A stretch of DNA of 64,000 bases from the human T2T-CHM13v2.0 reference genome, Homo sapiens. Both the position numbers and the translations under genes were made by a program. Numbering within the stretch: position 1 is the first letter of the stretch; every line of letters begins with the position of its first letter. The DNA lies in assembly GCF_009914755.1 (NCBI RefSeq), contig NC_060944.1. The stretch is one strand, 5' to 3'. The notes under the pieces are model-generated. The model was given only the letters and a program-made list of their open reading frames with translations, was not told the DNA's origin and ran no database searches. This document shows, in pieces, positions 1 to 64,000 of this stretch.

Positions 1-50
1 GAAGGGCCCTGCTCAGGGTTTCCTGCTCTGCTGTTACCATCTTGAAATTC

Positions 51-340
51 TTCTTTCTTTTTTTTTTTCTGAGACAGAGTTCTCACTCTGTCACCCATGG
101 GCATGATCTCCACTCACTGCAAACTCCGCCTCCCAGGTTCAAGTGATTCTCCTGTCTCAGCCTCCTGAGTAGCTGGGATTACAGGCGTGCACCACATTCC
201 TGGCTAATTTTTGTATTTTTAGTAGAGACAGGGTCTCACCATGTTGGTCAGGCTGGTCTTGAACTCCTGACCTCAAGCGATCCGCCTGCCTCGGCCTCCT
301 AAAGTGCTGGGATTATAGGCATGAGCCACTGCGCCCAGCC
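51..340 (-). mobile_element. Alu with small internal deletion, inserted in a MER91-like element
   Basis: Alu motifs; TSD CATCTTGAAATTC at 38-50 and 341-353. Confidence 0.92.
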
Positions 341-1760
341 CATCTTGAAATTCCTGGTAATGTTTCAACAAGGGGCTCTGCGTTCATTTTGTCAAACTTC
401 ATGTGGACATCTGACAACAGCGAGCGCCTTCGGAGCCCTGGTCATGTGCCAGCTCTGCCCTAGGCCAGCCACACACACTGCCTCCTTGAATCCTACTAGC
501 CGTTCTGTTACAGGCATGGTCATCATCAACCCATTCTGCAGATAGGGAAACTGAGACTCAGAGAGCTCCTGATTCAGGCAATACCAGGTAACATCAGCTT
601 TGAAAATCAAATCTGGCCAATCCCTTTTTTTTCAAACTGAGACCCAGAGCGGCTAGAGTTGGCTCAGGGACACGCAGCCCCTGTGTCTCACTGCAGGGTT
701 CCCAGCCATTCCCCAGGGAGGAACAAGAGACCATCTGCCCCCCGGGTGCTTTCTCCGGGCCTTTTTGGAAGGCCCCATTGGCTGGGTTCATTTTGCCACA
801 TTTCCTTTCTTCCTGGCTGGTGGGGAGGACTGTCTCAATGAGGGGTGAACAAACCCCGGTTTTAATCAGAGCAGCCACTTCCTCTCACCAGAGAAGAAAC
901 CCGCCCTCTCACAACCCACTTTCTATATTTAGACCCAGGGCCTCGCCTTGAGCTGGGCCAGGGCTGGGTGTGGCGGGGCCTGCGGCTGCTTCCGGCTCTC
1001 GGGAAGGAAGTTTCCACCTGTTTCCCAAGAGCCAGAGACACGAAGCCTGCAGGTCCTAGGCTGAGTGCAGGATTCTTGAGCCCACAGGGGCCCATAGGAC
1101 AGTAGTTCCAGCCTCCCCCTCTGCAGCTCCACAGCCATGTGGGGGACAAGGCCCATTTCCAGGACAAGAGAAGCCCACTCCCATTTCATTCATTCCTTCA
1201 GGGACCTGGTGTTTTCTGGGTGCCTCCCACAACCCAGGTGCCGTTCTAGACTCTGGGGATACGGCAGGGAACAAGACAGGCCCCTGCCTTCACGGAGCTG
1301 ACAGTCTAATGGGAATGACAGAAGTAAATACAATAAAAATAAACTAATAAAACAGAAACCGGATATAACTAAGGAAAGGTAATGAAGGCATAAATCAGGC
1401 AGATGGACCAAGAGGCGTAGTAGAGTGGGCAACACCAGGGGCGGGGTCCCAGGGCCTCTGCAGGCCCCTGGGGTGTGGAAGGGCCTGGAATGCAGCGACA
1501 GACTGAACAGGGCTTAAGGCAGAGAGGACAGAGCGTGCTGATGTCACAGCCAGGGCTCTTGTGCCTGGTGTGGGAGCCAGTCAAGCTGGAGACAGGGGTG
1601 AGGTCAGGCCCTGCAGGGCCCGGGCACTAAGGCAGAGGTGTGGATCTCAAATACCAAGAGAAACCACCCAGCGCTTTTGAACCTAGCGTGACATGCATCA
1701 CGAGCTGTGTGGTTTTTTTAAAGCTCACCCCTACTGTGATGTCAAGAAAGGGAGGCAAGG

Positions 1761-1879
1761 GGCCAGGGGAGGGAGTCCAGGCCAGTTGGAGGGGGTCCAG
1801 GCCAGCATGAAGGGGGTTCAGGCCAGTGTTGAGAGGGTCTAGGCCAGTGTAGAGGGGGTCCAGGCCAGCGTGGAGGGGT
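1761..1879. repeat. Degenerate 20-21-bp tandem repeat (CAGGCCAGYRTRGAGGGGGTC), 5-6 copies
   Basis: Recurring GGCCAG...GAGGGGGTCCA units. Confidence 0.85.
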
Positions 1880-1894
1880 GGTACCCCAATAGTC

Positions 1895-2100
1895 TAGGGC
1901 ACTGGCTCTCCACTGGGGCCATTCTGCTCCTCAGGGGATGTTGGGCAATGTCTAGAGACATTTTTTCTTGTCATAGTGGTGGTGTGCTACAGGCACCTGA
2001 TAGGCAGAGGCCAGGGGTGCTGCCAAGCATCCTGCCATGTCCCCACAGCGGAGAAAGATCTGGCCCCAAATGTCAAAGGGGTGGCGGTTGAGAAAGCCCG
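1895..2100. mobile_element. MER20 DNA transposon remnant
   Basis: GGGCAATGTCTAGAGACATTTT..AGAGGCCAGGGGTGCTGCCAAGCATCCT..GGCCCCAAATGTCAA..GGTTGAGAAA. Confidence 0.8.
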
Positions 2101-4450
2101 GCCTAGCGGGAGGAGGTGGTGGCGAGCAGGGCGACAGTGGTGGAGGAAAGTGATGTGCCCCGTTCTGGGATCCAGGGTGCATGGAGCATGGATGAGGAGT
2201 CACTTGGCATTCTGCTCTGAGTATTTAAGAGTGACCCATGAGAGCTGTAAACTCAAGTCTCAAGTGTGGGTGACCTCCAACACCCAGGCAAGGGTTCGCC
2301 TAGCATGAGCTCCGCTGCCGAGCGCAGTGTCTGCAGGACTATTCTGCACACATCTTTGGCAGTGCCCCCATGTGGTGGCAAGATGCCCCGGCATCAGTGA
2401 CCTTCGGCAGTCAACCCCCAGCAGTGGGTTAAGGAAGACTTCGGTGTCCTTGGAAGATTGAAAACGAGAGAGGACTCGAGAAGGGGGTTCTGGGCTTCTT
2501 GCTAATAGAGAATCTGGGTACCTGAGTGATTAAGGAGCAAAGGGACACAGTCATCTGGGGATCATAAATTGATGGAGTGGCTTATTCTGACTTCATTAGG
2601 AGTTCCCAGGAGAGCCAGGGAAAGGGGAGGAGGATTGCTGGGTTCAGGAAAGGCACCTGTCACACGCGTGCCTCACTGACTTGCTCGTTGCTCCAAGAAC
2701 ATAGTCAATGCTCCCTCTTCTTTGCATCTCCAGCTTCAGTGCTCTTCAGTTTGTCAGGCGCCTGCAGTCCCAACCCTGGGAGAGCACTCCTCAGCTGGCA
2801 GGCTCCAAAATACCCAGGACGAGGGGAAGGCAGGAATGGCGTGGATGGGGCGGGAGGCTTTCCCCATCTCCCCCAGCTTCAAGCCCTTGTCTCCCCTTCC
2901 TACTTAGAAGATGCTTCCAATGTGGGCCTGCCAGCTCCAGCTGACAGCACCAGGCACTGTCCCAGACACCACCTGAAAAACAATCAAAGGCAGTGAACAA
3001 ACCATGAATCCCTCAGGAAATACAGACAGTTAAACAGTACACGGAGGAATGCACAGCCTTGCTGATCGAATGAGAAAAAAAAATCGATAAAACAAGCCCA
3101 GTGCTGCAAAGGATGCGGGGAAAATAACACATCCCTTTGCTGTAAACAGATTCCGATTTTGAAGATGCTTCTGTCTGCATGGAAAAAGCCCCACGCAGCT
3201 GCCTGACCCCCCGACCTCGAATATTATCTTGAGGCGGGGTTCTGCATCTGAGGAAATAACCCTCAGCAGGAAAAGCGTTCACAGCAACCTTATTTAAACT
3301 GAGAGGTGGAAAAAAGAAAACAACCCAGACGTCCCTTGCTCACACTTGTGGAGCGCTCACACTACGCGAGGTGCCGGACACGCATTAGCTCTTTGATCCT
3401 TTCCACTGCTCTGTGAGTTGTGGTTTATGAACCTCCCATTTTACAATAAGCAGGGGACACAACAGAGGCCAGCCCTCCCTCCACAGCCGCTCAGGGGCTC
3501 AGAGCTGAGGCACCTCAGCGCCACCTGGAGCTTGGGTTCCCCTCCCTCCAAGCTGTTTCTTAGCAACATGAGGCAACCTTGTCTGCGAAAGAGGAGGTGA
3601 CCGCAGCTCCTGGGGATGTGCCAACTCTGGGATGTGACGGGAAGACAAAGGGCTTCTGTCCCCTTCTGCCTGGCGGTAAGAGAGCCGGCCGCCCGGCAGG
3701 CATGCCCCAGCCTGTGGTTCTGGAATGCGGGCAAGCCACCGTCCCCAGAGACCTGTGTTGGTGGCCAGGCCAGCCCACACACCCGATTGGCACATACTCT
3801 TGTGCTTGCCCAGGAGCGGAGTCAGACCATTCACGCTGCCTTCATGGGAGTTGAACAGTTGAACTGATGCCCTTAAACCCAGTGTTTCCCTCTGGGAAGA
3901 CGCCCGGGGGCCTCGTGGTTGTAGGTGCTGGAAGGATAGCTCCAGCTCCAGGCACCTGCCACATAAAGGTAGTTGTGAAATTTCGGACATGCTCTTGGCA
4001 CAGGGCAGAGGTTGGGGATCTCTTGCCTGTGCGGAGAGGACAAGGGGACAAGGGGACGTGCCTGAGGCTGGTGTGGGTGTTGATGTGACCTCTGCTCTTG
4101 GGGTCCAGTCTCCCCAACTCTGGCTGGCCTGGATGAGTGTGCCAGAAATGGGACTCTGGCCATCGCAGTCCACTGGGTGCCCTGTGTGGTAGGCACAGTG
4201 TCCAGGGGAATAGCTGTTTGTCTCCAATGATTGTTCTCTTCTTCTCGGCTGAGCTGGGGGCTCATGTGTCTTTAATACTGGCCAACTCCTGCTTACCCCC
4301 CGCTCCATCTGAGAGAGCAGGCCCCAGGCTCCTGGCGTGTGCAGGTGGCAGTTTACGAACACACTGTGACAGCATCTGAAATCCTGGTCAATACTAAACA
4401 CGACTGATGGCCACTGTGCTTATTTTCAGAGTCATCTGCAAAGCAAGTGA

Positions 4451-4780
<330 letters not shown>

Positions 4781-5876
4781 AAAATAAACATTTAAGTAAA
4801 AAAAAAAAGAAAAAAATCTGAGTCATTTTAAAGAAAAGTATGAAACAAATGGTAGACCAGATGAGATGGTCAAGGTCACAGAGGGAGCCTCAGAATGCAT
4901 GAAGTTTGGGAACCCTGGGCAAGGGCCCTCCTTAGCCCCTGGCAAGGTCACTCCGGATGGTGTGGGTCTTACCAGCCTCTCCTCATCCTGGCCTTGTTTT
5001 AGTCGCCAGGGCCTGGGTGGCAGATTCTTGAGTCTCTGGGATCTTTGCCCTCCCCTCTGCTTCTCCCTCTTTCTCTCCTTGTTCCTCCTTCTCCTTCTTC
5101 ACTGATCAAGCTCAAGAAGCACCCAGCAGGTCCACCGCAGACCCCTCCCATCCCATCTTGCTTTGAGGCTTTCCTCATGGGACAGGGTTGGCCTGTCCTG
5201 ATTGTGGAGTCTCCACTTCCCCACTCAACCCCGCTTGCATCTTCCTTCATCTGCCCAGTGCACCGAGGCTGCCCATCAGAGTCACCTGAGGGGCTCTTAG
5301 GAGATGCCCCGGCCTAACCGCCTGCCAGTTGAGTCAGAATCCCTGGTGGAGGGACATCCTAACAACTCTCTCCTTCAAGGAGCCTGGCCTGACGGGAGGA
5401 GTGTTTCCCTGTCCCTGTCGCCCAGGGGTTCATTTTCGGGCGGATGAACAATGGCTGCAGAGCATAGAAGCCCAGCTCCACTTCCCTGAAGGACCCAGGT
5501 TCCTTCCACATTTCTGCTCGGTCACCCTCAGTGTGGTGTCTTTCAGTTGCTTCATGGTCACGAAGTGGCTGCGGCTGCTCAGAGGCTCCTGACATCACAG
5601 CAGCTGCACCAGCAGGACAGCAGGGAGAGGGCTTGCATCTCAGTGGCTAAAACTGGGTCACATGGCTGCCGCCAGCTGCAAGGAGGCTGAAAGGCAAGTC
5701 TCGGGCAGAGGGCAGTGGGATGCCTATGATTAGGCCAGTCCTGATTCATCCCTAGGGCTAGGCATGTGGCTGGCCCAACAGAACTGCTATTTTGGTAGCA
5801 AAGGAAGAAATAAGAAACAGCTTTTGAGAGTGCAGCCAAGAGTAAGTGTGACAAGGAAACATAAATATCATGTGCC

Positions 5877-6163
5877 GGCTGGGCGCGGTGGCTCGCGCCT
5901 GTAATCCCAGCACTTTGGGTCGAGGAGCGCGTGGATCACTTGAGGTCAGGAAATTTAGACCAGCATGGCCAACACAGTGAAACCCCATCTCTACTAAAAT
6001 ACAATAATTAGCCATGCGTGATGGCAGGTGCCTGTAATCCTAGCTTCTCGGGAGGCTGAGGCAGGAACCCGGGAGGTGGAGGTTTCAGTGAGTCGAGATC
6101 ATGCCACAGCACTCCAGTCTGGGCAACAGAGCGAGATTCCATCTCAAAAAAAAAAAAACAAAA
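5877..6163 (+). mobile_element. Alu (S-like)
   Basis: GGCTGGGCGCGGTGGCTC start and A-tail. Confidence 0.92.
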
Positions 6164-6914
6164 TCTATGTGCCTCCCACTGACAGATATTCATTTTTTTG
6201 TTGGCATCCCCTACACTCAGAATATACATTCTAGGTGGGAATTTTTGTCTGTTTTGTTCTCTGCTGTATCTTCAAGATCTACAACCGTGTCTGGCACCGT
6301 GTAGATGCCTAATAAGTATTTGTGGAGTAAATGGCCAACCCTACGACGTGGGTACCCCTGTTAGCCCTGCTTTCTAGTTGTGAAACAGGCCCAGAAAGGT
6401 TCGGCAACTTGCTGGGGACACAGGGACCTCTAGCTGATGCAGCCTAGAGTTGAGCCCTTGGGGAGCTGGCCCCAGAGCTGGTGCACTCCGCCCTGCAGAG
6501 CCCTGCCTCTCCTGCTGGGCTGGGAGCCGAAGCTGGTGGTTCTAGGCTCAAATTCTTGCTCTACGGTGACCAGCTGTGTGACCCAGGGCAGTCTCCATCT
6601 CTCTGGGATTTGCTCCTTGTCTGCACAGAGAAACAAGCCTTTCCTCTTAAGGGTGCCTGTGCATTCCAGGAGGCGGTCATAAGCACAGCTCTTAACAGAG
6701 TCTGGCACCCAGCAGCTTCCTGGCTATTGCTGGCTATTGTTGCTCTCCCATATTATAGGGGGGGCAACCAAGAAGCAACCAGAAGATGTTCAATGTCACA
6801 GAGCCTGTGGGTTCAAAGGCAGGCCTATGTGAGTCTCCTGCTGGAGGAAGAGCTCTCCTGGTGTGGCCAGTACCTGGGCCTGCTCCTGCGCTCCTCCGGC
6901 TTCCCTAGCTGCCC

Positions 6915-7260
6915 TCTGCCCACCTCCCGCCCCCCTGCCCTGCTCTCCTAACCCCCCAGCCTCCTGCCCTGCCCCACACCCCCCCACCTCCCTAACCCCC
7001 TGACCCCTCTGTCCTGCCCCCCACCCCCGACCCCTGTGCCCTGCGCCCCCACACCCCCACCCTCCTACCCCCTGACCCCTCTGCCATGCCCCTTCAGCCC
7101 CCCTGCCCTGCCCTCCCACCCCCCCTCCTCCTGCACTGCCCCTCCCACCCCCCATCCCCCTGACCCCTCTGCCGTGCCACCCCACTCCCCCACCCTCCCA
7201 CCCCCGACCCCTCTGCCCTGCACCCCCAGCTCGGCCCTGCCTTTGTCCTGCTTACCCCCT
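6915..7260. repeat. C-rich low-complexity region / degenerate minisatellite
   Basis: Dense C3-C8 runs with a recurring CCCC(T)GACCCCTCTGYC motif. Confidence 0.85.
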
Positions 7261-10200
7261 AGCAGAAGGTGTTGCCCAGGCACTGGCAGGAGGTGGGGCC
7301 AGGCCGCACACTGGGCACTAGTTGCTATTTGCCTTCCTCTCCATGGCCCCGCCTGGTGTGGGCAGAGGTGGCATGGGGCCAGGCGGGTGGTGGGGAGGGC
7401 ACCTGGCTGTCCTCTCTTCTCTCCCTGAGCTCCTGGTGGTGCTGGCCAGCAACTAGTTTGCCCAGAATTGAGGGCTTTCCTGGGAAGCCTGACTTTCAGT
7501 TCTAAAACTGGGAAGGTCCCGGGCAAAGCTGGGTGAGTTGGTCACCATGGCAGCAGAAAACCTGAGCGGGATGGGGGTGGGGCAGTAGAAGGGACAGCAG
7601 GGAGTCAGGGCCAGGATCAGCCACCCGGGACAATGTGCTGCCCCTCCAGCACCAGACAGAACCGAGGGAGGATCCCTGTCCCCCTCCCACATCACTGATT
7701 CTGGGAGCCTTAGTTTCCATTTTGGTAAACTGATGCTAGAGATTCCCCGCCTCACAGGGATGAGGGATGGGGAACTGGGTGAGGAAATGAGCATAGAGCA
7801 CTTAGCAGATGCAGACATGTGATTCATGGGGGATCACATTATTAGGTCTCCGGCTTCAAACCCAGCTTCCCGCTGCTCAGAATAAAATGTGACACCCCAC
7901 AGACCCTGGAAGCACCTGCGATCTCAGACCGAATCTCCCCAACTCCACTGCTCACTCTGCTCCAGCCCTGTGGGCCTCCTGGCTGCCTGAGATTGGGCCA
8001 GGCCTCGCCCTACCCCAGGGCCTTTGCACACGCTGTTTCCTCTGCCTGGAGCACCATGCTCTTCCCCCTCTCATCTTTGGGCCTCAGCTTCAAGGTCACT
8101 ACACAGAGAGGCCTTCTTTGTCCCTCTTATTTGAAGGAATATCTGTCTCCTTGGGGAACAGTCATCTCTTGGCCGGTTGAGTGGCTGCCCTGGGCCTGGT
8201 ATGGTGCCCCACCCAGATCAAAGCTCAGGATGTGGTCGTGGAGTGGAAGAATAAATGAATATTGACCTGTGGAGGTCCCAATGGGCTGGAGAAAGAGCCC
8301 AGTGTCTTAAATCTCTTTCCTCCTCTGAGCCTCGATTTCCTCATCTGTCAGCAGGCATGAGAGGAGCATCTGAGTCCTTGGTCTCTGTGAGGCATGAATG
8401 AGGGGACAGAGATGAAGTCTGTTCAGTGCACTTGGCCAGCAGCAGGACTCGGGGCCTGGCAGCTCCCCTGATGGCACCCTGGGGGCACTCCTCCCCACTG
8501 TTTCCTCCCTGAGGCCTGAGGACCCCATGGGCGGTGGGTGCTGCTCCACGCTCCACACAGACCAGGAAGCCAAGCTTGGGGCCACCCCCACTGCCTTCTC
8601 CCGGGCACCACTGCCCACGGCTGGCCTCTCCTCAGGCCACAGGTCTGGCCTGGCTGCCCGAACTCTCAGCCTGGAGGCAGCTGAAGCGTCACATGCCCTT
8701 GGCCAGCCGTCTCCGGGGGGGCGGGTTCCCCTCGGGAGACTTCAGCACATTGTCAAAGCTGTCAAACAATTTCCCTGCCAGGTTTTTGCAGGAATCCAAG
8801 GCCTCGCTCCCAATGCCAAACACCCTCTTAAGACGATATCTCCGGGGCCTGCAGGCCTGCTCAGCGGCGCTGCCTCTCCTCGGCCTTATATAGTCAAAAG
8901 CCGGGGAATCCCTGTCCCACCCTGGGCTGGGATCTGATGGAAGCTGCCACAGCCTTGGCCTGACCCCGGGATCTCCCGCCTCCAAATCGGCCATCTCTGG
9001 CCAAGGGGCCGGGTGAGAGGCCTGGCATGCGCACAGGCCTGCGCGGGGCTCTGGGTGTCCCATCAGCTGGCAGCTGGAGCGGCCAGGCCAGCACAGGCTC
9101 TTACCAAATAAGGCCTGGGCAGCTGGGCTTGGCCAGGCTCAGACGGCGGCAGCTGGGCCAGCAGTAGCAGGCCTGCCTGTCTCCTCCTCCCGCACTGCCC
9201 TGCCTGCCCAGCAAAGACTCTGCAGACTGTGGTCCCCTCGACTCAAGGGAGAGCTCCACCCTAAGAAGCCTGGGTAGACGGTCCCGGATCCCCTGCCAGA
9301 CGCGCTGCCATGAGGAACCTCTGGCAAATTTCCATTGGGAACCTTGAGGGAAGGCAAGGTGGAGAAACATTCCTAGGACTCCCGCTGCTGCAACGGGAGC
9401 CCCGAGCCAGGCCAAGAAATGACCTGTCCCTCCCCCAGGACCCCGCTCCCACTCCTGCATCCCCCAGGGTGTTCCGATTTGGATGTTGCTTGTCCCACCA
9501 GTCAGCCCCTTCCTGGTGCCTGGTCTTTGGGGCCAAAGGGCAAGGCTGGCCAAGCGGTTTGGGAAGCGGGCCCGGGCTCAGGAGCACACTGAGGGCCCTT
9601 GGGCAGTGACCTGCCCTCCAACTGTGGCTATGATGAGGAAGGCGCATGCGTGCTGGTTGAGGAGGGAAGACCCCCATGACCATGAGCCAGTGTGGGCAGA
9701 GGAATGGGCAGGGGGAGGGGCAGGGGGCAGGTCCTCCCTTAGGAGCCACTACGGGGCATGAGGCTCCTGTGTCTGCTCGCCTTGGTTCCAGCCAGCAGCT
9801 TTGGCTCTTGGAGCCTCAGTTTTGCTATCCTTAAAATGGGTGTGATACAAACGCTATCTCAGGGTGGCAGCGGGAGTTCAAGGGGACAAGATGCACACCT
9901 CTCAGGGCCCTGCAGGGAGTTCCTGGAAGATTGACAGCAGGGCGAGGGAGGGATCTCTCCTTTCCTCGGAGATGGGGGAGGCAAGGGCTCTCTTTCTGTC
10001 CCTGACACCCCCTCCTCAGCTCCTCCTGCCCTCCCTGCTGTCTCATTATCTTAGGTGTGATGGGGGCATGGTGAGGCCTCCCAGCCACTCCCAGTGCTGG
10101 AAGTGCAGGCGTGGGGTGACCAGCTATTGCACATGTGACTGCATGGCTGTGTGTGTACGCATGTCCCTCCCAACCCCTATTAGCACAACCATGGGAACGT

Positions 10201-10344
10201 GACCGTGCAGCCCAACAGCCAGGGCGCGGGATACTCGAGAGGGTGGCCCCGGCCTGGGGATGTCTGTGGTTCTGCTGCTGCTCATTTCTGAAGCCCCTTC
10301 ATGAGTTCTGGGACTCCTGGGGGGATGGGGCCCACTTATGAGTC

Positions 10345-10513
10345 CCTCAGAGGCATTCAGTGCAAAGTAAAAATGTGGCCCCCCCTCCAAACGTTCAAAA
10401 ACGACGAAGACTTTTAAGACGACAACAGCAGAGCATTAAACCAACAGGCGGCCCTTCTGAGTGTGAGGGTCCCTCTGCGACTGCACAGGTCACACCCCAT
10501 GCAGCCGGCCCTG
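10345..10513. mobile_element. MER91-like remnant (opposite orientation)
   Basis: CAGTGCAAAGTAAAAATG..CAGCAGAGCATTAAACCAA..GGCCCTTCTGAGTGTG..CCCCATGCAGCCGGCCCTG. Confidence 0.65.
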
Positions 10514-12011
10514 TCCCCTCTGCCCCTCTGCAGCTCAGGTGGGCGGGGCCTGACCACTCCAGCCTGGTCACTCCAGCCTGGCCTTAGACTCTGAGGTGAG
10601 TGGTGCCAGGACCTGCCGGTCAGCCTGGATTCATCATAGCCTCTGTTGTCCAGTAGGCTTGGCAAGAAGGGTCTGTGGAAGTTTATAAAAGTGACACCCC
10701 CCAGCCCCCAACCTGGGGAGCAGCCAGGAGCCCTATGTCAGAATGTGCGGCCCCTAATGAAAGTGCTCTTCCAGCCACTCTATTTAAGCCAGGTGAGTTT
10801 GTTCTCAGGGACTGGAGGCCGGCAAGGTAATGCAGCTGTTTTTAGCGTTTTAGCAGGAGGCAGGTGCTGGCCAGGACGCCTGTGACGCTGTGGGTGACGA
10901 TGGCCATGACCCGGACACATACAGGTTGGGCAACCTGGGCAGAGCTGGTGTGCCTGGAGGTGGGGCGGGGGGGGTGCCTGGAAGACTGGTGTGGCCTGGA
11001 TGTCCTGAGAGCGCCAGAACCTCTCCTTGGGGCTCCCTGGGTGGCTACCACCTTTGACTCTTGCCCTAGGGGCACACACTGCCACCTTTCCAGAAAGTTC
11101 TCTGGGATCTACAGAAACTGACCACCCATCCAGGTGCTTGAACGTGTCAACTGGTAACTTGCAGCTGTTCTGTTGGAACCTCTGAGATTCCAAGCAGAAT
11201 TGCTCAGAACCTTCCGGATGCCCCACATGACATCCGCTCCCTCAGGGATAGACAGGGTTCGGCTGCTCATCGGGGTCTCCCAGAGCCTGGAACAGCGCTG
11301 TCCTAGAAGCCGTGAACAACCATCCTGCAAAGCTGGAGAAGCAGGGCATTTCCCCGCTGACACGCTCAGGACCAGGAGCTGGTGTGCGTCAAAGTCAGCA
11401 CCAAGGCCGGTCCATGGCCTGTGAAATACTCGTCCCTCAAGATTGCATTTCAATGGAAAGACTGGCATTTCCCATTCATTCACCTATTTTTTGATGGAGG
11501 AAAAAGGTCTTTCTGAGTGGGGTGGGGTGCTCTGCTGCTTGGGGTGGTCCCCTCATCTTCCTTGCATAACCCACATCTCCAGTGTATCTTGTGCCTTTGC
11601 AGTTTCTCTTTCTTTGAAATGGAAGAGAGAAAGAATATGCTCCCAGAGACGGTAACTGGAGAGCTTCGGAGCAGACTTTTATACTCTAAAGTAAACTTGT
11701 CCTTTTCATTAATTAACTAACAGAGATTTATTTGGTGTGGACCTCACGCCACAGCCTGTGCTGGATGCTGAGAACAGAGGAAAAATGAGCCCAGGGAAAT
11801 TGTGCCTGAGTGCAGCTAGGTCAGTTTTCTGTTTTACAAATGCAGGAACCAAGGCTCAGAGAGGGTGTGTGAATCACCTAAGGCCACACAGCGCCTGTGT
11901 GACAGGCTTTGGCCTGTAAGGGGAAAGCCGGCTAGAAGAGATGAGAAAATGGGGTGTCATTCACCAGCAAAACTGGGTTCAAATCCGCCTCTGGGACCTT
12001 GGGTAGGACCG

Positions 12012-12122
12012 GCCTGCCAAACACAAATGCATATCTGATTGTTCCCCTACCCCATTTTGTCTGTGTTATCTTATGTAAAATGCAGATTCCCCCATCCTTC
12101 CTTTATCCCTTTTGTTTATGTG
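12012..12122 (+). repeat. Short MER41-family fragment that is an inverted copy of 14490-14600
   Basis: 12028-12122 is the reverse complement of 14490-14584 with 1 mismatch in 95 bp. Confidence 0.9.
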
Positions 12123-12697
12123 GGTCCCCTCAAGCTTTAAGGGCTGTGCTCTGCTATAAGCTAGCCAACTTCTTGGAGCCTCAGTTTCTCATTTGTCAAT
12201 GGGAACAATTACTGCTGGTTCCTGCGGTCACTCAGCAAATATTTGTTAAGCACCTACTAGGTGCCATGCAGCATTGTAGGCACTGGGATATAGCTGTGAG
12301 CCAAACACCCAGCACAGGGCTGATGTGGGAGCTGATGGGGTGGTGCAGCGGGCCTGGTCTGGGCTCCCTCAGCGAGCCAGGCCCAGGGCGCCCCAGGGCA
12401 ACAGGGCTGCACTGCAGGTAGACTCAGCTTGGCAGATCCCTGGCCCTGGGGGCCGTCACATGGGGGCCAGGCCAGGGGCGTGTGGGAGCGGAAAGAGGAT
12501 GGAGGGCAGGAAGGAGGGAGAAAGAGGGAGAAGAGAGGAGGGCACTCTCCTCATCCCCATCCTTCTCCAAAGAAGAAATGACGGCATCGTGCTCTCACCG
12601 ACTCATCGTCCTAGTAGGTCCTTAGGACACCCAGCAAGCCAGACCTCCGTGTGACAGATGAGGAAACTGAGGCTCAAGGGTGACGTCACTTGCCTAG

Positions 12698-13519
<822 letters not shown>

Positions 13520-13788
13520 TAAGGGTAGGAGATGAAAGAGCACGGCTCAGGGGATGAAAGGAGGTGCCAGGGCAGGAGAGAGCCAGGGATTAGGCACGTT
13601 CCCTAGAAGATGTAGCTGAATGTTGGGACACAAGAGAAGGGCTCTTTAGCAGCTAGAGCCCTGTTATCCTCATTTTCCTTCTGGGAGGCAGCAAAATACA
13701 GAGGTTGAGAGCATGGATTCTGGAGTCCCACAAACCCGACTCCTGCCTTGAGTCCTGACTCAGCCTTTAACAGTTGTGTGACTGTGAG

Positions 13789-14260
13789 TGTATCAGTTAG
13801 CTACTGCTATGTAACAAATCGTCCCAAAACCTAGTTGCTTAAAACATGATTCTATGAGTTGACAATTTAGCCTGAACCATCAGTTGGATGGTTCTGGTGT
13901 GGGCTGGCATCCCTCATGCATTTTTGCAGTCAGCTGCCAGGTCTGCAGGAAGCTCTGACTATCATCTAGGGTGATGGGAACAACTGGTCTCTCATTCTCC
14001 AGCAGACCGTTCTCCTGATGGAGACAGGGGTCTGAGAGAGAGAGAGAAGAAACCTGCAAGGCAGTTTGGGGTCTTAGATTTGGCACAGTATCACTTCCAG
14101 CAATTCTGTTGGCCAAAGCAAGTCACAAGACCAACCTGACTCAAGAGTTTGGAAACCACCTCTGCCTTTTGATGGGAAGAGCTGCAAAACCATTTTGCAA
14201 AGGGCGTGGATACAAGGAAGGATGAATTTAGGTCATTTTATACAAATCTGTGTACCACAC
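13789..14260 (-). mobile_element. Old MLT1 LTR
   Basis: TGTATCAGTTAGCTACTGCTATGTAACAAA..GGCACAGTATCACTTCC..TTCTGTTGGCCAAAGCAAGTCACAAG. Confidence 0.7.
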
Positions 14261-14324
14261 TGGGTACCTATATACCTCTCTGAGCCTCAGTTTCCTCATT
14301 TGTAACATGTGAATGGTTTGGCTT

Positions 14325-14635
14325 GTCAATCGGAGAAAACGATGAGACAAGTCTCAATCATTTTTGGAGATTTATTTGCCAAAGTTAAGGACGCACCTGG
14401 GAGACAGGTCTATGTCTTTCTCTGAAGATGATTTTGGGGGCTCCAAATTTAAAGGAGAAAGGGTGGGATATTGAGAAACACACAGTTTTCACATAAACAA
14501 AAGGGATAAAGGAAAGATGGGGGAATCTGCATTTTACATAAGATAACACAGACAAAATGGGGTAGGGGAACAATCAGATATGCACATGGGTCTGGCAGGC
14601 AGGGGTGACTGCACCTAAATAAAAGCTATAAATTG
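14325..14635 (-). mobile_element. MER41-family LTR fragment
   Basis: GATTTATTTGCCAAAGTTAAGGACGCACC...GGAACAATCAGATATGCA, typical of MER41/MER4-group LTRs; it sits inside a MIR. Confidence 0.7.
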
Positions 14636-15315
14636 TTGTGAGAACTAAATAAGGTGAGGTATGTAAAGTCGCCAGCATAGTGCCTCATGCAGAGTAAGTG
14701 TTGATTCCTTGAGAGGAGGCTTACTTCTTGTCACCCCCTACCCCACTATCCCTGTGAAACACGACCTAGGAGGTCAGCTGCTCTCTGGAGAAATGCTGTC
14801 TAAAAAGGCAATCTGTAGTTGCAAGAAACCCACCAGGACTGGGAGCCTTTTGGTAAATATTTCTTTCACCCTCTGCTTCAGTGATAGAAACAGTAAGTCC
14901 CAGTTAAGCAGGATCAAAGTTTATCAGGCATCAGGACACACTGACTGCTGTCTTTCTGTCCTTCAGGCCATTCAGGTGTCTTCGCTCTTTCATTCAACAA
15001 CATCAAGCACCTACTGTGTGCCAGGTGCCGTATTAAGTGTAGAGGACAGAGTGGTACTAAAAGACAACACAGTCCTTGCTGCCAAGGAGCCAACAGTTAT
15101 AATGACAGCAACACACACCAGTTCAGGTCTATGTCCCTGTAATAAGGTAAGAACTTCAGGTCACAATCCAGATAATAAATATGGCATTGGTTTATTGTTC
15201 TTACTATCAACAGAATTGTGATTGGATCCTTATCCCACTAGGCTGGGTGGGGAGCTTAATCTCAGGCTGTCTCATATTCTAGTTGCTAATAATAACATCC
15301 AAGCCTCCTTAATAG

Positions 15316-15653
<338 letters not shown>

Positions 15654-16324
15654 TAGGTCAGGTCTTTACAAGCATTTCATCCTCTTGCAGCAATCTGATG
15701 AAAGCATTTAGGGAGCCCAGGAAGGGAGGCAATGGCGATCTGGAAGGATGAGCTGCTTGTCCTAGGATATACAGCTATGAAGTTTTTAACCGAGGTCTGG
15801 TTGGATTAGGGAGGGGACCTCTGCCATGGGGCAGTCATGACAGGTGCGGGGCGCCATCGTCTCCTCCAAGGGTGAGGCGTCTCCTTGAGGTGGGGTTTAC
15901 CCCATGGTTTCTGTTCTTGGGTGGCAGGGCCCTGAACTCCCGGGTGGGTGTTTCACCCTGGGAGGTGGCAGGGGTAGGGACAGGGTGTCTAAATCTCAGC
16001 AGAAACATCAGACGTGGCCACCAAGAATCAGCTAGATCATCCAGAGCAGCAGGCACAGCTTTAAGTGCACACGTCCACAGGCCTGGATGTTGTTTTAACA
16101 TTTAATTTGGTCCAGCATCAGCCAGCTAAACCTGCTCCTTATCCTCGGCCTGGCTGGCAGCTGCCCTTCAGGGAGCTAAACCGACTCCTGCGAGTGAGCG
16201 GCCAGGCCTTTTCGGGAGCCTTCCAGGTGTAACTCTGGGGAGGGTCCACATACCTCAGTCACTCACCCACTTTTCACACCCATGCACACTTACCTGTGTA
16301 CATTCACAGACACACTCACACACT

Positions 16325-16460
16325 ACTTTTGTTTTTTTTTAGAGATGGGATCTCATCTCACTATGTTGCCAGGCTGGTCTCGAACATCTGGCCTCTAGTG
16401 ATCCTCCCACCTTGGCCTCCCAAAGTCCTAGGATTTCAGGCGTAAGCCACTATGCCCAGC
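16325..16460 (-). mobile_element. Alu left monomer (FLAM-like)
   Basis: Single arm with T-tail. Confidence 0.8.
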
Positions 16461-17299
16461 CACACTTCTACATGCATGCTGCTTCTTGCAATCTCACACA
16501 CTCACACACACATGCACATGCCACTCCAGCACACCCACACATGCACACACACACACACCCCTCTCCTGAGCCACCCTGGGCCGCAACTCACCTGGCTTGA
16601 ATTTTGCTTTCCTCAGTTGACCCTGGCCCTGCAGATTGAGAGGCTGCACAGAGTTGAGGCCGGAGACAAGAGACTTATTTTTCACCTGGCTCAGCCACCA
16701 GGTCTCTTGCTGTCTCTGGGCCTTATTCCCCTAACAAAAACAACAGTCCACATTTATTGAGGATGCTGCGGATACAGTCTTATCTAAGACTCACAGCAGG
16801 CTCGCGGGAAATGGAGGCTCGGGTAGGGAAAACAGCCTGTCCAAGGTCACTCAAGCAGTAACCAGAAGACCTAGGGTTTGAACCCTGACTGTGGAACTCT
16901 AGCTACTTTGCTGTACGATTTCCCAGCCCACTTCATTCTCCCAATGAGGGCATGCTGTTATAATCCCATTTCACAGGCAAGGAAGCTGAGGCTGGTAGCG
17001 TGCAATAGTGCCTCGCACTGGACTTCTCTCCCTCCCTTGCTCACAGTGGGTTTCTTCCTGCCCAGGGCCCTGGCCCGCTTTTTTCTCTCTGCCTCCCTAC
17101 TTTGCCAAGTTCATTTCTCTTCTTCCTCTTGGTCTTACCCCAAATGCCATTTCTTCAGGAAGGCTTCTCTTACCCCCAAACTAGACCATACTCTCGCTTG
17201 AGGCTTTGACTGTGTGTTTTCTGTTTGCTAGTATCACACGTGACCCCCAGTGCCATGGCCTGAAGTACCTCTTGATTAGTTCACCTGCTCCTTAAGTCA

Positions 17300-17670
17300 G
17301 GCGTCTGGGTGGGCTCCACTGACCCTCTGTCCAGGGTCTCAGTGAGCCCAAGTCAAGGTGTCAGCAGACTGTGCCCCTTTCTGGAAGCTCAAAGGAGCAC
17401 CTGTTTCCCGCTCATTGGGGTGGTTGGCAGGATTCAGGTCCTCGGTTCCTCCCTTTCCAAGGCAGCAGCCTCGGGGTGAGTCTTCCCTCTGCCGCCCCTC
17501 TTCCCATTCCCTCTTGCACTTTGAAGGGTTCCTGTGAGGACACTGGGCCCTCTCCAATGGTCCAGGATGATCTCCCCATCTCCAGGCCAGCTGATTCACA
17601 ACCTCTGTTCCATCTGCTGCCCAAATTCCCCTTCGCCGAGCAGCCTAGAGTAGTTACAGGTTCTAAGACT
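17300..17670 (-). mobile_element. MLT1D-like LTR fragment
   Basis: AAGTCAAGGTGTCAGCAG..CCAGGATGATCTCCCCATCTC..CAGCTGATT. Confidence 0.65.
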
Positions 17671-20004
17671 GGGGTGAGGGCATTATTCTGCCCACCACAC
17701 TTCCCTTGCTCTTTCCTGCCGCCTGTTTTTACTAAATGTGTCATTATATATTTGTGTGCGGGATTATTTGTTTTCTCTCTGTCTCCCTCCCATAAATATC
17801 ATCTGCATGACTCAGGTTGGGTACATAGTGCCCGTACACAGGAGGCACCGAGTACAAATTCCCTGAACAGGTGGCAGCACTGGGGTCTGAACCTGCACCT
17901 CCATGTCATTCTTCACCAACAAAGTAGTTTGGATGCTCACTTTCTCCCCTGCCCCCCATCAGGTCGGCTGTGTCCAGTTGCACAGGCTGTAAACTGCACA
18001 ACTCCAGGGCACTATTCACAGCTTAGTCTCTGTGATCCTCGCAGTTGGGTGGGATCCCTCAGGACCTGTAGGCTGAAGCTCTGCTCCTGAACCTGAGCCT
18101 GTGTTCTAAATCTGGAGCCTGTGTTTATAACATTGGCTGCTCCTAGAATCATCCAGAGGGCTTTAAAAAACCCTCCTGCCCAGGTCATGCTGCAGACCAA
18201 CTGTGCCAGAATCCCTAGGGTGGCACTCGACACCCCAAGTGACTCGGAAGTGCAGCTGAGGTGCAAGCCTCCCTCCAGCAGGGATGCAGAGATAATTATG
18301 TAATAGAGGAAGAGCCCCCCCGCTCCCCACCCCGCACCCCCGTATACTTTGCATAACCGAGGCTGGGCAGCTTCCTCTCCCACAAGCCTGTTTCTTCACT
18401 CTGTGTGGCTGCAGCCTGGCTCTCTGGCTTCCTGTGGCCGATAAGCCGTCCTGCATCATTTACGACGCTGGGCCAACATCTGGCTGCCAGTGTGGTCACC
18501 AGTCCTGCTCCAGTGAGGGGGGGCAGTCATCTCTCCCGGTGACAAACTGCCTGCCCAGAGTGGCCTGAGGAGAGGGAGAGCAAAACCACATCATCGAGCC
18601 CCTTGCTCGGGACTCACTGGAGGGTTGCTGGATCCTAAGTTTTACTTGGCTTTGGGAAATTTGCTGGCACATTAGTTGCGAATATTTTGCTCTGAGGGTC
18701 TGAGTGCAGTCTTCGAGGTCTCAGCATCTTGCTTCTAGGGCAGGTGATGAAGTGCACTGGAGGCTGGGGCATGGCCGGGTGAGCTGAGGTGCTGGGAGCA
18801 GCAGGGACCATCTGGGGCAAACTGCTGCCAACACACTGGGTTTCTAGGGTGGACCCGGCCTGAGAAAGGACGGAGGGGGTGGCTTGGAGGGGCCCGGAGA
18901 GCGTGCAGGCCACAGATGGCACTGTGTCTGCACACTTCACCTTCTGTGAGAAATACTCATGACCCTCTTGCTCTGTCGAGCCCCGGCCGGGAGGTGTGTG
19001 GTTGCAGCCGCTTGGTCACGTCCCCTCATGTGGAAGGTACAGTCCCTATGGGCACACAAGCCCAGGGCTGGGCCCAGCACCCGCAGCTAGCCAGCCCCGG
19101 AGCCCCCCGAAGGAGTCCCCCAGGCCAGCACTCCTCACCTCTGGGCATCCACCTCCCCCTTTCCCAGAGGGCTGTGTATCTTTGGCCTCCTGTCTGGGGG
19201 CCTCGGCATTCCTTTTCTTTCTCTTTCCTCCTCAGTGAAGCTGGCAGTGGGGTGGAGACAATTCAGGTCTGACTGCCTCAGCAGCAAAGAAGGGGGGATG
19301 GCAGCTCATCCCAGGCAGACCCCGAAGGTGAAACATCCGCATGGCACACCAGTGCACTTGTGGCTATTGCAGCCCCATAGTCAAAACTCCGGGATGTCAC
19401 CATGCTGAGGGCTCTGTCACATCCCCTGCTCTGGCTTGGCCAAGCTCCAGATGGGGACAATCACATGCCTCGCCTTGCCCCAAGAAAGAGAAGGAGATAA
19501 TGGAAGACCACCCTTCTCCATGGTGCCACGTGGTGATGCTTGCTCTTGCTTACTGAGCACTCACGGGGGACCATTCTCAGCCTGGCTGCGTATGAGTGTA
19601 TTCAGTTCTCACAACAGCCCTGCAGCCACGTAAATCCTCTTTGTACCCATCTTGTAGATAAGAACACCAAGGCACAGAGAGGTCAGGTAACCAGCCCGGG
19701 CCCGCACAGCCCATGGGGACAGTGCTGGTGTTGGGATGCAGGCCTGACCTCCCCAGGCACCCCGAGTCCTGCTGCCCCTTAGAAGGAGGCCCAGGAGCCT
19801 TGTCTTTGCGGGGCTATGAGAGGGGATGCTGCTGTTCCCACTGCAGAGGTCACAGGGGAGCGCTTCCGCTGCTCAAGAGGAACCGGAACTTTGGAAACCA
19901 CATTCTTATCTGCCCCTCACAAGAGCGGCAACTTGGCAACACTCATGAGCAATTAGGGTTGGATGAGTCTTCAGGATGGGTCTTCATCTGCTTACTCGTT
20001 CACT

Positions 20005-20839
<835 letters not shown>

Positions 20840-20913
20840 TCAGGGCTTGATTCTGACTTTGACAAAGGAATGCCTGTGGAAGGCAGGACACCTGGTGGAG
20901 TTAAAATGACTGT

Positions 20914-21578
<665 letters not shown>

Positions 21579-21799
21579 TTATCAGGTAAGAGTTGGTGAT
21601 ATGTGATGACGTGGGGTCATCAGACTGGCAGAGAGGTTGGAGAACCAGAAACTCCAGAGGGCTAGGAGGTGAATGAGTGTGACTAGACATGCACCTGGGC
21701 AGCCGAGTCTCCAGCCTCTAAGCTCCTGTCCTGCCCTCTTCCAGGCCAGCAGATGCCCAAGTCTCTCCCGTCCCCACCACCTCCAGCCCTTTGTTGCTT

Positions 21800-21950
21800 T
21801 CACTTGAGCCCAGGAGGTGGAGGCTGCAGTGAGCCATGGTCATGCCACCGCCCTCCAGGCTGGGCGACAGAGTGAGATCCCTCCAAGAAAGAAGACAGAA
21901 AGAAAAAAAGATAGAAGGGAAGGAATGGAGGGAGGGAGGAAGGCAGGCAG
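21800..21950 (+). mobile_element. Alu right-arm fragment with GA-rich tail
   Basis: CACTTGAGCCCAGGAGGTGGAGGCTGCAGTGAGCC. Confidence 0.8.
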
Positions 21951-22094
21951 GCAGGCTGCAAAGATTTCAGCCTGAGCAGTGAGGGGCACGGAGGGTGCAC
22001 CTGTGGAGATGGGAGATGGGGGAAGAGCAGGTATGAGGGAGAAAATTCTGAGTCCTGCTTTCGACGTTGCATTTGTCTGCAAGACTGCTTAGCT

Positions 22095-22475
22095 AATTCC
22101 TGAAAATTGGGTGGCTTAAAGCAGCAGAAATTTAAATCCCAAATCAAGGTGTGGGCAGGGCTGTTTCCGTCCGGAGGCTCTGAGGGAGAATCCGTTCCAG
22201 CCTCTCTTCCAGCTTCTGTGGGCACCAGAGATCCTTGGAGCTCCTTGGCCTGCGGTGGCATCGCTCTAATCCCTGCCACCGTCTTCACACAGCCTTCTCC
22301 TTGTGTCTCGGAGTCTCTTCTTTCTCCTATAAGGATACCAGTCATTGGATTTAGTGCACAACCTAATCCTATATGACCTCATCTGAACTAATTCCATCTG
22401 CAAAGCCCCTATTTCCAGATAAGGTCACATTCTGAGGTTCTGGATGAACATGAATTCTGGGGGACACCGTTGCAG
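22095..22475 (-). mobile_element. MLT1C-like MaLR LTR
   Basis: GGTGGCTTAAAGCAGCAGAAATT..GGAGGCTCTGAGGGAGAATCCGTTCC..CCAGATAAGGTCACATTCTGAGG. Confidence 0.8.
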
Positions 22476-24334
22476 GCGGTGCAGATGCGTTAAGATTAAT
22501 ATGTGATGATAGGCCCGCCTGGCGCTGCTGAGAAGGTGGTGGGCCCTGAGCTGGAGGTCAGCAGGTGGTCCAGGCTGGAAATCAAAATTGGGAGTCATTG
22601 TCTTAGCCATGGCGTGTCTGCCACTGTCCTGGATGTGACACCGAGGAGGGAGGGTGAACAGAGAATAGGCGAGAGGTCAGAGTCCGGGGCCTCCCCAGGC
22701 ACCTGTTAGAAGAACCTGGGGATTCTGCAGGAGGCTGGGACCCACCCTGAGAGGTCCAGATTAAAGAGATGAGGTGGTAAGAGCTCCTCAGGGCATACGG
22801 GGGTGCAACTTGCATAAGCACCCCTGATTAAAGCTGGTTCGTGCGTGGGACCCAGTGACGCTCTGATGGCTGTTACATAGAAGTAGTTCAGTGCCTCCTG
22901 AAAGGACAGGTGTGAGTGGCACTTGCCATTGATTCTGATGAGCCTCCTCCTCCTCAGAGCACGGTCTTGCAGGGCTGTGCTTGCCCCCTGGATCTCCTCA
23001 CTGTTGGAGGGCCCTTGGAGTCCCTGGGGGCCAGAGAGATTGTGTGTGCATGCAATGGGCAGGGCAGCAATTTGACATTCAAATTTGTTTTCTCAGCTCA
23101 CCAGGGCTGCTGGGCCCCGGCTTGAATGGGCTTTAGAAATCAGATGACAAGGAGAAGTGTTCTTTGAACTTCCATTACCCTCCAGCCTGGCCCTATGCTG
23201 CTACCTCCCACCAATCCCCCACGACACCTTGGCCACACACAGGCTTTCTTGGGTTGTCTCAAACATGTTGAGCTCCTCTCAACCTTGGTGGCCTTTGAAT
23301 GCATTCTTTCCTTCTTCTGGGAATCCTGTTTTCTTCCCCCCATTCCTCTCTGGCTGACTTGGATTCACCATTCAGTTCTCAGCTTCGTTGTCACTTTCTC
23401 CAAGAAGGCTTCCGTGATTGCTCTTCCCCCTGACCCTGAAGCTTGGGCTTGTCCACTGTTATAAGTTCTCATAGTTCCAATGCTTTCCCATCATTGCACA
23501 CATCAGAATCTATTTAAATAATTATTTCTGCAGTTATTTGTCAATTGTATGTCTCTGTTGCTAGGATACAGGGACCTTGCCTGTCTTGCCTGCCATGTCG
23601 CCCCCAGCACCTATGACAGGGTGTGGCTCCCAATAGCTGGTCACTAACATCCGCTGGTGGAGGGATAGGTCTGGTTGGAGGGGAAGGTTTGGTTCAGTGC
23701 CCGGGGGTCAGGGGATATTCCTGATGGTGGCACAGCTATTTGAGAGAGGCCGCAGCATCTGATAAAGAAAATAAACCAGCCAGTTGGGCCACTGGACGCC
23801 TCAGTCACTGCCACCACGTCCACAGCCATTGCAGAAGGGGCAGCTCACTCAGGGTGGCCATGTGTGGGGAGACTTAATCCCGCCCCTATGGTGCAGATAT
23901 TGAACCGTGGGTGCGCATCTGACCTAGGGGGAGCCGATCATTGGCGCCAACAGATGACCTGAGCCAGTCCAAACTCTCTTAGGGATTTAAGAAACCCTGA
24001 GAATATAATGCAGATGACGAGATGACAGCAGGGTGTGACGCTGATGGTTTCTGGGGCAGAGGCAAGCCAGGCAGGCCACGTCGGCCACCTCCTTGGCGCT
24101 CCCCAGGTATGCCGGGCACATTTCAGCCCCGGGGCCTTTGCACGGCCTGGAAGGCTCTTCCCCAGGCGGCTGCATGTCTCGCACCCTCACCTCCTAGGTC
24201 TTTGTTCTCATGTTCTCTTTTCAATGAGGTGTACGCTGACCACCTCTCTCACCACTTATAAACCTAATTCTCCCCCATAAACACTTGACTTCTCCCCATC
24301 ATTTACATCCCCATCTGACATACTTGACTCCTTT

Positions 24335-24481
24335 TTGTTTTGTTTTGTTTTGTTTTTTTGTAGAGATGGGAGGGTCTCGCTATGTTGCCCAGGCTGGTCC
24401 TGAACTCCTGGTCTCGGGTGATCCTCCTGCCTTGGTCTCCCAAAGTGCTGAGATTACTGGTGGGAGCCACTGCGCCCAGCC
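24335..24481 (-). mobile_element. Alu left monomer (FLAM-like)
   Basis: (TTTTG)n tail plus left arm. Confidence 0.85.
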
Positions 24482-24997
24482 CTTTCTTGCTCTTGGTTGA
24501 CTTTCTTTCCTCACTAGAATATAGGAAACATGGCTCTAAGAGGGGCCGTGAGCATGGTCTGTGGAGTCTGGGAGACCTAGGTTCAAATCCCAGTCTCACC
24601 ACTTTTTACCTGTGTGACCTGGGTGTGGGACTCTCTCTCGGGGCCCCCGTTTCCATCTCAACCAGGGTCACAGTGGGAGGCTGTCATTGAGGCTAAGGTC
24701 AAGGCAGGTGAAGGTGCTTTGTCAACTGGGAAGAATGGATGGGTTTGCGAAGTTCGCCCTTTGTTCTAGAAAGGAAAAAACGCGTGAAGCTTCCAGATGG
24801 GAACTTTCTGTCCCTGCATGTTCCATGCAGAGGCTCCATGGGGATGAAGTTCAATATTTCTTGTGGAAAGTCACTTCTCATCTCTCGCTGTGATTCTTTC
24901 AGAACTGAGGCTTCCTGGGTGCCTTGCACTGCAGCCAGCCACGTTCCAGGGAGCGGCAGCTCCTCGAACCAGAAGTTCTGAGATTGAATCCTGGGAC

Positions 24998-25482
24998 TGT
25001 AACCTGGTAACTGCACTAGACAAATCTGGTTCAACTTTTATGTAACAAAGTTGTGAGTTGTTTTCAGTTGCTATGAACCCCCAGGTTGAAGGTCACATAA
25101 CCTGGGCATGCCCAGACACACCAAGCATGCAGCCAGGGACGGAACCTAAGTGCTCGAGCCAGGATGCGGGGACTGAATTAAGAAGTGGACACTGCATGGC
25201 AGGATCCAGGATCCAATCAGATTGAGCCCTGGCGTCACCCCATGGCAGGATCTAATCAGATCACACCTCCTGGCATCACCTGATGGGAACAGCCAATCAG
25301 ATCACACCTCATTATCCTATGCTTATAAAACCTGACCTAGCCCCCAGCCGGGAGACAGATTTGAGTGTTTCCTCCTGTCTCCTTGCCACTCACAGTAAAC
25401 CTTTCTCGCTGCAAAAACGCAGTGCCTTGGTGTTTGGCTTTCTGCTGCATGTGGGCAATAGACCCAGTTCGGTTCAGTGACT
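24998..25482 (+). mobile_element. Solo ERV LTR (ERVL-class, LTR32/LTR47-like; subfamily uncertain)
   Basis: TGTAAC start, internal GGCAGGATC(C/T)AATCAGAT repeats, TATAAAA at 25324-25330, AGTAAA poly(A)-like signal, and ...CCCAGTTCGGTTCAGTGAC end. Confidence 0.7.
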
Positions 25483-26054
25483 GACCTAGTTGGCAGTGAG
25501 CTCAGCACATGACGCAGTGGCTCAGGACTCCACTCAGCAAGTTCCCTGGGACTGCATCCCTTTATTGTCCCATTTTCCAGGGAGGAAACCAAGGCTCACC
25601 ATGGCGAAGGGGATGCCCGTGGTCACAGCGAGTGAGTGGAGGAGCGAGATCTCTAACCCAGGCGTGTGGCATACTCGACCCTGAGCACCAAAACATGCTT
25701 GCTAGAACCATGACAACAACGTCAACAACGACAAATAACAGTGACTGGGTGTTTGCCGTGTGCCAGGCATTGTTCTAAGTGCTCCGTGGGAACTACGCTG
25801 ACCACCCCATGAAGGAAGTGCTCTTTCAGATCCCATTTTGCAAATGAGGAAACCGAGGCTAGCAAGCAGTCAGACTGGAATGGGAGCCCAGGAGGCCTGC
25901 CTGCAGGAGCCGAGAGCTCACCACTGCACCATGCATTTCATTCATTATCCTATGCTTAGTGTTTAGTGTTTATCCTACGTTTAGATGTTTAGTGGACCGT
26001 TCTGTCCTCTGACCCCAGCCGACAAGCTCTCCTAGGTTCTGGTGGTGAGAGTTA

Positions 26055-26642
26055 CATTGGTTTCTATGATGTGTAACAAATTATCACAAACTTAGTGGCT
26101 TCAACAACACTCATTCATTATCTGTTTTAATGGGTCATGAGTCTGGCACGTTCTAGCTGGGTCCACTGCCCAGGGCCTGACAAGGCTGCAGTCAAGGTGG
26201 TGGCTGGGCTGCATTCTCATTTGGAGGCTCAACTGGGGAAAATCCACTTTCAAGCTCCCTCTGGTTGATGGCAGGATTCATTTCCCTGCAGCCATAGGAC
26301 TGAGGTCCCTGTTGTCTGTCCAGCTGTTGGCTGGGACTGCTGTCGGTTTCTAGAGGCTACTCACAGGTCCTTATCACGTGATCCCTCCTGGGGCCCTTTC
26401 ACACGTCCAATCTCTGACTTCAAGAAAGGCTCAGTTCCTTTTAAGAGCTCATCTGCTTAAGCCAGGCCCACCCAGAACCATCTCCCTTTTGAGGAACTGC
26501 AAGTCAACTAAGTAGTAATTTTCTCATGGCATGATACGCCACCATATCTACAGTCCTGCCCACATTTCAGGGAAGGGGGTTATACAGGGAGTCTACAGCA
26601 GGGGCTGGGATTCTGGGCCATCTTAGAATTCTGCCTCCCACA
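26055..26642 (-). mobile_element. MLT1 LTR
   Basis: TGTAACAAATTATCACAAACTTAGTGGCTT..GGGCCATCTTAGAATTCTGCCTCCCACA. Confidence 0.78.
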
Positions 26643-26874
26643 AGGGGATGGGGGCCTTTCTGTGCTGTGAAGGAAGACAAGGCTTCTCTCTGGAAGGATT
26701 CCCAGCCACAGTGCCTCAGAAAGAAAAGTTAGCAAGAGGCATGGGCCCCTTTCCAAAGCCTTCCCTCAGCCAGCTTTGGGAATTTCTCCAAGTCTTGGGC
26801 ACTGTGTTTGGTAATCCAGTGTGGATTCAGCTCCTGTGTGGCTGTAACCTTTGCAAGAGAGGGAGATAGCACAC

Positions 26875-27330
26875 TGCTAAGGGCTCTTTCTGTCTTGAGT
26901 GACACAAAACCAGACTCAACGGGTTTAAGAAAAACGATTTGTGTGTAACTGACATGGTCTGGGCGCTTCCTGCCTTCAGGCACAGATGGATCCAGGGGCT
27001 CAAATGCTGTCATCAGGACTTGATTTTTCTCCATCTCTTACTCTCCCACCTTTTTCAGTCAGCCCCTGGCAGCCCAGGGCTTACTTCCTCCCACCTCCCC
27101 TTCCAATAGAAAGTCAAATTCTTTCTTCCCAATAGTGGCGCAGAATTAACTCCTGTTGGACTGATGTGAGTCCTGTTCCCATCCCTAAGCCAATCACTGA
27201 GTCCTGCGGGATGAAATAATCTGATTGGCCAGGACTGAGTCACATGTCTACCTTGGGCTTTGAGAGTGGGGTTTTACCTCCCCAGACTACAGGAATTCAA
27301 GCTGTGGTGGTGGGGGGGGGGCCCTCTCAG
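26875..27330 (-). mobile_element. Old MLT1 (K/L-like) fragment
   Basis: AGTGACACAAAACCAGACTCAA..GGATCCAGGGGCTCAAATGCTGTCATCAGG..CTGATTGGCCAGG. Confidence 0.6.
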
Positions 27331-29221
27331 AAAATCCTGAGTGCTGTTTCCAGAAAATGTGGCAATGCATACTGGGGGTGGGGGTGGCAGAAACAACAGT
27401 TGTCTTCCCCATCTGGCGAGAAAGTGGAGTGGTGTAAGCACCGCCCCATCCCACACCATCCAGGGGCCAGAAGCGACTGAGGGGACTATGAAGCCAGCGG
27501 GGCTGCGGGCGGAGGGTTGGGGGTCGGGGAGAGGGGAGGGGGAACTAGTAGCCGCTCCCTGAGATGGGTGAATAGAGGGAGGGGCAGCAGAAATGCAACG
27601 GTCTCAGGGGAAGAAGGAGACTTCCCAAGACTGGGAAGGGAAGGGGAGAGGAGGTGAGGGGGGTCTATGCCTGGGGAGACCGTTTCCCTAGGGCACTGTC
27701 GCCCAGCAGCACTGGCCTCCCCCAGTCTCAGGGACTCCAGGTGCTGCCAAGTTCTCCAGCCTCAGCTCAGCCAGAGGCTGCAGATCCACCCTGTCTAGGG
27801 GTCAGCAGCCTCTGACAATGAGCACTTAAAGGTAGACAGTGTGAACTGAAGACCAGCCAGCTCCTGGAATGTTCGTTCCACCTGGGGCAAGACCCTGAGT
27901 CTTTACATTACCTGGAGGCAGTGGGGCAGGACTGGCTGTGTGATTTGTAAGGCCCAGGGCAGAATGAAAACGGGGAGCCTCTGGTTCAGAACAATGGAGG
28001 ACTTCCAGGCCGGGGCAGCAGAGCCTCACAGCAAGGCGGCACTCTGAGCTCAGGGCCTGTGGGGCTGCCCGGCACTTCCCTGTGGGAAATCAAGTTTCAT
28101 TTGACTTAGAAAAACAGTTAAGTGATGCCTCCTGCCCTCACTGGGGTGTCCTTTTTACCCCGGGCACTTCTCCTGGGCTCCTGCGCTCCTGGCGCTGAGG
28201 TAAGAGGAGACACACGCAACCTTGCTGGCCTGGCCAGGAGGAGCCCACAGCCGTCATTTCAGACAGAGGAACCTGAGCCGGACGTGAACCTGGGTTCAGA
28301 CACTGCCGTTGCTGTGGGTGAGCGGCTGTTCTGCCTGTGGAGCAGCATCGGGTGGGTGGTTGCCTGGCACCGTGACTGTTAGGAGAACTTCTGCATGGCC
28401 GGGGTGTACTTTATGGGGGGTGCGGCCCCCTGTAATCGCTCTGCAGTCTGGGCACCCTGTGATGGGGGCCTGGTCCTCATCTGCGGCTGCCTCGGCTGGC
28501 TCCGATGTGAGGTGAGGAGTTAACCCCTGCCCTAGGCTCCCTTGCTCCTCTTGCCACCCGCCTCCCCACCACTAGCCCCTGACTGCCTCCCTGCTGTCAC
28601 CAGGGTCCCTTTGCTTTGTGCTGGGGGGACCTGCCACCTCCCCCTCCCCTATGTGCCCCATCTGAAGGCGTCCCGTGGGTCCCCAGGTGTAATCGTGCAG
28701 GAGCCTTCCCCAGCGCACATCCCTGAGTCTGCGGGCCAGGGCCTGTCCTCCTGGCCGCCATTGGCCAGAGGCGTCCCAGGGCTGTCCTGGGAATGTCTCT
28801 GGAACAGCAGGTCCTTCCAGTGCTGGGTTCCATCCTGCAGCGTGGTTAATGGGCATGTAGAAGGCACAATGTGCCCAGCTGCTGCCCAGGACAGAGTGGA
28901 CATGGCCTGCCTGGGAGCTGATTCTCTTCTGGGAATGCGGGATGCAGAGAAGTACCATGGGGAACGGCGGACAGCATGCTGGCCGCAGGCCACTGACTAG
29001 CTTATCTCCTGTAGCTGCCTGGTGACAATTTGACTTTTCCCACAGTTCCTCCCACTGCCCTTCTTGACAATGGGGTGGGTCACTCTGACCTCTTGATTGA
29101 CTTGCACTTTGACCAAAGGGGAACTCCGGGGGAGGCTGGAGGAGCCAGGCCTGGGATGAAGGCATCTGTTGAAAGCCGTCTCTGGGTTGCATTGTCTGAA
29201 AGCCAAGAGATGCCTGAACGA

Positions 29222-29428
29222 AGGTGGCTTTGTGGGCATGTGACTTGGGTGGTCATATAGACACCTGCACTCTGGAAGGACCCCACGTGCCAAAGGACCC
29301 CACACTCCAAAGGACCTCATGATTGGTTTAATGCCTTACTGGTCACTGTTGGTTTAAGGACTCCTTTGAACAGGGCCCTTTCGTTTTCATCTTGCACTGG
29401 GCCCTACAAATTACACAGCCGGTCCTGG
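29222..29428. mobile_element. MER91-like hAT (Tip100) remnant
   Basis: TTTGAACAGGGCCC..TTTTCATCTTGCACTGGGCCCTACAAATTACACAGCCGGTCCTG. Confidence 0.7.
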
Positions 29429-30564
29429 CCCTGAGGTGCCCCCGCCATGGGTTTCTTACCAACAATTTGGGAATGTCTGTTTTCTCCTGAGTGATGTCCC
29501 TTGTCATGGCCTGCTGTGGGCAGTTCATTCATTCTGGTTCAGAGTCGGTCCTGAACCCAGGCTGCAGAGCCCGGAACCTCCTAGTCCACAAAGGGCAGAG
29601 GTTCCTCCTGAAGAGGCAGGGAGAGGACAGGGTGTGCTGTGTCCACATCCTCCTCCCCTCCCTAGACAGCACAAGTCCCCAAAGTGCTTGGGATGCGAGG
29701 GTGGCCATCCACAGGGACCCCTCGGTGGGGACCACACGTGGTTAGTGCCAGGATCTGGCCTGGACCTTGGCATACATCCCCTCCTGGCCTCCCTGGGGAC
29801 GGGAGGGACTGACTGTGCCAGGGTTCCCAGGGCTGGGTTCTAAGGGAGCTTTTTAAAACCACTTCCTGGTCCGGAAAGAGGAGGACACCAATTAAGTGCC
29901 TGGCTGAGGCCTGAGACCCAAATGGCCTTGAGTCCAGTCTTTCACTTAAAGTCCAAGTTTCCAAGAACCTGTCAAAGATGGTAAGTGAGGACTGACTGAA
30001 CATGACTTTTGTGATAGAAGAGAGGGCGAGGAAGAGAGGGAGAGAGAGAGAAAGGGTTTGTACCGCGTGGAAGGGGATGAGTCCTAGCCCGAATCCTAGC
30101 TCTGCTGCGGCTGTGGCTCAGGGCCTTGGCTTTCGTCTCTTGAAAGTGGGGCTACTGACAGTTCCTGCCCGAGGGGGTAGTGTGAGGAGGCACGGGGCCT
30201 GCGCCCGTGGAAGCTCAGACCCTGTGGTTTCTCTGTTACTTGAAATATAGCCAAGTTGGGATCTTTCCAGAGACCCCTCAATTCGGGACTTCCTCCAAAG
30301 GACACATCTTCCGACACTGGAAGAAGCTTTCAAAAGAGCTCCCCAAAGGTGAGGAAAAAACACACACCATATTTTAGTTACAGAGATGTGGGATTTGGGG
30401 AAGAAAGGCTGGAAAGGAAGTTTCCATTTTTTTCCTCTGTGCTTCTGTACCTCTGAGTGCCCTGCGGCTCCTTGAGCAGTTCAAGGGGCGGCCTTGAACT
30501 TTGAAGAGGAGGCAAAAGTCAGTAAAGAGAATCCTCGTCTATGCCTCACTTGGCTTAAATTTCC

Positions 30565-30945
30565 CATAATGTTATCATCCTACTCGATGACCAGGGTACA
30601 TTTGTCCAGGCTAAGAAATCAACATTGCTACATTACGATTCACTAAATTCCAGACTTTATCTGGAGTTGACCAGTTTCTCCCTAATGTCCTCTTCCTGTT
30701 CCAGGATCCCATCCAGGGTGCCGCATCCCATTCAGTCGTCATGTCTCCTAGGCTGCTCTGGTCTGTGACAGTTTCTTACTGTTCCTTGCTTTTGATGAAC
30801 TTGACCGCTTTGGGGAGTACAACTCCAATGTTTTGCGAAATGCCCTCCGATCTGAGTATGTCTGATGTTTTCATCATGGTTAGACCAGGATGATGGGTTT
30901 CTGTCACGTCGTATCAGTAGAGGGTACATGATACCCACATGGCCT
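30565..30945 (-). mobile_element. Old L1M (L1MC4-like) 3' fragment
   Basis: CTAAGAAATCAACATTG..CTAATGTCCTCTTCCTGTTCCAGGATCCCATCCAGG..CTGTGACAGTTTCT. Confidence 0.7.
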
Positions 30946-31139
30946 TGTTTTTACTTTTAAGAAATTCTGGAAATGTCAACAATACTGCATATTTCTTATG
31001 GGATGTGTATCTGTATCTCAGCCATCGTATGTGGTAAGATGTTAACATTGCACTCTCCTGCAATCTGTCTCACTCAATCTCAGAGTCGTGGAGGTCCCCA
31101 CACCAAAGGGACCCCTGTGGTTAACTCTGAGGGAGGGTG

Positions 31140-31547
31140 GTGGGGACTAGTTATGGTCCCCTGGAACCTGTGAATGTGACCGTATTTGGGAAAAGTGTCT
31201 TTGCAAATATAGTTTAGGATCTCAAGATGAAATCCCCCTGGATTCGTGCAGGCCCCAAGTCCAATGACAAGTGTCCTTAGGAGAGAAGAGAAGAGGAGAC
31301 ACACACAGGAGCAGTCTATGTGAAGTCGCAGGCAGAGATTGGAGCAATGGGGTCGCAAGCCTGGGACAGCTAGAGTCCCCAGAAGCTGGAAGAGCCCAGG
31401 AAGGATCCTCCCCTATAGCCTCTGGAGGGAGTGTGACTCTGTCTACACCTTCATTGTGGACTTCTGGCCTCCAGAACTGTGAGAGAATAAGTTTCAAGCA
31501 ACGCACTTTTTAGTGACTTGTTACAGTAGACATGGGAAGCTAATACA
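31140..31547 (+). mobile_element. MLT1B/C-like MaLR LTR
   Basis: GAATGTGACCGTATTTGG...GACTTCTGGCCTCCAGAACTGTGAGAGAATAA...GGAAGCTAATACA. Confidence 0.82.
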
Positions 31548-31933
31548 GGCACCATAAATTGCTATTATTATTCTTATTCCACTTGTCCTTCAACCGAAGT
31601 GCACATCCCCATCTCAGCTGAGTGTAGCACAGCTGGGCTGTGTGCAAATTCCCCGTGACCAATGACAGTGCAATGTTAACATCTTCCTACACTCAGGGGC
31701 CTCTGGCTCTGCCGGCTGCCTTCCTGCAGGCCCTGTCCCTGGCGGGTGTAGCGCCCCCATCGCTACCTCCCTTGCTACATGATCTTTGAGGAAACTTTTC
31801 TGACATCCTGCAATCTGCCTTGACCAATTTCCTGGATGAAATTAGACCTCGTCACAAACATTGAACCATGCAGCTGCCTGAGTTCCTGGAGGCTGTGCCT
31901 CCCCCACTGGGTGTTTAGAAAACCGTCAGGCTC

Positions 31934-32238
<305 letters not shown>

Positions 32239-32493
32239 TCAGGCTGAAGCGGGGGAGGCTGGCGGAATGCTCTGGTGTGTGTCCTGGGAACTAAGTCCCG
32301 GGGACTTCCTAGGCACAGCCTCCAGTTCACACAGGCAGGAGAAACCAGAGGGTACAAAAGAATGTTTCGTGTCTTTTGGGGTGAATTTGGCTAAAAGTGA
32401 GTCCTCAGGGGAGATGCTAGTGGGGAAGAGACCAGGGTTAAGAACTTATCTGAGGGCAACAGAGCTGCCGCAAAGCTCGCTCCACTGAGTACT

Positions 32494-32712
32494 AGCCACT
32501 GACCTTGAGCAAGCTACTGACCTTGAGCGAGTCACTGACCTTGAGTGAGCCACTGACCTTGAGCGAGCCACTGACCTTGAGCGAGCCATTGACCTTGAGC
32601 GTGTCACTGACCTTGGGCGAGCCATTGACCTCGAGCGAGCCACTGACCTTGAGTGAGCTATTGACCTTGAGTGAGCCATTGACCTTGAGCACGTCACTGA
32701 CCTTGAGCGAGC
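32494..32712. repeat. 18-bp minisatellite (about 12 units, consensus GAGCCACTGACCTTGAGC) inside a MIR
   Basis: TGACCT recurs at 32500, 32518, ... 32698 with an exact 18-bp period. MIR flanks are visible on both sides (TACTAGC.. upstream; TTCATCTGCAGAAGGGGATAATAATGGTAC downstream). Confidence 0.95.
32500..32706 (-). promoter_or_regulatory. Candidate homotypic ERR/NR5A nuclear-receptor site cluster
   Basis: 10 x TCAAGGTCA, 1 x CCAAGGTCA and 1 x TCGAGGTCA on the minus strand. Function is inferred from motifs only. Confidence 0.5.
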
Positions 32713-34849
32713 AAGCCACCTGCCTCTCCAAGCCTCCCTGTGTTCATCTGCAGAAGGGGATAATAATGGTACTGGTAGCACAGGGTTGTTGGGAAGTGCA
32801 AGAGGGATGATGCTGACATTCTATGGAGCACTGTGTGTTGGTGCCGTCCCAGCACCCACTGGAATTGTGCAATACATCACGCTGGACATGAAGGGAAGGC
32901 AGCCTAGCATGCACCACCTCTGGCTGACTTGCTGTACTACAGAGGCACCTCCTGGGACTACCACTGGGGTAGTTTAGGGTGAAATCACCCAGACCAGGCA
33001 CTAGCTCTCCTGGAGGAATCCACCGCTTTCCAATCCAGAGAGCGACTTGGCATAGCCCGACTCCTTCCTGCTGCCCTCCAGACCATGCGCAGGTCCTTTG
33101 GGTTCTAAATACTAGGCATCGGAGGCTGAAGTTTCCCGGGTTGACCAACCCTGGCTCCTTATCTCTCCTATGCCCATGGCCAAATCCTCTGCTCTATATT
33201 TTCAGTTGGTTTCTTGTGCCCAGGCCTCCTGGTCTGGATCTCCTTCCTTCCTGGCCCAGACTCTCCAAAGCTCACATTCTCATCTCCAAAATGGTGCAGG
33301 GTTGCCATGAGGATTGTGTTCCGGAAGTCCTTCTTTGCTTGCTTGGGGTGTGGATGTAGGAAGGGTCCTACTGGCATGAGTGAGTGGTCCACTACTGCTA
33401 CCCAGGCCAGGCAAGGACTTCCCTGCCCCACCAGGTCACGGTGAGAATGGGTGTCAGCCGCTCATTGGCAAATGCGTGGGATCTCCATACTGGACAGGGC
33501 TGGGGAGCTCTCCAGCTGCCTCGCTGAACACCATTGCCTGGGTCCCGCCTGCCTCAGTAATCCCTTTGCCTAAGCCTTTCGCTCTGAAACACTTTGCCTG
33601 AACATCTTCCTGGATTTCCCAGCCCACCCTGATCCTCTCATTCCTCAAACCCATTTCAGGATTCACCTTCAATGACCAGCCCAGCGCCTGGCAGATTTTC
33701 CCTGCATCTTTGTGGCTTCCATGGCATTGATTTGAACTTGGCTTTGCTTCCCAGGTGACATAACGAGTATTTTTAAGACCCCCAAGAAGCTTCTGTGTAC
33801 ATTATTTAATCCTCACAATATCCCTGCCAGGTGGTGGTGTGAGTGTTACTGGCCCCATTTCACAGGGGGAAACTGAGGTCCCCAGAACTTAGGCTACCGC
33901 CCAAAGCCATGCAGCCAGTAGGGGGCAGAAGTGGGGTTTTGACCCCGTGCAGTGGCTATTCAGGGCCTGGGTTTCTTTCTGGAGTCCTTTCTGGAGCCTT
34001 TCTAGAGCCCTTCAAGCAGAGCAGGGGCTATTTAAGGTGAGTGAGGCCCTTCCCTCAGGCACAGAAAGCTGATCATCAAGATAAATACCATTTTCATGCC
34101 AAATGAATGCAAAAAATCCATGATGTACAAAATATCGAAATGTTAAAGTCAGGATGCAACCCTGCCCTTGCCCCACCCGCCTGCCTTACTTGCCCTCCCT
34201 ACATCCAGCCCTGGCTCCAGTAAAAAAATATTTACAAAAACAGATGACCAGCCTGCGGGCCGTCGTTGAACGATTTGAATTTTCATATAAAGGTTTGAGG
34301 TGTGTGCTCTTTCCCCACCACCTGCACCCCACGTTTTTATTATGAAAACTTTCAAGCATGCAAAAAAAGAGGAGAGAAGAGTTGGATAAACACCTGTCTC
34401 CTCTGTCCTTTTTATCCCCCACCCTGGATCCTAAGCACCTGAAGGCACGACATAGTACCTTAGACTCATACTGCTCCAAGCAGGGGCTTGGAGTGTAGCG
34501 GTATGAATACTTTGTACCAAGGTGGCATTTCTGGTCCACCCTGACCCTCTGGGTCAGAATCTGCATTTCTAAGATTCCCTGGCATTCTCCGGCACAGTCA
34601 GGTTTGAGAAGTGTTGGCATGGTGCATGCTTTGCCAGGAGACGGGACCTGGGTCCACATCCTAGTCCCGGCACGTTTTGAGTGTTCAGTTTGGCAGTGAT
34701 TGTTAGGTGCTGGACCACCTGCTAAGTGTTTCCCATACAAAACTCATTTAATCCTAAATAACAACTCAGTGGCTCTCAACCTGTGGTTCTGCTCTCCAGG
34801 GGACACTTGGCAATGTCTGGAGACATTTTTGGTTGTCAGTCTGGGGGCG

Positions 34850-35178
<329 letters not shown>

Positions 35179-36082
35179 CTAGTGGGTAGAGGCCAGGAAT
35201 GCTGCCAAATCCCCCACAAAGCATGGGACAGCTCCACCCCATAGCAAAGAATGATCCAGCACAAATGTGAGTAGGGCCGAGGCTGGAACACTGTGCAACT
35301 GCCTAGTGAGCTGGTCACTGTTATGATCTCTGCTTTGCAGAGATGGAAACGGAGGCTTAAAGAGGGGAGGGTTCCACAGCCACCACCCAAACGGTAGGTG
35401 GAGGGGCCGTGACAGACCCCTCGGAGGGTGGCTGTAAGAATCAAATAGGTCCTTTGATCAATTTTTTATGAAGCAGCTACTCTGTGTTAAGTCCTGGGAT
35501 CATGTAGTTCAGTGCTGGCACACAGTAGGCATTCAATAAATGCTGCTGCTTATCACAACAGAGCTGCATAACATTCATTGAGCACTCAGGAAGGACATCG
35601 TGGCCATTGTCCATGAGGCTCCAGTGACACTGTTCCAGCTCTGTTGTGTGGTGTTCCCATTTGGCTTCCAGCAAACACAGGATGTCCCTGTGGGCAGCTC
35701 GCTGGTGCTTCCCTGCTCTTTGGCACCACATTCCAGCTCTCTGTGCAGAGCCAGGCTGCCCAGCATGCTTCTGGAGCCCTTGGATTCACTTCCCGGGCTG
35801 TATCCCAGCCCAGCCCATCTGCTGTCCCACCAGGGATGTGCATCTCCACAGGGTATCTACAGTGCTGTTTGTAAACCTCAGGAAGCCGGATTCCTGGGAT
35901 AGGGCCCACATTCCCGGGGCAGCGGCTCCTAGAAACACTGGCAGCCTGGCAATATTCCGACATACTTATACTAAAAAATTATTCACTGCTTATCTGAAAT
36001 TCAAGTTGAACTGGGCATTGTGTATTTTATCTTAGCCCTAATTCCTGGACCACCCTCTTCTATCTCCCTTTCCCTGCTTTAG

Positions 36083-36805
<723 letters not shown>

Positions 36806-39800
36806 ATCCTGATTTAAATTTCATCCTAGCACGTAGACTCACCAGTTATGGTAGACACTGAATTGTTCTGTATTGCCATCTTCCCCATTCGCGCCTAAGC
36901 CCCATGGGACCCAGGCTGTCTGGATCACCCTGGTAACCAAGCCCCTCACACACTGCTTGCACACAGTAGGTGCTTAATGTGTGTCTGGAGGATGAAAGAA
37001 CACCAGCTCCCCACTCCCCAGGGCGTGTGTTAAGGGCTCTCAGGGACGGTGCTTATCAAGGGTTAACCTTGGGGCGCAGAACTTGAATTTGCATGCACTT
37101 TGACTACGGACCCCAGACAACTGCCAGGCAAATCTTAGGGAAATGAGCCCCTTAGGCTCTGGGAGAGGAGCAGCCCAGACTGGGGTGTTGGAGGGACCTG
37201 CTTCCTTTCCGCTGGCTGCCTGTCCCTGGCTCCCACCTGCCTGAGTGTCCTTTTTATAGCCGGCCATGGGCTCCCCCGGCTCTCCCCAGACAGTCGCCAG
37301 TGGGAACATTCCTGGGGCTTCTCGAGTGCCTCCAGGCTCCCGCCCTGATGGCTGAGGTCTGGATGATAAAGGACAATTAGGGATTCCGACTCCAGCGCCC
37401 ACCTGGCCTGGCTTCTATCAGAGTCCTGTAAAAATAGCCTGCCTCTGGCTATTTTGGGTCATGGAAAACCACGGGGAGACACACTGTTCTGAGGAGGACC
37501 GAGAAGGGAACCCAGAACAGCTAATCGCAAGCAAGCCCAGCTGCTCTTCCAGCAAAGAAGAATGTTGCTGAAGATCGCAAATTAGCAGCTCTATGTAAGA
37601 ATAATGGCACGGTGCACATGCAAATGTACCCCTACACACACGCACACACAGAGCACTCCCTCCTGTCTCCGCCTGGGCCACTGGCCCGCAGAAGCTGGCT
37701 TGCCTGGCCCTGGGACATTTGAGCTCGGCCCTGGGATGACTTGGCTGGGGGTGGGGTGGTGGGGGGGAATTCCTTGAGGAGAGTCTTGCATGGCAAAGGG
37801 CAGCCAGATTTCTCACTGTCAAATGAGGCATGAGGTTCACTTTGAACTCCTAGCTCATCTAGGTGGAAAGCTCTACCTTCTATGCAAAGAACTCTCCCAT
37901 GAAATGAACTCAGCCTCTCAAAGTCTCTTTGTTTAAAGCTAATTTAAGAACATTTTAAATGAAAAGGGGGTGCTAGAATCCCACCACCAGCTCACCCGGG
38001 TTCCAGTTTACATATTCCCTTCCTGATCCACCTGGGCGTTGTGCATCTGGTCTGTCCAGGGGCCTTAAAGTGACAGGAAGAATAATGAATGTTGTCAAGA
38101 GTGCAGACAGCTGGCTGCCGGCACCGCCCTGAGGTGAACGCAATGGCTTCACAGCTTTGCTGACCAGAGTGTGAGAGGCGAAGCTATCAGCGCCCTCGGC
38201 CCTCGGCCTTCCTCCTACCAGTGAGCCTCTTTCCCCATCTGTGACATGGAACAGGACCTACCTCACAGGTGGTTGTGTGGATTCCCATTAGATGAGGGTT
38301 GAGTGCAGGGCTGGGTTAAATCAGCGGACCCTGCAGGCTGTACCCTTAGCTTAGCTTAGCCTCTCAGCTGAAGATTTAGGTCATTTTAAATAGTCCTTTG
38401 TTATCTGAAAGGGCTCTGGAATTCTGCACCCACAACCTCCTTCCCTTCCCTTTTCTCTTCCCTTCTTCCCCTTCCCTCCACTCCCCACTTTTCTCTCACC
38501 TTAGGTGAGGTTCCTGGAAGTGGCACGAATACATTTTGCAGACCTGGCTCCAAGGACAACCAGCCAGGCTCCTTCAGGGGGCTGTGATCTCTGCGGGAGG
38601 GGTGGGGGCTGAAGGTCCCTGACCCCTCAACATCTGCCCAGCATCCGCCTGACCCTAGCCTAGTCTCACCTGCCTTTTGGACGGGAGCCTCTCTGCCTGT
38701 GCACCGGAGCTGCTCAGCGCCCACAGGCCCGTGCGGGTGGCAGCACTGCTCCTGTCCGGCAGCTGCTGGGGTCCTGCAAAGGGGCTGAGTTAGGAACCCC
38801 CATCTAGGGCAGAAGAGAAGCCTTAATTCCCTGGGGCAGTGCAGGGAGAGCCATAGCCTGCTTTCCCCTCTCTCCCTCCCTTCCCTTCTCTCTCATTTTC
38901 CCTGCATCCTCTCTCTCTCTCTCTCCCCTTTCCTTTTCTCTTCCCTCCCGTCTTGTTTCCATTTCCCCTAATCTCCAGGGCAGGCACAATTGTGCTGGCC
39001 AAGTGCCCAGTGGGGGTTTGGAGTGGGGGTCGTTTAGCTTCTCCTGCCCTGGAAACTAAACTGCAGTGGGTTGGGAGCCGGTAACAAGGATTTACGTTTC
39101 GGGGTTGCCCTCACCATTTCCTTTAACACATGAGTCCAAGGTGGCCGCACTGGCCGGTGGAGATGGAGTGGCAGCTGCCACACTTCCCGGATCTCCCCTC
39201 TGTCTCTAGGGTGATGCTTGGGTGGGTGAGGTTGGGGGATGGGCTTGGGGCCTGCAGCCTCCCCACAAAAGCCAGCTGTCCAGAATTCGGAGGCCAACAG
39301 GGAACAGTCCCCTGCCCTGGCCCAGGTGTCTGCCTTCTGAGTGGGCCCGGGGGGCCTGGGCTATGCACCCCCAGAGGTGGGACCTGCCCCCAGGATCACG
39401 GAGACATCCTTGCTTGGGGGGACCATTCTCTCTGTGAGGACTGTCTGGAAGAGGGCAGGCATCTGGGCCTCGCCTGTCCCCCTCCCTTGCGAGGGAGTAA
39501 TGAAGGAAGTTCTGGCTGCCCAGGCTGTTCTTTCCAAGGGACACTTCGTGAATGCAAGAGCCAGGACGATGCTGGATGGCACAAGAGCAAGGCCTATCCA
39601 GGCCCCTCGGCCTCCCAGCCAGTGGCTTGTACCCTCTGAGCCTCTGCCTCTCCCCTACAGGGCTGCAGGATGGACTGGGTGGGACCTCGGGGCGGGCGCT
39701 AACCAGGGCAGCCACTGCAGTACTTCTGAACTTGCAGAGGGGCCAACCTAGACTTCAGCAGAGATGGAGCAAAACCACCTGAGCGTGGGGGTCAGAGCCT

Positions 39801-40193
39801 GGGCTTAGGGATTAGGTGAGCACCTGTTGGAATCCTGGATCAGGGTCCCATGAGCCAGCGTGGCTTATGGTCCTTAGGCACCCTTTCCACCCCTACCCCA
39901 GGCCCTTGCTGTCCCCTGCCTGGCCTCCCTCTCTCACAAGACTCTCTCCTTTTGCTCAGTTGTCAAATTCTCTCACCACCCCCTTAAGAAATGATTAACT
40001 CACCCTCCTCTTCCTAGAGCTCCCTGCTCCCATTGCTGCCCTTCCTCCACAGCATGGACACCCTCTGTGCCACCTGGTATTTCACTGACTCCTTTAGGCA
40101 AGGACTCCATCCCTTTTATTCCTTGCACTTAGAATAGCACCTGGTACACAGCAGGTGTTCCATAAATATTTGTTCAATACACTTAATAAATGG

Positions 40194-40845
<652 letters not shown>

Positions 40846-42032
40846 TGATAAATGGTATGGCTTATGGTTCATCGCCAACAATGGAACCACATTTTGATCC
40901 TGCATCCGAGTTGCCAGAACTTTCAGGTACCCGTGCAGCAGAGATTTCCCATCTCTGGAATAAAGAGCAGGAGGAGGATGATCACTGCACAAGCAGCCGG
41001 GGGGCCTCACAGGTCCCTACATCCTGGGAGTGTACAGAGAGAAGAAAAGGAAGCTGTGGACTCGCCCCCACCACTCTGTGAAGGACTCACTGAGTTCTGA
41101 AAGCTTCCACAAGTGTCCGGGCAGCCCCTCAGCTCTTCACAGCAGGAAGCGGATGTGCAGACAGCCATAGCTCATTGTTGCAGCCTGGCATGTTTCATTA
41201 GTGGTTTCACAATCCACACTCTGGCCCTCTCTTCCTCTCTGCCTGCGGGGGGACGCTGGGGAGGCGAGTTCTGCCCCACAGCCTTGCACCTGAGCTCCGT
41301 CTGCTCCACGTTGCCTGAGCTCTAGCTCCCAGGGAGCGTCTGAAAATGCCCTGGCCAGAATCCCTGGGGAGCTGCAGCAATCCTGAACCGGGCCTCATCC
41401 CAGAGTTCCCGTGTATTTCATGCAGGTGTGGCTTGGGCACTAGCAGTTTTTAAAGTTCCCTAGGGAATTCTAATGCACAGCCAAACTTGAGAATTGCCCT
41501 GTTAATGGATCTTAGTGAATAGAAATAATATTAACTATCCTTTATGAAGCTGCTTCTGCCTGCCAATGCTTCTTCGCAAATGTCCCAAATCGAGCTCCCT
41601 CTGGGGGCCAGGCAGGGTGTGTAATTGGAAGAAGTGGACTGAGGGAGAGACAATAGGGAAAAGTGGGGACTGTGGTGAACTGGGGAACCACGGCCCATCC
41701 CAAAGGGGCAGCCACGGCTCAGTACAGCTGATTGTCAACACCCCAGAAAGCAGATCCAGTGGGTGAGAGCCTCCTACGAGTTAAGAGAAACAGGAAATCT
41801 GAATTTTAATGTGAAATTTGCCAGTTAAAAAATATTAGCAACTCATGGAGATTGGATGGGAGGCGAATCATGCTCCTTGGTTGAGTGGAGCCTGTGGGTG
41901 CCCAGTTTGAGGCCCTTGCTTCAGGTCCATTTATTTTTTCTTTGCTGCAATGTCCATGGGAGCTAGATATTTCCTATTCTCTTTTTAGAGGTGAGGAAAC
42001 AGACTCAGAGAGGTAAAATTGTTTCCAATTTG

Positions 42033-42516
42033 CTGAGGTAGGCAGAGTAATAGCTCCCAAAGATGTCCATGTCCTAATCCCTGCAACCTGTGATGTGCTA
42101 CCTTCCTTGCCAGGGGAATTAAGTGGCAGATAGATTTAGGGTTGCCGATCAGCTGCCTTTAAGAGAGGGAAGTTATCATGGGTTGCTGGGTGGGTCCAGT
42201 ATAATCACAGGGGCCCTTTAAATGTGGAAAAGGGAGGTAGGAGGGTCTGTGTCAGAATGAGGAAGACAAGACCAGTCTTTCCTGGCCTTGAGGATGGAGG
42301 AAGAAGCTATGAACCAAGGAACGCAGGCTTCTAGAAGCCAGAATAGGCAAGAAAATGGATTCTTCCCCATAACCTCCAGAAGGAGTGCAGCCCTGCCAAC
42401 ACTTGGATTTTAGCTCATCTTAGACTTCTGACTTCCAGAACTGTAAGAGAATCACTTTGTGCTGTTTTAAGCCACTGAAGTTGTGGCAGTTTACAGCAGC
42501 CCCAGGAAATGAACGC
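42033..42516 (+). mobile_element. MLT1D-like MaLR LTR
   Basis: GGTAGGCAGAGTAATAGCTCCCAAAGATGTCCATGTCCTAATCCC...CTTCTGACTTCCAGAACTGTAAGAGAAT..TTTTAAGCCACT. Confidence 0.85.
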
Positions 42517-45244
42517 ACCTACCCAGCTAAATAAGAGACAGTGTCAGGATCTGAACCCAGGCCGTCTGACTGCAGAGCCCGAGATCTGAGCTAGTCCCTG
42601 CACCTCTGAAAGGATGGGCACACCAGAGGGCCTGGATTTTCTGGTACAACCCTGATCTCAATATCTGCTTCTTTGTAGGAGGATGAGTTTGGGGAAGTAT
42701 AGCCCTCGGCCTAGGGGACAAGAAGGGGATTTGCTCATCAAGTTGATGTCTGCCCAACAGCTGTCGAGCCCCCATGTGGCAAGGACTCTTAGATGGCTCC
42801 AGGATCCTTTCTCTCTGTAGTAACAAGCCCCTGAGTGTCAGGTGGAGGCCCAGAACGCACCCTCCATTTCCCGCCCCCCTTGTGGTTAGAGATTTGGATA
42901 TGGTCCTGTGGCTGGCATCCGGCCACTGGGGGTACTCAGAGGCACGGGGAGGGCCGAGTTGGGGGTGAACCATCCTGGATTATGCAGACAGGGCACCATT
43001 TCTGGCACTTTCTGGCACAATTTCTGCCATAGTTTGGCAGCAGCTGGCCAGAGTGGGATCTTAGAAGGGTCAGCAGTCATGGTGGAGGGGGAGGCTGGCA
43101 TTGAGCCTTTACTAGAAGCTGTCTTTGAAACATCACATCTTTCTCTCCCCAGAAGGTCTGTCACTTGAATATTTTCCTTTATTAGTTAAATGAGGTTTGG
43201 CTACAAGGGGCAGAAAACAAAACAAGCAGAAATCACAATCGCTCTTTAAAAAAGAAACGGGATTCTCCTGGCATATTTTTCTTTCCTATAAAAATGAAGT
43301 CCGGGGCAGCATTCCAGGGCCAGGAGGAGGTTCCACAAAGTCTTTAGGGTGACTCATGACTCTGCCATCCTCAGGGTCCAAAATTATTGCGTGAGCTCCA
43401 GCCATCACATCTTCTTTCCAGCCAGGAAAAAGGAAGGAACAGAGAAGGATGTCCCCTGTTCCTTTAAAGAACACTTGAGAAAACTTCTGCTCACCTCCCT
43501 GTTTCACGTGGCCATACCTCACTGCAAGGAAAATGTAGTCTTTATTCTGGGTGGCCATGCAACCCCCTGAAAACTGGGGGTCTTACAACTAGGGCAAGAG
43601 AGGGCAAGAGTGGATACTGCTGTAGTCTACTCAATCAGATCTGTTCCGGCCACGGGGAGGAGCTGAATGGAACAGCATCATTCCATTTAAGGCAATTGGC
43701 TATGCGTTCTTGGACAAGTCACCTGATCCTTCTGGGCCTCTTTTTGCTCATCTGACTAACTAAAATCAGATTAAAAGGTTTTTAGAGTCTCCTTCAGTAG
43801 AATCCTTCTATGGGTCTAAGAATTGTCTCATTTTTAGCCATAGACCATATCAAGATGTAGAGACACTGGTGGGTACTGCCTGAGTGTGGTATCTTCTGTG
43901 TCAGACTGACCAGGCTTCAGGTCCTGTGGGGCCTGGGAAACGTCCTTCCTCCTCTGAGCCGGGTCCCTCCTGCTGGCCAGACTCGGATGAAGTGACTGTA
44001 AAGTTCCCAGCTTGCCACTCAGCAACTCTAGCAACACCAGCAAATTACTAACATTCTATTAATAAAAACGACAGAGGAAATGCACCTGTTTCCTATTGCT
44101 GCTGTAACAAATGCCCACAAAGGTAGTGACTCAAACACTGCACATTTATTCCCCTCCAGTTCTGGAGGCCAGAAGCATGAAATAGACTCACAGGGCTGAG
44201 GTCAAGGTGTCTGCCGGGCTGTGTTCCTCTGTTTCCTGCCCACTTGGGCGCTGGCAGAATTCAGGTCCCAGGGCTGGAGGAATGACCTCTTTGGAGGGTC
44301 AGAAAAGAGCTCCTGGGATTATATTAGGCAACAGGTTGGATTCAGTTTTAGGAACAGAATTGCCATTTGGAAATTATGCTCCAAATTCTGCTAGATCTGA
44401 ATTTTTTGAAGTAGCCAGTGCAGACACAGAAGGGCAGCTGTGAGCTGGGGTCCCAAGGAAACTTCAGAAAGCCGTGTCCATAGCATCTTCCTTCCGTGGA
44501 TCCCGAGGAGACCTCTGGGCCCGTCCGGGCTTCCCCCCGCCCAGCTTCAGCCGTTGTGGTTTCAGGCCCGCGGGGGGTCCCTGCCTCCCTAGATTGTCTC
44601 TGTCCCGCTCCCAAGGCCATTCACTCTTTCTGGCACTCACATCCCCAGACACGCCCCCTCCCACCCAAGGCCCAAGCAAGTGCCTCACAGCCCTGATCCC
44701 AGCCGCAACAGAGGACAGAGTGGAATCTGGGAGTTAAACACCAAATGGCCAAGGGTGGTTTTCCACTGAGACCTAGAGCCGAGGGGGCCATCAGCACCCG
44801 TTCTCTGAAGGCGGCTGGGGCAGATCCAGGGCAGTCGAGCAGGTGGACTCTGGCATCACCCTGCCCAGGCTCAAATCCCAGCTCCATCTTTGAGCTGTGT
44901 GACCTGGGATATGTTTCTTAACTTCTCTGTGCCTTGCTTTTGACATTTGTAAAAGGTGGATCATGATGGCATTTTCCTCCCAGGACAGGTATGAAGATTA
45001 CAGATGAAATCAATCCAACATAATTGGTATAAACCACTTGGCTTAAGGGGTGCCTGGGACATCCACAGGGGCTCTGGTAACTGCGATTCCTGTTATGACC
45101 ATGACAGGTGACAGCAGAAGGCACCACCCAGCTCCCACCTCAGTTGTATAGACTGTGGGCTCTGCTTGGCCATGTGTGTTGTGGGGAAGGAGACCCTGTT
45201 TTCTCCTGCCTTTGCAGTCCCATTCTCTTTCCTAAGGATTCTCT

Positions 45245-45509
45245 TTTCCTTCTTTTTTTTTTTTCTTGAGTCAGAGTCTCGCTCTGTCACTCAGGCTGGA
45301 GTGCAGTGGCACGATCTTGGCTCACTGCAACCTCCACCTCCTGAGTTCAAGCTATTCTCCTGCCTCAGCCTCCTGAGTAGCTGAGATTACAGGCACGTGC
45401 CACCACACCCGGCTAATTTTTGTATTTTTAGTAGAGACGGGGTTTCACCATGTTGGCCAGGATGGTCTTGAACTCCTGACCTCAAGTGCTCCGCCCTCCT
45501 CAGCCTCCC
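45245..45509 (-). mobile_element. Alu (S-like, 5'-truncated)
   Basis: Alu body; TTCTCTTTTCCTT on both flanks. Confidence 0.9.
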
Positions 45510-46706
45510 TTCTCTTTTCCTTTTACAGCCCTTCTGAGATGTCTCTTCTTCGGCGTTTCATTCACTCCCCGCGGCACCCTGGATGCCTGTTCACAGCTCG
45601 GTCCAGATTTCTAGAGCTGCTTTTAAAGGGCAGCTGCCACCCAGTGTTGCTCCCTGTATTCCCAGGTCCCCTTGCAGCCGCAGTGAGCTTGTCCCCATTC
45701 TGTAGATGGCAATAATCATAATAGTATTAGTAACAATGATGATAGGAAACATTTGCTTACCACTAATTAAATACGAGGGTCTGTACTAAGCCGGTGTCCC
45801 TGTATTATCTCACTTCAAGATCTCCGGGGTCACAGAGGCAGCCTGTTTCCAGAGACAGTAACTGAGGCACGGAGAGAGGATGAGGAAATGAAGCTGGGAG
45901 ACGGTGACTAGCTTGGTGTTCCTTACAAATGGGAGGTGGTGGCTGGAATAGGCCAGGCTGGCCTGACTCAGAGTCCAGCTCTAACTTCTGTCACCAGATT
46001 TAAATGGGATTCTGGAGTTTTAATTTTCCCCAAGCAGACGCTTCCTCCTTAACGTCACGATTTCCACACGTGCTGGACACATTTGGAGGTGGACAGAGAT
46101 GAGGCAAAATTAAACTTTTTCGAGTTGAGTCTGGTTACTCTGGGTAGAGGATCTTGCAAAACCACCTTGCTTTGCTGGGAGAGACTTTGGTCGTGAAAGA
46201 TAAATGTTCTGCCGTCTGAATCAGAGGTAGGACGCCCCATGCTGCGAATTGTGGCTGCTTAGAAATATTACTGTTTTTTGAGTTGCTTTTAACAATTTGG
46301 TAAGGAATTTAAATCCCCCATCAAATAAATGAATTGCTATTAGTTTACAAGAGTGGTCTTGGATTTCCACTTCTTTCTAAATAAAGCCTCAGGAAGACAA
46401 AAGGGACATGGGGAAATTGCAGGTTAATTTTTTGGTGTGCTCGTGAAATTCCAGGGCGCATGCAAATGAGGGCGAAGATGGTCACACGGATAAGAGCTTA
46501 AACTCGCCGAGAGCCTGCCATGCCAACTCACTTTAAAAAATCAAATATATGAAAACAATAAACTTTATAACGTAGCTATGATAAATGGAGAACACAATCA
46601 TTTGCCAACAACAGTAATAAAAATAATGATTATGATCAGTCACATATTTTGAGCATTTACTCTGTGGCAGGCACAGCTGTAATGTTTTAAAACTGATGTT
46701 ATCCAA

Positions 46707-46879
46707 ATTAGCCGGGCACGGTGGCCCACGCCTGTAATCCCAGCTACTCGGGAGGCTGAGGCAGGAGAATCGCTTGGAACCCAGGAGGCAGAGGTTGCGG
46801 TGAGCCGAGATCGCGCCACTGCACTCCAACCTGGGCAACAGAGCAAGACTCTGTTTCAAAAAACAAAACAAAACAAAAA
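46707..46879 (+). mobile_element. Alu right arm
   Basis: AATTAGCCGGGCACGG start and (CAAAA)n tail. Confidence 0.88.
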
Positions 46880-47514
46880 TCTGGCGTTATGCTTTGAAGC
46901 TGGTACCATTGTTTCCATTTTACAGATAAGGAAAATGAGGTTAAATTCTTCTTCCAGTATGTTAACAATAGGGGTATCCAATGAAGACATGAAACTTGCT
47001 TCACCCATTTTTTCATTTTTTCACCCATATCCTCCTCCTTTCTTCCCTAATTTCACCTATTTTCATCCTTAAAAGTTTAGAAACTTGACCCAGCAGCACC
47101 CTCCTAGCCTAGGCTGGTGAACACCCTGTTCCTCACCCATCTTGTAGCTCCGAAGTGCCCACCACACCATGCCTGTTGGTTAATGCAGCCTTCCCCATTG
47201 CAGTCCTGCTAAGGAGGGCTGGGACAGGACCCACTCTCCGCCTTCCCAGTGTGGGGCACAGAGTGGGTTCTCAGCAGACATTGCCAAACAAATGAATGAG
47301 GGAATCAGTGAATGAATGAATAAAGCAAATGCAGAAGCAAATTCAGATCCAAAATCCACCAGAGGTGTTTCACTACGATTTCAGTGGTCCCTGTCTTTGG
47401 TTTAGCAGCGATGTGTCTTTTTGAGGCCCTAAACTACTTTCCTAAAATGAGGCTATTAGGGAGCACCAACCCTGGACCTCCCCCAGGGACTGTTGCAAGG
47501 ATTAAACCAGTTAA

Positions 47515-48161
<647 letters not shown>

Positions 48162-49906
48162 TAGCACTGTGAGATTTTATTTTAAAATAAATGCATTTGA
48201 TTTTAAAAAGTGAGTTGGAAATAAGTAAATATCGGTGCGGGTGAATCCTAGACAGGATCCCAATCCCGAGGTGGTGTTCAACCCCTGGGTGTAGGACCTC
48301 AGGTGAAGGGTTACTCAATTTGGGGCAGCTTCCCTAAGCCATGATTGTGCCGCACGCATGGCTGGCAGCATGGATGTCAGTGTGGGGAGGCCCAGGCCCT
48401 TGGAGGAGGCTGAGGCAGCCTTGTCTGGGACCCCAGGTACGCCTCCAGCCATCTTCCCCACAGCCCCTTCTCTGAGCGCGCAGCCATCACCCCAGACCCG
48501 GGCTGATATTTTTAGCACACAGGCACCCTGCACGGCCCTGTACACTCTGACCAAATTTAGAAATCTCAAGAGATCTTTGCTTTTCTACGCCTTCAGAAGG
48601 AGCAATGAATGAAAAGGCTCCCAGCCTCCGGTTTAGTGAGAGCAAACCCTCCTGTTTGCAGGGCTCTCTCTGGTAGGGAACCCCAAGCTTTACTGTGCAG
48701 TGAAAAAAAGCCAGGTGCAGAATCCTGTGTGTGTTTTGGGTCTACGGTAGCAAATGCAAAGCAACCCCTGCACCGTGCACGTGTGTCTGAGTCAGCACAG
48801 CCAGCAGCGGGGTGTGGAAGGAGCCCCCCGCAAGTGGGGGAGGAAGGGGCTGTGGAGGTGATTACCTCACTCTCATGCAGGGCTGAATATTACTGTTTCC
48901 CCTGTTAAACAAGGGTGTATTACTTCCGAAATCTGACAACCCCAAGCACCAAAAGGTTTAAAAATATCTCGAGATTGTAAAGCCTCCGACAGAATGCTGA
49001 AACAGGATTGCACAGTTGACCAGGAGCTTCTGAGGTTGTGGCGGACCCTCCATGTTTCTGACTGCCGGACAGTCACAGCCCCCTCTTCCCTAAGGCCACC
49101 AGATGTTCCCTGGGACACCTGCCCCCAGCTCTAGTCCACATAATGCTGCCCTCCACCTCCAGACCCAGGGGAGGGGAGTGGTCAGGGCCGGCCAAGCCAA
49201 GCACCGTATGGCCCCTGGTTCAGGACATCGCTGGGACCCAGAGGCCAGAGACCTTCAGCTGGGATCCCCAAGGATCCCTTGGGACCCCTGGGACTGTTGT
49301 CCACCTCTGTGCCACCAGGAGAGGAGAGCCCCACTAAGACTGGAGTGACACGGGAAGGTGCAACCAAGAGCAGGCAGGGAGAACACGGAGTGCAGGCGCT
49401 GCCTGAGCCCCTGCCCTGGGCTGTGTCGGGGGAGCTACTGTGGAACTTTCTGTCTATGCAGGCTCAGCAGGCCGCAGTGTGCACCACCCGGCTCCTGCCA
49501 GTGAACCTACAAACGCTGATGGCTAGATTATTTGCATATGTGTTGTTAAATATGGCCAATATTAAAATTAAATGATACAAACATGTAATTAAAGGAATTA
49601 CATTAAAAACAGAGATAATAGCTCCTCAGGACACCTCACTCCCTAATTAGCATACTGCACTTCACCATTCCCCAGGCTCTTGGGGTGCCACCTCGGCTGC
49701 ATTTGGGGGAAGGAAATGCTTTAGGTCTGGACGTGCATTCCTGTGCGTCCTCTGGATAGCAGGAAATCTGCCAGCATGGAAATGGCAAATGCTACAAACA
49801 GGGGTCCCCCCAAAGCCATTGCTTCCCAGCATGCCTCTGAGAGAAGCCCTGTAACACAGGCCAGGGGGCACCTGCTCTGCAGGACCCCAAGCAACAGGAA
49901 GGAAAC

Positions 49907-50012
49907 AGGAAGGAGAAGGGGAGGAGAGGGGGAGGAGAGGGGGAGGAGAGGGGGAGGAGAGGGGGAGGAGAGGGGGAGGAGAGGGGGAGAGGGCAAGGAG
50001 AGGGCAAGGAGA
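49907..50012. repeat. (AGGAGAGGGGG)6 homopurine tandem repeat
   Basis: Uninterrupted purines at 49907-49993; 11-bp unit. Confidence 0.92.
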
Positions 50013-51014
50013 GGTCTTCGGCATCCTTATGGTGAAAACCACATTTTCTCCTCCCCATTTCCCTGGTAGCTGGGAAGCGCATTCAATTAACGTGTATTGA
50101 TTGGCTTGAGGAAATCGGGCTCCCAGAAGTCTAGGGCCTTGCTTAAGGTCACCTAGCGGTGGGGCAGGAACTGGGACACAGTTTTAATTTGACTCCGGAG
50201 CCCTGGACTGGCCTTGTAATTGGTACTTCTTGTGCAGTGCTCACGGACACCTCAGCTGAATGAAGGCCGTGCAGGTGGCTGGACAGAAACGCCCTGTAGC
50301 CCGCATCCCTCACGTTCAAGGCTTCTGTTTTTTCAGCACTCATTTCTAAGTGGCTTGCAGCCTTGCAAGATGAATTGTGGAAGTGCATGGGCACAGTACT
50401 TAAAAACATAGAGTCCCGAGCTGAGGCAGGTCTGCCCTTTCCAGTTATTTTCCAATCCTTGTGATTACAAAGAGGTTTCTTATTTAGGGGTGAGCCTGAC
50501 TTTCACACTCGGGCAGGCTCCACTGGCAGCCAGCCTCCTGTGTCCCAGCCTCCAACAGAAGTTAAAGACACGAGGAGGTTTCAATGCATTCACTTTGGGG
50601 GATCCCTCCTGCTTATTAAGAAAATGATTTTCCATTTTTGGTAACAGTAGAGTTTTCTTTTAAAATTATTTAAGTAAATTTGGGGAGCAAGTGCTACAGA
50701 TAGTTATGGAAGGCATCCTGAGCTGATGGGCAGTTGCTGGATTTGATGGGAAACCAGGATCCAATTCAATTTCCCAGAGAACCCGAGGCCTGGCGCGGGC
50801 AGGGAGGGTCAAGGAAGGGAGGAGCCCAGGGTCCGGCCCTCGGCCCCAATCAGGGAATGCAGCTGCCTCAGAAAATGCTGGCTTTCATATGTCAGGGACA
50901 AAAGGGACCCTTTTTTCTCCCCTTTTTTTAGTTAGAAGGAAACCTTTGAGCCATTTATAAAGACAGGCTCGCTGACTTATGGGAAAGTGGGCTTCTCTAC
51001 TGTCATTTACTAAC

Positions 51015-51369
51015 TGGTATGCTTTAGCTCTGTGTCCCCACCTGAATCTCATCTTGAATTATACTCCCATAATTCCCACGTGTTGTGGGAGGGACATGGT
51101 GGGAGATCATTTGAATCATGGGGGCAGTTTCCCCCATACTGTTCTCATGGTAGCGAATAAGTCTCATGAGATCTGACGGTTTGATCGGGGGTTTCCGCTT
51201 TTGCATCTTCCTTATGTTCTCTTGCCGCCGCCAAGTAAGAAGTGTCTTTCACCTCGCGCCATGATTGTGAGGCCTCCCCAGCCATGTGGAACTGTAAGTC
51301 CAATTAAACCACTTTTACTTTCCAGTCTCGGGTATGTGTTTATCAGCAGTGTGAAAACCGACTAATACG
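51015..51369 (+). mobile_element. THE1A/B-like solo LTR
   Basis: THE1 body (CTGTGTCCCCACC..ATCTCATCTTGAATT..GGCCTCCCCAGCCATGTGGAAC); 5-bp TSD CTAAC at 51010-51014 and 51370-51374. Confidence 0.92.
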
Positions 51370-51894
51370 CTAACTGTCATGTGTCTGGACGTGCGAAAAA
51401 TCCCTAAATGGGTGAGAATCATGTGTTTCTGCTACAGTCTGTTTCAGCAATGCAAGTCTTGGGATGGATTAGATCAACCTTAAGTAATAAGAACAAACCC
51501 AGTCTTCAGAAAACTTTTGGGGGTTCCAATAGCATTTACCATGGGGCCTGGTGAAACATGAGCTTTGTTTCATCCGGCTGCTGCTTTGCGGGAGGATGGA
51601 GCAGAGCAGGAGGGGGCATGGCTCCAGACAGGTCGGGAACATTCTCAGAGTTGGGCCCCTGGATGACCCTGTCCTGGTCAATGCAAATACAGAGCCCCAC
51701 CCTGGCAAGAGGGGAGAGGCACTGCCGTGATTTCAGTTTGTCTTCTGTCATGTTCTGGTGACCTCTCAACAGTGCTGTGGTCCTTGGGGCATGTGCACTG
51801 GGAGTGGGGGGCTTTTCGCTCACCTCTGAGGAGATCCTTTCTCCCTCCAGTGTCGATTCATTCTCACTTAATTAAACTTCAAGTTTTAAAAATG

Positions 51895-52425
51895 AGAACT
51901 GTCCAACCCAAGTGTCATCAATAGATAAACAGATAAACAAAATGTGATCCCCCTCATGCAAAGGAAAATTATTCACCCTTAAAAAGGTAAAAAAATTCTG
52001 ACACAGGCTACAGCATGGATGAACCTCAGTGAATTATGCTCAGTGAAATAACCCAGGCACATAGAGTAGTGAAATTCATAAGGGATGGGAAGGAGAATGG
52101 AGGTCTCCAGGGGCTGGGTGGAGGGGGATACGGAGTTAATGTTTAATGGGGGCAGAGTTTCAGTTCGGCAAGATGAAAAGAGTTCTGGAGATGGGAGTAC
52201 AACAAGGGGAATGTGCCTAACACCCCTGAACTGTACGTATCATGGCTAAGATGGCCAATTTTCTTTTTTTTTTTTTTTAAGATGGAGTCTTGCTCTGTCG
52301 CCCAGGCTGGAGTGCAGTGACGTGATCTCGGCTCACTGCAAGCTTCGCCTCCTGGGTTCACACCATTCTCCTGCCTCGGCCTCCTGAGTAGCTAGGACTA
52401 CAGGCACCTACCACCACGCCTGGCT

Positions 52426-52460
<35 letters not shown>

Positions 52461-52612
52461 TAGAGACGGGGTTTCACTGTATTAGCCAGGATGGTCTCCA
52501 TCTCCTGACCTCGTGATCTGCCTGCCTCGGCCTCCCAAAGTGCTGGGATTACAGGCTTGAGCCACCGCGCCCGGTAAGACGGCCAATTTTATGTGTATCT
52601 TCCTACCACTTA
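51895..52612 (+). mobile_element. L1MB-like 3' end interrupted by AluY (minus strand, 52260-52574)
   Basis: GCTACAGCATGGATGAACCT..GTTTAATGGGGGCAGAGTTTCAGTT..AAAAGAGTTCTGGAGATGG; TAAGAYGGCCAATTTT flanks the Alu. Confidence 0.85.
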
Positions 52613-53243
52613 CAAAAAGGATACCATCAAGAGCAGTGGAAGTCTGTTTGCCAGCGTGCTGGGTCCTAACAAAAGACCCCACTGACTTCAGTCCTGCCCA
52701 GCTTGCTCACTGCAGCCTGCTCTGGGCTCTGATGTTCATCACGGCTTGGAGTTGCTTCCCCAGACAGAGTACAGCGTAGCTGAAAGTCCACTGTTAGCGG
52801 GTTATCGGAGGAGAGCACTTACCAGCGGCTCACCTCTGCTGACTGCTGTGCCAGGCTGTGTGAAGCACTGTACTCCCATACTCACCACAGCCACAGAGGA
52901 CAGCCCGTGGTCACTCCTGGGGAAAAGCAGACAGCCGAGGCTCTGATGGGCCATAAAAAATAATCCAAAAAGTGGCAAGGAAAAAGAGAAAACAATACAA
53001 CTACAGAAATGATAACATTACATGTAAGTGGTCCAAATATACCAATTGAAACACAAAGATGGTTGGACTGGATGAAAAAGAAACTGTATAAATAATAAAC
53101 ACCTATTTTAAATATGAAGATATGTCATTTAAATAAAATAGAAATAAGTAAATATAAGTATGTAGAGAGTAAAGAGAAAATAACTAGAGTAAAGAAATAG
53201 AAATTTTAAAACATGTCCTTAATCTGATAAAGAGTACCTACAA

Positions 53244-55364
53244 GGGTACTTGATATGATTTTGATTTTCTTCAATTTATTGAGACTTGTTTTGTGGCCTA
53301 TCATATGGTCTGTCCTGGAGAATGTTCCATGTGCTGGTGAAGAGAGTATGTATTCTGCAGTTGTTGGGTAGAGTGTCCTGTAAATAGCTGTTAAGTCCAT
53401 TTGTTCTGGGGTATAGTTTAAGTCCATTGTTTCTTTGCTGACTTTCTTTCTTGACGACATGTCTAGTGCTGTCAGTGGAGTACTGAAGTCCCCCACTACT
53501 ATTTTGTGTTGCCATCGAACTCATTTCTTAGGTCTAGTAGTAATTGTTTTATGAATTTGGGAGCTCCAGTGTTAGATGCATATATATTTAGAATTGTGAT
53601 ATTTTCCTGTTGGACTCATCCTTTTACCATTATCTAATGTCCCTCTTTGTCTTTTGTTTCCCCACTGTTGTTGTTTTTAAGTCTGTTTTGTCTGACGTAA
53701 GAATAGCTATTCCTGCTTACTTTTGGCTTCCATTTGCATGGAATATCTTTTTCCACCCCTCTACCTTAAGTTCTATGTGTTAGGTGAGTCTCTTGAAGAC
53801 AGCAGATACTTGGTTGGTAGATTTTTAGCCAGTCTGCCATTCTGTATCTTTTAAGTGGAGTATTTAGGCCATTTACATTCAAGAAGAGCCTGCATAGCCA
53901 AAGCAATACTAAGCAAAAAGAACAACTCTGGAGGCACATATTACATAGTCTTCAAACTATACTACAAGGCCATCCTTATCAAAACAGCATGATTCTGGTA
54001 TAAAAACAGGTATGTAGACCAATGTAATATAACAGAGAATAAAGAAATAAAGTCCAGTACTTAAAGCCAACTGACCTTTGACAAATCAAACAAAAACATA
54101 AAGTGGGGAAAGGACACCCTATTCAACAAATGGTGCCAGGATAATTGGCAAGCCACATGTAGAAGAATGAAACTGGACCCTCATCTCCCACCTTATACAA
54201 AAATCAACTCAAGATGGATCAAAGACTTAAATCTAAGGCCTGAAACCGTAACAATTCTAGAAGATAATATTGGAAAAACTCTTCTAGACATTGGGTTGGG
54301 CAAAGAGTTCATAACCAAGAACCCAAAAGCAAATGCAACAAAAACAAAAATAAATAGATGGGATTTAATTAAACCAAGAAGTTTCTGCACAGAAAAATAA
54401 ATAATCAGCAGAGTAAACAGGCAACCCACATAGTGGGAGAAAATATTTGTAAATTATACATGTGACAAACGACTAATATTCAGAATCTACAAGGAACTCA
54501 AACAAATCAGCAAGAAAAAAACAAATGATCCCATCAAAAAGTGGGTAAAGAACATGAATAGACAATTCTCAAAAAAATATATAAATGGCCAACAAACATG
54601 ACAAATGCTCAACGTTGCTAATTATCAGAGAAATACAAATTGAAACCACAATGAGATGCCACCTTACTCCTGCAAGAATGGCCATCATTAAAAAATAAAA
54701 AAAATAGATGTTGGTGTAGATGTGGTAAAAAGGGAACACTTTACTGCTGGTGGGAATGTAAACTAGTATAACTAGTATAACTAGTACAGAGAATCCTTAA
54801 AGAACTAAAAGTAGAACTACCATTTGATCTAGCAATCCCAGTACTAGGTATCTACCCAGAGGAAAAGAAGTCATTATATGAAAAAGACAGTTGCACATGC
54901 ATGTTTACAGCAGCACAATTTGCAACTGCAAAAATATAGAACTGGCCTAAATGCCCATCAACCAATGAGTGAATAAACAAAATGGGGTACATATATACCA
55001 TGGAATACTACTCAGCCATTAAAAGGAATGAAATAATGGCATTCATAGCAACATGGATGGAGTTGGAGACCATTATTCTAAGTGAAGTAACTCAGGAATG
55101 GAAAACCAAATATCGTTATGTTCTCACTTATAAGTGGGAACTAAGCTATGAGGACACAAAGGCATAAGAATGATACAATGGTCTTTGGGGACTCGGTCGG
55201 GAGGAAGGGTGAAAGAGGGGTGAGGGATAAAGGACTCCATATTGGGTACAGTGTATGCTGCTCAGGTGATGGGTGCACCAAAATCTCAGAAATCACCACC
55301 AAAGAACTCATCCATGAAACCAAAAATCACCTGTTCCCCAAAAACTCTTGAAATAAAATGTAAA
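53244..55364 (+). mobile_element. L1PB-type LINE-1 with 5' inversion (inverted 53244-53880; sense 53881-55364)
   Basis: Minus-strand ORF2 endonuclease sequence (NVNGLN...; GDFSTPL...DHMIGHK) joined to plus-strand ORF2 C-terminus (MKLDPHL...; YTMEYYSAIKRNE) and an L1PB-like 3'UTR. TSD AAAGAGTACCTACAA at 53229-53243 and 55365-55379. Confidence 0.9.
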
Positions 55365-55742
55365 AAAGAGTACCTACAAAAACTTACAGCTAGCATCATA
55401 CTTAATGGCAAAAAACTCAATGATCTTCCACTAAACTGGAAACAAGGCAAAGATGTCCGCTCACCGCACTCCCGTTCAACATCATGTCCGAGGTCCTAGC
55501 AAGTGCCATATGGCAAGAAAATTAAAACAGACACATACAGTTTGGAAACGGGAAAATAAAACAGTCTCTATTTGCAGATGGCATGATTATCTATACAGAA
55601 AACCCCAAGGAATCTACAAATAAACAATTTCAACTCACACGTGAGTTTAGCCAGGCTGCAGGTTACAAGGTCAATGAACAAAAATTAACTATACTAGCAC
55701 CAAAGAATTGGAAATTGAAATTGCAAAAACAGTACGATTTAT

Positions 55743-56945
55743 TTTTTTATTTTTTTAATAAAAAAATTGTATTTACTTAGAAGCATTCAGAATGTCAACA
55801 AAACAGCTGCAACTTTTTTTTTTTGCAATTACAGAGTGGTATTCAGTTAACAGAACAATTATTTCGTATAAGCTGCATCAGAGACAACTGAAGATGAAAA
55901 AACTACCATCCCCATATATAACTAATTTGTGCTGCGCACCAACAAGAACCTGCTTTAAATTTCCATGCCAATTTACAACCCCCATACTCTACCAGGCAAG
56001 GTTAGTGACTATTGAAAATACCACCAGGACAGGGCCATCTAAAGACACATTTGGTAGTGTATTAACCATACAAAAAACGACACTGTACAGTTTAAAAACA
56101 AATCTTACACAGCCTTACATTTCAATTTTTTTCTTTAAAAGGAGTGAGTTGTGTACAGGGGCGTTAAATGCTTTAAGACAAGAAAAAAAACTGCGCTAGA
56201 GCCAACTTATTCATCATCATCATCTTCTTCATCTTCTTCATCTTCCTCCTCCTCATCCTCTTCATCTTCCTCATCTTCCTCCTCTTCCTTCTTTTTCTTG
56301 CTTTTTTCAGCTTTGACAACTCCCTTTTTTGCTGCCTCAGGCTTTCCTTTAGCTTGATATGCAGCAATATCCTTTTCGTATTTTTCCTTCAGCTTCGCAG
56401 CCTTCTTTTCACCAGGCTGCTTGTCATCTGCAGCAGTGTTATTCCACATCTCTCCCAGTTTCTTCGCAACATCACCAATGGACAGGCCAGGATGTTCTCC
56501 TTTGATTTTTGGGTGATACTCAGAGCAGAACAGGAAGAAGGCCGAAGGAGGCCTCTTGGGTGCATTGGGATCCTTGAACTTCTTTTTTGTCTCCCCTTTG
56601 GGAGGGATATAGGTTTTCATTTGTCTTTCATAATGGGTCTTGTCCGCCTTTGCCATATCCTCAAATTTTCCTTTCTCTTTAGCAGACATGGTCTTCCACC
56701 TCTCTGAGCACTTGTTAGAAAACTCTGAGAAGTTGACTGAAGCATCTGAGTGCTTCTTCTTATGCTCCTCCCGACAAGTTTGCACAAAAAATGCATATGA
56801 TGACATTTTGCCTCTCGGCTTCTTAGGATCTCCTTTGCCCATGTTTAGTTATTTTTCTTCAGCGAGGCACAGAGTCGCCCAGTGCCCGTACGGCTCTCAC
56901 TTGCCCCGGCGCTGTCTCTATGGAGCTCAATGTACTGCAGTGGCT
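55743..56945 (-). pseudogene. HMGB1P1: Processed HMGB1 retrocopy (5'UTR + CDS + short 3'UTR + poly(A) remnant)
   Basis: Intronless HMGB1 sequence. 5'UTR-like 56843-56945 ends ...AAAAATAACTAAAC-ATG; 3'UTR runs 56206 to about 55757; T-rich tail remnant 55743-55756. Identical 15-bp TSD AACAGTACGATTTAT at 55728-55742 and 56946-56960. Symbol is from my recollection of the 211-aa HMGB1-like 1 sequence. Confidence 0.95.
56207..56842 (-). CDS. HMGB1P1: Intact 211-aa HMGB1-like ORF (HMG box A, HMG box B, 26-residue acidic tail); translation unproven
   Basis: ORF track [31 protein letters not shown]...EEDDDDE with no stop or frameshift; start context AAACATGG. Confidence refers to actual protein coding, not homology. 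Confidence 0.45.
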
Positions 56946-57408
56946 AACAGTACGATTTATAATAGCACTCTCCCCAAAGGAAAATCCATGACAAACTTTG
57001 ATACAGATCCAACATCTGTGCAAGATGTCTACGATAGATACAAAACAATGATGAAAGAAATCAAAGAAGGCCTAAATGATTGGAGGGATACACTCTTCTG
57101 TTCACGGATTGGGAGACTCAGTATTGTTAAAGTGTAAAATTCTTTCCAAATTGATCTATACATTCATTCCCCCAAAGATCTCAGCAACATTTTCTTTTTG
57201 CATAAATTCACAAGTGGATTTGAAAATTTAGATGGAAAGGCAAAGGATTCAGAATCACCAAAAACAACTTTAGAAAAGAAGAACAAAGCTGGAGGACTTG
57301 CATTATCTGAGTTTGAGGCTGACTATACGCTGTCAAGACAGCCTGGTTCTGATGAAGGACTAGCTTGGGAAAGAATGGAGCTACAACACCCACACATGTG
57401 GCCAATAC

Positions 57409-57700
57409 TTTTTTTTTTTTTTTTGAGACGAAGTCTCACTGTAGCCCAGGCTGGAGTGCAGTGGTGTGATCTTGGCTCACGACAACCTCCGCCTCCATGG
57501 CTCAAGCCATTCTTGTGCCTCAGCCTCTGAGGAGCAGGGACTACAGGTGTGCGCCACCACATCCAGATAATATTTTGTATTTTAGTAGAGATGAGGTTTC
57601 ACCATGTTGCCCAGCGTGGTCTCAAACTCCTGAGCTCAGGCGATCTGTCCTCCTCGGCTTCCCAAAGTGCTGGGATTACAGGCGTGAGCCACCGTGCCTG
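57409..57700 (-). mobile_element. Alu
   Basis: Full dimer within the old L1. Confidence 0.9.
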
Positions 57701-57975
57701 TCAATACATTTTAATACAGCTGCGAAGAGAAGTCAAGGGACAAGGGATAGTTTTTAAAATAGATGGTGCTAAAACAATACATCAACCATGTGTGGAAAAG
57801 CGAACCTTGATCCACACCTTGGGTCATAAGCGCTATTTGGCTCAAAAGGAATCACAGACTTAAATGTAAAACATAACATTATAAAACTTCCAGAAGTAAA
57901 CCTGGGAAAAGACCTTCGCGACCTTGAGTTATGCAAAAGATTTCTTAGATAATGACATCAAAAGAATGATTCATT

Positions 57976-58316
<341 letters not shown>

Positions 58317-58647
58317 TTAGACTTCATCAAAATTGAAAAAAAAATTTGCTGTTTGAAAGACACCATTACATGAATGAAAAGACAAGACACAGACTGGAAG
58401 AAAATATTTACAAAACATATGTCTGATAAAGAACTTGTGTCCAGAATACATAAATAACTCTCAAACAACCCAGAGTACAAAATGTCAAAAGCTATGAACA
58501 GGCACCTCACAGAAACCATCTGCAGATGGCAAATAAGCATGTGAAAAGATTTTCCAAATCATTGGCTATTAGTGAAATGCAAATTAAAACTGCAGTGAGA
58601 TTTCACTACATGAGTAGTAGAAAGGCTAAAATTAAAAACAAAAACAA

Positions 58648-59400
<753 letters not shown>

Positions 59401-59837
59401 TCAGAAGACGGTTTGGCAATTTCGTATAAACATACATCTACCTAGTGACTTAGAAATCTCACCCCTAGGTATTTGCCCAAGGGAAAGAAAAATGTCTGTT
59501 TACACAAAACCTGTATGCAAATGTTTATAATGGCTTAATTCATAAACCTCTCAAATTGGAAAGAAAGCCAACGTCCTTGAACTGGTGAATGATAAAGCAA
59601 TTGTGGAGCGATCAGACAATGGAATATCACTCAACAATCAAAAGAAAGGAACAGTGAGCCACCAAAGAGCAGGAAGAATCTTGAAGTCATTTGTTCAATG
59701 AAAAAAGCCACATGCAAATATATAGTGTAGGATTCCAGGTATGTGACATTCTGGAAAAGATAAAACTATATAGGACAATTGAAGCAAAATCCGGTGCTGG
59801 GGGCTGGGAGTAGGGGTAGTGCTTGACTACAAAGGAG

Positions 59838-60568
59838 TATTACAGAACCAAACTGGGGTCTGTTTGCCATAGTTAAACTGGACATTTACACCAAGGTTTC
59901 CAGTGATAGGAAGAAAGGTTTTTATTGTAGGGTGTCAAGTATGGAGAACTAGGCAGCTGAATGTTTAAATTCTGACCTCCCCGATGACTTGCAGGTAAGG
60001 ATTTTTAAAGGTGGGTGGAAAGTAACAGTTACAGGCAAAATTATAAATTAATATAGAAGGTTCTATTGTTGGTTGGTTTAGACTTAAAAGGGCCAGCATG
60101 TCTTCAAGTGTAGGCTTACAGGTTGTAGACAGATTCAAAGGTTTTCTGATTTGCAATTGGTTAAGGAAGAGAAGCTTTGTTTAACGATCTGGGGTCAGTA
60201 GAAAAATGTTCACTGGCTAGGGGGAGTGACCGCTTAGAACAAAGGATGATGAATAAAGATTAGTTTTTACTTTTCTTAAATTTGAGGTTTATGTGTCTGG
60301 ATCTGTCTGACGGGAGATCTTAGAGGGGTTCTGAGGTTTTGAACGACTCAGTAACATACGTTAAGGTGTGTCTTTGGGTTTTACAGGGAAAGTAAACATT
60401 TTGGGGACTTTAACTTTTTTAGTTATTGTCTTAGCTTATTATTTTGTTTTAGTAAGTTCTTTACTTTTGGGGCTAGCTAGGTGTCTGGATTTCTTTCTGA
60501 AGGAACTCAGGGCTTTTTATGTGTGGGGTCCACAGGCCCCTAAAAAGGGGATCCCTGTTCTAATTTTG
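59838..60568 (-). mobile_element. Solo ERV1 (MER4-group, MER50/MER72-like) LTR
   Basis: About 730 bp with 4-bp TSD GGAG (59834-59837 and 60569-60572). Minus-strand AATAAA at 59921-59926 and CCAAT near 60156. Motifs resemble MER4-group LTRs (GAGTTCCTTCA..CCAGACACCTAGCTAGCC). Confidence 0.75.
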
Positions 60569-61624
60569 GGAGCACAGTGGGATGCCTGGGGTGATGGAGG
60601 TGCCCCATGTCTTGGTTGAAGCGGTGATTACGTGACCATTCATTTGTCAAAACTCATAGATACTTAAAAGGGGGAATTTTACTGTATGTAAGTTATATCT
60701 CAGAAAAGTTTTTTAAAGACTTAAAAATATGTAAAACAATGCATTGTTGGAAAGTTGCACTAAGAAGAGTTCTGCTTTGCACTTCACTGAGCTCAAAAGC
60801 TGCGTGAGGAAACTCACTTCTGTTTGCCCAAGTGGAGGCCTCGCCTTCTCACGACTGATTTCTGATTCTTTATGGAATTAAAAAAACATATCTATCAGGA
60901 ACTATCTACCTGTCTGCATCCATCCATCCAAACGTCTGAAGTCATCCTACTCATGGCAATACATGGTAAGGCTAATTTTTAAAAAGCACCAGTTGCTCTT
61001 ATTTGGAAATGGGTCCGTATCACCAAAGGTGGAATATTACCCAGATATAAGACCAAACAAGCTCCAAACAAACTCTCAGAGTCAGACAGATGAGTTGATG
61101 AATCCTGCCCACACTCCACGTGACCGCGTCTGCCTCCAGGTGGAAGAGGAAACCGTGTAGTCAGGCCCCAAGTCTTCTTGCTGCCTCCCTCCCGTCCCCC
61201 GGGCCTTGCCTGGCCACTGCAAACCTGGGGTCTCGTTGGCTCCCCTCCCATGTCACCTGGGCATGCAATTGTGCTGGTCACTCCGTGGAGGAGGCCTGGC
61301 AAATTCCACAGCATGGGTCATGTGTCACTTCCAGAGGCTCTGGAACAAAGACTGGGTGACAGGCCAGCAGAGAGATGCTGAATTGCTCTTTTGGGTTGAA
61401 CCACCCAGAATAAAATGCTAAGGGCCTGGCTACTGAGAGAATCTCCGGTTTTTTGAACATCTGTGAAAGCAGGAGGTTAAGTCTGCAGTGCCTGAGGCTG
61501 CTTGCACCACTGCGCTCCCGCCTGAGTGACACAGCAAGACCCTATCTCAAACAAAAAAACTCTTTAATTGTGCCACAGTGGATGAAAGCTGGCTGCAGAG
61601 TTCATATAGAAAGGCTGCTAATAG

Positions 61625-61974
61625 CTCCTCTCAGCCTCCTGAGTAGCTAGGACCACAGTCACTTGTCACTGCACCCAGCTGATTTTTTAAATTTTTATTT
61701 TCTGTAGCAATGGGGTGTCCCTATGTTGCCCATGTTGGTCTTGAGCTCCTGGGCTCAAGCTATCCTCCTGCCTCTGCTCCCAAAGTGCTGGGTGCCTGGT
61801 CTCCATTAAGATTTTTTATTTTTTTGAGACAGGGTCTCATTCCGCTGCCCAGGCTGAAGTGCAGTGAGGTCATTAAGGCTCACTGTAGCCTCAACCTCCC
61901 TGGCTCAGGTGATCCTCCCACCTCAGCCCCCTGAGTAGCTAGGACTATAGGTGCATACCACCACATCTGGCTAA

Positions 61975-62041
<67 letters not shown>

Positions 62042-62172
62042 TTTTTTTTTTTGTAAAGACATGGTTTCACCATGTTGCCCAGACTGGTCTTTAACTCCTG
62101 GACTCAAGCAACCCTGCCCACCTTGGTCTTCCAAAGTGCTGGGATTACAGGCATGAGCCACCAGACCCAGCC
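61625..62172 (-). mobile_element. AluJ-like fragment plus AluJ-like dimer (61815-62172)
   Basis: J-type motifs; microsatellite in the linker. Confidence 0.85.
61977..62052. repeat. Compound microsatellite (TG)23(TA)9(T)12
   Basis: Read directly from the sequence; it lies in the central linker of a minus-strand Alu. Confidence 0.95.
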
Positions 62173-63339
62173 TAATTAAGTTTGTTGATGGCACTTTTTG
62201 TCCTGACAAAGCGCAGTGAGCATCCCATACAGTAATCTATCTGCCATGCACAGAAAAATAAACATATGCATCTTAAAATGCTAAATTATGCATACTTTAA
62301 AAGATAATGATTTAAAGGAACCAGGTTCATAATCACACCCATGCCTTGGAAATGGTTCAAAAGTTACTAAAAATAGCATAAACTAGGCTGCTTTAGGAAT
62401 TGGGGGCAGTGAACATGCAACCTGACTCTCTCTCACTTATCCATCGTGTTGAGGAGCATTTCACTCCTTAAACTTAAAATCTGTGTTTATCCGATACTGT
62501 CAATTAAAAATAAACTGCAGTGAAAGCATGAGGAGATGCGGAAAGTCGATTTGATAAGCCAAATGTCCCGAGGCTTGAATGGAACATATTTAAGCAGAAC
62601 TAACAATGCCCTTTAGTGACTAATAGTCATAAAGAATGCATTTACAGGGACTATTCAATGGTTATCAGAAAAAAAATTAAACATTTATACTGGAAATAAT
62701 ATCTGGAAAATATCTTGCCATTTTCAAAAGGTAGGCTGTCAAACTTTATCATATAAAATGACTTCAGTTTCATCACGCCCATCCAGCCTTTTCAGTGACT
62801 GATCTCAAACAATAGAGGCTGTTAACATGCATCAGCCAGGTCTTAGGTTTGTTTAAAAGCCATCCTTTATATAGTAAAACTGTTGTCAAACAATGTTGTA
62901 ATTTAAACACCCCCTCCCTGCAAAACAGAGATGTTACACTGTGCAAGAGGTGTACATTCCGGAATTATTTCCTGCTGGATCTCAAAACTATTTTAAGCAA
63001 AAGCATGTCACTCACCAAGCATTCACGAACTCAGAGCCAACTGGTGTCCTCACTCCCAGGTTTTGCAAAGGTCCCTTCTCTTCCTTGCCAAGGAAAAAAT
63101 GTTCTCGTTCTGTATCGCGGAATTAATAAAATCGCCAAGACTTTGCTATAACTTTCCGTGCTTCCTACTCTCGAATAGTGAACCTGTCTCAATATCGGAA
63201 AAGACAGAAGCGACTGCCCTCTTGCGGGCACTATTGTCACTGCATCTATTTTGGTATCAAAAGCACTAACTGCACTTGAGGACCAGGTGTTTCACCTTCT
63301 TGCCAGGTGTGGGTGAGAGTCACGCACGTAACTGAGTAG

Positions 63340-63831
<492 letters not shown>

Positions 63832-63844
63832 TAGTAAAATACAT

Positions 63845-64000
63845 GATATAGTTTGGATATTTGTCCCTGGCCAAAGCTCATGTTGAATTGTAATCCCCAG
63901 TGTTGGAGGTGGGGCCTGGTAGGAGGTGACTGGATCACGGGGGCGGTTTCTTAGGAATGATTTAGCACCATCCGCTTGGTGCTGTCCTCATGACAGTGGC
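63845..64000 (+). mobile_element. MST (MaLR) LTR 5' part, running off the window
   Basis: TGATATAGTTTGGATATTTGTCCC...AATTGTAATCCCCAGTGTTGGAGGTGGGGCCTGGT. Confidence 0.85.

What the first reader, a model, noticed from the sequence alone, without database searches (positions are those of the whole stretch)
32494..32712. MIR-born minisatellite forming a 12-site array of ERR/NR5A response elements
Seen: 12 units at an exact 18-bp period. On the minus strand ten read TCAAGGTCA, one CCAAGGTCA (32608-32616) and one TCGAGGTCA (32626-32634). The unit corresponds to the MIR core 18-mer TGACCTTGGGCAAGTTAC, and MIR sequence continues on both sides, so a single MIR site was amplified in place. Known: TCAAGGTCA is the extended half-site bound by ESRRA/B/G, and YCAAGGTCA is bound by NR5A1 (SF-1) and NR5A2 (LRH-1). 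Inference: this could be a VNTR-tunable homotypic enhancer whose strength depends on copy number. If the locus is 20q13.3, candidate targets include CTCFL (germline), PCK1 (a metabolic ERR-regulated gene) and RBM38. I do not know whether it has been described.
Basis: partly seen in the sequence, partly recalled or inferred. Interest (0 to 1): 0.8.

Follow-up and report, generated by a model that had tools for sequence, protein, structure and literature searches.

The report
MIR-born minisatellite of twelve ERR-type sites
An ancient MIR repeat between RBM38 and CTCFL had an 18-base piece of its core copied twelve times in a row, which lined up twelve near-perfect docking sites for ERR-type nuclear receptors; the structure is real and tidy, but whether it regulates any gene is untested.

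Summary
There are 12.2 head-to-tail 18-bp units with no indels at 32494-32712. On the minus strand they carry 10 TCAAGGTCA, 1 CCAAGGTCA and 1 TCGAGGTCA.

The MIR origin is supported on both flanks. The consensus of that profile contains the published MIR-core ZNF768 motif.

The array is single-locus. It is not the only tandem array of this motif. Six others turned up, none MIR-derived, and one on chr18 has 34 exact sites.

All 12 units carry T at motif position 7, the version that favours ESRRB over NR5A2 in mouse ESC.

The motif half of the unit varies far less than the linker half (2/108 against 18/108 cells). Dispersed MIR copies show no such asymmetry. Counted as independent events, the signal is weak (P 0.03 to 0.14).

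Each ingredient is already known separately. These are TE-born minisatellites, ESRRB binding at MIR cores, and a polymorphic ERRE repeat (ESRRA23). Occupancy, enhancer activity, copy-number variation and target genes could not be tested here.

Verdict: a real new member of known kinds, function open, moderate interest.

The parts
32494..32712 (-). 18-bp minisatellite, 12.2 units. Each unit is a 9-bp extended nuclear-receptor half-site (read on the minus strand) plus a 9-bp linker. Plus-strand unit consensus: TGACCTTGAGCGAGCCAC.
   Evidence: TRF; unit table; single locus in the genome.
32500..32706 (-). Ten exact TCAAGGTCA sites. Their plus-strand starts are 32500, 32518, 32536, 32554, 32572, 32590, 32644, 32662, 32680 and 32698.
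32608..32616 (-). CCAAGGTCA variant in unit 7. This is the MIR consensus state, here most likely a back-change.
   Evidence: Unit 1 and the post-array remnant both carry the A state.
32626..32634 (-). TCGAGGTCA variant in unit 8. The AGGTCA hexamer is intact and the 5' extension is broken.
32420..32499 (+). Left part of the parent MIR copy, read antisense to the usual MIR orientation (that orientation is recalled). It aligns to family-profile positions about 61-132.
   Evidence: nhmmer puts 32476-32521 on profile 108-154, with E = 1 in the window and 0.0056 in a 651-nt target. Pairwise alignment gives 64 of 83 aligned bases identical, with many gaps. This flank is the weaker one.
32713..32833 (+). 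Right part of the same MIR copy. It resumes directly after the amplified segment.
   Evidence: nhmmer puts 32722-32833 on profile 154-263, with E = 1.1e-6 in the window and 5.4e-9 locally. 70 of 97 aligned bases are identical.
32494..32517 (+). 6-bp direct repeats AGCCAC (32494) and AGCTAC (32512), exactly 18 bp apart, with AGCCAC again at 32714. Inferred to be the seed for the first slippage duplication.
   Evidence: The mechanism itself is inferred.
31929..32234 (+). Neighbouring Alu with its A-rich tail, not part of the feature. It marks the upstream boundary of the MIR remnant.
   Evidence: Sequence read; masked stretch 31929-32168 in the hub note; A-rich repeat at 32214-32234. The name 'Alu' is recognised from recall.

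Best explanation
One old MIR SINE copy, about 25% diverged from its family consensus, first acquired a G-to-A change that turned the MIR-core CCAAGGTCA into the perfect ERR element TCAAGGTCA. An 18-bp segment of the core was then duplicated, most likely by replication slippage between two 6-bp direct repeats (AGCCAC / AGCYAC) that lie exactly 18 bp apart. The array grew stepwise to 12 units, probably tens of millions of years ago. The result is a single-locus minisatellite whose 12 receptor sites exist by descent from one site. As bare DNA it is a very high-avidity platform for proteins that read the extended half-site. ERRalpha/beta/gamma come first because position 7 is T in every unit; NR5A1/2 and GCNF come second. 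My committed reading is that these receptors occupy it opportunistically wherever its chromatin is open, but that it is neutral or only weakly regulatory, not a dedicated copy-number-tuned enhancer of PCK1, CTCFL or RBM38. Shown here: the structure, the MIR origin, the single-locus status and the motif identity. Inferred: the slippage seed, the age, receptor occupancy, and the lack of strong function.
For: Structure. Single locus: a 28-mer spanning two units matches, at up to 2 mismatches, only here (7 of 7 hits). A profile of 30 of those copies hits the window 45 times at E <= 10. It places the right flank at profile 154-263 (E 1.1e-6) and the left flank at 108-154 (weak), on the same strand and in order, with the 18-mer at 133-150. 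The profile consensus contains GCTGTGTG-N20-CCTCTCTG exactly at 127-162, which PMC6344866 describes as lying in the MIR core. The G-to-A upgrade is commonplace: the 15-mer with the array's state has 870 genomic hits, against 2,675 for the consensus state. Motif identity: TCAAGGTCA is the canonical Esrrb consensus, with T at base 7 favouring Esrrb and C favouring Nr5a2 (PMC8451941 passages). ESRRB binds MIR cores in mouse ESC (PMC12036290). Age and low turnover: units differ from their consensus in 20 of 216 cells, or 12 of 160 for inner units without the CpG columns. The flanks are 72-77% identical to the family consensus. Ordinary context: CpG observed/expected is 0.14-0.65 across 28-37 kb, with no other half-site cluster. 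The nearest protein-coding gene ends are 31 and 55 kb away.
Against: The motif half of the unit is much better kept than the linker half (2/108 against 18/108 cells, Fisher P = 0.0002). Dispersed MIR copies picked by an independent anchor show no such asymmetry (20/113 against 26/149, P = 1.0; only 12 of 41 copies fill all 18 columns). That pattern is what purifying selection on the receptor sites would produce, so it speaks against pure neutrality. Counted as distinct events it is 2 against 9 (P = 0.033). With the end units and CpG columns removed it is 2 against 5 (P = 0.14). So the signal is suggestive only. Ten perfect sites in 219 bp is also the design of synthetic ERR reporters (the term '3xERRE' occurs in 13 papers; listing only), so real enhancer activity is plausible. 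I had no chromatin, ChIP, primate or population data at all.
Confidence: 0.6

Rival explanations
1. One reading: the array is a working homotypic enhancer. ERRalpha/gamma with PGC-1, or ESRRB/NR5A2 in early embryo and germline, load cooperatively onto 10-12 sites. Output scales with unit number, so copy-number alleles tune a neighbouring gene (PCK1, RBM38, CTCFL or the adjacent lncRNA).
For: There are ten perfect canonical sites at a fixed pitch. The motif half is kept better than the linker, and dispersed MIRs lack that asymmetry. MIR cores are bona fide ESRRB-bound enhancers in mouse ESC (PMC12036290). Multimerised ERRE reporters are standard tools (listing only). A natural polymorphic ERRE repeat, ESRRA23, exists (its mechanism is recalled from Laganiere et al. 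2004, not read here).
Against: No occupancy, chromatin or expression evidence was obtainable. Units are 9% diverged with no indels, which is typical of a stable rather than hypervariable array, so 'tunable' is doubtful. The candidate genes are 31-96 kb away, and CTCFL and RBM38 present their 3' ends to the array. The selection signal drops to P = 0.03-0.14 when shared variants are counted once. Six other tandem arrays of the same motif exist, so such arrays arise without any evident need for function.
Confidence: 0.2
2. The array is a repressive or silenced platform. It would be read by GCNF/NR6A1, which recognises the same extended half-site and represses, or simply CpG-methylated and packed as a repeat, so that it is inert in most tissues.
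For: Each consensus unit carries a CpG next to the motif, and 3 of 12 units have the TG decay product at that column. CpG observed/expected in the array is 0.52. Both fit germline methylation. That GCNF binds this 9-mer is recalled knowledge. My search for it returned only two papers, and the one I opened mentioned GCNF only in its reference list.
Against: There is no direct evidence. 9 CpGs survive in 219 bp, so decay is incomplete.
Confidence: 0.12
3. The MIR core here acts through ZNF768, the zinc-finger protein known to bind MIR cores, and the receptor motifs are incidental.
For: ZNF768 binds GCTGTGTG-N20-CCTCTCTG in MIR cores (PMC6344866). That motif brackets exactly the segment amplified here.
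Against: Tested and not met. No bipartite match exists in 32471-32760, even allowing 2 mismatches per anchor and a 17-23 bp linker. No left-anchor match lies ahead of the array, and the array pushes that side of the core more than 200 bp from the right anchor. The paper reports that the vast majority of motif-containing peaks (83.5%) have a linker of exactly 20 bp.
Confidence: 0.02
4. It is an assembly artefact or a chance cluster.
For: None found.
Against: 0 of 100 shuffles reach the motif count. The period is exact with 0% indels, and unit-specific substitutions rule out a collapsed or stuttered read. The flanks are unique sequence.
Confidence: 0.01

Closest known systems
ESRRB-bound MIR-core enhancers (Cipta et al., Genome Biol 2025, PMC12036290; abstract and passages read)
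   Same: Same repeat family, same core segment, same receptor motif. The paper places the Esrrb motif at 86-97 of the MIR consensus inside the conserved core-SINE, with Nr5a2 the next most enriched motif.
   Different: Those are single sites in dispersed MIR copies, studied in mouse ESC. Here one human copy has multiplied the site twelve-fold in tandem, and no binding data exist for it in what I could see.
ESRRA23, the polymorphic 23-bp ERRE repeat in the human ESRRA promoter
   Same: A natural tandem repeat in which each unit carries an ERR element, and copy number is reported to change the response. The polymorphism and the ERRE consensus TNAAGGTCA are seen in PMC7084735.
   Different: ESRRA23 has only a few copies, sits in a promoter and is not MIR-derived. 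The copy range and mechanism are recalled from Laganiere et al. 2004, which I did not read. The present array has 12 units, is intergenic, and has unknown polymorphism.
Transposon-derived minisatellites (Ahmed and Liang 2012, PMC3389668; abstract and passages read)
   Same: A tandem array born by local duplication of a piece of a transposable element. That paper counts 7,276 such arrays, 23% of minisatellites and satellites.
   Different: That survey required units over 20 bp and at least 95% unit identity, so this 18-bp, 84%-match array falls outside it. It also finds younger elements more prone to this, whereas MIR is ancient. The word MIR does not occur in its main text.
Synthetic multimerised ERRE reporters (3xERRE-luciferase)
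   Same: Several ERR elements placed head-to-tail to give an ERR/PGC-1-responsive readout.
   Different: These are man-made with 3 copies. I saw only the search listing (13 papers hold the term).
Other genomic tandem arrays carrying TCAAGGTCA (chr18:80.195-80.197 Mb, chr19:59.248 Mb, chr6:92.913 Mb, chr2:29.437 Mb, chr22:49.796 Mb, chr13:25.869 Mb)
   Same: Minisatellites whose unit happens to include the same 9-mer. The chr18 array has 34 exact sites.
   Different: None has a MIR-family match at the array. Their periods are 17-38 bp. The chr20 array has the second-highest exact-site count and, at one site per 18 bp, about the tightest pitch.

Membership tests
MIR (mammalian-wide interspersed repeat) SINE remnant | Sequence on both sides of the array aligns in order and on one strand to a profile of the dispersed family. 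| tested here: met
   Right flank: profile 154-263, E 1.1e-6. Left flank: profile 108-154, weak (E 1 in the window, 0.0056 in a 651-nt target). Identity is 72% and 77%.
MIR (mammalian-wide interspersed repeat) SINE remnant | The family used for the profile is MIR and not some other repeat. | tested here: met
   The profile consensus holds GCTGTGTG-N20-CCTCTCTG exactly, which PMC6344866 places in the MIR core. No curated repeat library (Dfam) was available, so the subfamily was not determined.
Minisatellite / VNTR | Head-to-tail repeats of a 10-100 bp unit. | tested here: met
   Period 18, 12.2 copies, 0% indels.
Minisatellite / VNTR | Copy number varies between individuals (the 'V' in VNTR). 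| not testable with these tools
   Only one human assembly is held, and it has no relatives (header). 9% unit divergence suggests low turnover, which is an inference.
ERR response element (ERRE) | The sequence TNAAGGTCA. | tested here: met
   10 of 12 units fit. The consensus is as given in PMC7084735 and PMC8451941.
ERR response element (ERRE) | Bound by ERRalpha/beta/gamma and confers ERR/PGC-1 dependent transcription. | not testable with these tools
   No ChIP, chromatin or reporter data are accessible.
NR5A (SF-1 / LRH-1) response element | The sequence YCAAGGYCA, with C at position 7 preferred by Nr5a2. | tested here: inconclusive
   11 of 12 units fit the degenerate pattern (the pattern itself is recalled). 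All 12 have T at position 7, the version less preferred by Nr5a2 in mouse ESC.
Transcriptional enhancer | Open chromatin, H3K27ac/H3K4me1, activity in a reporter or perturbation assay. | not testable with these tools
   The hub note lists 25 RefSeq enhancer features in the window but names only six, and none of those overlaps the array. The other 19 were not shown.
ZNF768 binding site in a MIR core | Two 8-bp anchors separated by a linker of 20 +/- 3 bp. | tested here: not met
   No match in 32471-32760 at up to 2 mismatches per anchor.

The most novel reading that the evidence does not exclude
The array is a primate-born 'super-ERRE'. A single MIR-core receptor site was upgraded by one base change and then amplified twelve-fold. 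Its 9-bp motifs have since been held by selection while the linkers drifted. It works as a high-avidity ERR (or ESRRB/NR5A2) landing pad that wires a metabolic or germline neighbour (PCK1, RBM38, CTCFL or the adjacent lncRNA) to ERR/PGC-1 signalling, with residual copy-number alleles acting as an expression dial. That would be a clean natural example of enhancer birth by tandem amplification of one transposon-borne site.
Probability: 0.13. Interest if true: 0.65.

Novelty: new member of a known kind. Interest (0 to 1): 0.38.

Why it matters
If the array is bound and active, it would show a simple route to a strong enhancer: upgrade one transposon-borne site by a point change, then multiply it by slippage. 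It would also give a natural allelic series for testing how site number sets output for monomer-binding nuclear receptors, next to PCK1, a classic metabolic gene. If it is inert, it is a useful caution. Ten perfect consensus sites can arise and persist by descent alone, and at least six other tandem arrays of the same motif exist in the genome. Motif density by itself is then not evidence of function.

Tried and rejected
1. A DNA search of the genome with the right flank and a blastn of both flanks against the rest of the window found no convincing relatives. MIR copies are too diverged for that, so I switched to a profile built from copies of the 18-mer.

2. Recurrent MIR-core minisatellites: rejected. 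None of the six other TCAAGGTCA arrays has a family match at the array. A looser scan for three TGACCTTG at 16-20 bp pitch gave 16 hits against 7 for the control and added two loci, chr10 and a second chr22 site. I did not test those two for MIR flanks.

3. Hairpin or non-B DNA as a driver: rejected. The plus strand folds worse than shuffles (-13.5 against -19.75 +/- 3.04 kcal/mol, z = +2.06; 199 of 200 shuffles fold at least as well).

4. Coding potential: there is only a 77-aa ATG frame on the minus strand (32446-32679). That is a trivial consequence of an 18-bp period, and no gene is annotated there.

5. A CpG island or promoter: none.

6. A ZNF768 site: not met.

7. Literature on this locus: ten searches returned nothing that describes this array, a VNTR between RBM38 and CTCFL, or a MIR-derived ERRE array. 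Supplementary tables of VNTR or ChIP catalogues were not searched, because I had no hg19/hg38 coordinates for it.

Smit and Riggs 1995 (PMC306635) is not held.

I fetched 40 short stretches instead. Only 12 of the 41 copies span the whole 18-mer, so that control is small.

Full report
**1. What is there**

Window 32494-32712 (T2T-CHM13 chr20:59,242,494-59,242,712, from the window's place) is a clean minisatellite. It has period 18, 12.2 copies, 84% matches, no indels and TRF score 312.

In the register starting at 32500, every unit begins with the reverse complement of a nuclear-receptor extended half-site. Ten units read TCAAGGTCA. Unit 7 (32608-32616) reads CCAAGGTCA and unit 8 (32626-32634) reads TCGAGGTCA.

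The window holds 12 exact TCAAGGTCA against 0.87 expected, and 0 of 100 shuffles reach that number. Only two of the 12 lie outside the array. All 12 units keep AGGTCA, 10 of 12 fit TNAAGGTCA, and 11 of 12 fit YCAAGGYCA.

The genome has 41,703 exact sites against 27,354 for the reversed-pattern control. That density predicts 0.003 sites in 219 bp.

**2. Origin**

I built a profile from 30 of these copies with their flanks and scanned the window. It hits 45 places at E <= 10, so the family is everywhere.

At this locus the profile aligns as follows:
- The right flank, 32722-32833, aligns to profile 154-263 (E 1.1e-6 in the window, 5.4e-9 locally).
- The left flank, 32476-32521, aligns to profile 108-154 (weak: E 1 in the window, 0.0056 in a 651-nt target).
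- Both are on the same strand and in order, with the 18-mer at profile 133-150.

Pairwise alignment gives 64 of 83 (77%) identity on the left and 70 of 97 (72%) on the right.

I did not have to rely on memory to call the family MIR. Its consensus contains GCTGTGTG-N20-CCTCTCTG exactly, at 127-162. Rohrmoser et al. (PMC6344866, abstract and passages) give that motif as the ZNF768 site in the MIR core.

The left flank is the weaker half of that evidence.

**3. How it probably arose (inferred)**

The MIR consensus state is CCAAGGTCA. Unit 1 and the remnant after the last unit both carry the A that makes TCAAGGTCA. The point change therefore came before the amplification, and unit 7's C-form is most likely a back-change.

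That upgrade is common. The 15-mer with the array's state occurs 870 times in the genome, against 2,675 for the consensus state.

AGCCAC at 32494, AGCTAC at 32512 and AGCCAC at 32714 are 6-bp direct repeats spaced exactly one unit apart. This is the substrate required by the slipped-strand model for minisatellite initiation, summarised in PMC3389668.

The plus strand has no unusual self-structure (z = +2.06 against shuffles).

**4. Age (rough inference)**

Units differ from their consensus in 20 of 216 cells. For the inner units without the CpG columns the figure is 12 of 160. The parent MIR is 23-28% from its family consensus.

If MIRs predate the mammalian radiation, the array is perhaps a third as old as the parent copy. 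(That premise comes from the title of Smit and Riggs 1995, seen only in a reference list.) This means tens of millions of years, likely shared among catarrhine primates.

Of the 20 differences, 12 are C-to-T on the plus strand, and three sit at the unit's CpG. An old, interrupted array of this kind is expected to be fairly stable, which works against the 'VNTR dial' idea. I could not test polymorphism.

**5. Is it unique?**

As a sequence, yes. A two-unit 28-mer at up to 2 mismatches matches only here (7 of 7 hits).

As a kind, no. Three TCAAGGTCA sites within 5-30 bp gaps occur 32 times in the genome (control 6), at seven loci, and all seven are tandem repeats. The six other loci have periods of 17-38 bp:
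- The chr18 subtelomeric array holds 34 exact sites in the form AGGTCAAGGTCA.
- The chr19 and chr6 arrays hold 6 each.
- The chr2 array holds 5, the chr22 array 4, and the chr13 array 3.

None of the six has a MIR-family match at the array. The chr20 array is thus the only MIR-born one found. It ranks second by exact-site count and is among the tightest in pitch.

**6. Who would read it**

TCAAGGTCA is the canonical Esrrb consensus. In mouse ESC, base 7 discriminates between the two receptors: T favours Esrrb and C favours Nr5a2 (PMC8451941 passages). All 12 units have T, so the array is ERR-type first.

ERRE = TNAAGGTCA is stated in PMC7084735.

In mouse ESC, the Esrrb motif lies at 86-97 of the MIR consensus within the conserved core-SINE. 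Esrrb and then Nr5a2 are the top motifs at MIR enhancer loop anchors, and ESRRB occupies MIRs (PMC12036290, abstract and passages).

The ZNF768 bipartite site that normally brackets this segment is lost here.

GCNF/NR6A1 binding to the same 9-mer is recalled knowledge that I could not confirm in the library.

**7. The one sequence-level hint of function**

Variation among units is concentrated in the linker. The 9-bp motif half has 2 of 108 cells differing from consensus, and the linker half has 18 of 108 (Fisher P = 0.0002).

As a neutral control I took the first 41 genomic MIR copies that carry a 14-mer about 70 nt downstream of the core (2,780 hits against 35 for the control; sequences plus L048). 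Only 12 of the 41 fill all 18 columns. In the aligned cells the two halves differ equally from consensus: 20 of 113 (17.7%) against 26 of 149 (17.4%), P = 1.0. The motif half is therefore not intrinsically less mutable.

Cells in an array are not independent, however, because shared variants can be copies of one event:
- Counted as distinct states, the split is 2 against 9 (P = 0.033).
- Leaving out the two end units and the CpG columns, it is 2 against 5 (P = 0.14).

I take this as a suggestive sign of constraint on the receptor sites, not a demonstration of it.

**8. Context**

The array sits 1.6 kb past the end of the predicted lncRNA LOC105372688. It is 31 kb from the 3' end of CTCFL, 55 kb from the 3' end of RBM38, and 96 kb from the PCK1 start (hub annotation; distances).

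There is no CpG island between 28 and 37 kb (observed/expected 0.14-0.65) and no other half-site cluster. An Alu lies immediately upstream, and another MIR copy lies 1.1 kb downstream on the other strand.

The hub note names only 6 of 25 RefSeq enhancer features, and none of those overlaps the array. I could not see the rest.

**9. Verdict**

The structure and its MIR origin are real and neatly explained. The receptor-site identity is sound and leans towards ERR.

The functional claim (enhancer, copy-number tuning, target genes) is untested and cannot be tested with the tools at hand. I give about 0.2 to a working enhancer. I give about 0.6 to a largely neutral array that receptors may occupy opportunistically, and the remainder to a silenced or repressive state.

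Every ingredient has precedent:
- TE-born minisatellites (PMC3389668).
- ESRRB on MIR cores (PMC12036290).
- A polymorphic ERRE repeat, ESRRA23. Its existence is seen; its mechanism is recalled.
- Multimerised ERRE reporters (listing only).

Ten literature searches found no description of this locus. It is a new member of known kinds and a good, cheap candidate for a look in existing ChIP, ATAC and long-read data.

Noticed in passing
L074 (G000 chr18:80,194,800-80,198,300), array at about locus 728-2560: A subtelomeric 38-bp minisatellite (about 48 units, with 75- and 112-bp higher-order periods) carries 34 exact TCAAGGTCA, each as AGGTCAAGGTCA. That is a direct repeat of the half-site with no spacer, the DR0 arrangement (name recalled). 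It is the largest array of this motif found, and it is not MIR-derived.
   Followed up: partly
G000 chr1:2,787,832-2,788,008 (listed): Four exact TCAAGGTCA sites at a constant 56-bp spacing, which looks like another tandem array. The 5-30 bp gap pattern would have missed it, so arrays of this motif are more numerous than the seven loci counted.
   Followed up: no
L073 (chr19:59,247,400-59,249,200), L072 (chr6:92,911,800-92,913,600), L070 (chr2:29,435,800-29,437,400), L069 (chr22:49,794,800-49,796,400), L071 (chr13:25,868,400-25,870,000): Five further minisatellites (periods 37, 37, 17, 18 and 17 bp) with 6, 6, 5, 4 and 3 exact TCAAGGTCA. None has a MIR-family match at the array.
   Followed up: partly
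G000 chr10:17,404,703-17,404,770 and chr22:49,248,481-49,248,522: Two more short arrays of TGACCTTG at 17-20 bp pitch, without the full 9-mer. They were not tested for MIR flanks.
   Followed up: no
window 33799-33975 (-): A well-preserved second MIR copy (profile 68-238, E 5.1e-15) lies 1.1 kb downstream in the opposite orientation. The window as a whole gives 45 family hits at E <= 10.
   Followed up: no
window 32446-32679 (-): A 77-aa ATG-initiated open frame runs through the array. Five of six frames are stop-free across an 18-bp repeat of this composition (my reading of the unit), so it is not evidence of a gene.
   Followed up: yes
window 4870-4878 and 8090-8098 (+), 16841-16849 (+): These are the only other exact TCAAGGTCA (two) and CCAAGGTCA (one) sites in the 64-kb window. 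The one at 16841 lies inside a MIR-family hit (16918-16841). 8090 falls inside the RefSeq enhancer feature 7477-12060 named in the hub note.
   Followed up: no
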